From assembly GCA_965248835.1 (NCBI GenBank), contig CBDFLJ010000002.1:1984001-2048000 (forward strand): a stretch of 64,000 nucleotides of DNA, given 5' to 3'. A model generated the notes under the pieces. It did no database searches and was not told the DNA's origin. It worked only from the letters and a program-made list of their open reading frames with translations. The position numbers and the translations under genes are program-made. Positions 1-64,000 of the stretch are shown here, piece by piece; positions within the stretch are counted from its first letter, which is position 1, and each line of letters begins with the position of its first letter. Origin of the DNA: Alphaproteobacteria bacterium. Lineage in GTDB: Bacteria; Pseudomonadota; Alphaproteobacteria; MPNO01.

Positions 1-1449
1 GACCGTCTCGCCCATGCCGAGGCCGTAGAGCGCAGCGGTGGTCGAGAGCATCTCGCGCATGCCCGGCCCGCCCTTCGGCCCTTCGTAGCGGATCACCATC
101 ACCTCGCCCGCCTTGATCTTACGGGCGACGACCGCGTCGAAGGCGTCTTCCTCGCAATCGAAGATCCGCGCCGGCCCGGTGAAACTGAGGGTACCAAGCC
201 CCGCGACCTTCACGATCGCACCCTCGGGCGCCAAGTTGCCCTTGAGCCCGACCACACCGCCGGTCGGCGACAACGGCTTGGACGCCCGATGGAAGACGTC
301 CTGGTTCCCGGGGAACTTCACCTTCCGGTAGTTCTCGGCGAGGGTCTTGCCGGTGACCGTGACGCAATCGCCGTCCAACAGGCCGGCGTCGAGAAGCTCC
401 TTGATCACCACCGGCACGCCGCCGGCTTCGTGCATTGCAAGGGCGGTGTGTTTGCCGCCGGGCATCAGATCGGCGATATAGGGCGTCGCCTTGAAGAGCC
501 TCGCGACGTCGTCGAGCGTGTAGTCGATGCCGGCCTCGTGGGCGATGGCCGGCAGGTGGAGCGCCGCGTTGGTCGAACCGCCGGTCGCCGCGACAACCTT
601 GGCGGCGTTGTCCAGCGCTTTCCGGGTGACGATGTCGCGCGGGCGCAATCCACTGCGCAGCAGGTCCATCACCGCGCCGCCCGAGGCCTCCACCATCGCA
701 TCGCGCGATTCGTAGACCGCCGGCGCACCGGCCGAGCTCGGCAGCGCCAGGCCGATCGCCTCGGAGACGCAGGCCATCGTGTTGGCGGTGAACTGGCCGC
801 CGCAGGAGCCGGCGCAGGGGCACGCCGCCTCTTCCAGTTCGTCGAGATCGGCGCGCGACATGTTGCCGGCCGCATGTTGGCCGACCCCTTCGAAGACATC
901 GACGATGGTCACGTCGCGGCCCCGGAACTTCCCGGGCAGGATGGTCCCGCCATAGACGAAGACCGCCGGCACGTTGAGCCGGACCATCGCCATCATCATG
1001 CCGGGCAGCGACTTGTCGCAGCCGGCGAGCCCGACCAGCGCGTCGTAGCAGTGCCCGCGCATGGTCAGCTCGACCGAGTCCGCGATCAGGTCGCGGCTGA
1101 CCAGCGACGACTTCATGCCGGCATGGCCCATCGCGATGCCGTCGGTAACGGTGATGGTCGTGAACTCGCGCGGCGTGCCGCCGGCCTCGGCGACGCCGCG
1201 CTTGGCGGCCTGGGCCTGGCGCGACAGCGAGATGTTGCACGGCGCGGCCTCGTTCCAGCAGGTCGCGACCCCGACCAGCGGCTGGTGGATTTCCTTCTCG
1301 CCCAGCCCCATCGCGTAGAGGAACGCCCGATGCGGCGCCCGCTCCGGGCCCTCCGTCACATGCCGGCTGGGCAGCTTCGCCTTGTCGAACGCCGAGCGCC
1401 GCCTCGGCCTGGACCTGGTCTTGGACTTGCGGGTCGTCCCGTCGGGCAT
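1..1449 (-). CDS. ilvD: Dihydroxy-acid dehydratase (3' end runs off the window)
   Basis: Manual translation of a frame absent from the ORF track: ATG at 1449, then ...[18 protein letters not shown]...WNEAAPCN...[10 protein letters not shown]...GCDKSLPG...[12 protein letters not shown]...GGSTN...[14 protein letters not shown]; AGAGGA upstream. Confidence 0.96.
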
Positions 1450-1623
1450 CTGATCCTCTGTGTTCCGTTGGCCTCGTTGCGCCGACCATAGCCGCCGCGG
1501 CGCCGGCGCCACAAGCCGCAGGATCGTTTCGTCGAACCGATGCGGGGATGCCATAAAATGGCACAGTGAATGGACCCGCGGCGATGTGCGCTCAGGCCGT
1601 CGGTCGGGTATCGGGAGAACGGG

Positions 1624-2422
1624 ATATTTGTGCGAAACGCGTGGTATGTCGCAGCCTGGGGACAGGAAGTCAGCGCCGCGCCTGTGGCGCGCTCGCCGCT
1701 CGGCGAGCCGGTGGTGCTGTTTCGCGGCGAGGACGGGGCGCCGGTCGCGCTCGAGGACCGGTGCTGCCCCGGCAATTACCGCTCTCGATGGGCCGGGTGC
1801 GCGGCCGGGTGCCCGAATGCGGCTACCACGGGCTGCGCTTTGCAAACGACGGAAGCTGCGTCTCGGTTCCCGGACAGAGCCAGGTCCCGCCCGGTGCGGC
1901 GGTGCGAAGCTATCCCCTGGTCGAGCGGCTGGGCTGGATCTGGATCTGGATGGGCGATCCGGCAAAGGCCGGAGACGGCCGCATCCCCGACTGGTGGTTC
2001 ATGGACCACCCCGACTGGAAGACCATATCGGGCAACGGCGCCGCACCGATCCATACCAGGTGCAACTACGCGCTGATCAACCACAACCTCCTTGACCTCA
2101 GCCATATCGGCATGGCGGGCGTGACGGCGACGGCGGCCGCCGGATCGCCTGTCACGCGGTCAACGTCGCGACGCCCGAGACCGGGACGACGAGCCATTTA
2201 TTCTACGGCCACGCCCGCAGCTTCCAGACCGAGAGTCCGGAGTGGGACGAAGTCTTCCGGCGCGACTATCGCCGCATCTACATGGAAGATGTCGCCATCC
2301 TCGAAGCGCAGCAGGCTTCGCTCGACCGGAACCCGGACGGGGACATGGTCGATATCGACGTCGACGCGCCGGGCATCGCGCTGCGCAGCCTGATTGAGGA
2401 GCGCATCGCCGCCGGGGGCTGA
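1624..2422 (+). pseudogene. Rieske non-heme iron oxygenase alpha subunit (VanA-like), pseudogene
   Basis: (I)FVRNAWYVAAW with ATA where ATG is expected; EDRCC then a 1-nt deletion at about 1768 removes the Rieske His; next frame has CGYHG and NLLDLSH; internal deletion near 2110; third frame gives TPET...EDVAILEAQQ...DAPG to TGA 2420-2422. Confidence 0.88.
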
Positions 2423-2454
2423 GGCGCGCAAGCCGACATTTCCGCGTCCCCTCT

Positions 2455-5118
2455 TCAGGCCGCGGCGAGACGGTCGAGCGCCTCGGACAGCTTGGTTCTG
2501 GACAGCTCCAGCTCGACCAACCGCTCGCGTTGCTCCTCGACGACCTCTTCGGGGGCACGCGCGATGAAGTTCCGGTTGGCCAGCTTGGCGTCGATCTTGC
2601 CGATCTCGCCGGACAGCTTGTGCAGCGCACGCTCCAGCCGCGCGCGCTCTTGCGCGATGTCGATCACTTCGCCGACCGGCAGGGCGTAGACCGCCTCATC
2701 GACGACCGCCTGGACGACGCCCTTGGGCAGTGCGGTGTCTTCGGAAAGCGTGGTGTCGTTCAGCCTCGCCAAGCGATGGATCAGCTCGCGGTGACGCGCG
2801 AGCCGCTCCGTGGTCGCCGTGCTGGCGCCGCGCACCAGCATCGACAGCCTGGCACCGGGCGGCACGTTGAGCTCCGATCGCACCGCGCGGATCTCGGAAA
2901 CCAGGCGGACGAGCCAATCCATTTCGGCCTTCACCTGTCCATCGATCAAGGAGCTGGACAGGCTCGGCCAGCGCCCGTTGATCAACAGGTTCGCACGCGG
3001 CGCGTCCGGCGGCGCGAGGCTGGCCCACAGCGCCTCGGTCACGAACGGCATGATCGGATGCAACAGGTGCAGGAGCGAGTCCAGCACCCAGGCCGTGGTT
3101 GCGCGCACCTCGCGGCCGTCCTCGTGCGCAGCTTCGGCGAGGATCGGCTTGGTGAACTCCAGATACCAGTCGCAGAACGTGTGCCAGGTGAACTGGTAGA
3201 GCGCCTGGGCGACATCGTTGAACCGGTAGGCCTCGATGCTCTGCGCGGCAGCGGCCGCCGCCGCCGAAAGCTCGCCCGCGATCCAGCGGTTCACGGCCAA
3301 CCGGCAGGCGGCCGGATCGAACCCCGCCTCGGGATGGCACGCGTTCATCTGCGCATAGCGTGCGGCGTTCCAGATCTTGGTGACGAAATTGCGGTAGCCT
3401 GCCACCCGCCCCGCCGACAGCTTGATATCGCGGCCCTGGGCCGCCAGCGCCGTCAGCGTGAACCGCAGCGCATCGGCGCCGTACTGGTCGATCAAATCCA
3501 GCGGATCGAGCACGTTGCCCTTTGACTTGGACATCTTCTGGCCGTGCTCGTCGCGGACCAGGGCATGGATGTAGACTGTCCTGAAGGGCACCTGCTTGCG
3601 GAAATGCAGCCCCATCATCACCATCCTGGCGACCCAGAAGAAAATGATGTCGAAGCCGGTGACCAGCACGTCGGTCGGATAGTAGCGCGCGAGCGCCGGG
3701 GTCTCCTCCGGCCAGCCGAGCGTCGAGAACGGCCAGAGCGCCGACGAGAACCAGGTATCGAGAACGTCGGTCTCGCGCTCCAGCGCGACCGGCTCGCCGT
3801 AGTGGGCGCGCGCGGCCTCGACCGCTTCCTGCTCGGTCTGCTCGACGAAGATCTCGCCGTCGGGCCCATACCACGCCGGGATCCGATGGCCCCACCAGAT
3901 CTGGCGCGAAACGCACCAGGGCTGTATGTTGCGCATCCACTCGAAATAGGTCCGCTCCCAGTGCCTGGGGACGAATTCGATCCCGCCGGTCTCGACCGCT
4001 TCGATCGCCGGCTTGGCCAGCGCCTGGGCATCGACGAACCACTGATCGGTCAGCATCGGCTCGATGATCACGCCCGACCGGTCGCCGTAGGGGATGGTCA
4101 TCGGGTTGTCTTCGATATCGCCCAACGCGCCTTCGGCCTCGAGCAGTGCGAGCACCGCCTCGCGCGCTTGCTCTCGGCTCAATCCGCACATCTTTTCAGG
4201 GACTTGATCGTTGAGCCTCGCATCTTGATCGAAGATGCTGATCATCTCCAGCCCGTGGCGGCGGCCGACCTCGAAGTCGTTGAAGTCGTGCGCCGGGGTG
4301 ATCTTGACCGCACCCGATCCCTTGTCCGGGTCGCTGTACTCATCGGCGATGATCGGGATGCGGCGGCCGGTGATCGGCAGGATCACACGCTCGCCGACCA
4401 AGTGGCGGTAGCGATCGTCTTCAGGGTGCACCGCAACCGCGGTGTCGCCCAGCATGGTCTCCGGCCGGGTCGTGGCTACGCTCACGCTCGCACCGCCGCC
4501 GTTCTCGACCGGGTAGCGGATGTACCAGAGCTTGCCCTTGACCGCGCGCTGCTCGACTTCGAGGTCCGAGATCGCCGTGTGGAGCTTGGGGTCCCAGTTG
4601 ACCAGGCGCTTGTCACGGTAGATCAGCCCCTCCTTGTAGAGGCTTATGAAAACACGCTGAACGGCCTCGGACAGGCCGTCGTCCATGGTGAACCGCTCGC
4701 GTGACCAGTCACAGGATGCGCCAAGCCGGCGGAGCTGGTCGGTGATCGTGCCGCCGGAGGCCGCTTTCCATTGCCAGATGCGCTCGATGAAGGCCTCGCG
4801 GCCCAGGTCGTGGCGGGTCTTGCCCTGCTCCTCGAGCTGACGCTCGACGACCATCTGGGTTGCGATGCCGGCGTGGTCGGTGCCGGGCTGCCACAGCGCA
4901 TCGCGGCCGGTCATCCGCGCGTAGCGGGTGAGGATGTCCTGCAAGGTGTTGTTGAGCGCATGGCCCATATGCAGCCGGCCGGTGACGTTCGGCGGCGGGA
5001 TGACGATCGAATAGGGCGCGCCCGGGCGCCCGCAGGCGAACGCGCCGGCGGCTTCCCAGCGGTCATAGATCCGCTGTTCGACGTCTTCGGGTCGATAGGT
5101 CTTGTCCAACGCGGCCAT
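2455..5118 (-). CDS. valS: Valine--tRNA ligase
   Basis: PPPNVTGRLHMGHA (HIGH), KMSKS, ATTRPET, C-terminal coiled coil; 887 aa. Confidence 0.99.
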   Translation of the reverse strand: MAALDKTYRPEDVEQRIYDRWEAAGAFACGRPGAPYSIVIPPPNVTGRLHMGHALNNTLQDILTRYARMTGRDALWQPGTDHAGIATQMVVERQLEEQGKTRHDLGREAFIERIWQWKAASGGTITDQLRRLGASCDWSRERFTMDDGLSEAVQRVFISLYKEGLIYRDKRLVNWDPKLHTAISDLEVEQRAVKGKLWYIRYPVENGGGASVSVATTRPETMLGDTAVAVHPEDDRYRHLVGERVILPITGRRIPIIADEYSDPDKGSGAVKITPAHDFNDFEVGRRHGLEMISIFDQDARLNDQVPEKMCGLSREQAREAVLALLEAEGALGDIEDNPMTIPYGDRSGVIIEPMLTDQWFVDAQALAKPAIEAVETGGIEFVPRHWERTYFEWMRNIQPWCVSRQIWWGHRIPAWYGPDGEIFVEQTEQEAVEAARAHYGEPVALERETDVLDTWFSSALWPFSTLGWPEETPALARYYPTDVLVTGFDIIFFWVARMVMMGLHFRKQVPFRTVYIHALVRDEHGQKMSKSKGNVLDPLDLIDQYGADALRFTLTALAAQGRDIKLSAGRVAGYRNFVTKIWNAARYAQMNACHPEAGFDPAACRLAVNRWIAGELSAAAAAAAQSIEAYRFNDVAQALYQFTWHTFCDWYLEFTKPILAEAAHEDGREVRATTAWVLDSLLHLLHPIMPFVTEALWASLAPPDAPRANLLINGRWPSLSSSLIDGQVKAEMDWLVRLVSEIRAVRSELNVPPGARLSMLVRGASTATTERLARHRELIHRLARLNDTTLSEDTALPKGVVQAVVDEAVYALPVGEVIDIAQERARLERALHKLSGEIGKIDAKLANRNFIARAPEEVVEEQRERLVELELSRTKLSEALDRLAAA

Positions 5119-5125
5119 CGGGCGA

Positions 5126-5617
5126 TCAGCAGTCGGCGCCGTCCTCGGCTCGGCGGGTCCTGAGGTCGATCTCGCGGCCGATCATCCGCTCGACCAGCCG
5201 GGGCAGGTTCTCGTCAAGCCATTCTCTGACGATCGGCCGGACGACATCCTCGACGACCTCCTCGACCGTCCGTCCGCCGACGCCCGCTTCGACGCGCTCG
5301 CCGGCGGCCGCTTGGGCAAACGCCTCGAACGAAGCGGTCGATGCCGCAGGCGCCGACTCGGCCGGGTCCGGCTCCTCGCCATGCTCGACCGCGACCGGCT
5401 CCGGGGCGTCGTGTGCGTGGATTGCCGCCCCGGTCGTGATGTCGACCACCGTGCCGTCGTCACGGACCTCCCGGGTCAGCTCGAAAACGTCGTCCCCGGG
5501 CGCCGGGTCCGGCGCCTCGGCGGTCAGCGGCCCGGTCTCGTCCTCGGAGATGATCCGACGAATCGACGCCAGGATCTCTTCCATGGAAGGTTCCTGGTCC
5601 GGCTTTGTCTCGCTCAT
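5126..5617 (-). CDS. popZ: Polar organizing protein PopZ (DUF2497)
   Basis: N-terminal EPSMEEILASIRRIISED, acidic Pro-rich linker, C-terminal RPIVREWLDENLPRLVE; lies between tolC and valS. Confidence 0.93.
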   Translation of the reverse strand: MSETKPDQEPSMEEILASIRRIISEDETGPLTAEAPDPAPGDDVFELTREVRDDGTVVDITTGAAIHAHDAPEPVAVEHGEEPDPAESAPAASTASFEAFAQAAAGERVEAGVGGRTVEEVVEDVVRPIVREWLDENLPRLVERMIGREIDLRTRRAEDGADC

Positions 5618-5692
5618 GATGGGATCTTTCGTCTCGACCGGGCGGGAACTGACGCGCGCCGTCGGCGGTGCCGGTTCGCGCGACCGGCCCGG

Positions 5693-7072
5693 TCACTCCT
5701 CGATGTCCGTTCCGTACCAGCGGCGGCGGACGGCGCGGTAGTTCTTCTCCGGATCGTAGAGCGCGACCTCCAGGCCCAGGCTCTGCGCGGTAAGCTGTCC
5801 GACGGCGGCGCGGAGCGTATAGCTGGCCACGACCAGATTGCGCCGCGCGCGGACCAGATTGACCCTGGCATCGAGCAGTTCCTGCTCGGCATCAAGCACG
5901 TCGAGCACGGTTCGGGAGCCCACCAGGGCCTCCTGCTCGACTCCTTCCAGGGCGATTGTGGTCGCCCTGACCTGGTCGCTGAATGCGCTGATCTGCGCCC
6001 GCGCGGTGACGTAGTCCTCCCAGGACGATGTCGCGTTGTCGATGGCATCGCGCAGCGCCTGGCTGCGGTCGTTGCGCAGCCGTCCGACATCGTGCTTGGC
6101 GGCGCGAATGCGCGATGACACTTGACCGGACTGATAGAGCGGCACCGTCACCCGCGCGGTCAGCGAGACCGAGTCCGATTCGCTTTGCCGCGTGGCGGTG
6201 TCGTAGCTTCGGCCCGCGCTCGCCCGGAGCGCCACCGAAGGACGCAGTTCGCCGGATACCTGGTCGACGAACGCCCGTGCCGCCCGTTCCGTGTAGTCGG
6301 CGACCAGCAGGCCGAAATTGCTCGCCTTCGCCTGCTCCACCGCCTCGGCCTCGCCGGCCGGGAGGTCCTGCAACGGCGCGACAGTCTCAAGGTCGGCCGG
6401 CGCAACGCCGATGACGTTGATGAAGTCGGCCCGCGAGTCGACCAGCACGCCGCGCGCGCTCGCCAGATCCGCGGTCGCGCGCGATAGCCGCGACTCCGCC
6501 TGGGCGACATCGGTCCTGGTCACCTCGCCGACTCGGAACCGGTCGCGCGTCGCCTCGAGCTGACGCGCGAGGACCCGCTCGTTGTTCTCGTTGAGTTCGA
6601 TCACCGCCCGGTCGCGCACCACGTTCGTGTAGGCGGTCACCGCATCGAGGAGCACGTTCTGCTCCTCCGAGGAGAGCCGGGCCCGGTTGGCGAGGACCTC
6701 GTTCTTGCGCCGTTGGACCTCGGCCGCGGTCCGCCCGCCGCGGTAGACGTTTTGATCGACGGCGATTTCCGCCGTGCGCGGGTAGGTGGTGGACGTGCGC
6801 TTGCTCGCCCCGGTGACCGTCGAATTGGTGTGAGTGGCGCTCGCGCGGCCTTCGATGACCAGACGCGGCCGCCAATTGGCCTCCGCCTGGTTCACCAGCT
6901 CGTCCGTCGCTCTCACCTGGGCGCGCCGGGACTCGATCCTCGGGTTGTTCTCGTAGGCCATGATCAGCGCATCGCGCAACCGCTGCGCCGAGGCGGGGCC
7001 GGGCATCAGCCCGAGCGCGCCGGCGGCGGTCACGCAAACGACGAACACCGCCAGAAACGTGCGGCAGGTCAT
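5693..7072 (-). CDS. tolC: TolC-family type I secretion outer membrane protein
   Basis: Signal peptide MTCRTFLAVF..., RFRVGEVTRTDVAQA, VGSRTVLDVLDAEQEL; ATG overlaps the pcm stop (ATGA). Confidence 0.93.
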   Translation of the reverse strand: MTCRTFLAVFVVCVTAAGALGLMPGPASAQRLRDALIMAYENNPRIESRRAQVRATDELVNQAEANWRPRLVIEGRASATHTNSTVTGASKRTSTTYPRTAEIAVDQNVYRGGRTAAEVQRRKNEVLANRARLSSEEQNVLLDAVTAYTNVVRDRAVIELNENNERVLARQLEATRDRFRVGEVTRTDVAQAESRLSRATADLASARGVLVDSRADFINVIGVAPADLETVAPLQDLPAGEAEAVEQAKASNFGLLVADYTERAARAFVDQVSGELRPSVALRASAGRSYDTATRQSESDSVSLTARVTVPLYQSGQVSSRIRAAKHDVGRLRNDRSQALRDAIDNATSSWEDYVTARAQISAFSDQVRATTIALEGVEQEALVGSRTVLDVLDAEQELLDARVNLVRARRNLVVASYTLRAAVGQLTAQSLGLEVALYDPEKNYRAVRRRWYGTDIEE

Positions 7073-7725
7073 AGCACGAACCCCTTCTCGACCTCGAAAC
7101 CGGGCAGCACCGGCGTATTGGCATCGAACACGGCGCGGCGGGAGACGACACCGCCGATCCGCGTCGCCAGGACCGCGCGGCCTACGCCGCCCGGCGGCCT
7201 GACGATCGCGGCCAGCCGTCCGCCGTCGGCAATCTGGTCGGTCAGCGTCTGCGACAGCTCGGGGACGGCCCCGCTCAGCAGGATCGCATTGTACGGCGCC
7301 TGGTCGGGGTAGCCGGCCGCGAGCGGGCCGTCGACGACGACGACGTTGTCCACGCCGAGCTGCGAAAAATTGGCCTGGGCGTTGTCGGCGAGCGCGGCAT
7401 CGGCCTCGACCGCCACGACCGTCGAGGCCAGCCGCGCGAGAATCGCCGAGGAATAGCCGCTGCCGCAGCCGATATCGAGCACGATGTCGGTGGGCCTGAT
7501 ATCGAGCGATTCGACGAGCCGCGCGAACACCATCGGCTCCATCAGATGGCGGCGGTTGCCGCAATCGATGTCCTCATCGACATAGGCCACCGCACGCATC
7601 GGCTCGGGGACGAATATCTCGCGCGGCGTCTCGGAGAGTGCGGCGACAAGCGCGGTCCCGAACACCTTGTTGGTGCGGATCTGGCTGTTGACCATATGCA
7701 GCCGCGCGGCGGCGAAGTCGGCCAT
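7069..7725 (-). CDS. pcm: Protein-L-isoaspartate O-methyltransferase
   Basis: MADFAAARLHMVNSQIRT, PREIFVP, SAM motif VLDIGCGSGYSSA; AAAGGA RBS. Confidence 0.93.
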   Translation of the reverse strand: MADFAAARLHMVNSQIRTNKVFGTALVAALSETPREIFVPEPMRAVAYVDEDIDCGNRRHLMEPMVFARLVESLDIRPTDIVLDIGCGSGYSSAILARLASTVVAVEADAALADNAQANFSQLGVDNVVVVDGPLAAGYPDQAPYNAILLSGAVPELSQTLTDQIADGGRLAAIVRPPGGVGRAVLATRIGGVVSRRAVFDANTPVLPGFEVEKGFVL

Positions 7726-7964
7726 CGATTCCTTTCCGCTCAGGCACCGCCGCGCCGGCGGCCCGTTCTGTGGCGCGGCACGGTCCGACCCGGACACGGG
7801 GTTTGCCATGGAGCTACAGGAAATTCACCACGACATCGACAACGGCGCAACCCCCGGCCGGCGTTGCCGGTTTACCGCGGGTTTTTGCCGACCGAACGGC
7901 AAGGACGTTTCACCCGGCGCGATTTTGACGTAAAAGACCGCCTCTCACGGCGCGAATCTGCCGA

Positions 7965-8038
7965 GGCCCGGTGGGAGAGTGGCGATCCAGCGGACTGCAA
8001 ATCCGTTCACAGCGGTTCGAATCCGCTCCGGGCCTCCA
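7965..8038 (+). tRNA. tRNA-Cys (GCA)
   Basis: GGCCCGG/CCGGGCC acceptor stem, anticodon loop CT-GCA-AA, GGTTCGAATCC T-arm, U73 discriminator and encoded CCA. Confidence 0.96.
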
Positions 8039-8143
8039 GATTCCCGCACCAGAGTCCCGTACCGCCGCGGCGGCGGGGTGCCAATTCCGAACAAGCCGGC
8101 GTATAGTCCTGCCCAAGCCTGAAGACGTGGAGAGGAATGATCC

Positions 8144-9106
8144 ATGCCCGATACGGCGCAGATTGACCAGGTCGGCTCTCTCGAAGACCTCTATACTGTC
8201 CTCGGCACGATGGAGATGACGCCGGGGTGGATCGACCGCGAAACGCCGATCCTGTGGCGTGAGCCGGAAAGCGTCTTCAAGCCGTCGCACTGGCGCTATG
8301 CCGATTGCCGGGCCGCGCTGGATGCAGCCGGCCGGCTGATCAACACCGAGCTTGCCGAGCGCCGCAACCTGGTGATGCGCAGCCCCTTGGAGGGCAACGA
8401 GATCGCCACCACGCGCAGCCTGGTGGCGGCCTACCAGATGATCCTGCCGGGCGAGACGGCGCGCTCCCACCGCCACGCGCCGCATGCGCTGCGGGTGATC
8501 ATCGAGGCCGAGGGCGCCTATTCGACCGTCAACGGCGTCAAGACGCCGATGGACACCGGCGATGTGGTGCTCACCCCGGGTTGGCAATGGCACGGTCACG
8601 GCCACGACGGCGACGTGCCGGCCTACTGGTTCGACGGTCTGGACGTCCCGCTGGTGCACCTGCTGGAGCCGATGTTCGTCGAGGACCATCCCGACGGCTT
8701 CGAGCATGTCGAGGTGGTCACCGAGGACTCGCCGCTTCGCTTTTCCTGGGACGCGATCTGCCGCGCACTCGACGGCGCGAAGCCCGACCCGGACCAGGTC
8801 CACGGCACGGCGGTCAATCTCGCGGCGCCCGACATGCCGACGATGGGGCTCTACGTCCATCGCTTCGAGTCGGGCAGCCGATCGCGGCGCGAACGCTCGA
8901 CCACCAACGCCGTCTTCTGCGTCATGGCGGGCAGCGGGACGACCACGGTCGGCGGCGAGCCGATCGAATGGTCGCGCGGCGACAGCTTCTCGGCGCCGAT
9001 GTGGCATTGGATCGAGCACTTCGCCCACGAGGACTCGGTGGTCTTCCGGATGACCGACGAGCCGCTGATGCGGTTCGCCAAATACTACCGCCAGGAGATC
9101 GAGTAG
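8144..9106 (+). CDS. Gentisate 1,2-dioxygenase-like bicupin
   Basis: AERRNL, AYQMILPGETARSHRH, LTPGWQWHGH (3-His iron site), second cupin GDSFSAPMWHW. Confidence 0.85.
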   Translation: MPDTAQIDQVGSLEDLYTVLGTMEMTPGWIDRETPILWREPESVFKPSHWRYADCRAALDAAGRLINTELAERRNLVMRSPLEGNEIATTRSLVAAYQMILPGETARSHRHAPHALRVIIEAEGAYSTVNGVKTPMDTGDVVLTPGWQWHGHGHDGDVPAYWFDGLDVPLVHLLEPMFVEDHPDGFEHVEVVTEDSPLRFSWDAICRALDGAKPDPDQVHGTAVNLAAPDMPTMGLYVHRFESGSRSRRERSTTNAVFCVMAGSGTTTVGGEPIEWSRGDSFSAPMWHWIEHFAHEDSVVFRMTDEPLMRFAKYYRQEIE

Positions 9107-9123
9107 CGCATCGGCGGGACCGC

Positions 9124-10428
9124 TCAGGCGGGCGTTCCGCGCCGGTCGACAAAGCGGTTCTGCTTGATCTGGCCGACGAATTCCCGCTCCAGGGTGCCCG
9201 GTTCGATGATCGTCACCTCGGGGGTGAGCTCGAAGGTGCGCTTGATCGCCGCCGACAGCGCCTCGCCGGCGGATACGGGTTCGTGGCCTTGGGCGAGCTC
9301 GACCGAGACGACCAGCGAATCCAGCGTTTCGGTCTCCACCGCCTCGACCTTGAAATCGCTGACGCCGTCCTGCCGATAGAGGAAATCCTCGATATCGGCC
9401 TGATTGATATTGATCCCGCGGACCTTGAAGAAGCCCGCCGTGCGCGCGGCATGGCGGATCATCGGAAATACCGAGAACCGGCCTTCGGTCCGACCGCGCT
9501 CGACATAACGGACGTAATCGCCGGAGTCCCAGCGCAGGAACGGGGTGATCGTGTTGTTCCAAAGCGGCGTGAAGACCAGCAGGCCCATCTCGCCCTCGGC
9601 CACCGGCTCATGGGTGGTCTCGTCGACAACCTCGATCTCGTACATGTCGGTCCAGATATGCATCCCGTCATGGCATTCGGACTCGCTTGCCATGGCGGTG
9701 CCTTCGGTGCAGCCGAACTGATCGAACAGCCGCACGCCCCAGATCCGCTCGAGCCGCTCGCGCTTGCCGAGCGAGACCGGCTCGGCCGCGGTCAGCAGCT
9801 TGGTGACCGTGCTGGAGGCGAGGTCGATCCCCGCCCTCTCGGCGTTCTGGCCGAGCTGCAGCAGGTAGCTCGCCATGCCGGCCACCGCGGTGGGGCGCAG
9901 CGTATCGATCAGCTCGAGCTGCAGTGCCGAGGGGGTGTTGCTGCCCGCACCGCAGGTGACCACGCCGATGCCGAGCGCGTTCGCCGCCCGGGCGTAGAGC
10001 ATCCCCACCGGATGGATCCCCAGCGGGAAGGAGACGTGCATCAGGTCGCCCGGGCCAAGCCCCGCGGCAAGCAGAAGCCGCCGGAACCCTTCCAGCCCGT
10101 AGTGCATGTCCTCGACCGAGCGCGGATAGAACAGCGGCCGGCCGGTCGCGCCGCCCGAGCGCCAGAACTCGATCGCCGCCGACCGGGGACCGATGCAGAA
10201 ATCCTCGTGGAAGCGCGCGGGCTCCAGCGCCCTGAGCTGGTCCTTGGTCATCACCGGGATCTTGAGCCATTCCTCGGCCCGGTCGAGACGGTCGAGATCG
10301 ATGTGATCGAGCCGTCCCCGGAAGAACGCCGATTGCCGCGCACGCGCGACCGCAAGGCGTTTGCGTTCGCGGTTCCGGCCGGCGATCTCGGCGCGCGATG
10401 TCGGAAACGGCAGGTCGGGAAACGCCAT
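9124..10428 (-). CDS. Phenylacetate-CoA ligase (PaaK)-family protein
   Basis: IPVMTKDQLR, RSGGATGRP, DQFGCTE, PFLRWDSGD, KVRGINI; start coupled to the upstream stop (TGATG). Confidence 0.85.
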   Translation of the reverse strand: MAFPDLPFPTSRAEIAGRNRERKRLAVARARQSAFFRGRLDHIDLDRLDRAEEWLKIPVMTKDQLRALEPARFHEDFCIGPRSAAIEFWRSGGATGRPLFYPRSVEDMHYGLEGFRRLLLAAGLGPGDLMHVSFPLGIHPVGMLYARAANALGIGVVTCGAGSNTPSALQLELIDTLRPTAVAGMASYLLQLGQNAERAGIDLASSTVTKLLTAAEPVSLGKRERLERIWGVRLFDQFGCTEGTAMASESECHDGMHIWTDMYEIEVVDETTHEPVAEGEMGLLVFTPLWNNTITPFLRWDSGDYVRYVERGRTEGRFSVFPMIRHAARTAGFFKVRGININQADIEDFLYRQDGVSDFKVEAVETETLDSLVVSVELAQGHEPVSAGEALSAAIKRTFELTPEVTIIEPGTLEREFVGQIKQNRFVDRRGTPA

Positions 10429-12080
10429 CACGCCGAGTCCAGCGCCCGCGCCTGCTCGCGCAGGATGAATTTCTGGATCTTGCCGGTCGAGGTCTTGGGC
10501 AGCGCGCCGAAGACGACCGTCTTGGGCGCCTTGAAGTGGGCCATGTTGTCGCGGCAGAAGGCGATGATGCCGGCCTCGTCGGCCTGCGCGCCCTCGCGCA
10601 AGGTCACGAACGCGCACGGCGCCTCGCCCCATTTCTCATCCGGCCGGGCGGCGACCGCAGCCTCGAGCACCGCCGGGTGGCGGTAGAGCACGCTTTCGAT
10701 CTCGATGCTGGAGATGTTCTCCCCGCCGGAAATGATGATGTCCTTGGACCGGTCCTTGAGCTCGACATAACCGTCGGCGTGCCAGACCCCAAGGTCGCCG
10801 GAGTGAAACCATCCGCCGGCAAACGCCTCGCGGGTCGCCGCTTGGTTCTTCAGATAACCCTTCATGACGATGTTGCCGCGGTGAAAGACCTCGCCCATGG
10901 TCTCGCCGTCGCGCGGCACGGGTTCGAGCGTTTGCGGGTCGGCGACCATGATCGCCTCCTGCACCGGATAGGTGACGCCCTGGCGCGACTTGAGCGCCGC
11001 GCGGTCCGCCGTCGGCCTGGCGTCCCAGTCGGCGTGCCAGGCGCACACCACATCGGGGCCATAGGTCTCGGTCAGCCCGTAGACATGGGTGACGTGGAAA
11101 CCGGCCGCCTCCATGGCCTCGATCACTGCGGGCGGCGGCGGCGCGCCCGCGGTCATCACCTCGACCGTCCGGCCGAGCGGGCGCCGCTCGGCCTCGGTGG
11201 CGTTGGCGAGCATGTTGAGCACGATCGGAGCGCCGCAGAAATGGGTCACGTCGTGGCTTGCGATCGCTTCATAGATCGCGCCCGGCTCGACCCGGCGCAG
11301 GCACACATGGGTGCCGGCAAGCGCGGTGACCGTCCACGGAAAGCACCAGCCGTTGCAATGGAACATCGGCAGCGTCCACAGATAGACCGGGTGCGGCGGG
11401 ATCGCCTGCGCGAGCTGGTTTCCCAACGCGTTCAGATAGGCGCCGCGGTGGTGGTAGACCACCCCTTTGGGGTTGCCGGTCGTCCCCGAAGTGTAGTTCA
11501 GCGAGATCGCGTCCCACTCGTCTTCCGGCGGCTGCCAGTCGAAGCTGCGGTCGCCGCCTTCCAGCAAGTTCTCGTACGCGACATCGCCGATGCACGCCCC
11601 GCCGTCGGCCAGCGGATCGTCGATATCGACGACGAACGGCCGCGCCTTCGCCTGCTCCAGCGCCGCCGCGACGACCGGCGAGAATTCGCTGTCGGTGATC
11701 AGGACCCTGGCCTCGCCGTGATCGAGGATGAAGGCGATCGTCTCGGCATCGAGCCGGATGTTGATCGCATTGAGCACCGCGCCGGTCATCGGCACGCCGA
11801 AATGGGCTTCGAAGATCGCCGGCACGTTGGGCGCGAAGACCGCCACGGTGTCGCCCTTGCCGATCCCGCGGCGGACCAGGGCGCTCGCCAGGGCGCGACA
11901 GCGCGCCTCGGTCTCGCGCCAGGTCCTGCGGATCGTGCCGTGGACGACCGCAGGCCGGTCGGGAAAGACCGAAGCGGTGCGCGCCAGGAAGCTGAGCGGG
12001 GTCAGGACGGCGTAGTTGGCCGGGTTCCGATCCAGCCCGACCGCGTAGGGGTCGGTCCGTCCGTCATCGGATCCAGCCAT
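10428..12080 (-). CDS. Acyl-CoA synthetase (AMP-binding; DmdB-like short-chain family)
   Basis: LNYTSGTTGNPKGV, YGLTE, WFHSGD, SGGENISS, PKTSTGKIQK all intact. Confidence 0.92.
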   Translation of the reverse strand: MAGSDDGRTDPYAVGLDRNPANYAVLTPLSFLARTASVFPDRPAVVHGTIRRTWRETEARCRALASALVRRGIGKGDTVAVFAPNVPAIFEAHFGVPMTGAVLNAINIRLDAETIAFILDHGEARVLITDSEFSPVVAAALEQAKARPFVVDIDDPLADGGACIGDVAYENLLEGGDRSFDWQPPEDEWDAISLNYTSGTTGNPKGVVYHHRGAYLNALGNQLAQAIPPHPVYLWTLPMFHCNGWCFPWTVTALAGTHVCLRRVEPGAIYEAIASHDVTHFCGAPIVLNMLANATEAERRPLGRTVEVMTAGAPPPPAVIEAMEAAGFHVTHVYGLTETYGPDVVCAWHADWDARPTADRAALKSRQGVTYPVQEAIMVADPQTLEPVPRDGETMGEVFHRGNIVMKGYLKNQAATREAFAGGWFHSGDLGVWHADGYVELKDRSKDIIISGGENISSIEIESVLYRHPAVLEAAVAARPDEKWGEAPCAFVTLREGAQADEAGIIAFCRDNMAHFKAPKTVVFGALPKTSTGKIQKFILREQARALDSA

Positions 12081-12193
12081 CGCCCGTCTCCCTGATTGCC
12101 CCTGTCGCTGCCGAGAATAAGGCGGCGCGGATCGGACGCAAGGAAATGATGGCCGGGCCGCTTCGCCGCACAAGCCGGTGGCGGGAAGATGTG

Positions 12194-13072
12194 CTACCGC
12201 CCGTCGAAGGCGAAGCGGAACCCGTCGGCGGTGCGCCGGATGCGGCCGGCGGACGGCGTGGGAAAATGCGCCGGCATCACCAGCGCGTCGGTCTCGGCGT
12301 GGCGTTCGAGGAACGCCCTTCGGGTGCCGTGAGACTGCGCCGGATCGACGCAGAAACAGCTGCTGAGCTGCGGTTCGGCGCATTGCAGCGGATGATGCAT
12401 CAGATCGCCGCTCATCACCGCCTCGCGCCCGCCGCCGCAGATGCGCACGCAGACGTGGCCCGGCGTGTGGCCGCGCGAGGGCTCCAGGCGCACCCAGGGG
12501 TCGATCTCATGGTCGCCCGCGACGAAATCGACCAGCCCGGCGGCGATCACCGGCAGGATGCAGTCCTCATAATAGGGATCGTCGGTAAACCGGTCGGTCT
12601 CGTACTCGGCCTCCCAGAACGCCCATTCCTGCCGGTCGAACAGATAGCGTGCATTGGGGAAGGTCGGCACCCAGCGCCCGTCGACCAGCCGTGTGTTCCA
12701 GCCGACGTGATCGACATGGAGGTGGGTGCACAGCACATGACCGACCGCCTCGGGCGAGATCCCGGCCGCTCCGAGGTTCGCAAGATAGGGCCAGCTCTTT
12801 TGATGATAGCGCAGCTTGCCCGGCCGCTGGCGGTCATTGCCGCTGCAGGTATCGACCAGGATGACGCTGCGCGGCGTGGTGATGACGAAGCTGTGGAAGG
12901 CGACCACCAGCAGGCCGGTCGCCGGATCCAGCAGGTCCGGCTCCAGCCAGTCGCGATGACGGGCAATGATCGCGTCATCAGCCTCGGGCAGCAGCGCCGC
13001 CGGCGCGATCAGCGGCTGCTCGAATTCGAGCACGCGCGCGATCCGCACCTCCCCCAGTTGCCAGGTGCTCAT
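12194..13072 (-). CDS. MBL-fold metallo-hydrolase
   Basis: THLHVDHVGWN, GHTPGH, SGDLMH, PAHF zinc motifs. Confidence 0.9.
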   Translation of the reverse strand: MSTWQLGEVRIARVLEFEQPLIAPAALLPEADDAIIARHRDWLEPDLLDPATGLLVVAFHSFVITTPRSVILVDTCSGNDRQRPGKLRYHQKSWPYLANLGAAGISPEAVGHVLCTHLHVDHVGWNTRLVDGRWVPTFPNARYLFDRQEWAFWEAEYETDRFTDDPYYEDCILPVIAAGLVDFVAGDHEIDPWVRLEPSRGHTPGHVCVRICGGGREAVMSGDLMHHPLQCAEPQLSSCFCVDPAQSHGTRRAFLERHAETDALVMPAHFPTPSAGRIRRTADGFRFAFDGR

Positions 13073-13161
13073 CGGCGCTCTCCCGGAATGGTCGTATCCG
13101 GGATTAATCCATTGTTGAGCCCGGTCGGGCAAGGCGCCATGACCGAAGAGACCGTCGCGGT

Positions 13162-13668
13162 TCAGAGAACGCGGTGCATCACCAGGGCATCGACCGGTCC
13201 CTCGCGCGGGTGCTCGAACGCTGCGGGCAGGACCCCGACGGTCTCGAACCCGAACTGCGTCCACAGCCGAACCGCACGCCGGTTGGTCGCGACGACGAAG
13301 TTGAACTGCATCGCGCGGAAGCCGCGCGCCTTGGCGTGCGCGAGCGAGTGGGCGCACATCGCCCGCGCAATACCCCGGCCGGTGGCGGATTGCGCGCTCA
13401 CATAGCCGCAATTCGCGACATGGCCGCCGCCGCCCAGATGGTTGGCCCGCAGGTAATAGGTCCCCACGACCGCGCCGCCCTCGGCGGCGGCGAAGACCTC
13501 GTGGGCGGCATCCATCCAATATGCCAGGGCCTGCGTGCGCGACCAGTCGCGCGGCAGCGCGTAGGTCTCGCCCGCCCGCAGCACCGGCTTCAGGATTTGC
13601 CAGATCGCTTCGTGGTCGCCGGGCACGGCGCTGCGTATGATGATGTCGTGGCTCTGTTCGGAAAACAT
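13162..13668 (-). CDS. GNAT-family N-acetyltransferase
   Basis: GGGGHVANCGY, GRGIARAM acetyl-CoA motif, MQFNFVVATN. Confidence 0.88.
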   Translation of the reverse strand: MFSEQSHDIIIRSAVPGDHEAIWQILKPVLRAGETYALPRDWSRTQALAYWMDAAHEVFAAAEGGAVVGTYYLRANHLGGGGHVANCGYVSAQSATGRGIARAMCAHSLAHAKARGFRAMQFNFVVATNRRAVRLWTQFGFETVGVLPAAFEHPREGPVDALVMHRVL

Positions 13669-13721
13669 GGTCGACGGTTCACAATGGCCGAGCGCCGGAC
13701 GGCTGTGAAGCTGGAGGCTGA

Positions 13722-14948
13722 ATGCTGGACTTGATGCCCCGATTTCTCAACGGCCTGCTCGAGATCCCGGTCCACCATGTGCGCGGGGGAACCTCGACCG
13801 GGATCGTGCTGGACGAGCGCTGCCTGCCGGACCCGATCGGGCTGCGGGAGGAGGTGATCCGCGCCATCATGGGCGTGCCGCCGGCGGGCGAGGCGCCGGG
13901 CAACCGCCAGCTCACCGGGTTGGGGCGCGGGGTGAGCACCAGCAACAAGGTCTTCATCATCGGCCCGCCGAGCAGGCCCGATGCCGATATCGACAGCACG
14001 CTCGCCCAGCTCGCCTCCGACAAGAGCGCGATCGACTGGAGCGTGAACTGCGGCAACATGTCCGCCGCACTGCCCTTCGTCGCCTTCGAGGCGGGGCTGC
14101 TGGCGCCCGAGCCGGGCCCGACCCGGGTCCGTATCCACAACCGCAACACCGGCGTGATCACCCGGGCGCGGCTGAGCATGCCCGCATCGGGCGATGCGCC
14201 CCGATCCGATACCGCGATACCGGGTGTGCTGGGCGCATGGCCGGGCGTCTGGCTGTCGCTCGATTCGCCGGCCGGGGCGAAGACCGGCAAGCTGTTCCCG
14301 ACCGGGGCGCGGAGCGAGACCATCGGCGGCGTCAAGGTCTCCTGCGTCGACTTCGCGATGCCGATGGTGATTGCCCGCGCATCGGATTTCGGCTGCACCG
14401 CCGAAGAGCCGCCCGAACGGCTGGAGGCCGACGGTGCGCTCATCTCCGACATGCGCCGCCTGTGGGTCGCGGCCGGACTGAAGATGGGGCTTGCGCGCGA
14501 TGGCCGGCCGATGACCGCCGAAGAGCTCGCGGTCAGCGAGACCGTACCCAAGCTCTGCCTGATCGCCCCGCCCGACGAACGGGAGACCGCGCAGGGGGTC
14601 AATATCCGTGCGCGCTACTTCACGCCGCAGACCTGTCACCGCTCGATGGCGGTTACCGGAGGATCGTGCCTCGCCGCCGCCGCCCTTATCGGCGGCACGC
14701 TCGCCTGCGAGGTCGCGGCCGGGCTGGCGAGGCTCGGCGCGGAGCCCACCGAGCACGCCGTGGGGATCGGAAACCCCGCCGGCATCCTGGAGGCGAGGAT
14801 CACCGGATGCGAGCGCACCGGCTCGGTCGATATCACGGCTGCGTCCTATATGCGCAGTGCCCAGATCCTGCTGCGCGGCCACACACCGCTGTACAATGCC
14901 TCGCCGGAACTCCTGGCCCACTACCGCGGCTGCCTCCGGGCCGCCTGA
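13722..14948 (+). CDS. PrpF/AcnD-accessory family isomerase or tautomerase
   Basis: RGGTS, TSNKV, NCGNM, KTGKLFPTG, CHRSMAVTGG; start may be 13734. Confidence 0.85.
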   Translation: MLDLMPRFLNGLLEIPVHHVRGGTSTGIVLDERCLPDPIGLREEVIRAIMGVPPAGEAPGNRQLTGLGRGVSTSNKVFIIGPPSRPDADIDSTLAQLASDKSAIDWSVNCGNMSAALPFVAFEAGLLAPEPGPTRVRIHNRNTGVITRARLSMPASGDAPRSDTAIPGVLGAWPGVWLSLDSPAGAKTGKLFPTGARSETIGGVKVSCVDFAMPMVIARASDFGCTAEEPPERLEADGALISDMRRLWVAAGLKMGLARDGRPMTAEELAVSETVPKLCLIAPPDERETAQGVNIRARYFTPQTCHRSMAVTGGSCLAAAALIGGTLACEVAAGLARLGAEPTEHAVGIGNPAGILEARITGCERTGSVDITAASYMRSAQILLRGHTPLYNASPELLAHYRGCLRAA

Positions 14949-15112
14949 GCCGGTCCGGACGGTGAGCGATGGGGAGGCCGGGCGATGCCATCGCCGGGAC
15001 CGGGCGCGAACGTCGGACGGCACGGTCGGGCGGCGGACGCGGCACTGGCAAATCAAGTCGCGGGTTGCTATATAGCGCCAACGCGGGCCGCGCCTGGGCG
15101 CGGCGCCTCCGA

Positions 15113-15188
15113 TCCCCGGTAGCTCAGTTGGTAGAGCGGGTGGCTGTTAACCACCATGTCGCTGGTTCGAGTCCGGCCCGGGGAGCCA
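15113..15188 (+). tRNA. tRNA-Asn (GTT)
   Basis: TCCCCGG/CCGGGGA acceptor, AGCTCAGTTGGTAGAGC D-arm, CT-GTT-AA loop, GGTTCGAGTCC, CCA. Confidence 0.97.
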
Positions 15189-15226
15189 TTTTTTCGAGCG
15201 TGAACTACTGCGCCTCGAAAGTTAAC

Positions 15227-15262
15227 ACGAGGCCCCGAGGGGAAACCCCATCGGGGTCTCGT
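15227..15262. terminator. Strong hairpin downstream of tRNA-Asn, possible terminator
   Basis: ACGAGGCCCCGA-GGGG-AAA-CCCC-A-TCGGGGTCTCGT stem-loop between the tRNA and the convergent vapC; no clear U-tract. Confidence 0.55.
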
Positions 15263-15344
15263 CGTATCTGGTGTGTTTTCAAGGGGTTCCGCCCCCTCCT
15301 AAACCACGTCTGGGGACACAACCCGTGCGACGCGTCGGCCCGGC

Positions 15345-15737
15345 TCACAGCAGCGACACACCCTCAAGCTGTGCTGCCTTCTTATCGAAGGTGTACAGAG
15401 GATGGGCTCCGGATCGTTCTGCCGCTGCCAGGACCATCAGGTCGGAAAATCCCGCGCCAGCCGCCCGGTATCGGAACGCGGCACGGGCGACATCGTCGGC
15501 CTCCTCAATTACGAGACCCTCGGTCGCCACCAGTTCTTCCAATATCGTCGCAATCCGGTCACGGGAAAAGCCGTAGGCCCGTTCCAGCACCCAGACGAAC
15601 TCAACGGTAACCTCGCGGCAGACATAGCCGGGACGTTCGGTCGTGAGCGACTCCAGCAGCGCCCGGGCGGCCTCCGCTTGCTGCACATCGTCGCACACCA
15701 GATAGCGGACGAGAACGTTGGTATCGAGTGCGATCAT
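15345..15737 (-). CDS. vapC: Type II TA toxin, VapC (PIN domain)
   Basis: MIALDTNVLVR, E..WVL, FSD, TFDKK acidic PIN motifs; ATGA overlap with the antitoxin. Confidence 0.93.
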   Translation of the reverse strand: MIALDTNVLVRYLVCDDVQQAEAARALLESLTTERPGYVCREVTVEFVWVLERAYGFSRDRIATILEELVATEGLVIEEADDVARAAFRYRAAGAGFSDLMVLAAAERSGAHPLYTFDKKAAQLEGVSLL

Positions 15738-15967
15738 CCCTCAGCCGCCCCGTCGGCCACGGCCTGCTCCATCTCCTCCACGGTGACTGCGGGGCCGTCA
15801 CGCCGCAGCGTGCCGAACAACCGACTGATGGGGCGCACGGGCAGAATGCGTACCTCGCCGTCTGCTATGACATAGCGCACCCGGTCCCCAGCCTGCACGC
15901 CGAGCGTGTCCCGCACAGGCTTGGGAAGCGTTGTCTGTCCCTTCTTGGTAATCGAAGATTCGATCAT
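15734..15967 (-). CDS. AbrB/MazE-type antitoxin (VapB)
   Basis: MIESSITKKGQTTLPKPVRDTLGVQAGDRV swapped-hairpin motif, directly upstream of the PIN toxin. Confidence 0.9.
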   Translation of the reverse strand: MIESSITKKGQTTLPKPVRDTLGVQAGDRVRYVIADGEVRILPVRPISRLFGTLRRDGPAVTVEEMEQAVADGAAEG

Positions 15968-16007
15968 GGCTGCACCCCCCAAATCGACTTGTAAAATACG
16001 ATAAATC

Positions 16008-16030
16008 CTTACTGAAAGCGATAAAGTAAG
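16008..16030. promoter_or_regulatory. Putative VapB operator
   Basis: CTTACT-N11-AGTAAG inverted repeat in an AT-rich stretch about 40 nt upstream of the antitoxin start. Confidence 0.5.
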
Positions 16031-16520
16031 CAATATGATTCGTGTGTCTTGAGGCACATTGCCCCGCCAGACCCCTTCCCAGCGGCTTGATCCGACGTCG
16101 CCGGCGACGCGGCTCCTCGATTTTTCGCTTTGCGTTGTTTAACAGCCTGGTTCGCCTTGGCCCCGCATTTCGACATTTCCTAACCGGCTCCGATATGTAT
16201 CCAGCGGAAGTCGGACCACATGGGTCCGGCTGATCACCAGTTCGCCCAGGGCTACCGCCTGCAGAAGGACTGCCCTCCACGACACTGGAGGCCTGGGCAG
16301 CAACGCGTCTCGAGCCCGCGGCTTTCTTGGCCGGTTCCATCTTGCGCCAGAGCCATATCGATCCGGCGAAAGCAGGTTCGGCGAACCCGACGTCCCGAGT
16401 GCAATGTGGTTCGTCGGCCTCCCAGGACTCCATGTTGGCGGCTGCGTAGAGCGCAATTTCCCGCCTGCTTGATTCCCTCGACCCCTGGTTGGTCCTGGCG
16501 AACGAAGAGTGTCCTTACCG

Positions 16521-16552
16521 TCAGACCTGTTTACAGGCTATATTTGGTCTGA
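16521..16552. promoter_or_regulatory. Putative Phd/YefM operator
   Basis: TCAGACC-N18-GGTCTGA with nested CCTGT-TT-ACAGG, immediately before the AAAGGAGG RBS. Confidence 0.6.
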
Positions 16553-16565
16553 AAGGAGGCGGCTC

Positions 16566-16841
16566 ATGAAACTGTCCGACCAAATCAGGCCGATCAGTTA
16601 TCTCAAGGCCCACGCCGCCGAGATCGTGCGCACTCTCGGCGACCAGGGGGAACCCTTGATTATCACCCAGAACGGCGAGGCCAAGGTGGTCATCCAGGAT
16701 ATCGCCAGCTACGAACGGATGCAGGAAACCATTGCCCTGCTGAAGGTGCTCGCGCTGGGTGACCGCCAGGTCGAAGCGGGTCGGGTGCAACCCGCCGCCG
16801 ATGTCATCGCGCGGCTGCGGGAGCGGCAACGGGCTCGCTGA
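16566..16841 (+). CDS. Phd/YefM-family antitoxin
   Basis: IRPISYLKAHAAEIV...PLIITQNGEAKVVIQDIASYE; strong RBS. Confidence 0.92.
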   Translation: MKLSDQIRPISYLKAHAAEIVRTLGDQGEPLIITQNGEAKVVIQDIASYERMQETIALLKVLALGDRQVEAGRVQPAADVIARLRERQRAR

Positions 16842-17167
16842 TGCCCTTCCTGGTCCAGTTGACCGATGACGCGGCGCGCGGCCTGGAGGAGATTTGCGAC
16901 TACATCGACCGACACGACTCGGCCGCGAGTGCTGACCATGTGTTGGATCGGATCGAGAAGACGTTCGCCAACCTTTCGGAACATCCCCGGCGCGGCAGCT
17001 ACCCCAAGGAACTGCTGGACATTGGGCTTCGGGAGTACCGGGAGGTTTTCCTCAAGCCCTGCCGAATCATCTACCGAGTGGTCGAGGACAACGTCTACGT
17101 GATGGTGATCGCCGACGGGCGCCGCGACATGCGGGCGTTGCTGGAGCGGCGCCTGCTGCAGGCATGA
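16841..17167 (+). CDS. RelE/ParE-family toxin
   Basis: LEEICDYI, PRRG, YRE...RIIYRV...IADGRRD; TGATG coupling to the antitoxin. Confidence 0.9.
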   Translation: MPFLVQLTDDAARGLEEICDYIDRHDSAASADHVLDRIEKTFANLSEHPRRGSYPKELLDIGLREYREVFLKPCRIIYRVVEDNVYVMVIADGRRDMRALLERRLLQA

Positions 17168-17906
17168 GAGTCAGACCCGAAGAGAGTTGTTGTTTTTCAT
17201 TGCTTACCAATCTCCTGGTGAGGTGTTGGACGCCGGCGATGAAGAGCCGGGCCTGGGCAGCGGCGATGGTTGCCTCGAAGTCCTTTGCCGGCCGGCGGTT
17301 GCGGCTGCGCCAAGCCAGGGTGCGCTCGACCACCCAGCGGCGCGGCATCACCTGGAAGCCTTGCGTGGCGGCCCGCTTGACGATCTCCAGGGTCCAGCGG
17401 CCAACCCGCCTCAGCACCGCCTCGAGCTTGGGTCCGGCATAGCCGCCGTCGGCGAAGACGTGGCGCAGCCACGGGAAAGCGTGACGGATGGAAGCGAGCA
17501 CCGCAGGCGCCCCGTCGCGGTCCTGGATGTCGGCGGCATGGACCCGCGCGGTGACCAGCAGACCGCCGGTGTCGGTGAGGATATGACGCTTGCGGCCCTT
17601 GACCAACTTACCTGCGTCAAAACCCCGCGGTCCGCCGCTTTCCGTGGTCTTGACCGACCGGCTGTCGATGATCCCGGCACCCGGGCTGGCCCCGCGTCCC
17701 TCCGCCTCGCGCGCGGCCATCAGCAACCCATGGTTGACACCTTCCCAAACGCCATCGTCCCGCCACGCATAGAAGGAGCGTTGCACCCTCGCGCGCGTAT
17801 TTCGGGCGCGTGATTTCATTCCACATGTCGTGCCGCGATGTTTGTTGATCCACAACCATCCAAACACAACGCACTGAAATCACTCAATTTATTTCGGGCC
17901 GGACAC
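17168..17906 (-). mobile_element. IS5-family (IS1031-like) element with internally deleted transposase
   Basis: Imperfect terminal IRs GAGTCAGACCCGAA (17168-17181) and TTCGGGCCGGACAC (17893-17906); N-terminus MWNEITRPKYAREG joined out of frame to IIDSRSVKT...GRKRH...ADGGY...RRWVVERT (DDE core). Confidence 0.9.
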
Positions 17907-17909
17907 TAA

Positions 17910-18085
17910 CATCGAACATGGAATAGAGAAACATATCAAACGTTATCAATGTGGCTTTTTTTCAGAAAGGACTCGGACTGGGCTAATGAGGACGAATATA
18001 GATGGGTGATCCATCGACGCGCCAAGGGTCACATTTCTGTCCCGTTTGGTGACGCTCTCACATCAATAATTTTGGGAGCGGAGGG
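17910..18085 (+). pseudogene. Low-GC remnant of a DUF2971-like gene
   Basis: FFRKDSDWANEDEYRW and LTSIILG resemble the K-x2-W-x2-E-x-E-Y-R motif; AT-rich; 5' part absent at the IS boundary. Confidence 0.5.
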
Positions 18086-18113
18086 CCGCATATTCTGTCG
18101 CTGCAGATGGCAC

Positions 18114-18419
18114 TCATTCTTCGAGCGCACGCACGACCGCCTCGGGATCGCGCGCGATGACAGTCAGCAGGACACGGGCGGCGCGGTCCGGCACGCGGCG
18201 CCCCTGTTCCCAATCCTGCACGGCGCGGGCATCGAGGCCGAACCGGTCCGCAAACTTCTGGCGACTCAGCTTCATACGCTTGCGGAGCGCGAGAATGTGC
18301 TCTGCAGCGGGATCATCGACAATGCGGCACGGTAGATCTGCTTCGCCGCGTAGGTGGGCAAGAACCTCGCCCAAGGCTGCCTCGACCTCGCGACCCACCT
18401 GGGTTCGTTCCGTCGTCAT
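18114..18419 (-). CDS. HigA-like XRE/HTH antitoxin
   Basis: LRKRMKLSRQKFADRFGLDARAVQDWEQGRRVPDRAARVLL; ATGA overlap with the upstream toxin. Confidence 0.9.
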   Translation of the reverse strand: MTTERTQVGREVEAALGEVLAHLRGEADLPCRIVDDPAAEHILALRKRMKLSRQKFADRFGLDARAVQDWEQGRRVPDRAARVLLTVIARDPEAVVRALEE

Positions 18420-18747
18420 CGATTTGCCTCCTCTTTCTTGATCGCGGCCACCAGCCGCGAAAGGGCCTTCCTGTCTGCAGGCGTCAGGTCTTCGCGGTCG
18501 GCTTTCGCATAAGCTGTCAGCATGTAGATTGCCTCGGGCCCCACGTGGTGGAAGTAGATCGTTCGGATTCCGCCTCGCTTGCCCCGTCCCGATCCCGCCC
18601 AACGTAACTTGCGAATTCCTCCCGTTCCCCGGAGCAAAGGCGCACCGCCGGGATCGGCAACGATGGCAGCCTCCATTTCCCTGCGGTCCGCTTCCGATAT
18701 CAGCTTGCGGATCGCGCGCCGTAGGTCGTAGTGGCAAAGACCCGCAT
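18416..18747 (-). pseudogene. HigB/RelE-like toxin with a 1-nt deletion near the N-terminus
   Basis: ATG 18747 gives MRVFATTTY; frameshift at about 18720; continues RAIRKLISEADRREME...GTGGIRKLRW...GKRGGIRTIYF...YAK. Confidence 0.8.
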
Positions 18748-18757
18748 CACTCTGATC

Positions 18758-18782
18758 TGCGGCAATGCCGCAAATATGTCAA
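18758..18782 (-). promoter_or_regulatory. higBA promoter -35 (TTGACA) and operator palindrome
   Basis: Perfect TGCGGCA-A-TGCCGCA (18758-18772) between TTGACA (18782-18777, minus strand) and the ATG at 18747. Confidence 0.65.
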
Positions 18783-18884
18783 ACGCTTGATTGTAATGAC
18801 GTGGCGCACGGTCGCCTAAGGGCGCGACTGCTTCGCCCCTCGAACGGCCTCCTCTCGCCCCCGACACCTACGGTTCGGAGACGA

Positions 18885-18934
18885 TGTCAACGGCGGTTGA
18901 AGATTCGGCCAAAGGGCGGAGCAAAAGACTGCCA
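18885..18934 (+). mobile_element. Isolated IS21-family terminal sequence
   Basis: Begins TGTCAACGGCGG and has two internal GGCGG-N-AA-N-GCCA repeats typical of IS21 ends; no istA/istB nearby. Confidence 0.55.
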
Positions 18935-19042
18935 TCCGCGGGCGTGTCGGCCGGCTTTGGACATTGCCTTCGGTTTGTGCGCTGTAGGGTGTTCGACAAC
19001 CCGCCGGGGCCGGCGCCGCGCTGCGCGTCCGTGTGAACGCGG

Positions 19043-20371
19043 TCAGCGGGTCTTGGCAATGGTCGCGCGCGTGACGGCGCCGTAGAGCACACCCAGCGTT
19101 ACCCCGCGCACGATCATGAAGGCGGTCAAGGACAGCCACAGCCCGTGGTTGCCCCACACGGGGATCATGATCCAGCACGACCCGAGATAGACCGCCAGCG
19201 AGGCGATCATCGCGTTGCGCATCTGGCGGCCGAGCGTGGCGCCGATGAAGATCCCGTCGAGCTGGTAGGCGGCGACCGCGGCCAGCGGCATCGCGACCGA
19301 CCACCACAGGTATGACGCGGCGGTCGTCCTGACCGCCTCGATGCCGGTCAGGAGCGCGATGATCCCCTCGCCCGCCGCGCCGTAGACCAGGGCGAAGGCG
19401 GCGGCACTGGCCAGCGCCCAGATCGAGGAGACCCACACGGCTTCGCGGACCGCGGCACGGTCGCGGGCGCCGACCGCGCGGCCGACCAGCGCCTGGGCGG
19501 CGTGCGCAAACCCGTCCAGGGCATGGGCCATGAAAAGCTGGAAGTTGAGCAGGACCGCATTGGCGGCAAGCACCACGTCGCCCAGCCGCGCGCCCTGGGC
19601 GGTGAAATAGGCGAACGCGAAGACCAGGCAGATCGTCCGCAGGAAGATGTCGAAGTTGAGACCCAGCGTCTGGCGCAGCCGCCCAGGGGCCAGCACAAGC
19701 TCCCGGCTGATCCGGCCGCCGATGGCCGGCCGTGCCCTCAGCGCAAGCCAGACCGCGAGGCCGAACCCCGTATATTCGGCAATCAGCGTGGCCAGCGCGA
19801 CGCCGGCCACGCCCCAGCCGAGGCCGACGACGAAGACCACGTCGAGGACGATGTTGAGCCCGTTCATCCAGATCTGGACGTAGAGCGTCGCTTTGGTGTT
19901 CTGGAGCCCGAGGAACCAGCCGAGGATGACGAAGGTCCCCAGCGCCGCCGGCGCACCCCAGATCCGCGTGGTCACGTAGAGCCTGGCCAGGTCCTCGACC
20001 TCGGCGCTCGCCTCCAGGAGGTCGAAGGCGACGGTAACGATCGCGCCCTGGCCGACCAGCAGGGCTGCCGCGATCGCGCCGGCGATCAGCAGCGCCCGGG
20101 CGCCGGCGGCCAGCACCTCGTCAGCGTCGCGGGCGCCATGCGCCTGAGCGGTAAGCCCGGCGGTGCCCATGCGCAGGAACCCGAAACCCCAATAGAGGAA
20201 ATTGAACACCATCGCGCCGAGCGCCACCGCGCCCAGGTGGCGCGGCTCCGGCAGGTGGCCGACGACCGCGGTATCGACCGCACCCAGCAACGGCACCGAG
20301 ATGTTCGACAGGATGATCGGCAGCGAAAGCCGCCAGACCGCGCGATGGCTTACCGTCGGGGCAGCGGTCAT
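19043..20371 (-). CDS. MATE-family efflux transporter (DinF-like)
   Basis: PIILSNISVPLLGAVDTAVVGHL, FLRMGT, LDGFAHA; about 12 hydrophobic segments. Confidence 0.92.
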   Translation of the reverse strand: MTAAPTVSHRAVWRLSLPIILSNISVPLLGAVDTAVVGHLPEPRHLGAVALGAMVFNFLYWGFGFLRMGTAGLTAQAHGARDADEVLAAGARALLIAGAIAAALLVGQGAIVTVAFDLLEASAEVEDLARLYVTTRIWGAPAALGTFVILGWFLGLQNTKATLYVQIWMNGLNIVLDVVFVVGLGWGVAGVALATLIAEYTGFGLAVWLALRARPAIGGRISRELVLAPGRLRQTLGLNFDIFLRTICLVFAFAYFTAQGARLGDVVLAANAVLLNFQLFMAHALDGFAHAAQALVGRAVGARDRAAVREAVWVSSIWALASAAAFALVYGAAGEGIIALLTGIEAVRTTAASYLWWSVAMPLAAVAAYQLDGIFIGATLGRQMRNAMIASLAVYLGSCWIMIPVWGNHGLWLSLTAFMIVRGVTLGVLYGAVTRATIAKTR

Positions 20372-21585
20372 CGCCGGGATGAGCCGGCGCGCATTCCAAA
20401 GACCGTCATGACGGCGCACATCGAGATGCCCGCCAGCGTCAACAGGCCGAGATCGGGCCGGCCGAGGTCCATCAGCCAGCCGATGGCGGGCGGGCCGGCG
20501 GCGAACCCGAGGCTGAGCCCGGTGGAGGTGTAGCCGAAGGCGAGCCCGATCGATTCGGGCGGCGATGCCGCGCGCACCAGGAGGTCGCGCGAGGGGCTGG
20601 CGATGCCCATCAGGAAGCCGCTAAGCGTGATCGCGATCAAGCCGGTGAGATAGCCGCCCCAACCCGGCGCGATGACCGCCAGGCCGAACGCGCCGCCGGC
20701 GATGGTGGCGGAAACCAGCAGATCGTGGTTGCCGATCCGATCGGCGGCGATCCCGCCCAACAGCACGCCGCCGGCCATCGCGGCGAGATAGGCGGTCAGC
20801 GCGAAATTCCCGGCTTCCTGATCGACGCCGAACAGGTCCATCATCATGATCGCGGCGAACGACGTCGCCCCGCCGACCGTCATCGAGGTCAGCATGAAAT
20901 AGAGGAACAGCGCGATCATGACGGGCGAGACCATCATGGAGACGATCTGCTTTGGGCTCTGCCATTCGCGGTTCCGGCGCGGCAGGGCGGTCCCGCCGCC
21001 GTCCTCGTCGAACGCGGCAGCGCGCCACTGGATCACCGCGGCGATCGCCAGCCCCACCGCACCGAGCGCGATCAGCGCGCCGCGCCAGCCCAACGGGATG
21101 CTGAGCGCCAGCATGGTCACCGGGGCGATCGCCCAGCCGACATAGCCGACGAAGGCATGGACGCTGACCGCGCGGCCGAGATAACCCTCGTCGATGCGCT
21201 GGGACAGGATCGCATAGTCGGCCGGATGAAAGACGCTGTTGGCCAGCCCGGCGATTGCCATCATCGCCATCAGAGGCCAGTAGCCGCCGAAAACCCCGGC
21301 GCCGACGAAGGCCCCGCCCAGGCAGGCCAACCCCAGCACCAGGATCAGCCGCCCTCCGAACCGGTCGACCAGGATGCCGACCGGGATCTGTCCGACGCTG
21401 GACGCAACGGCGAAAGCGGAGATCAACGCCCCCAGCGCGAGGTAGCTTGCCCCCAGCGCCTGGTGCAGTTGCAGGAACAGCGGCGCCAGCGCGATCGAGG
21501 TCAAGTGGCTGTAGCAGTGGCCGGCGCCGATCAGCGAGATGACGATGCGCTGCCCGGCGACGGTCCCGGCAGCTTGCGTGCTCAA
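20368..21585 (-). CDS. MFS transporter
   Basis: GILVDRFGGR motif A, NSVFHPADY, GIAADRIG. Confidence 0.9.
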   Translation of the reverse strand: MSTQAAGTVAGQRIVISLIGAGHCYSHLTSIALAPLFLQLHQALGASYLALGALISAFAVASSVGQIPVGILVDRFGGRLILVLGLACLGGAFVGAGVFGGYWPLMAMMAIAGLANSVFHPADYAILSQRIDEGYLGRAVSVHAFVGYVGWAIAPVTMLALSIPLGWRGALIALGAVGLAIAAVIQWRAAAFDEDGGGTALPRRNREWQSPKQIVSMMVSPVMIALFLYFMLTSMTVGGATSFAAIMMMDLFGVDQEAGNFALTAYLAAMAGGVLLGGIAADRIGNHDLLVSATIAGGAFGLAVIAPGWGGYLTGLIAITLSGFLMGIASPSRDLLVRAASPPESIGLAFGYTSTGLSLGFAAGPPAIGWLMDLGRPDLGLLTLAGISMCAVMTVFGMRAGSSRR

Positions 21586-22142
21586 TTGCCTTGCTCGACG
21601 TCCTTTGCCACCCGCATGCGGACGATCTTGTCGGGGTCGGTCACCACGCCGCCGCGGCGTTCGTCGCCGCGCTTGAGCCGGTCGATGAGCGCCATGCCGG
21701 AGCTCACCTTGCCCCAGACCGTGTACTGGCGGTCGAGATGCGGTGCGGGCGCGAGCATGATGAAGAACTGGCTGTCGGCGCTGTCGGGGTCCTGGGTGCG
21801 CGCCATGGAGGTCACCCCCCGGACATGGGGCGCATCGGAGAACTCCGCCGGGAGCTTGTTGCCCGACCCGCCCGAGCCGGTGCCGGTGGGATCGCCGCCC
21901 TGAGCCATGAAGCCTTCGATCACGCGGTGGAACACGACGCCGTCGTAAAACCCCTCGCGCGTGAGCCGCTTGATCTGCGCGACGTGCTTGGGCGCCAGGT
22001 CGGGGCGCATCTCGATCACCACGCGGCCGGCATCGAGGTCCATGTAGAGCGTATTTTCGAGATCGGCGGCGGGACTATCGGTGGTCATGGTCAGGAACCC
22101 CAGCAGAAGGCCGACGACTGCGGCCGGGTGAAAGCCTCTCAT
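21582..22142 (-). CDS. Cyclophilin-type peptidyl-prolyl cis-trans isomerase
   Basis: FYDGVVFHRVIEGFMAQGGDP, SMART, SQFFI, HLDRQYTVWG; N-terminal signal peptide. Confidence 0.95.
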   Translation of the reverse strand: MRGFHPAAVVGLLLGFLTMTTDSPAADLENTLYMDLDAGRVVIEMRPDLAPKHVAQIKRLTREGFYDGVVFHRVIEGFMAQGGDPTGTGSGGSGNKLPAEFSDAPHVRGVTSMARTQDPDSADSQFFIMLAPAPHLDRQYTVWGKVSSGMALIDRLKRGDERRGGVVTDPDKIVRMRVAKDVEQGN

Positions 22143-22199
22143 GGCACCTCGCAGTCCGATCGGCTGGCTGTGCGCAACTTAGCGGAGCCTCGGCGCGCG

Positions 22200-23195
22200 T
22201 CAAACGCGGAACACGCTCTGAACTTCCTTGAGATACAGGTCCTCGGGCTTGAGTTCCCTGTGGCAAAGGCCTTGCTCGAAGCAGTATTGCAGGAAGGCCT
22301 CGATGGTGGTCCGGTTGGGCTCGATGCCGTAGGGCCAGTAGTCGCCGCCCGGGAAAATCTCCTCGCCCAGCGTGGCGAGCGTGTCGTAGATCCACGGCAC
22401 CGGGATCTGCGAATGGGTGATGCTGCGCAGCCGCTCGATGCTGCGGCGTTTGGCGTCCTCGAACCCGTTGAGGAGGTTCATCGCGATCCACGGGTTGCGC
22501 TCGTAGGTCTGCCGCTTGATCGCGACCGTGTGCATGATCGGATAGATCCCGGTGCGCCTGAAATAGTCTTCCTCGGCGCTGCGGTAATCGGCAATCAGCC
22601 GCTTGATTCCCGGATCGCCGTCAAGGAACCGGCGCGGCGGGCGGGCGGAAACCAGGGCGTCGATGTCGCCGGCGATCAGCATCTCGCTGAGCGAGCGGTC
22701 GGCCACCTGGCGGTAGCGGATGTTGTCGGGCAGCTTCAGGTGGGCAAGCTCGATACGGCCCGGCTCGTTGACGCCGGCCTGCACCCATTCCACCGCATCG
22801 AGCGGGATGCCGACATCGTGCGCCAGCCAGCCGCGGGCATAGACGGTCGCGGTCTGCGACCATTCCGGGATGCCGATGCGCTTGTCGGCAAGGTCGGCGG
22901 GCGTCTGGACCGGGCCGTCGGTCCTGACATACCACGCCGAGTGGCGGAAGACGCGGCTGACCATGACGGGAATGCCGACGATCGGCGGATCGGGCTGGGA
23001 CATGAGCGAGCAGTATTTGGCGAACGACAACTCCGAGACGTCCCACTCGAAGGAGCTGGCAAAGCGGAAGAAGATCTCCTCGACGTCCAGATTGAGCCAG
23101 GTCAACTCGATGCCTTCCGCCTTGACCTTGCCCTGCAACAGATCGCGGGTGTGGTCGTACTCGTCCATCGCAAGGGTAAGGTGAATGTCGGCCAT
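22200..23195 (-). CDS. 4,5-dihydroxyphthalate decarboxylase-like protein
   Basis: YDHTRDL, EEIFFR, DVSELS, RVFRHS, GIPEWSQTA, GIYPIMH, WPYGIEPNR. Confidence 0.82.
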   Translation of the reverse strand: MADIHLTLAMDEYDHTRDLLQGKVKAEGIELTWLNLDVEEIFFRFASSFEWDVSELSFAKYCSLMSQPDPPIVGIPVMVSRVFRHSAWYVRTDGPVQTPADLADKRIGIPEWSQTATVYARGWLAHDVGIPLDAVEWVQAGVNEPGRIELAHLKLPDNIRYRQVADRSLSEMLIAGDIDALVSARPPRRFLDGDPGIKRLIADYRSAEEDYFRRTGIYPIMHTVAIKRQTYERNPWIAMNLLNGFEDAKRRSIERLRSITHSQIPVPWIYDTLATLGEEIFPGGDYWPYGIEPNRTTIEAFLQYCFEQGLCHRELKPEDLYLKEVQSVFRV

Positions 23196-23345
23196 CGCTG
23201 TCCCCGCCTGCCGGTTTCCGGTCGCGGGGCGAGAGTGCATGCTCGCCGCCACGCTGGCAATGGGCGGCGAGGAAGCGGGTGCGGGCGCGGCACATGCGCG
23301 CTATGCTCTTCACCGAGACCGAAGACCCGCGGGGAGCGGACCAGG

Positions 23346-24257
23346 ATGTCGAAACGACCGCAGATCGATCCGCAGGCGGCCAAGGAAGAGATCGTCGCCT
23401 ATTGCAAGCGCAAGGGCGCGCTGGCGGTCGGCGTCGCCGACGTCGAGGCGCTGGAGAGGATCGCCCCGCCGGGCCACCGGCCGTCGGACCTCATGCCCAA
23501 GGTGAAATCGGTGATCGCACTGGGCGTCGGCGGGCAGACCCAGGGCGCCTGGGCGCTGCCGGCCAAGGCCCTGGGCTATTTCGGCAGCACCGAGACCAGG
23601 GCGTATTCGATCTCCTACGGCTGCGCGTTCTTCATCGAGAACAGGTTCGGCAAGCGCGCAGTCTATTGTCCGCCGGACATGGACACCGAGTCCGGGCCGC
23701 GCGTGCCGTTGCAGAGCCTGAAGCTCCATGCCGAGGTGGCCGGGATCGGCGCCCGGTCGCTTGCCGGCGACATCCTGCTGCACCCGGAGTTCGGCTACAT
23801 GTATTTCGCCTCGGTCTTTACCGAGCTCGCGCTTCCGCCCGATTCGCCGATGGAGGACAACCCCTGCCCCGCGCCGTCCTGCGTCAGCCTCTACCGCAAG
23901 ACCGGCCAGACGCCGTGCATGAAGTTCTGCCCGGTCCAGTGCCTGTCGGGCGAGATCGACGCGGACGGCAACCAGGCGATGATGCGCTACGACATGGCGG
24001 CATGCGCGGAGATGACCCAGCAGTTCGAGGCGGTTCCCTCGATGATCGCCGATGCGGTGACCGCCGAGGACGCCCAGGCGCGCGAGGATGCGCTGTTCGA
24101 CGCCGACAACAAGATCCTCTGGTACAAGATGTCGGTCGGCACCGGAGGGTTGTTGGGTCAATGTTTCGAATGCATGCGGGTCTGTCCGATCGCCAACCAG
24201 GCGCCGATGGCCGATCCGATCCGCCGCTTCGAGACGGCGCTCGAAGCCGAAGACTGA
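23346..24257 (+). CDS. QueG/reductive-dehalogenase-like 2x[4Fe-4S] protein (putatively cobalamin-binding)
   Basis: VGVAD, KSVIALG, KLHAEVAGIG...LLHPEFG...VFTELALPPD, C-x4-C...C-x3-CP, isolated C, C-x2-C-x3-CP; GGAG RBS. Confidence 0.8.
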   Translation: MSKRPQIDPQAAKEEIVAYCKRKGALAVGVADVEALERIAPPGHRPSDLMPKVKSVIALGVGGQTQGAWALPAKALGYFGSTETRAYSISYGCAFFIENRFGKRAVYCPPDMDTESGPRVPLQSLKLHAEVAGIGARSLAGDILLHPEFGYMYFASVFTELALPPDSPMEDNPCPAPSCVSLYRKTGQTPCMKFCPVQCLSGEIDADGNQAMMRYDMAACAEMTQQFEAVPSMIADAVTAEDAQAREDALFDADNKILWYKMSVGTGGLLGQCFECMRVCPIANQAPMADPIRRFETALEAED

Positions 24258-24260
24258 GCG

Positions 24261-25763
24261 ATGACCCGCGGGCTCAACCGGCGCCAGATGGGCCTGACCG
24301 AGGCAATGGTCGAGGCCTACGGCGATACCGTCTGGGAGCTCAGCCACAACATCCAGGTCCGCATCGGCGATCCCGTCCGAATGCTCGACTGGGAGCAGAT
24401 CGAGCGCCAGCGGCCGGGCACCGGCATGTCCGATGGACAGATCGCCGAGAAGATCGGACTGACCCGCGATCAGGTCACCCATATCCGGCTCCTGCTCGAA
24501 CACCGCCGTTTCCAGCGCGACCATTACCACCGCCTCTACAAGCTGGGCGGCGGCAAGCGCTACCGGGCGGACCGCCGGGACGGCCCCGAGGATCGGCAAC
24601 CGCTGAGCGATCAAGCGATGGCGCTGCGCGAGGCGCTCGACTTCGACCCGCGTGAGGTCGACCGCTATCTGCGCACCGGGCTGTGGGCGGCATCGACTCC
24701 GGCGAGCCGGCTGCGGGCGCTGGCCGCCGATCTCGGCGACCGGCCTGCGCTGATCACCGCCGCGGGCACGCTCGACTATGCCGCGCTGCACGCCGATGCG
24801 GAGCGCGCCGCCTGCCGGATGAGGCAGCGCGGACTCGGGCGGGGCGAGGTCGTCGCGGTGGAGGTCGTCGCGGTGGAGGTCGGCGCGCTGGCGCCGCTGG
24901 TGCTGGCCTATTGCGCGGTATCGCTCGCCGGCGCGGTGCTTTGCGTGCTGCCCGCCGGCCTCGGCGAGAAAGCGCGGCGCGACTGCCTGACCAGGGCCTC
25001 GGCGGTCGGGCTGTTCGCCGACCTCGCCGAGGGGGCGCCGGACGAGGACGCGCCAGCCGAACCGGAGCCCGCCCCGGTCGCCAGCGACCCGTTGGCGGTG
25101 CTGTTCGCCGAGCCCGGCACGCCGCGCGCCGTCGTCCACAATTCCCATACCCTGCTCGCCGGTATCGACGCGGTCGCGGCCGGCTACGGCCTGTCGGCGG
25201 ACGACCGTCTGGCGGTCGGCAGCGGCGTCGACGGGGCGGCGGCGCTGGTGGCAGTCAACCTCGCGCTTGCCAGCGGTGCGGCGCTCGACGACACCGGCGG
25301 CCGCGCGACGGTGGCGTTCTGCGCCGACGGCGCCGCGCCGCCATCGTCCGCCGATCTGAGGCTGGTCGTTGCGACCGGCCGGGAAGCGGCCGCGCTCGAA
25401 GCCCGCCTGGGCACCGTCCCGGTCTGCCGCGCTTGCATGAGTGCGGAGGCCCAGCTCATGTTCACGGCCAGGCCCGAAGACGACGCGGCGGTCCGCCACG
25501 CGACCGTCGGGATGCCGAACCCCGCGATGTCGGCCCGCGTCGTCGCCGATGACGGCGATGTCCTGGCGGCGGGCAGCGAAGGCGCGCTCGAGATCCGCGG
25601 CGCGAACCTCGCCCCGTCCTATCTCGGCGACGACAGGGCGAACCGCACCGCGTTCAGCGGCGATCGCTGGCTGCGCACCGGGCTTCGCTGCGTGATCCAT
25701 CCCGGCGGTGCGGTCGAACCGCTGGATGGAATTCCGGCTGTTCAATTTCGCCGCTCGGGTTGA
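24261..25763 (+). CDS. HTH-like domain fused to a degenerate AMP-binding (acyl-CoA ligase) domain
   Basis: GMSDGQIAEKIGLTRDQVTHIRLL; then ligase-like YLRTGLW...DRPAL, GLGRGEVV, GTPRAVVH, TVGMP, GALEIRG, WLRTG; C-terminal subdomain missing. Confidence 0.7.
   Translation: MTRGLNRRQMGLTEAMVEAYGDTVWELSHNIQVRIGDPVRMLDWEQIERQRPGTGMSDGQIAEKIGLTRDQVTHIRLLLEHRRFQRDHYHRLYKLGGGKRYRADRRDGPEDRQPLSDQAMALREALDFDPREVDRYLRTGLWAASTPASRLRALAADLGDRPALITAAGTLDYAALHADAERAACRMRQRGLGRGEVVAVEVVAVEVGALAPLVLAYCAVSLAGAVLCVLPAGLGEKARRDCLTRASAVGLFADLAEGAPDEDAPAEPEPAPVASDPLAVLFAEPGTPRAVVHNSHTLLAGIDAVAAGYGLSADDRLAVGSGVDGAAALVAVNLALASGAALDDTGGRATVAFCADGAAPPSSADLRLVVATGREAAALEARLGTVPVCRACMSAEAQLMFTARPEDDAAVRHATVGMPNPAMSARVVADDGDVLAAGSEGALEIRGANLAPSYLGDDRANRTAFSGDRWLRTGLRCVIHPGGAVEPLDGIPAVQFRRSG
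24846..24882 (+). repeat. In-frame 15-bp tandem duplication
   Basis: GAGGTCGTCGCGGTG x2 plus partial third copy (EVVAV-EVVAV-EV). Confidence 0.85.
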
Positions 25764-25822
25764 GAGATCGATCAACCGGACCGGCCGCGCCGCCTGACCC
25801 GGGCGGGGGGAGGATTTCAGCT

Positions 25823-26509
25823 ATGGATCTCGTGGTCGCGCCGCTGCCGCCGCCGACCGTGGGCGTCGCGGGCCAATCGGCGCGGTTCCCGGTCCGCCGG
25901 ATCTACACGATCGGCCGGAACTATGCCGCCCATGCGCGCGAAACCGGCCTCGGCGGGGCGGCCGGCTCGAAACCCGGCATATCGCTCAAACCGGCGGACT
26001 CGATCGCAGCCGCCGGGCGGATCGCCTACCCGCCCGGCACCGACCGGCTGGAGCCGGAGGTCGAGATGGTCGTGGCGATCGGTACCGGCGGGGCCGACAT
26101 CGCACGGCCGGACGCGCTCGGCCATGTTTATGGCTATGCGGTCGGGTTCGACCTGATCCGCCGCGACATCATGCACGCCTGCATCGCAGACCAGCACTCC
26201 TGGGACCTCTGCAAGAGCTTCGACGGCGCCTCTCCGATCAGCGCGATCGCCCCGGCCGCGGCCATCGGCCACCCCGATAGCGGCGCGATAACGCTGGACA
26301 TCAACGGAACCGTGCGCCAGCGCGGCGACCTCTCGGACATGATCTGGGACGTGCCGGAGATCATCGTACGCCTGTCCGCGCTCAGCCGGCTGGAGCCCGG
26401 CGACCTGGTGTATACCGGCACGCCCAAGGGGCCCGGACCGGTGGTGCGCGGCGACCGCCTCGATGGAAGGGTGGACGGGATCGCCACGCTGTCGGTCACG
26501 ATCGTGTGA
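25823..26509 (+). CDS. Fumarylacetoacetate-hydrolase family protein (NagK-like)
   Basis: FPVRRIYTIGRNYAAH, EVEMVV, GYAVGFD, KSFD, GDLVYTGTP; GGAGGA RBS. Confidence 0.9.
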   Translation: MDLVVAPLPPPTVGVAGQSARFPVRRIYTIGRNYAAHARETGLGGAAGSKPGISLKPADSIAAAGRIAYPPGTDRLEPEVEMVVAIGTGGADIARPDALGHVYGYAVGFDLIRRDIMHACIADQHSWDLCKSFDGASPISAIAPAAAIGHPDSGAITLDINGTVRQRGDLSDMIWDVPEIIVRLSALSRLEPGDLVYTGTPKGPGPVVRGDRLDGRVDGIATLSVTIV

Positions 26510-26627
26510 ATGCCCGGCGCGCGGCGGCGGGATCGGTGATTTCGCGCCGTGCGTTTTTCGATCCCGCGCATCGCCGCTCACCCGTTCTCGGCTTAACAAC
26601 CTCATGATGCCGCGCTACCATCACTCC

Positions 26628-27911
26628 ATGGATGGGGATGAGCGCGCAGACCGGGGCGCAACCGACCTCGAGAACGCGGCTGCGGTCTGGCTGAAAACGG
26701 GCTATGTGCCGAGCCTTCGCGGACCCGGGCCGGGTGTGTTTGCTCTCGGGCTGGCCGGGTTCGCGGGTGTGCTGGCTTTGCTGTTCCCGGGACCGGACGC
26801 CGCCTTTGGCGCCGGACTGGCCGCCGGTGCCGGCACCCTGGCCTTCGCCCTGAAATCACGGCCATACCGGCAGGAATCCGTGCTGCTGGTCGCGATGGCG
26901 GTGCTGATCATCGTCTGGGTCTCATGCCTGAAGTCGACGCCCGCATTCGATGGCACGCTGAACCGCATCGCCGCCATCGGCGCGGCCTGCGTGATCGTCG
27001 GGCTGGCCCGTTTCGTCGCGCTCCGCCGCCATGCGCTGCAATCCATCGCCGAGGCGAGTGCGGATTGGACCGTCGGCGACATGGTCGCCTATGCGGAGTT
27101 CCTGCTCGACCGGCGGCCCTGCCCGGGCGCCGACGACGCGGCGCGGGCGCTCTACCAGCGGGCAGCGGAAATGCTGCTGGACAAACCCTGGCACGAACGG
27201 CGCGACATCAAGGTGATCGAACGCTTCGCGGGCCTGCTGAGCGAGCGGGCGCCGAGCGCCGCGGATATGGACGTCGCCCGCATCTGGCGCGACCACGCGC
27301 GCGCACTGGGCGCGTTCGCCATCGACACCGACGAGCCCGCCCCCGGCGCCCCGCGCAATGTCTACGAAGCCGATGACAGGAACCCACGGACGGGTTTCGA
27401 TGATTTCGGCTTCCGCCGCGGCATCCCGGTGTGGCGGCTCAAAGTGGCCAACCCGGATTCCCTGCTGGACGGCGAGGCGGTGTTCCGCGCGTTCCTGCTG
27501 CCGGAGGGGGCGCTGCTGGCGTGCCTGGTCCGGTTCGAGAGCGTGGTCGACCGCACCGTGCTGGTCCATCGGGTGTTCGACGTCTCCGATCCGTCGGTGG
27601 AGACCTATATGGCCGGGTCGGAGCACCATCTGCGTTGGCGCATCGAGATGTATGACGCCAAGCAGGTCGGCAGCACCGACCTCGTTCCGGCGCGCGAGCC
27701 CGATGCCGTGCGCGAGGTCGACCTGAAAGACAGCGGCCTGATGGCCGCGTTCGAGCAGGTGCTGGCCCACAACGCGGCGCTCGGGGTGCATGCCGACATC
27801 GGATCGGCCTACGCCTTCCTGACCGCGACCTTCCGGGAATACACGGCGAGCTACGGCATCGAAGCCGCGTGGTCAGCCCTGGAAGCCGCCTGCGCGCGGG
27901 TATCCGATTAG
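26628..27911 (+). CDS. Hypothetical membrane protein (about 4 N-terminal TM segments plus soluble domain)
   Basis: Long ORF with coding-like codon use and four hydrophobic stretches; no recognised motif; start uncertain (26604 or 26628). Confidence 0.65.
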   Translation: MDGDERADRGATDLENAAAVWLKTGYVPSLRGPGPGVFALGLAGFAGVLALLFPGPDAAFGAGLAAGAGTLAFALKSRPYRQESVLLVAMAVLIIVWVSCLKSTPAFDGTLNRIAAIGAACVIVGLARFVALRRHALQSIAEASADWTVGDMVAYAEFLLDRRPCPGADDAARALYQRAAEMLLDKPWHERRDIKVIERFAGLLSERAPSAADMDVARIWRDHARALGAFAIDTDEPAPGAPRNVYEADDRNPRTGFDDFGFRRGIPVWRLKVANPDSLLDGEAVFRAFLLPEGALLACLVRFESVVDRTVLVHRVFDVSDPSVETYMAGSEHHLRWRIEMYDAKQVGSTDLVPAREPDAVREVDLKDSGLMAAFEQVLAHNAALGVHADIGSAYAFLTATFREYTASYGIEAAWSALEAACARVSD

Positions 27912-28429
27912 CCGGTCCCGCTGCCGATCCCCCGGACCAGCGCCTCGGGGACGACGGCGCAGGCGCCGACCCGGGCGGCGGCAAGCTGCCCGGCCGACAG
28001 GTCGAGGACCGCGCCCAGATCCATGCGATCGAACAGCGCTTCGTGGAGGCGGGCGCCCAGCAAGCTCGCGCCGGCGAGCCGCGCGCCGGCCATGTTGGCG
28101 CCGGTCAAATCGGCCCGGACAAGCTCGGCATCCCTCAGGTCGGCATCGCGCAGGTCGGCATGTTTGAGATCGGTGTCATGGAGGAACGCTCCGCGCAAGT
28201 CCGCGTGCGCGAAATCCGCCCCCTGCAGCCGCGCCCGGCGCAGCTCGGCCCGGCGCAGACTGGCGCCGGCAAAGATCGCCCCATCCAGCGTGTGGCCGTG
28301 GAGGTTCACGCCATCGAGCGCGGCATCACGGAAGTCGGCCCGGGCACCGCTGCCGCCCCGGCTCAGCACCCAGGCCAGGTGCTGCTGGAAAAGCCGTTGG
28401 AACGCCGCGCCGGCGATCGGTCGGTTCAT
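27908..28429 (-). CDS. Pentapeptide repeat protein
   Basis: HLAW...GARADF then tandem A(D/N)Lxx repeats; GAGGAG RBS. Confidence 0.88.
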   Translation of the reverse strand: MNRPIAGAAFQRLFQQHLAWVLSRGGSGARADFRDAALDGVNLHGHTLDGAIFAGASLRRAELRRARLQGADFAHADLRGAFLHDTDLKHADLRDADLRDAELVRADLTGANMAGARLAGASLLGARLHEALFDRMDLGAVLDLSAGQLAAARVGACAVVPEALVRGIGSGTG

Positions 28430-28926
28430 GACGTTGCGCCCCTCTCCTCGGGTCCGGCGCCTCAGGCGGGCGGCTATGCCGGAAGGAGGAAACGCCGGAC
28501 CAGACGGGCAAGTCTTCGCATGACAATGTCTGCCGCGCAATGGCGCCGCATGCGATAGAACGACACCGAAATCATCGACGCCTCCGTCGGTTGCCGCCCA
28601 ACGGTTAGAGCCGGATTGCGGCGTCATTATGAAGAGATTGCCGCAAATCAATGGCGGCTGCCGCCCCGATCGCCGCACCGGCTTGTGTTGATCGGTCTTC
28701 TCCGGAGCCTTATGATGCGGCAACTCAAGACAAGGTGGCCTCAGAGAGGGTGGGAGAACGAGCCCGACCGAAAGGGTGGGCAATGAAGCGGCCGAACTGG
28801 CCGATTTCAGGCAGCGATCCGACCGGCACCGGTATAAATTGCCATGTCGGCGCCGCAATCGGGTTCCAGGTGAGCGCCGGGAGGAGCCGTTCCGCAGACG
28901 CCGCAGCGTAAAGAAGAATTCCCGCG

Positions 28927-29298
28927 ATGACGCCAGCAAACCTCTACCAGCCCGCACGCCCGCTACGGCGAGGCCGCCGTCTCCCGGTCGTCGCAACCGC
29001 GTTGACCGCGCTGCTGGTCGGCGCCTGTTCCGTCAATCCCATGAATTGGATCCGCAGCGGCGACAAAGCCGCCGCCAAGGCGGAGACCGGACCCGTCACC
29101 GGCAACGCGTTCTCGCCTTTGGCCCCGGGCCCGGAAGCGCCCGCGCCGATCACCGCCGAAGAACGCAAGCAGATGGCCGGGAAGCTGATCGCGGACCGCG
29201 AAAACGCCCGCTATACCGACGAGGTCATCCGCCGCCAGAGCGAGGAGCTGACCCCACCGCCCGGCGGCCTTGACGCCGCGCGGGAGCCCGCATCTTGA
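28927..29298 (+). CDS. Hypothetical lipoprotein
   Basis: Basic N-region, hydrophobic core and LVGAC lipobox; LIADRENARYTDE segment. Confidence 0.65.
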   Translation: MTPANLYQPARPLRRGRRLPVVATALTALLVGACSVNPMNWIRSGDKAAAKAETGPVTGNAFSPLAPGPEAPAPITAEERKQMAGKLIADRENARYTDEVIRRQSEELTPPPGGLDAAREPAS

Positions 29299-29478
29299 TG
29301 TCGATGGGCGTGCCCGAGCAGTCGATCTTGCTCCGCATGCCGTCGGACGGACAGCCGCGCCATTCCGAGGCCACACCCTCGGAGGAAGCGGCCGACGGGA
29401 GTGTCGCGGTCTTCCTTGACCGTTCGGGATGAGGCAGCCGCCATCGCAGTGCGGCAATGAAAGGAGCATGACCCAGAC

Positions 29479-30741
29479 GTGCCGGAGTCAAATGACCCAG
29501 TGATCCCGCCGATCGACCGGAACCAGGATTTCTACCGCATTCAGCGCCTTCCGCCCTATGTGTTTGCCGAGGTCAATGCGATGAAGGCCAAGGCGCGCGC
29601 GGCCGGCCATGACATCATCGATTTCGGCATGGGGAACCCCGACAACCCGACGCCGCAACACGTCGTAGAAAAGTTGATCGAGGCGGTCCAGAACCCGCGC
29701 ACCCACCGCTACTCGAATTCCCGGGGAATCCCCGGGCTGCGGCGCGCGGTGGCGGCCTATTACGATCGGCGTTTCGGAGTCGACATCGACCCCGAGCGCG
29801 AAGCCATCGTCACCTTGGGATCAAAGGAGGGGTTCGCCAACCTCGCGATGGCGATCACCAGCCCCGGCGACGTGGTGATCGTCCCCAACCCGTCCTATCC
29901 GATCCATGCCTATGGCTTCATCATCGCCGGCGGGGCGCTGCGCCACGTGCCGGTCGGGCCGGGCATCGATTTCCTGGCCGAACTCGAGCGTGCGGCCCGC
30001 TACAGCGTCCCCTCCCCGATCGCGGTGATCATCAATTTCCCCGCCAACCCGACCGCGCATACCGTCGACCTCGCCTTCTACGAGCGGGTCGTCGATTTCT
30101 GCCGGCGGCGCGGGATCTACATCATCTCCGACCTCGCCTATGCCGAGATTTACTTCGATGACAACCCGCCGCCGTCGGTCCTGCAGATCCCCGGCGCCAA
30201 GGATATCGCGGTGGAGTTCACCTCGCTCAGCAAGAGCTACTCGATGCCCGGCTGGCGCATCGGTTTCGCGATCGGCAACGCTCGGCTGATCGAAGCCCTG
30301 GCGCGGGTGAAGTCCTATCTCGATTACGGCGCGTTCACGCCGATCCAGGTCGCGGCCACCGCCGCGCTCAACGGCCCGCAGGATTGCCTCGATCAGGTGC
30401 GCGCGCTGTATAAGCGCCGGCGCGACGTGCTGGTCGAGAGCTTCGCCGCCGCCGGCTGGCAGATTCCGCCGCCTACGGCGACGATGTTCGCCTGGGCGCC
30501 GATCCCGCCCCGGTTCTCCAACATCGGTTCTCTGGGATTCTCAAAGCTGCTGCTGAGCGAAGCCGGCGTGGCGGTCTCCCCCGGCGGCGGCTTCGGCGAG
30601 TACGGCGAGAGCCACGTTCGGATCGCGATGGTCGAGAACAGGCATCGGATCCGCCAGGCCGCGCGCAGCATCAGACGCTTTCTGTCGACGACGCCGGACG
30701 ACCGGCCGGCCGCGCAAGCCCCCGCGGCGGCGGCGCGGTGA
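29479..30741 (+). CDS. PLP-dependent class I/II aminotransferase (AlaC / LL-DAP aminotransferase-like)
   Basis: DFGMGNPD, GSKEG, NFPANPT, DLAY, SLSKSYSMPGWRIG. Confidence 0.93.
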   Translation: MPESNDPVIPPIDRNQDFYRIQRLPPYVFAEVNAMKAKARAAGHDIIDFGMGNPDNPTPQHVVEKLIEAVQNPRTHRYSNSRGIPGLRRAVAAYYDRRFGVDIDPEREAIVTLGSKEGFANLAMAITSPGDVVIVPNPSYPIHAYGFIIAGGALRHVPVGPGIDFLAELERAARYSVPSPIAVIINFPANPTAHTVDLAFYERVVDFCRRRGIYIISDLAYAEIYFDDNPPPSVLQIPGAKDIAVEFTSLSKSYSMPGWRIGFAIGNARLIEALARVKSYLDYGAFTPIQVAATAALNGPQDCLDQVRALYKRRRDVLVESFAAAGWQIPPPTATMFAWAPIPPRFSNIGSLGFSKLLLSEAGVAVSPGGGFGEYGESHVRIAMVENRHRIRQAARSIRRFLSTTPDDRPAAQAPAAAAR

Positions 30742-32030
30742 AGGAGCCGCTCAAGGTCGCCGTCGCGGGTCTGGGCACCGTCGGCGCCGAAGTCGTGCGC
30801 ATCCTGGCGCACCAGCGCGCGCTCCTGGGCCAGCGCTGCGGCCGGGAGATCGCCGTCACGGCGGTCTCCGCGCGGGATCGCGGCCGCGACCGGGGCGTGG
30901 ACATCTCCGGTTTCGCCTGGTTCGACGATGCGGCGAGGATGGCGCGAGAGGCCGAGGCGGATGTCTTCGTCGAGTTGATCGGCGGCGCGGACGGGATCGC
31001 CAAGACGGCCTGCGAAGCGGCCCTTGATGCCGGCCGCGACGTGGTGACGGCGAACAAGGCCTTGATCGCAAAGCACGGCACCGCGCTCGCCACGGCCGCC
31101 GAGGGTGCCGGGCGGACCCTGGCCTACGAGGCGGCGGTTGCCGGCGGCATCCCGATCGTCAAGGCGCTGCGCGAGGGGCTGGCCGCGAACCGGCTTTCGG
31201 CGGTCTACGGCATCCTCAACGGCACCTGCAACTACATCCTGACGACCATGCGGGAGACCGGCAGGCCGTTCCCCGACGTGCTTGCCGACGCGCAGGCCAG
31301 GGGATACGCCGAGGCGGACCCGAGCTTCGACATCGATGGGATCGATGCCGCGCACAAGCTGTCGATCCTGACGGCGCTCGCCTTCGGCGTGGAGGTCGAT
31401 TTCGACGGCGTGTATGTCGAGGGGATCCGCCACGTCTCGGCCGAGGACATCGCCTTTGCCGACGAGCTTGGCTACCGCATCAAGCTGCTCGGCATCGCGC
31501 GCCAGACCGCCAACGGCATCGAGCAGCGCGTGCACCCGTGCATGATCGCCAAGGACCAGCCGATCGCGCAGGTCGACGGTGTTTACAACGCGGTCGTCGC
31601 TTCGGGCGACTCGGTCGGCTCGACCGTGCTTGTCGGGCGCGGCGCCGGCCCCGGACCGACAGCCTCGGCCGTCGTCGCGGACCTTGCCGATATCGCCCGG
31701 GGACAGCACCTGCCCGCCTTCGCGGTCCCGGCAGGCACCCTGGTCCCGGCGGCGACGGCACCGATGGAGCGCCACCACGGCGCCTACTACATGAGGCTGA
31801 TGGTGGTCGACCGGCCCGGCGTGATCGCCGATGTCGCCGCGGCGTTGCGGGATCAGGAGATCTCGATGGAATCGATGATCCAGCGGGGCCGGAACCCGGG
31901 CGAGCAAGTCCCCGTGGTCATCACCACGCACGAGACCGGGGAGGCCGCGATGACCCGCGCGCTGGACCGGATTTCCCGGCTGGAAAGCATCGTCCAGGCG
32001 CCGCGCATGATTCGCATAGAATCCCTATAA
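30738..32030 (+). CDS. hom: Homoserine dehydrogenase
   Basis: GLGTVG, VTANKA, YEAAVAGGIP, GILNGTCN, GYAEADP, C-terminal ACT domain. Confidence 0.97.
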   Translation: MKEPLKVAVAGLGTVGAEVVRILAHQRALLGQRCGREIAVTAVSARDRGRDRGVDISGFAWFDDAARMAREAEADVFVELIGGADGIAKTACEAALDAGRDVVTANKALIAKHGTALATAAEGAGRTLAYEAAVAGGIPIVKALREGLAANRLSAVYGILNGTCNYILTTMRETGRPFPDVLADAQARGYAEADPSFDIDGIDAAHKLSILTALAFGVEVDFDGVYVEGIRHVSAEDIAFADELGYRIKLLGIARQTANGIEQRVHPCMIAKDQPIAQVDGVYNAVVASGDSVGSTVLVGRGAGPGPTASAVVADLADIARGQHLPAFAVPAGTLVPAATAPMERHHGAYYMRLMVVDRPGVIADVAAALRDQEISMESMIQRGRNPGEQVPVVITTHETGEAAMTRALDRISRLESIVQAPRMIRIESL

Positions 32031-32056
32031 GCTGAGCGCAGGGAAGAGGGGCGGAG

Positions 32057-33049
32057 ATGGCTGGGAACGGGAACGGAATGGACCGGAACCTAGCGCTGGA
32101 AGCCGTCCGGGTGACCGAGGCGGCAGCGCTTGCCGCCTCGCGGCTGATGGGGCGCGGCGACGAGCAGGCGGCCGATCAGGTCGCGGTCGATGCGATGCGC
32201 ACGGCGCTCAACAGCCTGAGCATCGACGGCACCGTGGTCATCGGCGAGGGCGAGCGCGACGAGGCGCCGATGCTCTATATCGGCGAGAAGGTCGGCGCCG
32301 GCGGTGGGCCGAAGATCGACATCGCCCTCGATCCGCTCGAGGGCACGACGATCACCGCCAAGGGCCTGACCAACGCGCTGTCGGTCATCGCGATGGCCGA
32401 GGAAGGCGGCTTCCTCTACTCGCCCGACGTCTACATGGAAAAGATCGCCGTCGGCGGCGGGTTGCCCGAGGGCGTGGTCGACCTCGACCGGAACCCGGCC
32501 GACAACCTCAAAAGCCTGGCCGACGCCAAGGGTGTGGAGGTCGCCGACCTTGTCGCCTGCATCCTCGACCGGCCGCGCCACGAGGAGCTCATCGGCCAGG
32601 TCCGCGAGGCCGGCGCGCGGATCATGCTGATCACCGACGGCGACGTCTCGGGCGTGATCGCCACCTCGGAGGCCGAAAGCGGCGTCGACATCTATCTCGG
32701 CTCGGGCGGTGCACCCGAGGGCGTGCTCGCCGCGGCCGCGCTGCGCTGCATCGGCGGACAGATGCAGGGACGGCTGTTGTTCCGCAACGACGACGAACGC
32801 CGGCGGGCCGCCAATTGCGGCATCGTCGACCTCGATCGCAAATACGGGCTGCTCGACCTTGCCAACGGCGATGTGATGTTCGCCGCCACCGGGGTGACCG
32901 GCGGCACCATGCTGCGCGGGGTACGGCGCTTCGCCGGGGGCGCCTATACCCATTCGATGGTCATGCGCTCGAAATCGGGCACCGTGCGCTATGTCGAGGC
33001 GCACCACAACTTCCAACGCAAGACCGGCTTCGATCCGGTCGACCGGTAG
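32057..33049 (+). CDS. glpX: Class II fructose-1,6-bisphosphatase
   Basis: VIGEGERDEAPML, DPLEGT, DGDV, GGAPEGV, AATGVT. Confidence 0.97.
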   Translation: MAGNGNGMDRNLALEAVRVTEAAALAASRLMGRGDEQAADQVAVDAMRTALNSLSIDGTVVIGEGERDEAPMLYIGEKVGAGGGPKIDIALDPLEGTTITAKGLTNALSVIAMAEEGGFLYSPDVYMEKIAVGGGLPEGVVDLDRNPADNLKSLADAKGVEVADLVACILDRPRHEELIGQVREAGARIMLITDGDVSGVIATSEAESGVDIYLGSGGAPEGVLAAAALRCIGGQMQGRLLFRNDDERRRAANCGIVDLDRKYGLLDLANGDVMFAATGVTGGTMLRGVRRFAGGAYTHSMVMRSKSGTVRYVEAHHNFQRKTGFDPVDR

Positions 33050-33067
33050 AATGCGCCGCCATCCGCC

Positions 33068-34870
33068 ATGACCGGCACGGAACAGTCCAGACCGCCCTTC
33101 CTCGGCGTCGCCTGCTCGCTCAAGGGCAAGCGGTGGCGTGCGCGGTTGGACGATGAGCGGCTGGCGCTGGGCCTGGCTCAGCAATCCGGGCTGCCGGAGC
33201 TTGTCGCCCGCGTGATCGCCGGCCGCGGGGTCGATGGCGCGAGCGTGGAAAACTTCCTCAACCCGACCTTGAGAGCCATGCTGCCCGACCCCTCGGTCCT
33301 GCGCGACATGGACCGCGCGGTCGAAAGAGTCCTCGCGGCCATCCAATCGGGTGAGAGCATCGGTGTGTTCGCCGACTACGACGTCGACGGCGCGACGTCG
33401 GCGGCGTTGCTGGTGCGCTTCTTCGCACGGATCGAACGGAGGCTCGACGTCTACGTCCCCGACCGGCTGCGCGAGGGCTACGGCCCCAACGCCGGCGGTC
33501 TCGAGGCGCTGCGGTCCGCCGGGGTCTCGCTGGTGATCACCGTCGATTGCGGCACCACCGCGCACCGCCCGCTCGCCGAGGCGGCGGCTTCCGGGCTCGA
33601 TGTCATCGTGCTCGACCATCATGTCGCCGAGGCCGCGCTGCCGGAAGCGGTGGCGGTGGTCAACCCGAACCGGCTCGATGAGGACAACGCGTTCGGCCAG
33701 CTCGCCGCGGTCGGTGTGACGTTCCTGTTCCTGGTCGCGCTCAACCGGGCGCTGCGCGAGGCCGGATGGTACGGCCACGGCCACGCGGAACCGGACCTGA
33801 TGGCCTGGCTCGACCTGGTGGCGCTGGGCACGGTGTGCGATGTCGTCCCGCTCCAGGGCGTCAACCGCGCGCTGGTGTGCCAGGGGTTCAAGGTGATGGC
33901 GCAGCGGAACAATCCGGGGCTCGCCGCCTTGGCGGACGTCGCCGGTCTGGACCAGCGGCCGGACGCCTACCACGCGGGCTTCGTGTTCGGTCCGCGGGTC
34001 AATGCCGGCGGGCGCATCGGCGATGCCGGGCTCGGCGTGCGCCTGCTGTCGACCGAGACGGCCGAGGAAGCGGCCGCGATTGCCGGCCAGCTCGATGCGT
34101 GCAACCACCAGCGCCGCGATGTCGAAGCGGCGGTGCTGGCCGAAGCCGAGATCCTGGCGGCCGAAGCGGTCGCCGGCTGCGATCCCGGCCGCGCGCCGCT
34201 CCTGCTGGTCGCGGCCGAAGGCTGGCATCCCGGGGTCATCGGCATCGTCGCCTCGCGGCTCAAGGACAGCTACAACCGGCCGGCCTGCGTGGTCGCGCTC
34301 GACGGTCCGCTGGGCAAGGGCTCCGGGCGCTCCATCCCCGGCGTCGCGCTGGGGCCTGCCGTGATCGCAGCCCGGCAGGCGGGCCTGCTGATCAACGGCG
34401 GCGGCCATGCGATGGCGGCCGGGTTCACGGTCGCGGCCGAGCGCATCGACGATCTGGCGGCCTTCCTCAACGAGCACATCGCCCGCCAACTCGACTTCCG
34501 CGCCCCGGTGGTCGGGCTCGGCATCGATGCCGTGCTGTCGCCCGGCGGCGCAACGGCCGAAATCGTCGAGACGCTGGAGGCGGTCGGGCCGTTCGGCGCC
34601 GGCAACCCGCGGCCGCGTTTCGCGCTCCCTGCCGTGCGTATTGCCCGGGCCGATGTCGTCGGCGGCGATCATGTGCGCTGCTTCCTGGCCGGCAGCAACG
34701 GCGCGCATCGGCTCAAGGGGATCGCCTTTCGTGTGGCGGGCACGCCCCTGGGCGATGCGCTGCTGGGGACGCGCGGGCCGCTGCATGTCGCCGGTCATCT
34801 GCGCGCCGATTCCTGGAAGGGGCCCGGCGCCGTAGAACTTGTCATTGAGGACGCGGCGCACTTGGGATAA
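33068..34870 (+). CDS. recJ: Single-stranded-DNA exonuclease RecJ
   Basis: DYDVDG, TVDCG, DHH, GPRVNAGGR, GSGRS, GGH. Confidence 0.97.
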   Translation: MTGTEQSRPPFLGVACSLKGKRWRARLDDERLALGLAQQSGLPELVARVIAGRGVDGASVENFLNPTLRAMLPDPSVLRDMDRAVERVLAAIQSGESIGVFADYDVDGATSAALLVRFFARIERRLDVYVPDRLREGYGPNAGGLEALRSAGVSLVITVDCGTTAHRPLAEAAASGLDVIVLDHHVAEAALPEAVAVVNPNRLDEDNAFGQLAAVGVTFLFLVALNRALREAGWYGHGHAEPDLMAWLDLVALGTVCDVVPLQGVNRALVCQGFKVMAQRNNPGLAALADVAGLDQRPDAYHAGFVFGPRVNAGGRIGDAGLGVRLLSTETAEEAAAIAGQLDACNHQRRDVEAAVLAEAEILAAEAVAGCDPGRAPLLLVAAEGWHPGVIGIVASRLKDSYNRPACVVALDGPLGKGSGRSIPGVALGPAVIAARQAGLLINGGGHAMAAGFTVAAERIDDLAAFLNEHIARQLDFRAPVVGLGIDAVLSPGGATAEIVETLEAVGPFGAGNPRPRFALPAVRIARADVVGGDHVRCFLAGSNGAHRLKGIAFRVAGTPLGDALLGTRGPLHVAGHLRADSWKGPGAVELVIEDAAHLG

Positions 34871-34887
34871 GGGGTGCGCAGGGGGCT

Positions 34888-35553
34888 TTGGTGGACGTGG
34901 TGACGGGCGGAGCAACGATTCGGCGGAACCGGGGCTGGTTCGAGCGGTTCGGGCGCGGGCTGCGCTATCGCTTCGTGGTGCCGATCAAGCGCAGCCGGCA
35001 CCCGCCGAGCTATACCGCGCGCAGCGTCTCGGTCGGCCTGTTCTGGGCGCTGACGCCGACGGTCGGCGTCCAGATGGCCTTGGTGCTGTTGAACTGGATC
35101 GTCTTTCGCCGGGTCATCCCGCGTTGGGATTTCAACGTCATCCACGCGATGGCCTGGACCTGGGTGACCAATTTCGCGACCGTCCTGCCGGTCTATTACG
35201 TCTTCTACTTCACCGGCCAGGTGCTGCTCGGCCGCTGGGACGACCTGACCGGCTACGAGGCCTTCGCCGGCCTGTGGAGCGTGCGCTTTACCGGCGGCGC
35301 AACGGATTATCTCGCCGGCGAGATCGATACCCTGCAAGCCTATCTCGACGTCATCATCGAAGGCTGGGGCCTGGCCCTGATCGTGGGCTGTTGGCCGTAT
35401 GCGATCCTCGGTGCCTGGATCGGCCATTCCTGGTCGCTCAAACTGGCCGTCGCCCGGCGCCGGCGCCTGTCGATCCGCCGCTTCGGCCGGCCCGGCGCGC
35501 CCTCGACGCGCTCGGACAACCAAGCCCGGCCGGATTGGCGACGCACCGGTTGA
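34888..35553 (+). CDS. DUF2062-family membrane protein
   Basis: ARSVSVGLFWALTPTVGVQ, TWVTN..T..PVY; start uncertain by a few codons. Confidence 0.78.
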   Translation: MVDVVTGGATIRRNRGWFERFGRGLRYRFVVPIKRSRHPPSYTARSVSVGLFWALTPTVGVQMALVLLNWIVFRRVIPRWDFNVIHAMAWTWVTNFATVLPVYYVFYFTGQVLLGRWDDLTGYEAFAGLWSVRFTGGATDYLAGEIDTLQAYLDVIIEGWGLALIVGCWPYAILGAWIGHSWSLKLAVARRRRLSIRRFGRPGAPSTRSDNQARPDWRRTG

Positions 35554-35588
35554 TTTCGCGCCGCCGTCCCGCTACCTATCGCGCACGC

Positions 35589-35664
35589 GACCCCATCGTC
35601 TAGAGGCCTAGGACATCAGCCTTTCACGCTGAAGACACGGGTTCGACTCCCGTTGGGGTCGCCA
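35589..35664 (+). tRNA. tRNA-Glu (TTC)
   Basis: GACCCCA/TGGGGTC acceptor, TCAGC-CT-TTC-AC-GCTGA anticodon arm, GGTTCGACTCC, CCA. Confidence 0.97.
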
Positions 35665-35783
35665 GTTCTTCCCTGGAATTCCGCGGGTCATTGGGTGTCG
35701 GCCGGGCGCCTTTCGAAGTATCTTGACCAGATGACCTACCGCTACAAACGTCGGCATATGGACGAAAGCGAAGACGGCGCGCG

Positions 35784-38132
35784 ATGACGTCCGACGGAAC
35801 TTCAGTGTCCGACAAGGGCGTGGGCGCTCGTCTCCAGCGCAAGGAAGACCGCCGGTTCCTGCACGGTCGGGGGCAATACATCGGCGACTTCCGGCCCGAC
35901 CGCATGAGCGAGGTGGCGTTCGTGCGCAGCCATGTTGCCCATGGCCGGATCGTCGGGCTCGACATACCCAAGCATCTGCGCGGCTCGGTCTTCGTTGCCG
36001 GCGACCTCGCCGATGTCGGCCCGATCCGAGCGGTCTCGCCGCTGCCGGGCTTCAAGGTCTCCGAACAGCCGGTGCTGGCCGCCGACAAGGTGCGCCAGGT
36101 GGGCGAGTTGATCGCAATATGCGTCGCCGACACGCGGGCCGAGGCCGAGGATATGGCGGATGCGGTGACGGTCGAGATCGACGCCCTGCCCGCCGTGGTC
36201 GACATGGTCGCGGCGTGCGATGCGGACTCCCCGCTGGTGCACGAAGCCTGGGGCGACAACGTCTATATCGAGATCGGCTACGACAACGATACCACTCAAG
36301 CGCGCGAGACGGCGCCGATTCGCATCACGCGCGAGCTTCGCACCGCGCGCCAATGCATGGTGCCGATCGAGGGGCGGGGCTTCATCGCCGAATGGGACAG
36401 CCGGCTCGAACAGCTCGTGGTCCACGCCGCCACCCAATTCCCGCATGTCGTGCGCACCGGCCTGGCGCAGTGCCTCGGCCTGGCCGAGGGCCAGCTCCGG
36501 GTGATCTCGCCGGATGTCGGCGGCGGGTTCGGCTACAAGGCGATCCTCGCGCCGGAGGAGGTCTGCCTGTGCTGGCTGGCGCTGCGGTTGAGGCATCCGG
36601 TGCGCTGGCTCGAGGACCGGCGCGAGCACCTGAGCGCCAACGCCAACTGCCGCGAGCATCACTACAAGATCACCGCCTACGCCGATGACAGCGGCCGCCT
36701 GCTGGCGCTCGATGCCGATTGCATCGTCGATTCGGGCGCCTATTCGTCCTATCCGTTCACCGCCGCGATCGAAGCCTCGCAGGTGGCAGCCATCCTGCCG
36801 GGCCCCTACGACCTGGCCGGCTACCGGTGCAGATCGGTTTCCGTGGCCACCAACAAGCCGCCGATCCTGCCGTATCGCGGCGTGGCGCGCCCCGGGGTGT
36901 GCTACGCGATGGAAGTCATGATCGATGCCGTCGCGCACGCCGTCGGGATCGAGCCGTGGCAGGTCCGGCTGCGCAACCTGGTACCGCCCGAGGCGATGCC
37001 CTACGACAACATCACCGACAAGCACTTCGACAGCGGCGACTATCCGGCGCTGCTCAACCGCGCGGTCGAGGCGATCGATGTCCAGGGCGTGCGGGCACGC
37101 CAGCGGCGCGGCGAAGCGGATGGACGCCTGATCGGCCTCGGGTTCGCCAGCCTGTCCGAGCAGGCCGCCCACGGCACGACCGCCGACGGCAAGAAACGGG
37201 CGCTTCACGAACTCGCCATGGCACGGCTGACCCCCGACGGCGGGCTGGAGCTCAGGGTTGGCGTGCACAGCCATGGCCAGGGCCTGGAGACGACGCTGGC
37301 CCAGATCGCGCACGAGATCCTCGGCATCGATCCGGGCGCGGTCCGTCTCGTCCACGGCGATACCGCGCTGACGCCATACTCGACCGGTACCTGGGGATCG
37401 CGCTGCATCGTCTGGGCCGGCGGCGCGACCGCCAGCGCCTGCCGCGAGATCGCGACGCGGGCCGCCCGGATCGGCGCGCGGATGCTGCAGACCAACGAGG
37501 ACAGCGTCGCCGTTCTCGACGGCGCCGTTGTCGGGCCGTCGGGCAGCGTCTCGCTGGCCGAGATCGCCGCCGCCTATTACCTGCGCCCGGCCGATCTTCC
37601 CGACGACATCGATTCACGCGGGCTCGAGGCGACCGAGGGCTACGCGCCGGGCGTGCGGACGGGCGTGCATACCGGCGCGACGCACGCGGCCGTGGTCGCG
37701 CTCGACCCGGGAACCGGGGTGGTCGAGATCCTCGATTATGTCGTCGCCGAAGATGCCGGGGTGATGATCAACCCGATGATCGTCGACGGCCAAATCATCG
37801 GCGGTACCGCCCAGGGCGTCGGCTCGGCGCTGTTCGAGGAGGCGCGGTTCGGCGCGGACGGCCAGCCGCTCGACACCACGCTGGCGGACTATCTGCTGCC
37901 GGGAGCCAGCGAAATGCCCGATGTCCGGGTCCTGCACATGCAGACCCCCTCGCCCTATACGACCTTCGGCCAGAAGGGTGTCGGCGAGGGCGGTGCGATC
38001 GGACCCGGCGCGGCGATCACCAACGCGATCAACGACGCGCTGCGGCCGCTGGGGGCCGAGCTGTGCGAGATCCCGGCCACGCCGCGGCGCGTGCTGCAAG
38101 CGATCGCCGATGCCCGGGAGAGAACCGGGTGA
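35784..38132 (+). CDS. Xanthine dehydrogenase-family molybdopterin-binding subunit (1)
   Basis: RKEDRRFLHGRGQY, DVGGGFG, PYRGVAR, HGQG, TWGSR, GQIIGG, KGVGEGG. Confidence 0.93.
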   Translation: MTSDGTSVSDKGVGARLQRKEDRRFLHGRGQYIGDFRPDRMSEVAFVRSHVAHGRIVGLDIPKHLRGSVFVAGDLADVGPIRAVSPLPGFKVSEQPVLAADKVRQVGELIAICVADTRAEAEDMADAVTVEIDALPAVVDMVAACDADSPLVHEAWGDNVYIEIGYDNDTTQARETAPIRITRELRTARQCMVPIEGRGFIAEWDSRLEQLVVHAATQFPHVVRTGLAQCLGLAEGQLRVISPDVGGGFGYKAILAPEEVCLCWLALRLRHPVRWLEDRREHLSANANCREHHYKITAYADDSGRLLALDADCIVDSGAYSSYPFTAAIEASQVAAILPGPYDLAGYRCRSVSVATNKPPILPYRGVARPGVCYAMEVMIDAVAHAVGIEPWQVRLRNLVPPEAMPYDNITDKHFDSGDYPALLNRAVEAIDVQGVRARQRRGEADGRLIGLGFASLSEQAAHGTTADGKKRALHELAMARLTPDGGLELRVGVHSHGQGLETTLAQIAHEILGIDPGAVRLVHGDTALTPYSTGTWGSRCIVWAGGATASACREIATRAARIGARMLQTNEDSVAVLDGAVVGPSGSVSLAEIAAAYYLRPADLPDDIDSRGLEATEGYAPGVRTGVHTGATHAAVVALDPGTGVVEILDYVVAEDAGVMINPMIVDGQIIGGTAQGVGSALFEEARFGADGQPLDTTLADYLLPGASEMPDVRVLHMQTPSPYTTFGQKGVGEGGAIGPGAAITNAINDALRPLGAELCEIPATPRRVLQAIADARERTG

Positions 38133-38136
38133 GTCG

Positions 38137-39843
38137 GTGGGCGAGGCGCTGAGCTTGGAGACCGACGTGGTGGTCGCCGGCGGCGGCGGCGCGGGCATGT
38201 ACGCCGCCATCGCCGCGGCCCGCAACGGCGCCCGGGTTGTGCTGATCGACAAGAACGTCATCGGCCGCGGCGGCGCTACGATCATGGCGCAAATGACCTG
38301 CGCGGCCGCCTTGTCCGAGACCGAGCCGGACGCCCCGGCGCTTCACACCGAAGATACGATCGAGGCCGGACGCGGGCTGTGCGACGAAAACCTCGCGGCG
38401 CTTCTATGCGACAACGCGCCGCTGCGCATCCGCGAGCTCAGGGGCTGGAGGGTCGACTGGGCCGAGGACGAGCGCGGCCGGATCAAGCAGGTCATCGCGC
38501 CGGGCCACGGCCGCAAGCGCTGCTGCTATGTCGACTTCCTGCGTACCGGCGCGGCCATATCGGCCGCGCTGCGCAACCGGATAAGCAGGACCGAGCCGAT
38601 CCGGCGTCTGAGCAATGTGAGCCTGACCGAGATCGTCGTCGACGATGGCCGGGTCCGCGGAACGATCGGCCTGGATCTGCCGACCGGCGCACAAGTCGCC
38701 ATCGCGGCCCCGGCGGTCGTGCTCGCGAGCGGGGGCCTGACCAGCCTGTTCCGGCGCACCACCGCCTCGAACAATATCGCCGGCGAAGGCATCGGCCTCG
38801 CCTTGAGAGCAGGCGCGCGGCTGGTCGATATGGAGTTCGTGCAGTTCTTCCCGATGGGCCATCTGGCGCCACGGCTGGTCGGGTTGGATCCGACGACCTG
38901 GGAGCCGATGCGGGTCAAGCTCGGCGGCCGGATCATCAACCGCGACGGCGTGGAATTCATGAACGACTACGGCCGCGCCGAGGCCGCGACCTACAATTCC
39001 ACCCGGGACCAGCTCACCTATGCGATCTACAAGGAGGTCGAGGCCGGGCGGGGATCGCCTCATGGCGGGGTCTATCTTTCGTTCGAGCATATCGACGAGC
39101 CGACCATCCGCGCCGCGATCGGGCCGGCGATCGACATCTTCCTGCGCAACGGCATCGACCTCACCAAACAGCCTGTCGAGGTCTCGCCGATCGCCCACTA
39201 CCTGATGGGCGGCATCGAGGTGAATACGAGGCTGGAGACCTGTGTCGAAGGCCTTTATGCGGCCGGCGAGGCGGCCGGCGGCGCCAACGGCGCAAACCGG
39301 CTGTCGGGCAACGCGCTGCCCGAGGCGGTGGTGTTCGGCGAGCGCGCCGGACAGTTCGCCGCCGAGTACGCGGCCGCCGCCGGCTCGGCCCGGCGCAGCG
39401 CTGTCGTTGCCCGCGATGCGATCGAGCCGATCCGCCCGCGCACGCACCGCGCCGTCGGGCCGGACGCCTCGCCCAAGGCGTTGACCAACGAGCTGCGGAG
39501 GCTGATGTGGGACAACGCCGGCCCCTTCCGCGACGCGCGGCGGCTGGGCACCGCGCTCGAGCGGATCCGAACCATGCGGCGGCGCGACCTGGGCGACCTC
39601 GACGTCGGCCGGGAATTGGCGTTCAACACCTCGCTGGTCGAGTGGTTCGAGCTCCGCAACGGGCTCCTGGCCGCCGAGGCGGTGGTGCTTGCCGCGCTGG
39701 GGCGCGAGGAAAGCCGCGGCGCCCATCAAAGGATCGACTTCGTCGAGACCAGAGCCGATCTGCAACGGCCGCAGGTCATATCGCTGCACGGCGATGGCAT
39801 GGTCTCGGCCTTCGACAGCCATCGGGCGAGGACGCCGGCATGA
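38137..39843 (+). CDS. SdhA/FrdA/NadB-fold flavoprotein, non-canonical
   Basis: GGGGAG, LASGG, DMEFVQFFP, TRD, HYLMGG, GANRLSGNAL, ESRGAH; GTG start. Confidence 0.88.
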   Translation: MGEALSLETDVVVAGGGGAGMYAAIAAARNGARVVLIDKNVIGRGGATIMAQMTCAAALSETEPDAPALHTEDTIEAGRGLCDENLAALLCDNAPLRIRELRGWRVDWAEDERGRIKQVIAPGHGRKRCCYVDFLRTGAAISAALRNRISRTEPIRRLSNVSLTEIVVDDGRVRGTIGLDLPTGAQVAIAAPAVVLASGGLTSLFRRTTASNNIAGEGIGLALRAGARLVDMEFVQFFPMGHLAPRLVGLDPTTWEPMRVKLGGRIINRDGVEFMNDYGRAEAATYNSTRDQLTYAIYKEVEAGRGSPHGGVYLSFEHIDEPTIRAAIGPAIDIFLRNGIDLTKQPVEVSPIAHYLMGGIEVNTRLETCVEGLYAAGEAAGGANGANRLSGNALPEAVVFGERAGQFAAEYAAAAGSARRSAVVARDAIEPIRPRTHRAVGPDASPKALTNELRRLMWDNAGPFRDARRLGTALERIRTMRRRDLGDLDVGRELAFNTSLVEWFELRNGLLAAEAVVLAALGREESRGAHQRIDFVETRADLQRPQVISLHGDGMVSAFDSHRARTPA

Positions 39844-40196
39844 ACCCGCAAACCGATGCCGCGAATCCGCGCTTGCTCGCACGGCTGAAGGTATGGCGCG
39901 GGCGGCCGGGCGAGGCCGGGCGGCACCAGGAATACGAGGTCCCCTACGAGGACGGCGACTCGGTTCTGGACGGCCTGGTGCGCATCCGCGATTTGCACGA
40001 TCCCGGACTCGCGGTCCGCTTCAGCTGCTTCAACGCCAATGTATGCAAGGAATGCACGATGGTGATCGACGGCCAGGTGGGGTATGCCTGCATGGTCAAG
40101 CTGCGGCCCGGCGTGACCCAGGTCGACCCGCTGGCCAACCGGGCGCTGATCCGCGATGTCGTCACCGATACGGTGTCGCGCAAGGAAAGGATCTAG
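39840..40196 (+). CDS. Stand-alone 2Fe-2S protein (SdhB N-terminal-like)
   Basis: SVLDGL, FSCFNANVCKEC...YAC, PL...IRD; 118 aa; ATGA overlap with the flavoprotein. Confidence 0.85.
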   Translation: MNPQTDAANPRLLARLKVWRGRPGEAGRHQEYEVPYEDGDSVLDGLVRIRDLHDPGLAVRFSCFNANVCKECTMVIDGQVGYACMVKLRPGVTQVDPLANRALIRDVVTDTVSRKERI

Positions 40197-40308
40197 CGGC
40201 CCGCCGGTTTTGACAAATCAACGCGCGGTGGCCGGCTGCATCGGCGGCGTGCTAGGGTCGGTAGTTGGGTCGCGGTAAAGTAGAGCCACCAATGGTCGCA
40301 CTCAAATC

Positions 40309-40325
40309 GCATGTCAATGACATGC
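40309..40325. promoter_or_regulatory. Perfect palindrome, putative operator
   Basis: GCATGTCA-A-TGACATGC, 25 nt upstream of the ABC binding-protein start. Confidence 0.6.
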
Positions 40326-40350
40326 ACTCAATCAGGCTGGGGAGGACAGA

Positions 40351-41565
40351 ATGAACATGGATGTCAGCAGAAGGTTCGCCTGCGCGGCCGTTTCGGCGGC
40401 CGCCGCGGCGCTGGTTCTTGGCGCCTCGGTCGGGCAGGCCCAAGACGTCATCAAGATCGGCACGCCGCTCGCCCTGACCGGGCCGCTTGCCGATGAAGGC
40501 AAGAAACAGCAAGTCGCCTACGACATGTGGCTGAAGCGCGTCAACGCGGCCGGCGGCATCGACGTCGGCGGGCAAAAGATGAAGGTCCAACTGGTCGCCT
40601 ACGATTACCAGACCAATGGCAAACGCGCCCAGCAGATCGCCGAGAAGCTGATCACCAGCGACAAGGTCGATTTCCTGTCCGCCCCGTTCGGATCGGGCCA
40701 CACCAAGATCGTCGCCGCGGTCGCCGAGCGCTACGGCGTACCGCTGATGGCGTCGGTGTCCTCGTCATTGTCGGTCTACAACCAGGGCTTCAAGAACCTG
40801 TTCGGCACCCTGGCGCCGAACACCGGCTTGACCGATGCGATGTTCGCTCACTTCAGATCGGCGATGCCGAACGCGAAAAAGGTCGCAATCCTGGGGCGCG
40901 ACGACGTGTTCCCGAAATCGATGGCCAAGGCGCTTTCTAAGGACGCGGCCAAGTTCGGCTATGAGGTGGTCTACGATGAGCTCTATTCAGTCGGCACGCT
41001 GGACCATTCCTCGGCGCTGTCGCGCATCAAGTCGCTCAAGCCCGATTGGATCTACATCACCGGCTACACCTCGGACCTCGTGCTGGCGCGCAAGCAGATG
41101 GCCGATCTGGGTGTCCATGCGCCGATCATCACCATGATCACCGGCCCGGCCTACAAGGAGTTCGTCGACGGGCTGGGCAAGCTCGCCGAAGGCGTAACCA
41201 GCGCCTCCTGGTGGCATCACGCGACGCGCTATACCACCGATGACGTGTTCGGCTCGACCGAGAATTTCTACAAGGCGTTCGTCGCCCGCGAAGGCCACGA
41301 TCCCGACTACGTGCACGCGTCATCGGCCGCCGCGCTGATCGCCCTTCAGAAGGCGATCGAGAAAGCCGGCTCCAAGGACCGTGCCAAGGTCCGCAAGGCA
41401 CTGGCCGACCTGGATATCGTGACCTTCTACGGGCCGATCAATTTCGGCGCCAATGGCATGAACCAAGTGCGCAAGCTGCCGATCATCCAGATCCAGAACG
41501 GCAAGCCGGTCGTGCTGGCGCCCGCCGATATCAAACAGGCCAACATGGTCCCGGCGGCGAAGTGA
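40351..41565 (+). CDS. LIV-type ABC transporter substrate-binding protein (1)
   Basis: Signal peptide, IKIG..LALTG, VNAAGGI, APFGSG, TFYGPINF; GGAGG RBS. Confidence 0.92.
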   Translation: MNMDVSRRFACAAVSAAAAALVLGASVGQAQDVIKIGTPLALTGPLADEGKKQQVAYDMWLKRVNAAGGIDVGGQKMKVQLVAYDYQTNGKRAQQIAEKLITSDKVDFLSAPFGSGHTKIVAAVAERYGVPLMASVSSSLSVYNQGFKNLFGTLAPNTGLTDAMFAHFRSAMPNAKKVAILGRDDVFPKSMAKALSKDAAKFGYEVVYDELYSVGTLDHSSALSRIKSLKPDWIYITGYTSDLVLARKQMADLGVHAPIITMITGPAYKEFVDGLGKLAEGVTSASWWHHATRYTTDDVFGSTENFYKAFVAREGHDPDYVHASSAAALIALQKAIEKAGSKDRAKVRKALADLDIVTFYGPINFGANGMNQVRKLPIIQIQNGKPVVLAPADIKQANMVPAAK

Positions 41566-41711
41566 CGGCATAGCGGCGGCCGGCTCGCCGGCGGGCGGGA
41601 GAAGCTCGATCGATCCCTGCCCCGCCGGCGGCCCGGCCGGCGCGATTGCGCCGGCAAGCGCCGGCCGCGGCGCAGTCTCCGCGCTCGGCCTCCCACCGCT
41701 AGAGCTGGTCG

Positions 41712-42569
41712 ATGATCCCGCAAATCCTCGCCAACGGTATCGTTCTCGGTGCGCTGTATGCCTGCATCGCGGTCGGCTTTTCGCTGGTATGGGGCGTGCT
41801 GAACGTCATCAACATGCTGCACGGCTCGTTCATCATCCTGGGCGGCTACATCACCTTCTTCGCCTATGTCCATCTCGGCATTCATCCGATCGTCTCGCTG
41901 CCGGTGGCCGGCGCGGTGCTGTTCGTGTTGGGCTACGCGATCCAGCTCGGGCTCATAAACAAGGTGGTCACCCAGCCGGTGCTGACCACCCTGACCCTGA
42001 CCTTCGGCCTCGACATGATCATGTACAACGCGATGACCGTCGCGTGGACGGCGACGCCCCGGCGGGTCACCCTTGATCTCGGCCGGTTGGAGTTCGCCGG
42101 CATCCTGATGCCGCTCGATCGCGTCGCCGCGATGCTGCTCGCGTTGATCCTGACCGGCCTGCTCTTCTGGGTGCTGCGCACTTCGCGCACCGGGCGTGCC
42201 ATCGTCGCGGTTCGGATGGACCGGGCCGCGGCGGCGTTGATGGGTATCCGCGTCAACCGCATCTATGCCATCACCTTCGGAATCGGCGCGTTGATGGCCG
42301 GCGCGACCGGCAGCTTGATGGCGATCGTCTTTCCGGTGACCGCAAACCTTAGCGGGCTGTTTCTCGGCAAGGCGTTCGTCGTATGCGTCATCGGCGGCCT
42401 CGGCAGCGTTCCGGGCGCGCTGGTGGGCGGCCTGGTGCTCGGCGTGATCGAGAGCTTTGCCGGCCATTGGCTCGGGCCGCAGCACGCGGTCACGATCGGC
42501 TTCGCGCTGATGCTCGTCCTGCTGATGACTAGGCCGACCGGCCTGCTCGGCAAGCGGGGATACGAATGA
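41712..42569 (+). CDS. LIV-type ABC permease (LivH-like)
   Basis: GFSLVWGVLNVINMLHG, GRAIVAV, IGGLGS. Confidence 0.92.
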   Translation: MIPQILANGIVLGALYACIAVGFSLVWGVLNVINMLHGSFIILGGYITFFAYVHLGIHPIVSLPVAGAVLFVLGYAIQLGLINKVVTQPVLTTLTLTFGLDMIMYNAMTVAWTATPRRVTLDLGRLEFAGILMPLDRVAAMLLALILTGLLFWVLRTSRTGRAIVAVRMDRAAAALMGIRVNRIYAITFGIGALMAGATGSLMAIVFPVTANLSGLFLGKAFVVCVIGGLGSVPGALVGGLVLGVIESFAGHWLGPQHAVTIGFALMLVLLMTRPTGLLGKRGYE

Positions 42570-43500
42570 TGGGGCGCTACGGCGTGCTCGGGATCGGCGT
42601 TCTGGCGGTGATCGTGCTGCCGTTCGTCGCCGACAACTACCTGGTTCGCACGGCGACGTTCATCTGCATGTTCGCGGCGCTGGCATTGTCGTGGAACTTC
42701 ATCGGCGGCTATGTCGGCTACCCGTCCTTCGCTACCGCCGCCTTCTATGGGCTCGGCGCCTATGTCGGTGCGCTGAGCCAGCGCCACGGCCTTCCCATGG
42801 CTGCCGCCTGGGTGGTGGCGACGGTGTTCGTGGGCGCCTTCTCGGCCGCGCTCGGCTTCGCCATCCTGCGGCTCCGCGGCCACTATTTCGCCATCGGATC
42901 GTTTGCCAGCGTCGAGGTGCTGCGACTGGTGATATCGTCCTGGAGCGGTCTCACCGGCGGCGGCGACGGGCTGAACGTGCCGATATATCCGGGCGGCCCG
43001 GAGGTCGTGGGCCAGCTGTTCCTCTATGTCATGTTGGGGATCATGCTGATCGTGCTGGCCGTAACCATTGCCGTCGACCGCGGCAGGCTCGGGTTCGGGT
43101 TCCGCTGCATTCACCAGAACGAGGAAGCCGCCGACATGGTCGGCGTCGACACCACGCGTTACAAGATCACCGCCTTCGCGCTGTCGGCGATGTTCTGCGG
43201 CACCATCGGCGCGGCCTACGCCTCGTGGACCAACTATATCGACCCCAACGATTCCTTCGACATCCTGTTGACCCTGAAAGTTCCGGTGATGGCGCTGTTG
43301 GGCGGCGCGGGCACGACGTTGGGGCCGATCCTCGGCGCGGCTTCTTTCGTCGTCATGGAAGAGTTGATCTGGTCCGAGTTCCTGGAGTTCAATCGGGCGA
43401 TCCTGGGTCTGGTCATCGTGATCTTGATCTTTTTCCTGCCCAACGGCCTGCTCAGGCTGCCCTATCGCGCGCTGGCCGCGCGGCTCGGCGGGACGAGCCG

Positions 43501-43504
<4 letters not shown>
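42566..43504 (+). CDS. LIV-type ABC permease (LivM-like)
   Basis: WNFIGGYVGY, LRLRGHYFAI, TGGGDG, LGGAGT. Confidence 0.92.
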
Positions 43505-44257
<753 letters not shown>

Positions 44258-44265
<8 letters not shown>

Positions 44266-44974
44266 GCCGCTGCTCAAGATAGAGCAACTGACCGCCGGCT
44301 ATGGCGACGTCCAGGTCCTGTGGGGCATCGACCTCGAGGTCGCGGCGGGCGAGATCGTCTGCATCGTTGGATCCAACGGGGCCGGCAAGACGACACTGCT
44401 GGGCACCGTCTCCGGTCTGGTCCCGGCAACCGGCGGGCGGGTCGTGTTCCGGGACCGCGACGTCACCGGCGCGCCGCCTGATGCGATCCTCGCCCACGGC
44501 ATCGCCCAGGTGCCCGAAGGCCGGCGCCTGTTCAGGGGGCTGAGCGTCAGGGACAATCTCTTGCTCGGCGCCTACTTGCGCCGCGATACGGCCGAGATCG
44601 CACGCGACATGGATTTTGTCTATTCGATCTTCCCGATCCTCAAGGAACGTCACGGCCAGGATGCCTCGACGCTGTCGGGCGGCGAGCAGCAGATGTGCGC
44701 GCTCGGGCGTGCAATCATGTCGCGGCCGGTGCTGCTGATGATCGACGAGCTTTCCCTGGGGCTCGCGCCGCGTGCGGTCGAGCGGCTGGGCGAGGCGCTG
44801 ATCGAGATCAACAAGAGCGACATCTCTATCCTGCTGGTCGAACAGGACCTGCTGACCGCCTTCGAGCTGGCCGGCCATGCTTTCGTCATCGAGACCGGCC
44901 GGGTCACCGTCAGCGGCCCGACGGACGCGCTAGCCGATGACCCGATGATCCGGCGCGCCTACATGGGGATCTGA
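44258..44974 (+). CDS. LIV-type ABC ATPase (LivF-like)
   Basis: GSNGAGKTT, PEGRRLF, LSGGEQQM, DELSLGLAP. Confidence 0.93.
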
Positions 44975-44992
44975 TCCTGGGCCCGGCCAGGG

Positions 44993-47263
44993 TCACCGGT
45001 CCGCCTCGGCAATCAGCGCCCACACCCGGTCCGGCGACAGGGGCAGCGCGTGGGGCTCGACCTCGAGCGAGGCGAGCGCGTTGGCGAGCGCGTCGATCAC
45101 GCCGCCGACCGGGACGGTGCCGCCCTCGCCCGCGCCCTTGACCCCCAGCGGGTTGATCGGCGAGGGGTAGTTTTCCAGCGAGATGGCGCGGACGTTGGCA
45201 AAATCGGTTGCCACCGGGAGCAGGTAGTCGGCGAGCGAGATGGTCATGAGCTGGCCGGAGCGGTCATAGACAAGCTGCTCCTGGAAGGTGCCGCCCAGCC
45301 CCTGGACGACCGCGCCGACGGCTTGGCCGTTGAGCGTCATCGGGTTGACGATCCGGCCGACGTCCTCGACCGCGACGTAATCGATCAACGCGATGGCGCC
45401 GGTCTGCGGGTCGACCGCGATGTGGGCGGCATGGGCGCCGAAGGCATAGGTGTGCCTGGTGTTCAGAAACTCTCCGTCGGCCGAAAGCGGAGCGAGGTCG
45501 GACCAGGCGATGCTGCGCCCGCTCGGGCCGCGTACGGTGCCGGCGCCGATCTCGACGTCTTCGGCGGCGCAGTTGAGGTAGCGGCCGGCCGCGGTGCGGA
45601 TAGTCCGGCGCAGATTGTCCGCAGCATCCAGGATCGCCGATCCGCCCATGACCACCGAGCGCGAATGGAATGAGCCGTAGCCTTCCTCGAGATGCGTGGT
45701 GGAGCCGTGATGGACCGTGATCCGGTCCATCGGCAGCCCGATCTCATCGGCTGCGATCTGCACGCACACCGTCTCTAGCCCCTGACCGAGGGCGGCCGAG
45801 CCGACAAACAGTGCGACGGTCCCGTCGGGTTCCAGCCGGAAGCGCGCGGTCTCCTTCGGTCCGGCCGCGCCGCCCTCGACGAAGCAGCCGATCCCCAGCC
45901 CGTGATACCTTCCATCGACCAGGGCGCCCTGTAGCGCCTTTTTGTCCTCCCAGCCGATCTCGGCCAGGCACCGGTCCAGCGTCTCCTGGTAGTCGCCGCT
46001 GTCGAGCGCGGAAGCCACGGGCGCAGGGGAGATCGCGGGCAGGGTGTAGGGCATCGCGTCCGCGCTCACCAGGTTGCGGCGGCGGAACGCGATGCGGTCG
46101 ATGCCGAGGTCGCCGGCAACGAGATCGAGCATGCGCTCGCGGAAGAAGTCGACCTCGAAGCGGCCCGGGCCGCGATAGGTCCCCGACGGCGTCTTGTTGG
46201 TCAACAACACCGTGCATGAGACGTCATAGCTGGGGACACGGTAGGGGCCGGCCAGGAACATCGCGACATTGCGCGCAGGGATCACGCCAGCGGTCGTAAT
46301 ATAGGCTCCGACGTCGCACACCGCCCGGCCGCGCAAGCCGGTGATCATGCCCGCGCTTGTGCACGCGATCTCGATCTCGCAGGCGACGTCGCGGGCGTGG
46401 CTCGACGTCATCATGTGATCGCGCCGGTCCTCGGTCCACTTGACCGGGCGGCCGGTCAGGCGCGCGGCAAACGGGATCAGGAAGTCCTCGTGAGTGAACT
46501 CGCCGCGGGCGCCGAAGCCGCCGCCGACATCGAGCTCGATCAGGTCGACGTCAGATTCGGGAAGGCCGATCAGCGCGCTCAGGATCGCCCGGTTGGCGAA
46601 CGGGACTTTTGCCGCACCCTGGACGACCAGCCGGCCGGCCGCTGCATCCCATTGGGCGAGCAGCCCGCGCGGCTCCATCGGCACCGCGGCGTGGCGATGG
46701 ACGGCGAACGTCTCGCGGCGGGTGTAGTCCGCGGTGGCGAACGCGGCCTCGGCGTCGCCGTCCCGGCCGGTGTAGACGACCGCGACGTTCGAGCCGTGCG
46801 CCTCGAACAGCAGCGGCGGCCCGGCCATTGCCGTGTCGCGGTCGGCGATCGGATCCAGCGCCTCGATGTCCAGAGCCACCGCGTCGCGCCCGTCCTCGGC
46901 GGCCGCCGGGCTGTCGGCGAGGACCACGGCAACCGGCTCGCCGACGAACCGCACCTTGTCCGCAGCGATCACCGGACGCTCGAACGCGGCCAGGGTCGGC
47001 ATCGGAAACAGCCGGATCGGAATTCGCGGCACCTCGGGACCGAAATCGGTGGCGGTGATCACCGAATGCACGCTCGGCAGCGCCAGGGCGTCGATCGGGT
47101 CGATCGCGCGTACAATCCCGTGGGCGACCGGGCTGCGCAGGACGACGGCATGGAGCTGGCCTGCCGCGCGCACGTCGTCGCTGAACGTGCCCCGGCCGCG
47201 CAGGAAACGGCGGTCCTCGATCCGCTTGACCGGTTGGCCGATGAAGGGGGCGGAAGACGTCAT
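44993..47263 (-). CDS. Xanthine dehydrogenase-family molybdopterin-binding subunit (2)
   Basis: RIEDRRFLRGRG, DVGGGFG, TYRGPGR, LGQG, SFHSRS, KGAGEGG; true start 47263, not the 49537 of the ORF track. Confidence 0.92.
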   Translation of the reverse strand: MTSSAPFIGQPVKRIEDRRFLRGRGTFSDDVRAAGQLHAVVLRSPVAHGIVRAIDPIDALALPSVHSVITATDFGPEVPRIPIRLFPMPTLAAFERPVIAADKVRFVGEPVAVVLADSPAAAEDGRDAVALDIEALDPIADRDTAMAGPPLLFEAHGSNVAVVYTGRDGDAEAAFATADYTRRETFAVHRHAAVPMEPRGLLAQWDAAAGRLVVQGAAKVPFANRAILSALIGLPESDVDLIELDVGGGFGARGEFTHEDFLIPFAARLTGRPVKWTEDRRDHMMTSSHARDVACEIEIACTSAGMITGLRGRAVCDVGAYITTAGVIPARNVAMFLAGPYRVPSYDVSCTVLLTNKTPSGTYRGPGRFEVDFFRERMLDLVAGDLGIDRIAFRRRNLVSADAMPYTLPAISPAPVASALDSGDYQETLDRCLAEIGWEDKKALQGALVDGRYHGLGIGCFVEGGAAGPKETARFRLEPDGTVALFVGSAALGQGLETVCVQIAADEIGLPMDRITVHHGSTTHLEEGYGSFHSRSVVMGGSAILDAADNLRRTIRTAAGRYLNCAAEDVEIGAGTVRGPSGRSIAWSDLAPLSADGEFLNTRHTYAFGAHAAHIAVDPQTGAIALIDYVAVEDVGRIVNPMTLNGQAVGAVVQGLGGTFQEQLVYDRSGQLMTISLADYLLPVATDFANVRAISLENYPSPINPLGVKGAGEGGTVPVGGVIDALANALASLEVEPHALPLSPDRVWALIAEADR

Positions 47264-47380
47264 TGGCTCGGTCCCTGCGGTCGATTCCCAAGTGGCGCGG
47301 CGCGACCCCGGGCAGGTAGTCTGCGGTCGCGCCGCACACTTGGCTATCCTGCCACAAACGGCGCGAACGGACCGATCGCC

Positions 47381-48082
47381 ATGACCGCGCACATCCACCA
47401 TGAAGAAAGGCACTTCGTCCATCGCATCAACTGGCTGCGCGCGGCCGTGCTCGGTGCCAATGACGGCATCGTGTCGACGGCGAGCCTTGTCGTGGGCGTG
47501 GCCGCGGCGGGCGCGGACCGGCAGACCCTGCTGATCGCAGGCGTTGCCGGGCTGGTCGCGGGCGCGATGTCGATGGCTGCCGGCGAGTACGTATCGGTCA
47601 GCAGCCAGGCGGACACGGAGCGTGCCGACCTCAAGGCCGAGCGCCTTGCGCTCGATGCCGAGCCGGAGGCCGAGCACGAGGAGCTGGCGCAGATCTACGC
47701 CGCCCGCGGCGTCGAGATCCGGCTCGCGCGGCAGGTCGCGACCCAGCTCATGGAGCACGACGACCTGGCAGCCCATGCGCGCGACGAGCTCGGCATTTCC
47801 GGCACCGTCCGTTCGCGCCCCGTCCAGGCCGCGCTGACCTCGGCGGCGACGTTTGCGGTCGGTGCCGTCCTGCCGCTGGCTGCCGTCGCGCTGGCGCCGC
47901 ACAGCCAGGCGATCACCGTCGTCTCGATCGCCTCGCTCCTGAGCCTGGCCCTGCTGGGCGCGGTCTCGGCGAGGATCGGCGGCGCGGGCATCGTCAAGGC
48001 GGCCGCGCGGGTGACGATCTGGGGGGCGCTCGCCATGGCCCTGACCGCGGCGATCGGCGCGGTGTTCGGCACCGTGATCTGA
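47381..48082 (+). CDS. VIT1/CCC1-family Fe/Mn transporter
   Basis: LRAAVLGANDG, SMAAGEYVSV, HARDELG. Confidence 0.93.
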   Translation: MTAHIHHEERHFVHRINWLRAAVLGANDGIVSTASLVVGVAAAGADRQTLLIAGVAGLVAGAMSMAAGEYVSVSSQADTERADLKAERLALDAEPEAEHEELAQIYAARGVEIRLARQVATQLMEHDDLAAHARDELGISGTVRSRPVQAALTSAATFAVGAVLPLAAVALAPHSQAITVVSIASLLSLALLGAVSARIGGAGIVKAAARVTIWGALAMALTAAIGAVFGTVI

Positions 48083-48223
48083 CCGGCAACCGACAACCGG
48101 AAACCGCGCCGGGGATGCCGATTCCAGACTGCCAAAAACCGGAGAAAATTGTGAAAGCATCGCCGTTCCGGGTGACTCCGCCGGGCGTGACAGCCCGGCG
48201 CACAACCGCCACACTGCGGTGAA

Positions 48224-49327
48224 ATGAGCACGCTGCACGAGGAAAGATCCGCGCGCCTGCAGGCGGCGCTCGCGGCGGCGGGGCTCGATGCCATCGTCGT
48301 CTACGGCAACGCCTGGCAGTGCGACTATCTGCGCTACGCCACCGACTTCCCGGTTCTCGAAGGAGATGCGCTGGCGATCGTGGCCGTCGACGGCCGGACT
48401 CGCATCTTCGTCGATAACCCGGCCGAGGCCGACCGTGCCGCCCTGTCCTGCCCGGACGCCCGCATCGACTGTTCCGAGGACCCGGTCGCCGCGGTCGTCC
48501 GGCGGCTGTCGGGCATGGGGAACCGGCGGATCGCGACGGCGCCGGCGAGCCTGATGCCCTACGGCATCGTCCGCTCCGAAGCGGCCCGGACCCATGAAGA
48601 CGGCACGGCACTGATGGACGGGCTGCTGCTGGTGAAATCGCCGGCCGAAGTCGAGACCGTCGCGCGCGCGGCGGCCCTGGCCGCGGACGGCTACCGCGTG
48701 TTCATGGACGCCGTGCGTGTCGGGCGCGCGGAGTACGAGGTGGTCGCCGAGGTCGAGGCTTACTATCGCGGCATAGGTTGCGCGGAGAACTTCATCATCA
48801 TGGGGTCCGGCGGGCGCGAGGTCCGCGGCATGCATCCGCCGGGCGAACGGCGGATGCAGGAGGGCGACCTTGTCACGACCGAGCTTACGCCCTGCGTCGA
48901 TGGCTACTACGCCCAGATCTGCCGCACGCTGGTCGTCGGCGAGCCGAGCGATGCCCAGCGCGAGGCGTTCGCGGTCTATGTCGAGGCGTTCGAGGCCGGG
49001 CTTGGGGCGCTGCGCGCCGGGGTGAGCGCCGCCACCGTAGCCAAGGCCGAGAACGACGTCTTCCGGCGCCACGGGCTCGGCGAATACACCACCAGCGAAT
49101 ATACCCGGGTCAGGGGCCATGGGGTCGGCCTGTTCGTCGACAACAAGCCCCATATCCTGGAAGACGTGGACACCGTGCTGGAGGCCGGCGCCACGTTGAT
49201 CGTCCACCCCAACACCTATCATCCCGCGGTCGGCTACATGGTGCTGGGCGATACCGCGGTGGTCACCGAGGACGGCCACCGCTGCTTCGGCACGCTGCCG
49301 CGGGCGTTGCTGTCGGTGCCGGCGTGA
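48224..49327 (+). CDS. M24-fold (creatinase/aminopeptidase P-like) hydrolase with altered metal site
   Basis: Creatinase-N domain, VKSPAE, TELTP..DGYYAQICRT, RGHGVG, VHPN, LGDT. Confidence 0.85.
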   Translation: MSTLHEERSARLQAALAAAGLDAIVVYGNAWQCDYLRYATDFPVLEGDALAIVAVDGRTRIFVDNPAEADRAALSCPDARIDCSEDPVAAVVRRLSGMGNRRIATAPASLMPYGIVRSEAARTHEDGTALMDGLLLVKSPAEVETVARAAALAADGYRVFMDAVRVGRAEYEVVAEVEAYYRGIGCAENFIIMGSGGREVRGMHPPGERRMQEGDLVTTELTPCVDGYYAQICRTLVVGEPSDAQREAFAVYVEAFEAGLGALRAGVSAATVAKAENDVFRRHGLGEYTTSEYTRVRGHGVGLFVDNKPHILEDVDTVLEAGATLIVHPNTYHPAVGYMVLGDTAVVTEDGHRCFGTLPRALLSVPA

Positions 49328-50349
49328 GGCGCGGCCTCCTCGCATGGTCGGAGGAAGAGGTCCCGCGCGCGGTCCTCGATGCCCGCCTGAGGCGCTGTCA
49401 GGCGGCGCTGGCGGACGCCGGAATGGACGCCCTGCTGCTCTATACCAACTTCCCGCGGCCGGCGGCGGTCTCCTTCCTGACGCACTTCGTGCCCTATTGG
49501 TCGCAGGGCGTGGCCGTCGTGCTGCCGGATCAGGCACCGGTGCTGTTCGTCAGCCTTTCCAAGCGGGTCGGGGGATGGATCGAGGAGACTTCTTGCGTCA
49601 GCCAGGTCATCTGCACGCCGCGGCTCGGCGCGGACATCGCGGGCTTCCTGGCAGGGCGGGCCGGCAAGCGGTCCAAGCTCGGCGTCCTGGAGCTGTCGCG
49701 CTTTCCGGGCGGGATCGCGGCCCCGCTGGGCGCGGCGGCGCTCGTCGACGCCGCAGAGCTGTTCCGGTCGGTCCGCCATCCGGCCGACGACGCCGAGATC
49801 GCCTTGTCCGGGACGGCCTGCGACATCGCCCGCCGCGGCTTCGAAGCCATCGGGACGCCCCGGTCCACCGGCCCGTTGGTGGCCGCGATCGAGGGGACCG
49901 CTCGGGCGATGGGCGCCGAGGAGGTCCAGGTGCTGGTCGCGCCGGACCTTGCCGAGGACACGCGCTTGATCCGCCCGGAGCGCGACCTCGCCCTCGGACG
50001 GCGGTTCGCCGTGCAAGTCTCCATCGCCTATAAGGGCCATTGGATCAGGCTTACCGGAACGGTGCCGCGCGGGGCGCCGGAGGAGGACGACGAAGGGGGG
50101 CTCGCCGGGGCCTTCACCCGGACTTGGCGCGCGGACGGGTTTGCAGCGGCCCTGCAGCAGGCGGTCCCCGGTGCCGCTGTCCGCTCCTGGCGGGCCGAAG
50201 CAAATCTCGGATCGTACCCGCTGACCGCCATCGCCGATGCGGACGCTATTCCGCCGGGCAGCGTCGTTTCGGTTACCGCGCTCTATGACGGCCCCGAAGG
50301 CCCCGTGCTGGCCGGTGGACCGGCCCTGGCGCCGGTCAAGCCCGGATAG
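49324..50349 (+). CDS. Second M24/creatinase-N-domain protein, degenerate catalytic domain
   Basis: RL..CQ..L...GMDALLLY...VSFLTHFVPYW; YKGHW remnant; GTGA overlap with the upstream gene. Confidence 0.75.
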   Translation: MRRGLLAWSEEEVPRAVLDARLRRCQAALADAGMDALLLYTNFPRPAAVSFLTHFVPYWSQGVAVVLPDQAPVLFVSLSKRVGGWIEETSCVSQVICTPRLGADIAGFLAGRAGKRSKLGVLELSRFPGGIAAPLGAAALVDAAELFRSVRHPADDAEIALSGTACDIARRGFEAIGTPRSTGPLVAAIEGTARAMGAEEVQVLVAPDLAEDTRLIRPERDLALGRRFAVQVSIAYKGHWIRLTGTVPRGAPEEDDEGGLAGAFTRTWRADGFAAALQQAVPGAAVRSWRAEANLGSYPLTAIADADAIPPGSVVSVTALYDGPEGPVLAGGPALAPVKPG

Positions 50350-50472
50350 GCCGCCGCCCCCCTCGCCCGTGAGATTTCGGCCGTCCCGGTTGCCAGCCAC
50401 GGATTGGAGGCACGCTCCGCCCATTGGCGCCTGGCTCGGCGCCGAGCCGGGGCCTCCAGGAAGAGCTTGAAA

Positions 50473-51443
50473 ATGAGGCACATTCGCCCGAGCGCCGGTA
50501 TCGCTGCGGTCTTGGCGGCCGTGCTCGCCGGGCCGGCATCGGCCGATGCGGTGGCGGACTTCTACAAGGGCAAGACCGTCAGGCTGGTCTCCGGCGGGAG
50601 CGCCGGCGGCGGGTTTTCCACCGTCGCCCGCGTCCTGGGCGCGACCTGGCAGAAGCACATTCCGGGAAATCCGACCATCATCGTCGATGCGATGGCCGGC
50701 GCCGGCGGGGCGAAGATGATGAGCTATATGGCCAACGCGCCGTTGCTGTGCCGGGTGAAATTCAACGCGGCCGACTTCCAGTGGCTCGGCTCGGTCACCC
50801 CGATGACGGAGGTCAGCACCGTCTGGCACATCGCGCCCGCCAGGACGATCGAGGAAGCCAAGACCGTGGAGGTCATCATGGCGACGTCGAGCAAGCTGTC
50901 GTCGGCCTATCTCATCCCGGCCTTCATGAACGCCGTCGCCGGCACCCGGTTCAAGATCGTGCCGGGCTATCGCGGCGCCGGACCGATGAACAAGGCGATG
51001 GAGACCGGTGAGGTCCACGGCCGGGGCAGCTTCTACAACAGCTACGTGACCACCAAGCGCGACTGGCTGGACAGCGGCAAGATCATCCAACTCGTCCAGG
51101 CGGACCCAGCCTTCCCGAGCTGAAGGGCGTGCCCAACATGCGCGACATCGTCACCACGGACGAGCAGCGCCGGATGGTCGATTTCATGGAGGCGTCGGCC
51201 TATGTCGGCCACGGCTTCTTCGCCCCCCGGGGTACGCCGGCCGATCGCGTCGCCGTGCTGCGCAGCGCGTTCTGGGCGGCGGTCCATGACCCGGCGTTCC
51301 GCGCCGAGGCCAAGAAACGCGGCATGGTCGTCAACCCGCTGCGCGCCGAGAAGATCCAGGCGGTCATCGAAAAGGCGATGGCCACGCCGGAGTCCATCCT
51401 GGCCAAGTTCCGCCAGATGGTGAAGATCAAGCCCAATAAATAG
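50473..51443 (+). pseudogene. TctC/Bug-family substrate-binding protein, frameshifted
   Basis: FYKGKTV, AGGG, HIPGNP, GAGG, GYRG..AMETGEV; 1-nt deletion at about 51101, other frame continues PELKGVPN...APRGTP..RV..LR.AF; an internal segment after YMANAP also appears missing. Confidence 0.82.
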
Positions 51444-51456
51444 GGGATTATACGCC

Positions 51457-52324
51457 TAGTGCATTCTCATATTGAGTGTTGATAACCAGTTGCATTGAAG
51501 TAGTTGGCGCATTCGCTTTGGGTGAAGGTATCAAGGATGGTGCCGATGCGCCGCCAGAGCGTGTCGATGGTGCGTGCCGGCTCGGCCCTGAGTGCGGTCT
51601 TGAGCTTTGAGAAGGCGAGGATCGGGTTCATGTCGGGCGAGTACCGGCGAAGAGCTGGGCCTGTTGTCCGGCGATGGTCTCGGCGATGCCGGCGACGGCA
51701 GGTTGTCCATCGAGGATCTCGGCCTGAAGGCGTCGCCGTCCATGGCGCCGTCAAGCACCCAGGGCGCGCTCAGCCCGCGCTGTCGCAGCGCGGCGACGAA
51801 GGTCATGGTCTTCCAGTGACCGAAGGGGGCCGCGGCGTGCAGACGACGGCCGAGTAGCGCCGGGCCACCCCGCTTTCATCAATGAACACCAGGCGTCGTG
51901 GGTCGATCCATGCGCCGCCCGCCAGGCCCGGCGCCGGGCGGCCATGTCGGGCCGAGTGCCCCTCGGCGGCGCGCAGGGTTTTTTTTGAACGACAGGCCGA
52001 GTCGACCGCCTGCCAGATCGCGCCGTCACTCAGCCGCACCGCGTGCTCGGCCGCCAGCCAGTCCTGCAACCGCGCCAGGGTGATGTCCTGCGATATGCGC
52101 CGATGCCACCGCCTGCGGCGACAGTTTGCGCCGGCGGTGGGGTTCGGGTCGCGCCGCTCTCGCCCGCGGCGCCGAGAAGATAGGCGCTCACATCGGCTCG
52201 GCGCCCAGACGGCCCACCATCCACCCTGAGAGCGATCGGCAGATCCTGCGAATAAGCCTGGCGTCGCCATGGTCCGACATATCGATGTCGTGAGAGGGCA
52301 TCATGGGTATCCCGCGACGCTCTA
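51457..52324 (-). mobile_element. Degenerate IS630-family element
   Basis: CTAG at both ends with short IRs TAGTGCAT / TAGAGCGT; fragments AYSQDL, KKTL, LVFIDES, TFVAALR, MDNL, YSPDMNPI, AFSKLK, ECANYF...GY spread over several frames. Confidence 0.88.
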
Positions 52325-52432
52325 GCCATCGCCCTTTGGTTCACGGTGCCATGCGCGGATGAGGCCGCGAAAGAACCAGTCACCGAGAACCAGGATCACC
52401 ACGATCCAGTGCCAGATGCTGAATGAGCCCAT
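52322..52432 (-). pseudogene. 36-aa ORF with TatA-like N-terminus, probable gene remnant
   Basis: MGSFSIWHWIVVILVLG then diverges (no LFG..KLP); TAG stop coincides with the IS630 target. Confidence 0.4.
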
Positions 52433-52558
52433 GTCAGTTAGCCCTGCTTTGCCTTCTGCCGCGATATGCGGCGCTTCGGATTGGGTGGCTTCAGCGCGGA
52501 GAAGATGGCGCGGTGCGCAGCGGCCCAGCCGGGTTCGGGCCGCCTGGACCGGTCGGGC

Positions 52559-52962
52559 TCAGTCCGCGACGATGGCGGTCAGGTCGATCTCGATCAGGAA
52601 CTCGGGGTTGGACACCGCGTCACGCCCACCATCGTCGATGGCGGCGGCCGTTCGGGGTCGCCGTATATCGGGGTCGCGGGATCGCTGGCAACCTTCAGGT
52701 ATTCATCGACGTCCAGGACGAAAATCCGCCGGTAGACCACATCGTCCCACGACGCCCCGGCCGCCTCGAGCTGGACCTGGAGGTTGTCCATAACCTGGAT
52801 GTACTGCGCCCGGTAGTCGCCCGGCGCGACGCATCGGTAGTTCTCGTCCGACGGCGTCTGCCCGGCGATGAAAACGATCTTCATCGGGCCCTTGACCGTC
52901 ACGATCCGGGTGAACGCGGGATGCTTGTAGATGCCGTACGGGTTGATGTGCTGCTTTTCCAT
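52559..52962 (-). pseudogene. RidA/YjgF-family protein with C-terminal frameshift
   Basis: FIAGQ, AQ..QVMDNL...LEAAG, PPSTMVGVTR; 1-nt deletion at about 52616; other frame gives SNPEFLIEIDLTAIVAD*. Confidence 0.82.
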
Positions 52963-53011
52963 CGCATGACGCTCCCTTTGCCGAAGCCGGAACGGCGAGG
53001 CTATCGGGGTT

Positions 53012-54013
53012 CTACCGCCCCGACCAGCCTTGTATCGCCGCGCCGAACAGCTCGACCGTCCGGGCGGGGTCCGAGGCGACGCTTACGGTGAACATCACAC
53101 GCTCCAGCCCGGCCGCGCGCGCGGCCTCGAGCTGATCGAGGCAGTCCGTGGGCGTCCCCCAGACCGCGAAGCGCCGGGCGAGATAGTCGAACAGCCCGAG
53201 TTCGTCGAGCAAACGGGCGTCCGCATCGCCGGGGCTGGTGCTGTAGCGCCGGCGAAGCGCGCGCAAGGGTTCATGCAGCGGCTCGGGCAGGCCGCGGCCG
53301 GCAAGGTCCGGCGTATCGAAGATGTAGCCGCCGGCCATGAAGGCGAGGATCGCGCCGGCCTTGGCGCGCGAGGCGGCTGCGTCCTGGCTGCAATCCAGGC
53401 TCGCGATCTGCCAGACCTCGACATCCTCCGGCTGGCGCCCGGCCTGCAGCGCGCCCTCGCCTACCAGCGCGGTCGAGGCGGCGTGCGCTTCGGCCGAGAT
53501 GCCGTAATTGACGAATGCCCCGTCGGCGGCCGCGCCGGCCAGCCGCAGGGTGCGCGGCCCGGAGCCGGCAAGGAAGACCTTGGGCGCCGCCTTGATCCAG
53601 GGGATGCGCGCCGTCGCGCCATCCAGCATCGCCTCGCCCGAGGCCAGCAGCGTCTTCAGATAACGCACGCCTTCACCGAGCTCGGCCACGGATGCGTTTC
53701 CCATGCCGAGGTTGCGCGTCCCGCTGTGGCCGGCCCCGATCCCCAGCACCGTGCGCCCTTCGGCCAGCAGATCGACCGAGGCGATCGAGGCGGCGCTGAC
53801 CGCCGGGTGGCGCGAGACCAGGTTGGTGACGCACAGCGCAACGCGCGCCCGGCGCGTCGCCCCGGCCACCATGGTGGTTGCCACCCACGGATCCATCGCG
53901 TTTCCCGGCGTGTCCGCGATGCCGATCATGTCAAAGCCGTAGCGGTCCGCTGCTTCGGCCATCCGCCGGACCAGAGCGGGATCATAAGGCCAGAAAAAGA
54001 AGCCGATCTGCAT
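53012..54013 (-). CDS. LLM-class flavin/F420-dependent oxidoreductase
   Basis: GFDMIGIAD, DPW, VTNLVSRHPAV, GRTVLGIGAG, AGSGPRTL.LAG..ADG. Confidence 0.9.
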   Translation of the reverse strand: MQIGFFFWPYDPALVRRMAEAADRYGFDMIGIADTPGNAMDPWVATTMVAGATRRARVALCVTNLVSRHPAVSAASIASVDLLAEGRTVLGIGAGHSGTRNLGMGNASVAELGEGVRYLKTLLASGEAMLDGATARIPWIKAAPKVFLAGSGPRTLRLAGAAADGAFVNYGISAEAHAASTALVGEGALQAGRQPEDVEVWQIASLDCSQDAAASRAKAGAILAFMAGGYIFDTPDLAGRGLPEPLHEPLRALRRRYSTSPGDADARLLDELGLFDYLARRFAVWGTPTDCLDQLEAARAAGLERVMFTVSVASDPARTVELFGAAIQGWSGR

Positions 54014-54056
54014 GGGCGCGCTCCCGGACCGGGTGTCCATCGATTGCGGTTGGCCA

Positions 54057-54072
54057 TTCACAACGAAGTGAA
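54057..54072. promoter_or_regulatory. Inverted repeat in a divergent promoter region
   Basis: TTCAC-N6-GTGAA between the LLM gene and the ABC operon. Confidence 0.4.
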
Positions 54073-54125
54073 AGCTGACGTATGATGATGCCAATTCGGT
54101 CAGAACACCAACGGGAGGAAGCGGG

Positions 54126-55400
54126 ATGAGTTCGTTCAACAAGCGTTCCCTGCTGCGCGGCGCTGCGGCTTTTGCGGCGGTGGCGGCACTTGGATTCGGA
54201 AACCCGTTCGACGGCGCGGCGCGGGCGGCGGAGCCGATCAAGGTCGGGTTCAGCATGGCGCTGACCGGCGGCCTGGCCGCCGGCGGCAAGTCGGCGCTGA
54301 TCGCCATGCAGATCTGGGAAAAGGACGTCAACGCCAAGGGCGGCCTGCTGGGCCGCAAGGTCGAGTTGGTGTTCTACGACGACCAGACCAACTCGGCGAT
54401 GGTGCCCGGCATCTACACCAAACTGCTGGATATCGACAAGGTCGATCTGATCGTGTCCGGCTACGGCACCAATCTGATCGCACCGGCGATGCCGATCGTC
54501 ATGCAGCGCGGGCTTGTCTTCCCGGCGCTGTTCGGGCTCGCGGTCAACGAGAAGTTCGACCACCCGAACTATTTCCAGATCATGCCGGCCGGCCCCAGCC
54601 CGCTGACCGACTGGTCGCGCGGCTTCTTCGAGTTGGCGATGGAACAATCGCCCCCGCCCAAGACGATCGCCCTGGTCGGCGCGGATGCCGAGTTCGCGCG
54701 CAATGCGGTCAAGGGCGCACGCGACAACGCCAAGAAGTTCGGGCTGAAGATCGTCTATGACGGCAGCTATCCGCCGCGCACGGCCGACTATTCACCGATC
54801 GTGCGGGCGATCCAGGCGCGTAATCCCGACATCGTCTATGTCGGGTCCTACCCGCCCGATTCCGTCGGCATAGTCAAAGCGGCGACCGAAGTCGGGCTGA
54901 AAGCGAAGCTGTTCGGCGGCGGAATGGTGGGCCTGCAGTTCGCTGCCATCATGAAGGCGCTCGGGCCCAAGCTGAACGGCATCGTCAACTACGACTTCTG
55001 GGTGCCGGCTCCCACACTCAAGTTCAAGGGTGTCGAGGCGTTCCTGAAAAAGTACCAGGCGGACGTGAAGGGCAAGGGCGTCGATCCGCTGGGCTACTAT
55101 CTGCCGACCTATGCCTATGCCTATCTGCAACTCCTGGAACAGGCCGTCGGCGCAACCAAGAGCCTCGATCACGCCAAGCTCGGCGCCTACATGCGCGATG
55201 CGACCTTCGATACAGTGGTCGGCAAGGTCAAGTTCGCCAAGAACGGCGAGTGGGCGAGCAGCCGGACCCTGATGGTCCAGTACCAGGACATCCGGGACAA
55301 CAATCTGGAGACCTTCACCAAGCCCGGCACGCGCGTGGTGCTCTATCCGAAGGAGTGGCAGTCGGGCAAGCTGCGCTACCCCTACACCGAAGCTCGGTAG
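54126..55400 (+). CDS. LIV-type ABC transporter substrate-binding protein (2)
   Basis: Tat-like KRSLL signal, IKVGFSMALTG, NAKGGLLGR, YDDQ, TVVGKVKF; GGAGG RBS. Confidence 0.92.
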   Translation: MSSFNKRSLLRGAAAFAAVAALGFGNPFDGAARAAEPIKVGFSMALTGGLAAGGKSALIAMQIWEKDVNAKGGLLGRKVELVFYDDQTNSAMVPGIYTKLLDIDKVDLIVSGYGTNLIAPAMPIVMQRGLVFPALFGLAVNEKFDHPNYFQIMPAGPSPLTDWSRGFFELAMEQSPPPKTIALVGADAEFARNAVKGARDNAKKFGLKIVYDGSYPPRTADYSPIVRAIQARNPDIVYVGSYPPDSVGIVKAATEVGLKAKLFGGGMVGLQFAAIMKALGPKLNGIVNYDFWVPAPTLKFKGVEAFLKKYQADVKGKGVDPLGYYLPTYAYAYLQLLEQAVGATKSLDHAKLGAYMRDATFDTVVGKVKFAKNGEWASSRTLMVQYQDIRDNNLETFTKPGTRVVLYPKEWQSGKLRYPYTEAR

Positions 55401-55450
55401 GGTCACGAACCGCACCGCGGCGAGGCGATTGAGAGCAAGGCTTCGAAGAC

Positions 55451-56323
55451 GTGTTCACCTTCGAACTGTTTTTCAACGCCATCGCCGCGGGCGTCATGCT
55501 GGGCGGCTTTTATGCCGCGGTGAGCCTCGGGCTGACGATCACCTTCGGCCAGCTCGACATCGTCAACATCGCCCATCCGGCGTTCGTGATCCTGGGCTCC
55601 TACATCGCCTATATGGGCAACGAGTGGTGGGGGGCGGACCCGATCCTGATGGGCGTGGCCTTCGCGCCGATCTTCTACGCCGTCGGGGTGACGGTCTACC
55701 GGATCTATTACGAGGCGTTTGAGAAACGAGGCGAGGAGACGCTGCGCGGCCTCGCCTTTTTCTTCGGCGTGATGTTCATCATCGAGGTCGCGTTGATCCT
55801 CGTCTACGGCGTGGACTTCCGCTCGGTCCAGGCGCCCTATATCGGCGGCAACTGGCAGATCGGGATCATCGGCATCCCGACGCGCATGTTCGTGCCCTTC
55901 GTGGTCTCGGTGATCATGTTCGTCGGGGTCTACCGCTATCTTTCCAGGACCTTCACCGGGCGGGCAATTCTCGCCGTCGCCCAGGACCGGCTCGCGCTCG
56001 AACTGATGGCGGCCGACCCGGTGCGCATCAAGCAGATCGGCTTCGGCATCGGCATCGGCACCGCCGCGGTCGCCGGCGCGCTGCTGATCATCATCATCCC
56101 GATCGAGCCCTCGATCGGGCGGCTCTATATCGGCCAGGTGTTCGCGATCGTGGTGCTGGCCGGGCTCGGCTCGGTGACCGGGACGATGGTCGCGGCCATG
56201 ATCCTGGGGATCGCCGAAAGCATGGTCTCGACCTTCTACGGACCGTCATGGGCGCCGGCGGTCGCTTTCGGAATCCTGCTGCTGGCGCTGGCCTTCCGGC
56301 CCCAGGGCCTGTTCGGCCGCTGA
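55451..56323 (+). CDS. LIV-type ABC permease (LivH-like)
   Basis: GLTITFGQLDIVNIAH, GRAILAVAQD, LAGLGS. Confidence 0.92.
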   Translation: MFTFELFFNAIAAGVMLGGFYAAVSLGLTITFGQLDIVNIAHPAFVILGSYIAYMGNEWWGADPILMGVAFAPIFYAVGVTVYRIYYEAFEKRGEETLRGLAFFFGVMFIIEVALILVYGVDFRSVQAPYIGGNWQIGIIGIPTRMFVPFVVSVIMFVGVYRYLSRTFTGRAILAVAQDRLALELMAADPVRIKQIGFGIGIGTAAVAGALLIIIIPIEPSIGRLYIGQVFAIVVLAGLGSVTGTMVAAMILGIAESMVSTFYGPSWAPAVAFGILLLALAFRPQGLFGR

Positions 56324-56325
56324 GC

Positions 56326-57279
56326 ATGGGCAAGGGGGCGAAATTCTGGTACGGCGCAGGCGCGATCGTCCTGATCGGGATCGTGCTGACGCTGACCGAC
56401 ATCGTCGCCAACTCGTTCTGGTTCTTCGCCGCCTACGTGGTCCTGCAATATGTCGTGCTGGCGACCGCCTGGAACATCATGGGCGGCTATATGGGCTATG
56501 TGAACTTCGGCAGCGCCGGGTTCTTCGCCATCGGCGCCTATTCCTCGGTGGTGCTCTACAAGCTGATGAAGGCGCCGCTTTTGATGATGATCCCGGTTTC
56601 GGGCATCGTCTGCGCGCTGATCGGGCTGGCGATGGGCTATCTGACCTTGCGGCTGCGCGGGGTGTTCTTCGCCATCGCGACGCTCGCGCTGGCGATCGTG
56701 CTCGAGACGCTGATGATCAACTGGGACTATGTCGGCGGCGCATCGGGCGCCTACATCCTGCGGCCGCGCACGATCGCGCCGTTCGGCGACTACGTGCGCT
56801 ATCTGTTCTTCGTCATGCTGGTGATGGCCGTCGTCGCGGTCGCGGTCGCGCGCTGGATCGAGAACTCGAAGTTCGGCCGCGGCCTGCACGCGATCCGCGA
56901 TGACGAATTGGCCGCGGAGTGCGCCGGGATTCCGACACTCAAGCTCAAGCTGGTGGCGACCACCGTGTCGGGCTTTCTGATGGGCGTGGCCGGTTCGCCG
57001 TTCGCGCTCTATGTCGGCTATGTCGAGCCGGCCTCGGCCTTCAATCTCGCCTACGCGATCAATGCGATCGCCATGCCGATGATCGGCGGCACGACGATGT
57101 GGGCGGGCCCCCTGGTCGGCGCACTGCTCCTGGGAACCGCCCAGCAGATCGCCAACGTGACGATCTCTTCGGAGCTCAACCTGCTGATCGTGGGCGTCGT
57201 CCTGGTGCTGTTCGTGACTCTGGCTCCGGAGGGGGTGGTCGGCCTGTTTCGCAAATATAGCGGGCGGGACAAGCGATGA
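56326..57279 (+). CDS. LIV-type ABC permease (LivM-like)
   Basis: WNIMGGYMGYVNFG, LRLRGVFFAIATL, AIRDDELAA. Confidence 0.92.
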   Translation: MGKGAKFWYGAGAIVLIGIVLTLTDIVANSFWFFAAYVVLQYVVLATAWNIMGGYMGYVNFGSAGFFAIGAYSSVVLYKLMKAPLLMMIPVSGIVCALIGLAMGYLTLRLRGVFFAIATLALAIVLETLMINWDYVGGASGAYILRPRTIAPFGDYVRYLFFVMLVMAVVAVAVARWIENSKFGRGLHAIRDDELAAECAGIPTLKLKLVATTVSGFLMGVAGSPFALYVGYVEPASAFNLAYAINAIAMPMIGGTTMWAGPLVGALLLGTAQQIANVTISSELNLLIVGVVLVLFVTLAPEGVVGLFRKYSGRDKR

Positions 57280-57990
57280 CCGACGGCGCGCCGATCCTTG
57301 CGGTCGACTCGCTGACCATGCGGTTCGGCGGGTTCACCGCGCTCGACAACATCTCGGTGGCGATCGCGCCCGGCGAGCGGTTCGGGCTGATCGGTCCCAA
57401 CGGATCGGGCAAGACAACGCTGATCAACTGCGTCACGGGCGCCTTGCTCAACTATGCCGGCAGCATCGAATTCGACGGCAGGGACGTCACCCGGCTCAAG
57501 GCGCACGAGCGCACGCGGCTGGGGGTCGCGCGAAGCTTCCAGATCCCGCGGCCGTTCCGCTCGATGTCGGTCTACGAGAACCTCGCAATCACCATCGAAT
57601 ACGCGACCCGCACCCCGCGCCATGCGATCGACGAGAACGTGCGCTCGATCCTGGACTCGATGGGGCTCGCGGCCAGGGCGGATACGCTGTCGGCCGGGCT
57701 CACCCAGATCGAGATGCGCAAGCTCGAGCTTGCGCGCGCATTGGCCGCCCGGCCGCGGCTGCTGATCTCCGACGAGGCGATGGCCGGGCTGTCCTCGGCG
57801 GAGGTCGACGAGCTCCTCGAGATCCTGTTCCGCCTCAACGAGGGCGGCGTGACCATCATCATGATCGAGCACATCATGCGCGCGGTGATGCGGTTCTCCC
57901 AGCGCATCGTGGTCCTCGACGCCGGCCGCAAGATCGCCGAGGGCGGCCCCGACGAGATCATCTCCAACCCGGACGTCGAAAGGGCATATC

Positions 57991-58001
<11 letters not shown>
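57276..58001 (+). CDS. LIV-type ABC ATPase (LivG-like)
   Basis: GPNGSGKTT, RSFQ, DEAMAGL, IEH. Confidence 0.93.
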
Positions 58002-58728
<727 letters not shown>

Positions 58729-58875
58729 GCTTTTTCAATCCACTGACGCGGAATTCTCAGAAAAAAGACGAATTCCATACACTGGCAAGAAGCTGCGTGC
58801 GGCGGGAACCCGCCGACCGGACGGCCGGCATCGCTTGCCGCGCTCGACCGGACGTCCGGATTGATCCATCCAAGG

Positions 58876-59349
58876 ATGCTCGATCATGCCGCGGTCCAGC
58901 CGCACACCGCGGGCCGCCAGGCGCGCGATTGCGAGAGCTGCCACAACAATCCCAAGACCCTGGGCTACGGCATCGAGGACGGCCGCTTTCTCAAAAGCTA
59001 CGAAAAGGACCTGGTGGTCGAGCTGCAGACCCATCTCGGGACGGCCATTCCCCGCAAGCACAAGGTCCAGTCGCCGGCGATCCCGAAGCTCGACCACGAC
59101 CTTTCGCAGATCCTCACCCGCGACGGCCGCCAGCTGGTCAGCGTCGGCTCGCATTGGCCGCTGACAGGCCCCCTACCGCAGGCGATGCGGGAAAAGATGG
59201 AGCGCACGGGCCTGTGCATGGGCTGCCACCAGAACATGCTCGACGAGGCCCTTTGGGCAAAGGTCAACACGCCGGCATTTCTGGACAACGACCAGCATCG
59301 CGCGGTGATGGACGAAGCGGTCCGCGCGATGTCGCAGCAGCGACCATAG
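58876..59349 (+). pseudogene. C-terminal fragment of a multiheme c-type cytochrome
   Basis: Two CxxCH motifs (CESCH, CMGCH) and QPHT; no signal peptide or clear RBS, so probably 5'-truncated. Confidence 0.65.
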
Positions 59350-59376
59350 CGGTTGCAGCGGCGCCCGGAGGTGGAC

Positions 59377-59736
59377 ATGACAGTTTTGCGAACCGCATGC
59401 GTCCTGGTGGTGCTCGGGCTGACCGCCGGGCCGCCGGCGGCATTCGATTACAAGATCCGCGACCTCCTCGAGCCCTGTGCGGAGGGCGACAACGACTCGC
59501 GCGGCGGCGCGATCCTGGAAATGGAATGCGAACAGTATGTCAGCGGCTTTACCGATCTCTACATCCGCGCCGGCCTGGCTGAACGCGACGGCGTCTGCCT
59601 GCCTCCGGAAGGAAACCGCGCCGATGAGGTGCGTTGGGCGTTCATGCCTTGGGCGCATGAAAACTTCGACAAGTGCGACACCCCCGCGGTCGACGGATTG
59701 CGCGCGACCTTGAAATGGAAATTCAGGTGCCGATAG
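59377..59736 (+). CDS. Rap1a/Tai-like small secreted protein
   Basis: Signal peptide; L..C...C.QYVSG..D...CLP...F.C cysteine pattern; GGAGG RBS. Confidence 0.68.
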   Translation: MTVLRTACVLVVLGLTAGPPAAFDYKIRDLLEPCAEGDNDSRGGAILEMECEQYVSGFTDLYIRAGLAERDGVCLPPEGNRADEVRWAFMPWAHENFDKCDTPAVDGLRATLKWKFRCR

Positions 59737-59847
59737 CGGTGGTAGCGGCGATCACGAGGGGAATCGAAGGCGTCACGGACGTGATCGATCCCACCGAACA
59801 TTGACCGGGTGCCGCCTGCCGCCTGGCACGTCCGGCATCGGGGTCCG

Positions 59848-60447
59848 TCATGAGCCGGTCTCGGCCGCCTCTCGCCGGGTGCGGAGGTACTCGCGGGCGC
59901 GCGCGAGATAGGTCTCGATCGTCACGTCCATGCCCGCGGTCTCTTCGGGTGTGAGCTTGCGGGCGAAACGGGCCGGCCGGCCGGCCCAGAGTTCACCGGC
60001 GGGCACCCGCTTGCCCGGTGTCAGCATCGCGCCCGCGGCCAGCATGCCGCGTCCTTCGACCAACGCCTCGTCGAGGACCACTGCGCCCATGCCGACGAAG
60101 GCACCGTCCTCCAGCGTGCAGGCATGAAGCAGCGCCATGTGGCCGACCGTGACATCCGCGCCGATATAGGTGCCCTGCTTTAGGCTGTGGACGTGGATCA
60201 CGGTGCCGTCCTGGATATTGCTGCGGGCGCCGATCCGGACCGCGTGCTCGTCGCCGCGGATGACGCAGTTGAACCAGACGCCGACACCGTCTGCGATCTC
60301 GACATCGCCGATCACCACCGTGCCGTCGGCGATGAAGGCCTCGGGCGAGATCCGCGGCCATGCGCCGCGATAGGGCAGCAGCCGGGCGCCGGCGGTTGCC
60401 GGGCCGATAAGCGCCTCGGGCGGGCTGAACAGCGGCGTTCCGCTCAC
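59848..60447 (-). CDS. Gamma-carbonic anhydrase-family protein
   Basis: VIGDV, IRGD, SNIQDG..IH, TVGH..LH hexapeptide and His ligands; GTGA overlap with argC. Confidence 0.92.
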   Translation of the reverse strand: MSGTPLFSPPEALIGPATAGARLLPYRGAWPRISPEAFIADGTVVIGDVEIADGVGVWFNCVIRGDEHAVRIGARSNIQDGTVIHVHSLKQGTYIGADVTVGHMALLHACTLEDGAFVGMGAVVLDEALVEGRGMLAAGAMLTPGKRVPAGELWAGRPARFARKLTPEETAGMDVTIETYLARAREYLRTRREAAETGS

Positions 60448-61499
60448 GGGTAGAGCGGTTCCTGCTCGAGCGCCGTCGTCTCGGGCAGGCCGCACACCAG
60501 GTTCATGTTCTGGATCGCCTGCCCCGAGGCGCCCTTCACCAGGTTGTCGAGCACCGAGACGATGATCGCCCTGCCCGGCAGGCGGTCGGCGAAGACCCCG
60601 ATCAGGCAATGGTTGGACCCTCGGACGTGACGGGTGGCCGGCAGAACCTCTGCCGGCACGACCCGCACGAAAGGCTCGCCGGCATAGCGCGCGGCCAATA
60701 TGTCCCGCAGGTCGTCGGCGGTCCTGCCGTCGGACAGGCGGACATAGATGGTCGACAGGATGCCGCGGTTCATCGGCATCAGATGGGGGGTGAAGTTCAC
60801 CGTGATCGCGCGTCCGGCAGCGCTGCCGAGCTCCTGCTCGATCTCGGGTGCGTGACGGTGGGAGGCGATACCGTAGGGGTGAATGCCCTCGGAGACTTCG
60901 GCGAACAGGCTCGCCTCCTTGGCCGCGCGCCCGGCGCCAGTGACGCCGGATTTGGAATCGATGATGATCCCCGCCCCGTCATCGACCGCCCCCTCGGCCA
61001 GCAGCGGCGCGAGCGGCAGGATGGCCGAGGTGGGATAGCAGCCGGGGTTGGCGACAAGGCGCGCCGTGCGCACCGCATCCCGGGCAAGCTCGCTCAGGCC
61101 GTAGACCGCCTCCTCCTGCAGCGCCGGGGCCAGATGGTCGTGGCCGTACCACTGGGCATAGGTCGCGAGGTCCGAGATCCGGAAATCGGCCGACAGGTCG
61201 ATCACCTTCAGGTGCCGCGGCAGCGCGGCCACGACCTCCTGGGTGGTGCCGTGCGGCAGGCAGCAGAAAACGAGGTCGAGCGAGTCCCAGTCGGCATCCT
61301 GAATGCGCACCAGATCGGGCAGCGCACGGCCGCCGAACTGGGGAAAGACCGCGGCCAGAGGCTTGCCGGCATGGCGGTCGGCGGTCAGGACGGCGATCTC
61401 GACCATCGGATGGTGCAGCAGCAGCCGGACGAGCTCGGCCCCGGTATAGCCGCTGGCACCGAGGATCGCCGCGCGCACGACGTTCGATGTCTTGGTCAT
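60444..61499 (-). CDS. argC: N-acetyl-gamma-glutamyl-phosphate reductase
   Basis: GASGYTG, LPHG, DLSADFR, ANPGCY, SGVTGAG, DNLVKGASGQA. Confidence 0.98.
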   Translation of the reverse strand: MTKTSNVVRAAILGASGYTGAELVRLLLHHPMVEIAVLTADRHAGKPLAAVFPQFGGRALPDLVRIQDADWDSLDLVFCCLPHGTTQEVVAALPRHLKVIDLSADFRISDLATYAQWYGHDHLAPALQEEAVYGLSELARDAVRTARLVANPGCYPTSAILPLAPLLAEGAVDDGAGIIIDSKSGVTGAGRAAKEASLFAEVSEGIHPYGIASHRHAPEIEQELGSAAGRAITVNFTPHLMPMNRGILSTIYVRLSDGRTADDLRDILAARYAGEPFVRVVPAEVLPATRHVRGSNHCLIGVFADRLPGRAIIVSVLDNLVKGASGQAIQNMNLVCGLPETTALEQEPLYP

Positions 61500-61550
61500 G
61501 GCATCACCTCCGGAGCAGTGCCGGAACAGCGATTGAGAGCAAAGGGCGGA

Positions 61551-62048
61551 TCAGCGCTTGGAGAACTGGAAGCTTCGTCGCGCCTTTGCCTTGCCATATT
61601 TCTTTCGTTCGACCACCCTTGCGTCGCGGGTCAGGAACCCACCGCGCTTCATGATGGTGCGCAGGGCGGGCTCGGCGTGGACCAAGGCCCGCGAGATGCC
61701 GTGGCGGACCGCGCCTGCCTGGCCCGACAACCCGCCGCCTTTGACCGTGCACCAGACGTCGTACTGCCCGTTGCGGTCGGCCACCAGGAAGGGCTGGTTG
61801 AGCAGCATCTGCAGCACCGGGCGGGCGAAATAGACCGAGCCGGCGCGCCCGTTGACGCTCACCCGCCCGGCGCCGGGCTTGATCCACACCCGGGCGACGG
61901 CGTTCTTGCGCCTGCCGGTGGCGTAGGCCCGGCCCTGGTTGTCGACCTTGCGCTCATAGACGATCGGGGCGTCCTCGACCATGGTGCCCTCGGCCAGCAG
62001 GCCTTCGGGCATCACATCGCCCAGCGTGGCGGTGTCCTGGTCGGCCAT
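61551..62048 (-). CDS. rpsI: 30S ribosomal protein S9
   Basis: [38 protein letters not shown]. Confidence 0.98.
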
Positions 62049-62050
62049 GC

Positions 62051-62515
62051 CTAGTTGCTCCTGGAATTCTTGGCGTTCAACGCCGCGAGGTCGAGCGCGG
62101 CGGGTTGTTGCGCGCGGTGCGGGTGTTCGGCCCCGGCATAGACCTTGAGCTTGCGTAGCTGCTTTCGGCCCAGCGGGCCTTTGGGCAGCATGCGCTCGAT
62201 GGCTTTCTCGACCACCCGCTCGGGATGGGCGCCGTCGAGAATGGATCCCGCGGTCCGGCTCTTGATGCCGCCGGGATAGCCGGTGTGGCGATAATAGGTC
62301 TTCTGGTCGCGCTTGCGCCCGGTCAGCTTGACCTTTTCCGCATTGACGACAACGACATTGTCGCCGCAGTCGATGTGCGGTGTGAACATCGCCTTGTGCT
62401 TGCCGCGCAGCATCCGGGCCACGATAGCCGCGAGCCGGCCGACGACGATACCCTCGGCGTCGATGACGTACCAGTTGGCCTCGACATCGCCGGGCTTGGC
62501 GGAATAGGTTCTCAT
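62051..62515 (-). CDS. rplM: 50S ribosomal protein L13
   Basis: WYVIDA, GRLA, LRGKHK, DCGD, HTGYPGG, MLPK. Confidence 0.98.
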
Positions 62516-62560
62516 CGGTGGGTCCCGCTTGGTGTGGCGCTTGGTGCTGGTGCGGCGCGG

Positions 62561-62588
62561 AGTATCGCAGAAGGACTTGCGCTGTCAA
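62561..62588 (-). promoter_or_regulatory. Putative sigma70 promoter of rplM-rpsI
   Basis: TTGACA-N16-GATACT on the minus strand, with an AT-rich tract upstream. Confidence 0.55.
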
Positions 62589-62665
62589 GACAATGGTAGA
62601 GGTTTATTCCATGTCTTTCAGGGACTTATATTAGAGTAACATGATATGCAGGAAGGGCGTGCGCG

Positions 62666-63481
62666 ATGGCTGGACCGATCGCCGAAACCGCGGTGAAACA
62701 AACCGACGAACCCGTGTTGCTGCGCGAGGACGGGGACGGGATCGCGACCCTGGTGCTCAACCGGCCGCGGGCCCGCAATGCGCTGTCCACGGCGCTACTC
62801 TCGGCTTTGCAGGCCGAGATCGATGCGATCGCACAGGATTCGACGGTCCGCGTCGTGGTGATCGGCGCCAACGGCCCGGCCTTCTGCGCCGGCCACGACA
62901 TGCGCGAGCTCCGGGCGGACCCGACGCGGCAGGCCCACGCGGCGACCTTCGCACGGTGCAGCGGGCTGATGCTGTCGATCACCCGCCTGCCCAAGCCGGT
63001 GATCGCCCGCATCCAGGGGACCGCGACCGCAGCCGGATGCCAGCTCGTGGCGACCTGCGATCTGGCGGTCGCCGCCGATACCGCGAAGTTCGCAACGCCG
63101 GGTGTCGATATCGGGCTGTTCTGCTCGACACCGATGGTCGCGACCAGCCGCAACCTGCCGCGCAAGCGCGCGATGGAGATGCTGTTCACCGGCGCGCCGA
63201 TCGATGCGGCAACCGCCGAGCGCTACGACCTGATCAACCGGGTCGTCGCGCCGGCTGCGCTCGATGAGGAGACCAGGGCGCTCGCGGCCGACCTCGCGTC
63301 GAAATCCGCACTGACGCTTGCGCTTGGCAAGGAGGCGTTCTACCGCCAGCTCGAGAAGGGGCTGGCCGACGCCTACGACGACGCCGGCGAGGTGATGACT
63401 CGAAACATGCTGGCCCACGATGCCGAAGAGGGCATCGATGCGTTCCTGGAGAAGCGATCGCCTAGCTGGCAGGACCGCTGA
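62666..63481 (+). CDS. Enoyl-CoA hydratase/isomerase family protein
   Basis: LNRP..RNALS, FCAGHD, ATAAGCQL, FATPG, EGIDAF. Confidence 0.93.
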   Translation: MAGPIAETAVKQTDEPVLLREDGDGIATLVLNRPRARNALSTALLSALQAEIDAIAQDSTVRVVVIGANGPAFCAGHDMRELRADPTRQAHAATFARCSGLMLSITRLPKPVIARIQGTATAAGCQLVATCDLAVAADTAKFATPGVDIGLFCSTPMVATSRNLPRKRAMEMLFTGAPIDAATAERYDLINRVVAPAALDEETRALAADLASKSALTLALGKEAFYRQLEKGLADAYDDAGEVMTRNMLAHDAEEGIDAFLEKRSPSWQDR

Positions 63482-64000
63482 GCGCCTGATCGAGGTCGCG
63501 GATCAGGTCGTCGACCGACTCGATCCCGATCGACAGGCGCACGACATCGGGACCGGCGCCGGCGCCGATCTGCTGTTCCTCGGTGAGCTGGCGATGGGTC
63601 GTCGAGGCGGGGTGGATGATCAGGCTGCGCGTATCGCCGATATTTGCCAGATGCGAGAACAGCTCGACCCGGTCGACGATCGCGGCACCGGCTTGGTAAC
63701 CGCCTTTGACGCCAAAGGTGAACACCGCGCCGGCGCCCCGCGGCAGGTACTTCCTGGCGAGCGCGTGATAGGGACTCGACGGGAGCCCGGAATAGGACAC
63801 CCAGGCGACCTTCGGGTGAGCCTCGAGCCATTCGGCGACCGCGAGCGCGTTGCTGCAATGCCGGTCCATGCGCAGCGGCAGCGTCTCCACGCCCTGGAGC
63901 AGGTTCCACGCGGCCTGCGGGGCCATGCACGGCCCGTAGTCGCGCAGCGCCACCGCGCGCAGCTTCATCGTGAAGCCGAAATCGCCGAACGTCTCGGCGA
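63462..64000 (-). CDS. O-acetylhomoserine aminocarboxypropyltransferase (5' part outside the window)
   Basis: LRDYG, QGVETL.LRM.RH, HLANIGDTRSLIIHPASTTH.QL, RLSIGIE. Confidence 0.93.
   Translation of the reverse strand, partial: AETFGDFGFTMKLRAVALRDYGPCMAPQAAWNLLQGVETLPLRMDRHCSNALAVAEWLEAHPKVAWVSYSGLPSSPYHALARKYLPRGAGAVFTFGVKGGYQAGAAIVDRVELFSHLANIGDTRSLIIHPASTTHRQLTEEQQIGAGAGPDVVRLSIGIESVDDLIRDLDQALSGPAS

Follow-up and report, generated by a model that had tools for sequence, protein, structure and literature searches.

A Strictly Linked Gene Pair of an Alphaproteobacterium as a Candidate Further Family of Class III Corrinoid/Fe–S Enzymes

Introduction

To our knowledge, only two activities are established for the class of enzymes combining a corrinoid with two [4Fe–4S] clusters, i.e., reductive dehalogenation and epoxyqueuosine reduction. 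The superfamily (Class III) is described in passages of Payne et al. (2015, PMC4646009) as lacking a cobalamin-binding sequence motif, and further families are held there to be possible but not discoverable by motif. The locus considered here, part of a window (the whole stretch of alphaproteobacterial DNA analysed, 64,000 nucleotides long), raises the question of whether such a family is at hand. It harbors two adjoining genes, the first one encoding a protein similar to epoxyqueuosine reductase (QueG) and reductive dehalogenases (RdhA), and the second one encoding a protein with a large part of an adenylate-forming ligase. What the first protein is, which part of the second one is its actual partner, and what the pair might do are discussed below.

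Layout of the Locus

The features of the locus are as follows (positions in the window):

22200–23252, minus strand: divergent 4,5-dihydroxyphthalate-decarboxylase-like gene (PDB 9jp7, E 8.9e-72, residues 6–342)
23346–24257, plus strand: gene 1, from ATG at 23346 to the stop at 24257, 303 aa (translation)
24258–24260, plus strand: spacer between the gene 1 stop and the gene 2 start, 3 nt, tight coupling
24261–25763, plus strand: gene 2, from ATG at 24261 to the stop at 25763, 500 aa (translation)
24261–24635, plus strand: N-terminal domain of gene 2 (N-domain), residues 1–125, predicted docking/lid subunit for gene 1
24636–25763, plus strand: ligase remnant of gene 2 (Pfam AMP-binding match, motif scoring, structure match to the ANL N-terminal domain)
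24846–24891, plus strand: in-frame tandem repeat with a 15-nt unit, 3.1 copies, within the ligase remnant of gene 2
25760–26509, plus strand: downstream fumarylacetoacetate-hydrolase-family (FAH) gene (Pfam PF01557, FAA_hydrolase, 149 bits)

The coordinates and the tight spacing of the two genes given in the original prediction were confirmed from the translations, and so were the identities of the flanks: the divergent gene matches a solved 4,5-dihydroxyphthalate decarboxylase along its full length, and the downstream one belongs to the FAA_hydrolase family. Should TTG at 25760 serve as the start codon of the latter, its frame overlaps the stop of gene 2. A GGGGAG stretch is found 9 nt upstream of the gene 1 ATG; the promoter and terminator scan yielded nothing useful between the two genes. 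The Rfam scan of positions 21500–26600 returned no matches, hence no cobalamin riboswitch at the locus. The pair has no small membrane gene next to it (gene 1 is neighbored by the decarboxylase-like gene and gene 2).

Gene 1: Fold and Relation to QueG and RdhA

Both sequence hallmarks ascribed to gene 1 beforehand, i.e., the AGIG...LLHPEFG...FTEL segment and the two-cluster cysteine pattern, were found in its translation. The former (A132-G-I-G135, L144-LHPEFG150, F157-TEL160) has a counterpart in QueG, AG(L/I)G...PE(Y/F)G...T(E/T)L, and represents the sole part of gene 1 tied to QueG by sequence methods; PDB entry 5d08 matches residues 126–180 with E 0.024. The latter comprises C174, C179, C191, C195, C220, C273, C276, and C280, seven of them invariant and the eighth nearly so in 37 family members, with long inserts in the first cluster motif (C-x4-C-x11-C-x3-C). 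These eight conserved cysteines are compatible with two [4Fe–4S] clusters. The N-terminus, MSKRPQIDPQAAKEE, displays, when read by eye, neither an RR motif nor a hydrophobic stretch. Together with the neighboring genes and the alignment to QueG of the same genome, this bears out the earlier statement that gene 1 lacks a Tat signal, an rdhB neighbor, and the DYH motif of QueG.

The structure prediction proposed earlier indicates that gene 1 takes the QueG/RdhA fold. Its AF2 model (pLDDT 88.7) aligned in VIA-align to QueG 5d0a with Z 18.4 (rmsd 3.1, 210 aligned residues, 23% identity; residues 8–292 on QueG 2–259), to PceA with Z 16.6, to NpRdhA with Z 16.3, and to MMACHC with Z 10.7, the flavin nitroreductases reaching a Z of about 6 only. 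The significant Foldseek matches of the model were limited to RdhA, QueG, and MMACHC, and hhalign against the own-genome QueG gave a probability of 98.8% (E 1.1e-16). The predicted architecture begins with a nitroreductase-like core of the corrinoid type, after which comes a ferredoxin module for two [4Fe–4S] clusters. This order of modules, with eight cysteines in the second one, defines the Class III superfamily and is present in the predicted structure of gene 1, with Z 16–18 to QueG/RdhA over about 210–220 residues.

At the same time, gene 1 belongs to none of the families described by the current profiles: Pfam and NCBIfam hold no family for it, and no Pfam family scored above its cut-off. 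Against the QueG model, NCBIfam TIGR00276, it gained 26.1 bits over residues 129–210 only (cut-off 200), and against the RdhA model, TIGR02486, it gave no match at E ≤ 0.1; a paralogue from another locus (L075) reached 38 bits on TIGR02486, whose cut-off is 160. These profile searches had been suggested in the original prediction, as had the search for a separate canonical queG, which proved to be present elsewhere in the same genome (438.7 bits on TIGR00276; motifs YAQGRDYH and VDTAP), adjoining a further open frame.

The solved QueG structures (5d08, 5d0a, and 5t8y from B. subtilis; 5d6s from S. thermophilus) share with gene 1 the core, the ferredoxin module, and the cytoplasmic location. 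Gene 1 differs from them in the long inserts of its first cluster motif and in the lack of the C-terminal HEAT-like RNA-binding domain: the protein ends at residue 303, and the domain of B. subtilis QueG is delimited in passages of PMC5175355 as Leu257–Leu385. It also lacks conserved counterparts of the DYH motif and of the catalytic Asp, the respective positions being occupied in gene 1 and its family by non-conserved residues or gaps (hhalign to the own-genome QueG). The catalytic Asp, i.e., Asp134 in B. subtilis and Asp130 in S. thermophilus, and the role of DYH are covered in parts of PMC4646009 and PMC5175355; a Tyr above the corrin, that of the DYH motif, is reported in the former (Payne et al. 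2015) as conserved in QueG and RdhA. Two further differences from QueG concern the partner of gene 1 (see below): its substrate face is predicted to be covered by a separate subunit, and its linkage to a ligase-fused domain is strict.

The dehalogenases PceA (4ur3, 4uqu) and NpRdhA (4ras, 6zy1) have the same cofactor-core fold (Z 16.2–16.6), and NpRdhA, like gene 1, has neither a Tat signal nor an RdhB anchor. Gene 1 is shorter (303 aa vs. 413–458 residues in the PceA chains and 691–701 in those of NpRdhA), lacks the N-terminal substrate-side elaborations of RdhA, and is paired with a soluble domain of ~125 aa in place of a fused reductase or an anchor in the membrane. A much lower similarity (Z 10.2–10.7) connects the corrinoid-binding core of gene 1 with MMACHC/CblC (3som, 3sc0, 9mrs), which, unlike gene 1, lacks the ferredoxin module according to a passage of PMC4646009. 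In 9mrs, MMACHC was solved with its partner protein MMADHC, which loosely parallels a corrinoid enzyme made of two proteins. Overall, the evidence supports gene 1 as a cytoplasmic Fe–S protein of the QueG/RdhA fold, distinct both from the housekeeping QueG and from any scored RdhA.

Could gene 1 be a catabolic reductive dehalogenase in the strict sense of RdhA, with a halogenated aromatic acid, or the CoA ester of one, as its substrate? The match of its fold to PceA and to the cytoplasmic NpRdhA speaks for this, as do the lack of a Tat signal and an rdhB neighbor (the situation in catabolic RdhAs), the aryl-acid-type ligase next to it, and the occurrence of relatives in marine metagenomes. Nevertheless, it is unlikely, given the silence of TIGR02486 at E ≤ 0.1 and of Pfam at its cut-offs, a length far below the approximately 690–700 residues of NpRdhA, and the lack, in the alignment to QueG, of a gene 1 counterpart for the Tyr/Arg proton relay (RdhA residues as given in a passage of PMC4646009). 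Moreover, a strict RdhA would be a special case of the explanation preferred below rather than a true alternative to it.

Family Spread and the Conserved Partner of Gene 1

A phmmer search of 1.84 billion representatives returned only 303 proteins at E ≤ 1e-3 for gene 1, with a single representative at 73% identity and then a gap down to paralogues at ≤39%; judging from the sequences, this is a distinct family. Its members are 66–94% identical across Alpha-, Beta-, and Gammaproteobacteria, and the module is patchy: 7 of the 201 Alphaproteobacteria sampled possess it. Relatives are also present in marine metagenomes, and some of them bear the automatic JGI name “epoxyqueuosine reductase QueG”.

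In all 80 related loci, which were gathered by gene 1 similarity, a gene with the N-domain lies directly 3′ of gene 1, mostly at a spacing of −4 to +14 nt. This pairing is well above chance, and the survey of gene neighborhoods, itself suggested beforehand, thus substantiates the claim of a dedicated partner. The link to catabolic flanks fared less well: the identities of the flanking genes stand, but the decarboxylase-like gene occurs near gene 1 in 34 and the FAH gene downstream in 31 of the 80 loci, a linkage restricted to an alphaproteobacterial subset that may be plain synteny. Genes for ABC transporters, SDR and PaaK-like proteins, and extra paralogues were each encountered in fewer than 10 non-syntenic loci, and no electron donor gene is linked to the pair. 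Clustering of neighboring frames was noisy in the high-GC loci, several clusters consisting of frames antisense to or overlapping genes 1 and 2; neighbor clusters were used only where confirmed by Pfam. In accordance with the claim that no system with this pairing has been described, our literature search, with most subscription journals and supplements outside its reach, gave no published account of it.

The N-domain stands alone, as a protein of 108–109 aa, in three loci (L051, L058, and L059); it has 18 invariant columns in 31 sequences and occurs in one copy in this genome. It is this domain of ~125 aa, rather than the ligase, that represents the real conserved partner of gene 1. The HTH label of the original prediction corresponds to sub-threshold matches only. 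The N-domain has no Pfam or NCBIfam family match, its HTH scores in Pfam are sub-threshold (E 0.07–0.19; HTH_24 or HTH_23, 0.07–0.17), as are those of HTH clusters in the ESM Atlas (0.85–0.88), and its best PDB profile match (E 0.038 over 32 residues) is to the HTH segment of a designed DNA-binding protein.

Complex prediction for the N-domain and gene 1 gave ipSAE values of 0.83, 0.83, and 0.84 against 0.00 for the best control; 58 of 80 solved complexes and 2 of 110 mismatched pairs attain this mark, a calibration holding roughly only, since the complex was predicted from custom-made alignments. Contact agreement between the runs was at least 83% and the partner pLDDT at least 73. The predicted interface takes in the invariant N-domain residues S28, N30, Q32, R34, G36, D37, R40, R76, E80, L95, G96, and R100, and the stretches with pLDDT < 50 in the monomer model (33–35, 90–98) fall inside it. 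The N-domain thus probably clamps onto the gene 1 protein.

Since the N-domain is rich in invariant Arg, has a weakly HTH-like core, and is predicted on the very face where QueG bears its RNA-binding domain (as depicted in parts of PMC5175355), it might also replace the HEAT domain as an RNA or DNA binder, which would make gene 1 either an additional epoxyqueuosine reductase or some other reductase that modifies nucleic acids. QueG as the best structural match (Z 18.4), the JGI name of the relatives, and the unusual conservation of gene 1 across proteobacterial classes are in line with this. It is nevertheless very unlikely: gene 1 stays at 26 bits against the QueG cut-off of 200 and does not conserve DYH and the catalytic Asp, a canonical QueG (439 bits) is already there, the patchy distribution is unlike that of a core tRNA-modification enzyme, the ligase fusion is without parallel in queuosine synthesis, and every HTH match of the N-domain is below threshold.

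The Ligase Part of Gene 2 and Its Decay

The hallmarks of ANL enzymes include the P-loop (T/S)SG(T/S)xxxPK, the GxTE and TGD motifs, the GRxKD hinge, and the A10 Lys of the C-terminal subdomain. Scored with custom regular expressions for general ANL motif patterns, none of these five motifs is present in gene 2 of the window: the protein has lost its P-loop, GxTE, TGD, and hinge, and a deletion has removed the C-terminal subdomain. Gene 2 retains a match to Pfam PF00501 (AMP-binding, 63.3 bits vs. a cut-off of 29.9) without a PF13193 match; the one full-length homologue tested reached 256 bits on AMP-binding and matched AMP-binding_C in addition. In the alignment to live homologues, FAEPGTPRA replaces TSGTSxxPK, the tandem repeat encodes VVAVEVVAVEV where live ligases have VVAVQLPN, and the protein stops before the hinge; nothing at the locus matches ligase residues 424–528. 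In the motif survey, 53 of 81 copies of gene 2 turned out to be full-length ligases with all five motifs. Hence, the “dead acyl-CoA ligase” of the original prediction is an accurate description of the window's gene 2 but not of the system, where most copies are motif-intact and the N-domain is free in three loci: to judge from the sequences, this condition arose secondarily in the window's clade.

Residues 115–500 of the gene 2 model superpose on the large N-terminal domain of aryl-acid adenylating enzymes (DhbE, EntE, BasE, MbtA, CahJ, PchD) and match only this domain of DhbE, MbtA, BasE, and EntE (Z 37–39, rmsd 2.2–2.6; Z 39 to DhbE). Salicylate/dihydroxybenzoate adenylating enzymes take the top 24 places among the structural matches of the ligase part (Z 37–39), with other ANLs at about 35, and full-length homologues score 251–275 bits on the DHB-AMP ligase model and 275–313 bits on that for cyclohexanecarboxylate-CoA ligase, all below cut-off. 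The predicted structure thus gives a hint of a ligase of the aryl-acid type. The aryl-acid enzymes differ from the window's gene 2, which lacks the catalytic motifs and the C-terminal domain, and from its family, whose members carry the N-domain fused or encoded next door; judged by entry titles, no listed aryl-acid match has a QueG/RdhA-fold partner.

Loss of five motifs and of the C-terminal domain, expansion of the 15-nt repeat, and a ligase part evolving 3–5 times faster than gene 1 might be taken for signs of a decaying gene 2, so that the pair would be non-functional and heading for loss in this genome. This is highly improbable: the gene 2 frame is open in 14 of the 15 copies of the clade (that of L006 alone looks broken), AF2 models the remnant with confidence (pLDDT 88.6), and dN/dS stays below 1 in every pair, with 0.19–0.72 for the ligase remnant, 0.04–0.47 for the N-domain, and 0.06–0.20 for gene 1, the latter two being under clear purifying selection. 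Highly improbable as well is a redox-sensing regulator comprising gene 1 as an Fe–S sensor, a DNA-binding N-domain, and an effector-binding ligase part relieved of catalysis in this clade: the weak HTH-like similarity (Pfam E 0.07–0.17, PDB E 0.038, Atlas 0.85) and a dead ligase kept under selection would suit it, but the HTH matches are all sub-threshold, the invariant N-domain residues lie at a predicted protein–protein interface and not on a free recognition helix, most lineages retain every ligase catalytic motif, and gene 1 retains the full two-cluster, corrinoid-type enzyme fold.

Live Ligase and B12 Context of the Genome

About 385 kb from the locus, the genome possesses a stand-alone live ligase (frame C2:1621946–1623475) with intact motifs. 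It is 42–50% identical to the fused live ligases, i.e., within the range among those ligases between lineages, and is probably orthologous to them by sequence. Its neighbors encode an enoyl-CoA hydratase, a VanA-like Rieske oxygenase, and a TauD-family enzyme, and it may instead be a paralogue with another job.

A cobalamin riboswitch and two B12-binding domains accompany the canonical QueG in this genome, which makes B12 use plausible. Since the genome search gave no CobS or CobN match, any corrinoid would need to be imported.

Proposed Mechanism

The explanation we prefer is a heteromeric B12/Fe–S reductase whose substrate would be an acid in activated form, probably an aromatic one. Gene 1 would be its catalytic subunit, an uncharacterised branch of Class III (base-off corrinoid plus two [4Fe–4S] clusters) alongside QueG and the reductive dehalogenases, keeping the cofactor core only and dispensing with a substrate-recognition domain. 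Residues 1 to ~125 of gene 2 would form the second, obligate subunit, predicted to cover the face of gene 1 that aligns with the Cbl-insert, the Asp134 loop, and the Fd-insert of QueG; the corresponding QueG face bears the HEAT-like domain and the active site.

Since the adaptor is fused in most lineages to a working adenylate-forming ligase, seemingly of the aryl-acid type, the ancestral system would have activated an organic, probably aromatic, acid and passed the acyl-CoA or acyl-adenylate straight to the reductase. The neighbors beyond the pair are not universal, so this reading in terms of CoA-ester catabolism rests on the ligase fusion and the patchy context. The reductase would then draw on a ferredoxin-type electron donor for a two-electron reductive step, e.g., dehalogenation, deoxygenation, or dehydroxylation. 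In the window's clade, the fused ligase would now be a pseudoenzyme that relaxed purifying selection retains in the role of a scaffold, while activation would presumably be taken over in trans by the separate ligase described above. Taken as a whole, with adaptor, ligase, and in-trans activation, this proposal seems to us evenly poised between right and wrong. Its boldest part, which we consider doubtful, is that the adaptor supplies the substrate-recognition and lid half of the active site in trans and tethers the acid-activating ligase, making up a ligase–reductase channel for the B12-dependent reduction of an acyl-CoA or acyl-adenylate, a chemistry we do not know for cobalamin. The family would then be a Class III enzyme of a new kind, and the survival of the N-domain where the ligase dies, as in the window's clade, would mark the adaptor as its indispensable part.

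Implications

The family of gene 1 is a concrete candidate for a further Class III family because it is small and soluble, very conserved, patchy, and invariably linked to a single partner domain. The ligase fusion offers a direct experimental route to its substrate via the acid activated by the live ligases, and the window's clade represents a natural experiment separating the function of the adaptor from that of the ligase. If the chemistry is new, the known range of B12 in aerobic, B12-importing bacteria would be widened and the automatic “QueG” name of some relatives corrected.

Other Arrangements of the Module

Locus L059 has the N-domain as a separate gene (108 aa); the same operon includes a stand-alone ligase, two additional QueG/RdhA-like paralogues, a PaaK-like ligase, and a Liv-type ABC importer. 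Suggestive at most of a fusion of gene 1 and the N-domain, and given no weight in the arguments above, are the C-terminal extensions of the distant gene 1 relatives P0175 and P0169, which are weakly similar to the N-domain (BLASTP E 0.009 and hhalign probability 63%, E 7e-5, for P0175; BLASTP E 1.9 and hhalign probability 28% for P0169).

Gene Pair and Its Flanks

The two genes are encoded on the forward strand between genes of catabolic type, as the original prediction had it:

22200–23252, − strand: 4,5-dihydroxyphthalate-decarboxylase-like neighbour, divergent (PDB 9jp7, E 8.9e-72, full length)
23346 (ATG)–24257 (stop), + strand: gene 1, QueG/RdhA-fold Fe-S protein, 303 aa
24261 (ATG)–25763 (stop), + strand: gene 2, N-domain (residues 1–125) and ligase part, 500 aa
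directly downstream of gene 2, + strand: FAH gene, FAA_hydrolase-family protein (Pfam, 149 bits)

The gap between gene 1 and gene 2 is 3 nt, as predicted. A purine-rich GGGGAG is situated 9 nt upstream of the gene 1 ATG, and the start Met is the same as in the homologues (37-sequence alignment). The expected AGIG...LLHPEFG...FTEL segment is present (residues 132–135, 144–150 and 157–160, respectively), and neither a Tat signal in gene 1 nor an rdhB neighbour among the adjoining genes was seen. The two-cluster cysteine pattern was also recovered: among 37 aligned sequences from the family and its distant relatives, seven cysteines never vary (C174, C179, C191, C220, C273, C276, C280) and an eighth, C195, hardly does, a pattern compatible with two [4Fe-4S] clusters and long inserts.

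Further along the forward strand, a 482-aa ORF (26463–27911) starts before the FAH gene ends and displays a weak FUSC_2-like hydrophobic stretch and no Pfam family. It is 79% conserved in L001, the closest relative, with otherwise only a weak match in L012 among the loci compared.

Fold and Family of Gene 1

No Pfam family was matched by gene 1 above the cut-off; its sole NCBIfam match was QueG (TIGR00276, 26.1 bits vs. a cut-off of 200, residues 129–210 only), and its sole match among PDB sequences was QueG 5d08 (E 0.024). The 37-sequence alignment yielded a confident AlphaFold2 model (pLDDT 88.7, pTM 0.85), for which the Foldseek matches listed at E ≤ 0.001 were reductive dehalogenases and epoxyqueuosine reductases, followed by MMACHC/CblC (E ~2e-3). 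Superposition of the model with VIA-align yielded Z 18.4 for QueG 5d0a (rmsd 3.1 over 210 residues, model 8–292 on QueG 2–259), 16.6 for PceA, 16.3 for NpRdhA, 10.7 for MMACHC and ~6 for flavin nitroreductases. The profile of gene 1 also matched that of QueG from the same genome (hhalign probability 98.8%, E 1.1e-16, 224 columns, 23% identity). Hence, based on the modelled fold and this profile match, gene 1 can be placed as a true member of the Class III structural superfamily of cobalamin-dependent enzymes, a term of Payne et al. 2015, who expressly expect undiscovered B12/[4Fe-4S] families (PMC4646009).

At the same time, gene 1 is not QueG. The separate canonical QueG sought in the genome was found (387 aa, 438.7 bits), featuring YAQGRDYH, VDTAP and a C-terminal extension, whereas no conserved equivalent of the DYH motif, reported missing in the original prediction, or of the catalytic Asp is seen in the gene 1 alignments. 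Moreover, gene 1 stops at the point where the HEAT-like RNA-binding domain of QueG starts (limits of the domain as in PMC5175355). The proposed comparison with profile models placed gene 1 far below the QueG cut-off and gave no match to the RdhA model TIGR02486 at E ≤ 0.1; it has neither a Tat signal nor an rdhB-like neighbour.

In sequence space, the family forms a compact group set apart from others. A phmmer search over 1.84 billion representatives retrieved only 303 proteins at E ≤ 1e-3, including one full-length representative at 73% identity, followed by a gap down to ~290-aa paralogue families at ≤39%. A near-length search retrieved 731 proteins, the best 120 of which are 74–94% identical to gene 1; these relatives are mostly unnamed, some bearing the automatic JGI label “epoxyqueuosine reductase QueG”.

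Linkage of Gene 1 and the N-Domain

The survey proposed for co-occurrence of the N-domain was carried out on 80 loci fetched through gene 1 (Alpha-, Beta- and Gammaproteobacteria and one Gemmatimonadales MAG). In all 80, gene 1 is directly followed by the sequence coding for the first ~125 residues of gene 2, mostly with a 4-nt overlap or a gap of up to 14 nt. Across these loci, the N-domain is 47–89% identical to that of the window vs. 24–68% for the ligase part, and 18 of its columns are invariant (31 sequences). The N-domain matched no Pfam family and, since its HTH-like matches (residues ~46–77) are all sub-threshold, the “HTH” of the original prediction is a name for the domain rather than an established property.

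In three loci (L051, L058, L059), the N-domain is a complete stand-alone ORF of 108–109 aa, and the database search revealed many further free proteins of this type (~105–111 aa), some on long contigs. The gene order of L059, on a single strand, is an unknown gene, a stand-alone ANL ligase, two QueG/RdhA-like paralogues, a PaaK-like ligase, gene 1, the free N-domain and a five-gene Liv-type ABC importer.

Two distant gene 1 relatives, P0169 (401 aa) and P0175 (391 aa), are extended at the C-terminus by ~100 aa, the core of which is weakly N-domain-like (hhalign probability 28% for P0169; 63%, E 7e-5, for P0175). Judging by this resemblance, the two proteins of the system may be fused in them.

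Predicted Complex of Gene 1 and the N-Domain

Complex prediction for gene 1 and the N-domain gave ipSAE values of 0.83, 0.83 and 0.84, whereas none of the three controls scored above 0.00. When the tool was calibrated, 58 of 80 solved complexes attained this mark, as did 2 of 110 mismatched pairs; the calibration holds only roughly here because the authors' own alignments were fed to the prediction. The runs had at least 83% of contacts in common, with a partner pLDDT of at least 73. On the N-domain side, the predicted interface comprises most of the invariant residues (S28, N30, Q32, R34, G36, D37, R40, R76, E80, L95, G96, R100) and includes segments 33–35 and 90–98, which lack order when the N-domain is modelled in the monomer. 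Gene 1 contributes residues 70–77, 116–120, 127–142, 193–198 and 209–232, which map, by hhalign and the QueG description in PMC5175355, to the Cbl-insert, the Asp134 loop, the AG(L/I)G region and the Fd-insert of QueG. According to that source, the face of QueG bearing these elements forms the active site and carries the HEAT domain. The predicted arrangement suggests that the N-domain may serve as a trans-acting lid or recognition subunit for gene 1.

Decay of the Ligase Part of Gene 2

Most gene 2 homologues are ~653 aa long and possess TSGT(S/T)xxPK, WGMTE, (R/K)TGD, GRxKDxINRGG and a C-terminal domain with PxTxTRKIIKG at its end; one full-length homologue tested against Pfam matched AMP-binding (256 bits) and AMP-binding_C. 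Five motifs, scored with the authors' own patterns in the 80 loci and the window, were all present in 53 of the 81 copies; three copies retained four motifs, 17 at most one, three consisted of the N-domain only and five were cut by contig ends. The degenerate copies are those of the window, L001–L012, L017, L033, L048 and L055, although those of L048 and L055 may be assembly artefacts. In the window's clade, the gene 2 protein is 462–542 aa long and the C-terminal subdomain is gone; ligase residues 424–528 found no match in any part of the window's locus. Judged by the motifs, inactivation of the ligase is confined to this clade, so the originally predicted dead ligase holds for the window but not as a general trait.

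The decayed part (remnant) nevertheless gave a confident model (pLDDT 88.6), which aligns structurally with the large domain found in aryl-acid adenylating enzymes (DhbE, Z 39.3; MbtA, BasE, FbsH, CahJ, EntE, PchD and FscC, Z 37–39; other ANLs, ~35). Nei–Gojobori dN/dS among 12 clade members was 0.06–0.20 for gene 1, 0.04–0.47 for the N-domain and 0.19–0.72 for the remnant (remnant pairs at dS < 1.2). Therefore, selection on the remnant is relaxed but non-neutral, the behaviour of a pseudoenzyme or scaffold.

Within the remnant, a 15-nt unit, GAGGTCGTCGCGGTG, is expanded in frame to 3.1 copies (24846–24891), at a site where L001 displays a 5-residue alignment gap. In L006 (6913–8303), the gene 2 match is split (residues 1–276, with the C-part 148–360 in a second piece) and the ORF is just 365 aa long, which represents a frameshift or assembly error.

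Proposed Function and Alternatives

In the reading that best fits the evidence, gene 1 and the N-domain would form a heteromeric Class III-type reductase. In its ancestral form, the reductase would be tethered to an aryl-acid-type ligase, so the activated acid would presumably be reduced at a corrinoid; in the window's clade, the tethered ligase would persist as a scaffold, acid activation taking place in trans. Four other readings were weighed: an enzyme that modifies nucleic acids, a dehalogenase in the strict sense, a regulator that senses redox state and a system that is decaying. Something speaks for each of them, but such a reductase accounts for more of the evidence. As the original prediction had claimed for the system, no paper describing the gene 1/N-domain pairing was found by full-text search, most subscription journals and supplements being outside its coverage. 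A 2025 survey of “RdhA-like” proteins lists cytosolic forms of 300–1000 aa, with CoA absent from its main text (PMC12219181).

A trans-acting ligase for the proposed reductase could come from the genome itself, where a search with one ligase returned 58 ANL-like matches, an unusually large set for 4.9 Mb. The best one (C2:1621946–1623475) retains every motif. Against the fused live ligases of L014 and L070, its identity is 42% and 49.5%, respectively, in the same range as the 49% between those two; against the stand-alone ligases found in L051 and L059, it is 46–47%. It is located ~385 kb from the gene pair, next to genes for an enoyl-CoA hydratase, a cupin, a DUF3891 protein, a VanA-like Rieske oxygenase and a TauD-family dioxygenase. 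Its orthology to the fused live ligases is plausible from these identities, making it a candidate replacement.

As to the corrinoid, one cobalamin riboswitch (C1:413586–413791, 95 bits) and two B12-binding domains were detected in the genome (scored 100% complete), which has no match to CobS (PF02654) or CobN (TIGR02257). Hence, the organism uses corrinoids but probably imports them.

Recurrent Neighbours and Paralogues

A decarboxylase-like gene is found near gene 1 in 34 of the 80 loci and an FAH gene in 31. Since these loci are all alphaproteobacterial and most also harbour a cyclophilin gene, common ancestry accounts for the linkage as well as function does. In non-syntenic loci, recurrent neighbours, examined with Pfam checks, are patchy: parts of a Liv-type ABC transporter (6–9 loci per component), an SDR (8), PaaK-like ligases (7), further QueG/RdhA-like paralogues (6) and an acyl-CoA-dehydrogenase-like cluster named from sequence only (4).

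Beside the canonical QueG and gene 1, the genome encodes five QueG/RdhA-like paralogues:

C2:1186813–1190204 (L088 8814–12205): second cassette, two tandem paralogues (341 and 336 aa), then a PaaK-like ligase
C1:1771561–1772064 (L082): paralogue
C1:760774–761127 (L083): paralogue
C2:2474093–2474416 (L085): paralogue

With 39–73 bits, the latter three stay under the cut-off of the QueG model; AGLGELGKHGS and CxxCxxC...CxxCxxxCP motifs were read in two of them. The genes of the second cassette are 79%, 69% and 58% identical to those directly upstream of gene 1 in L059, and among the genes around it are those for GTP cyclohydrolase II, an FMN-dependent dehydrogenase, a Rieske oxygenase, an enoyl-CoA hydratase and another ANL ligase. 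The N-domain occurs in 7 of 201 sampled alphaproteobacterial genomes; the paralogue pair was present in 3 of 5 N-domain carriers vs. 0 of 5 non-carriers tested, a small sample of non-independent genomes.

Elsewhere in the window, two small ORFs on the reverse strand (18114–18737), one of 86 aa (18416–18676) and the other with an HTH-like end, are located where G+C is lower (0.613 at 16001–18000) and together may be a toxin–antitoxin pair of the HigB/HigA kind.
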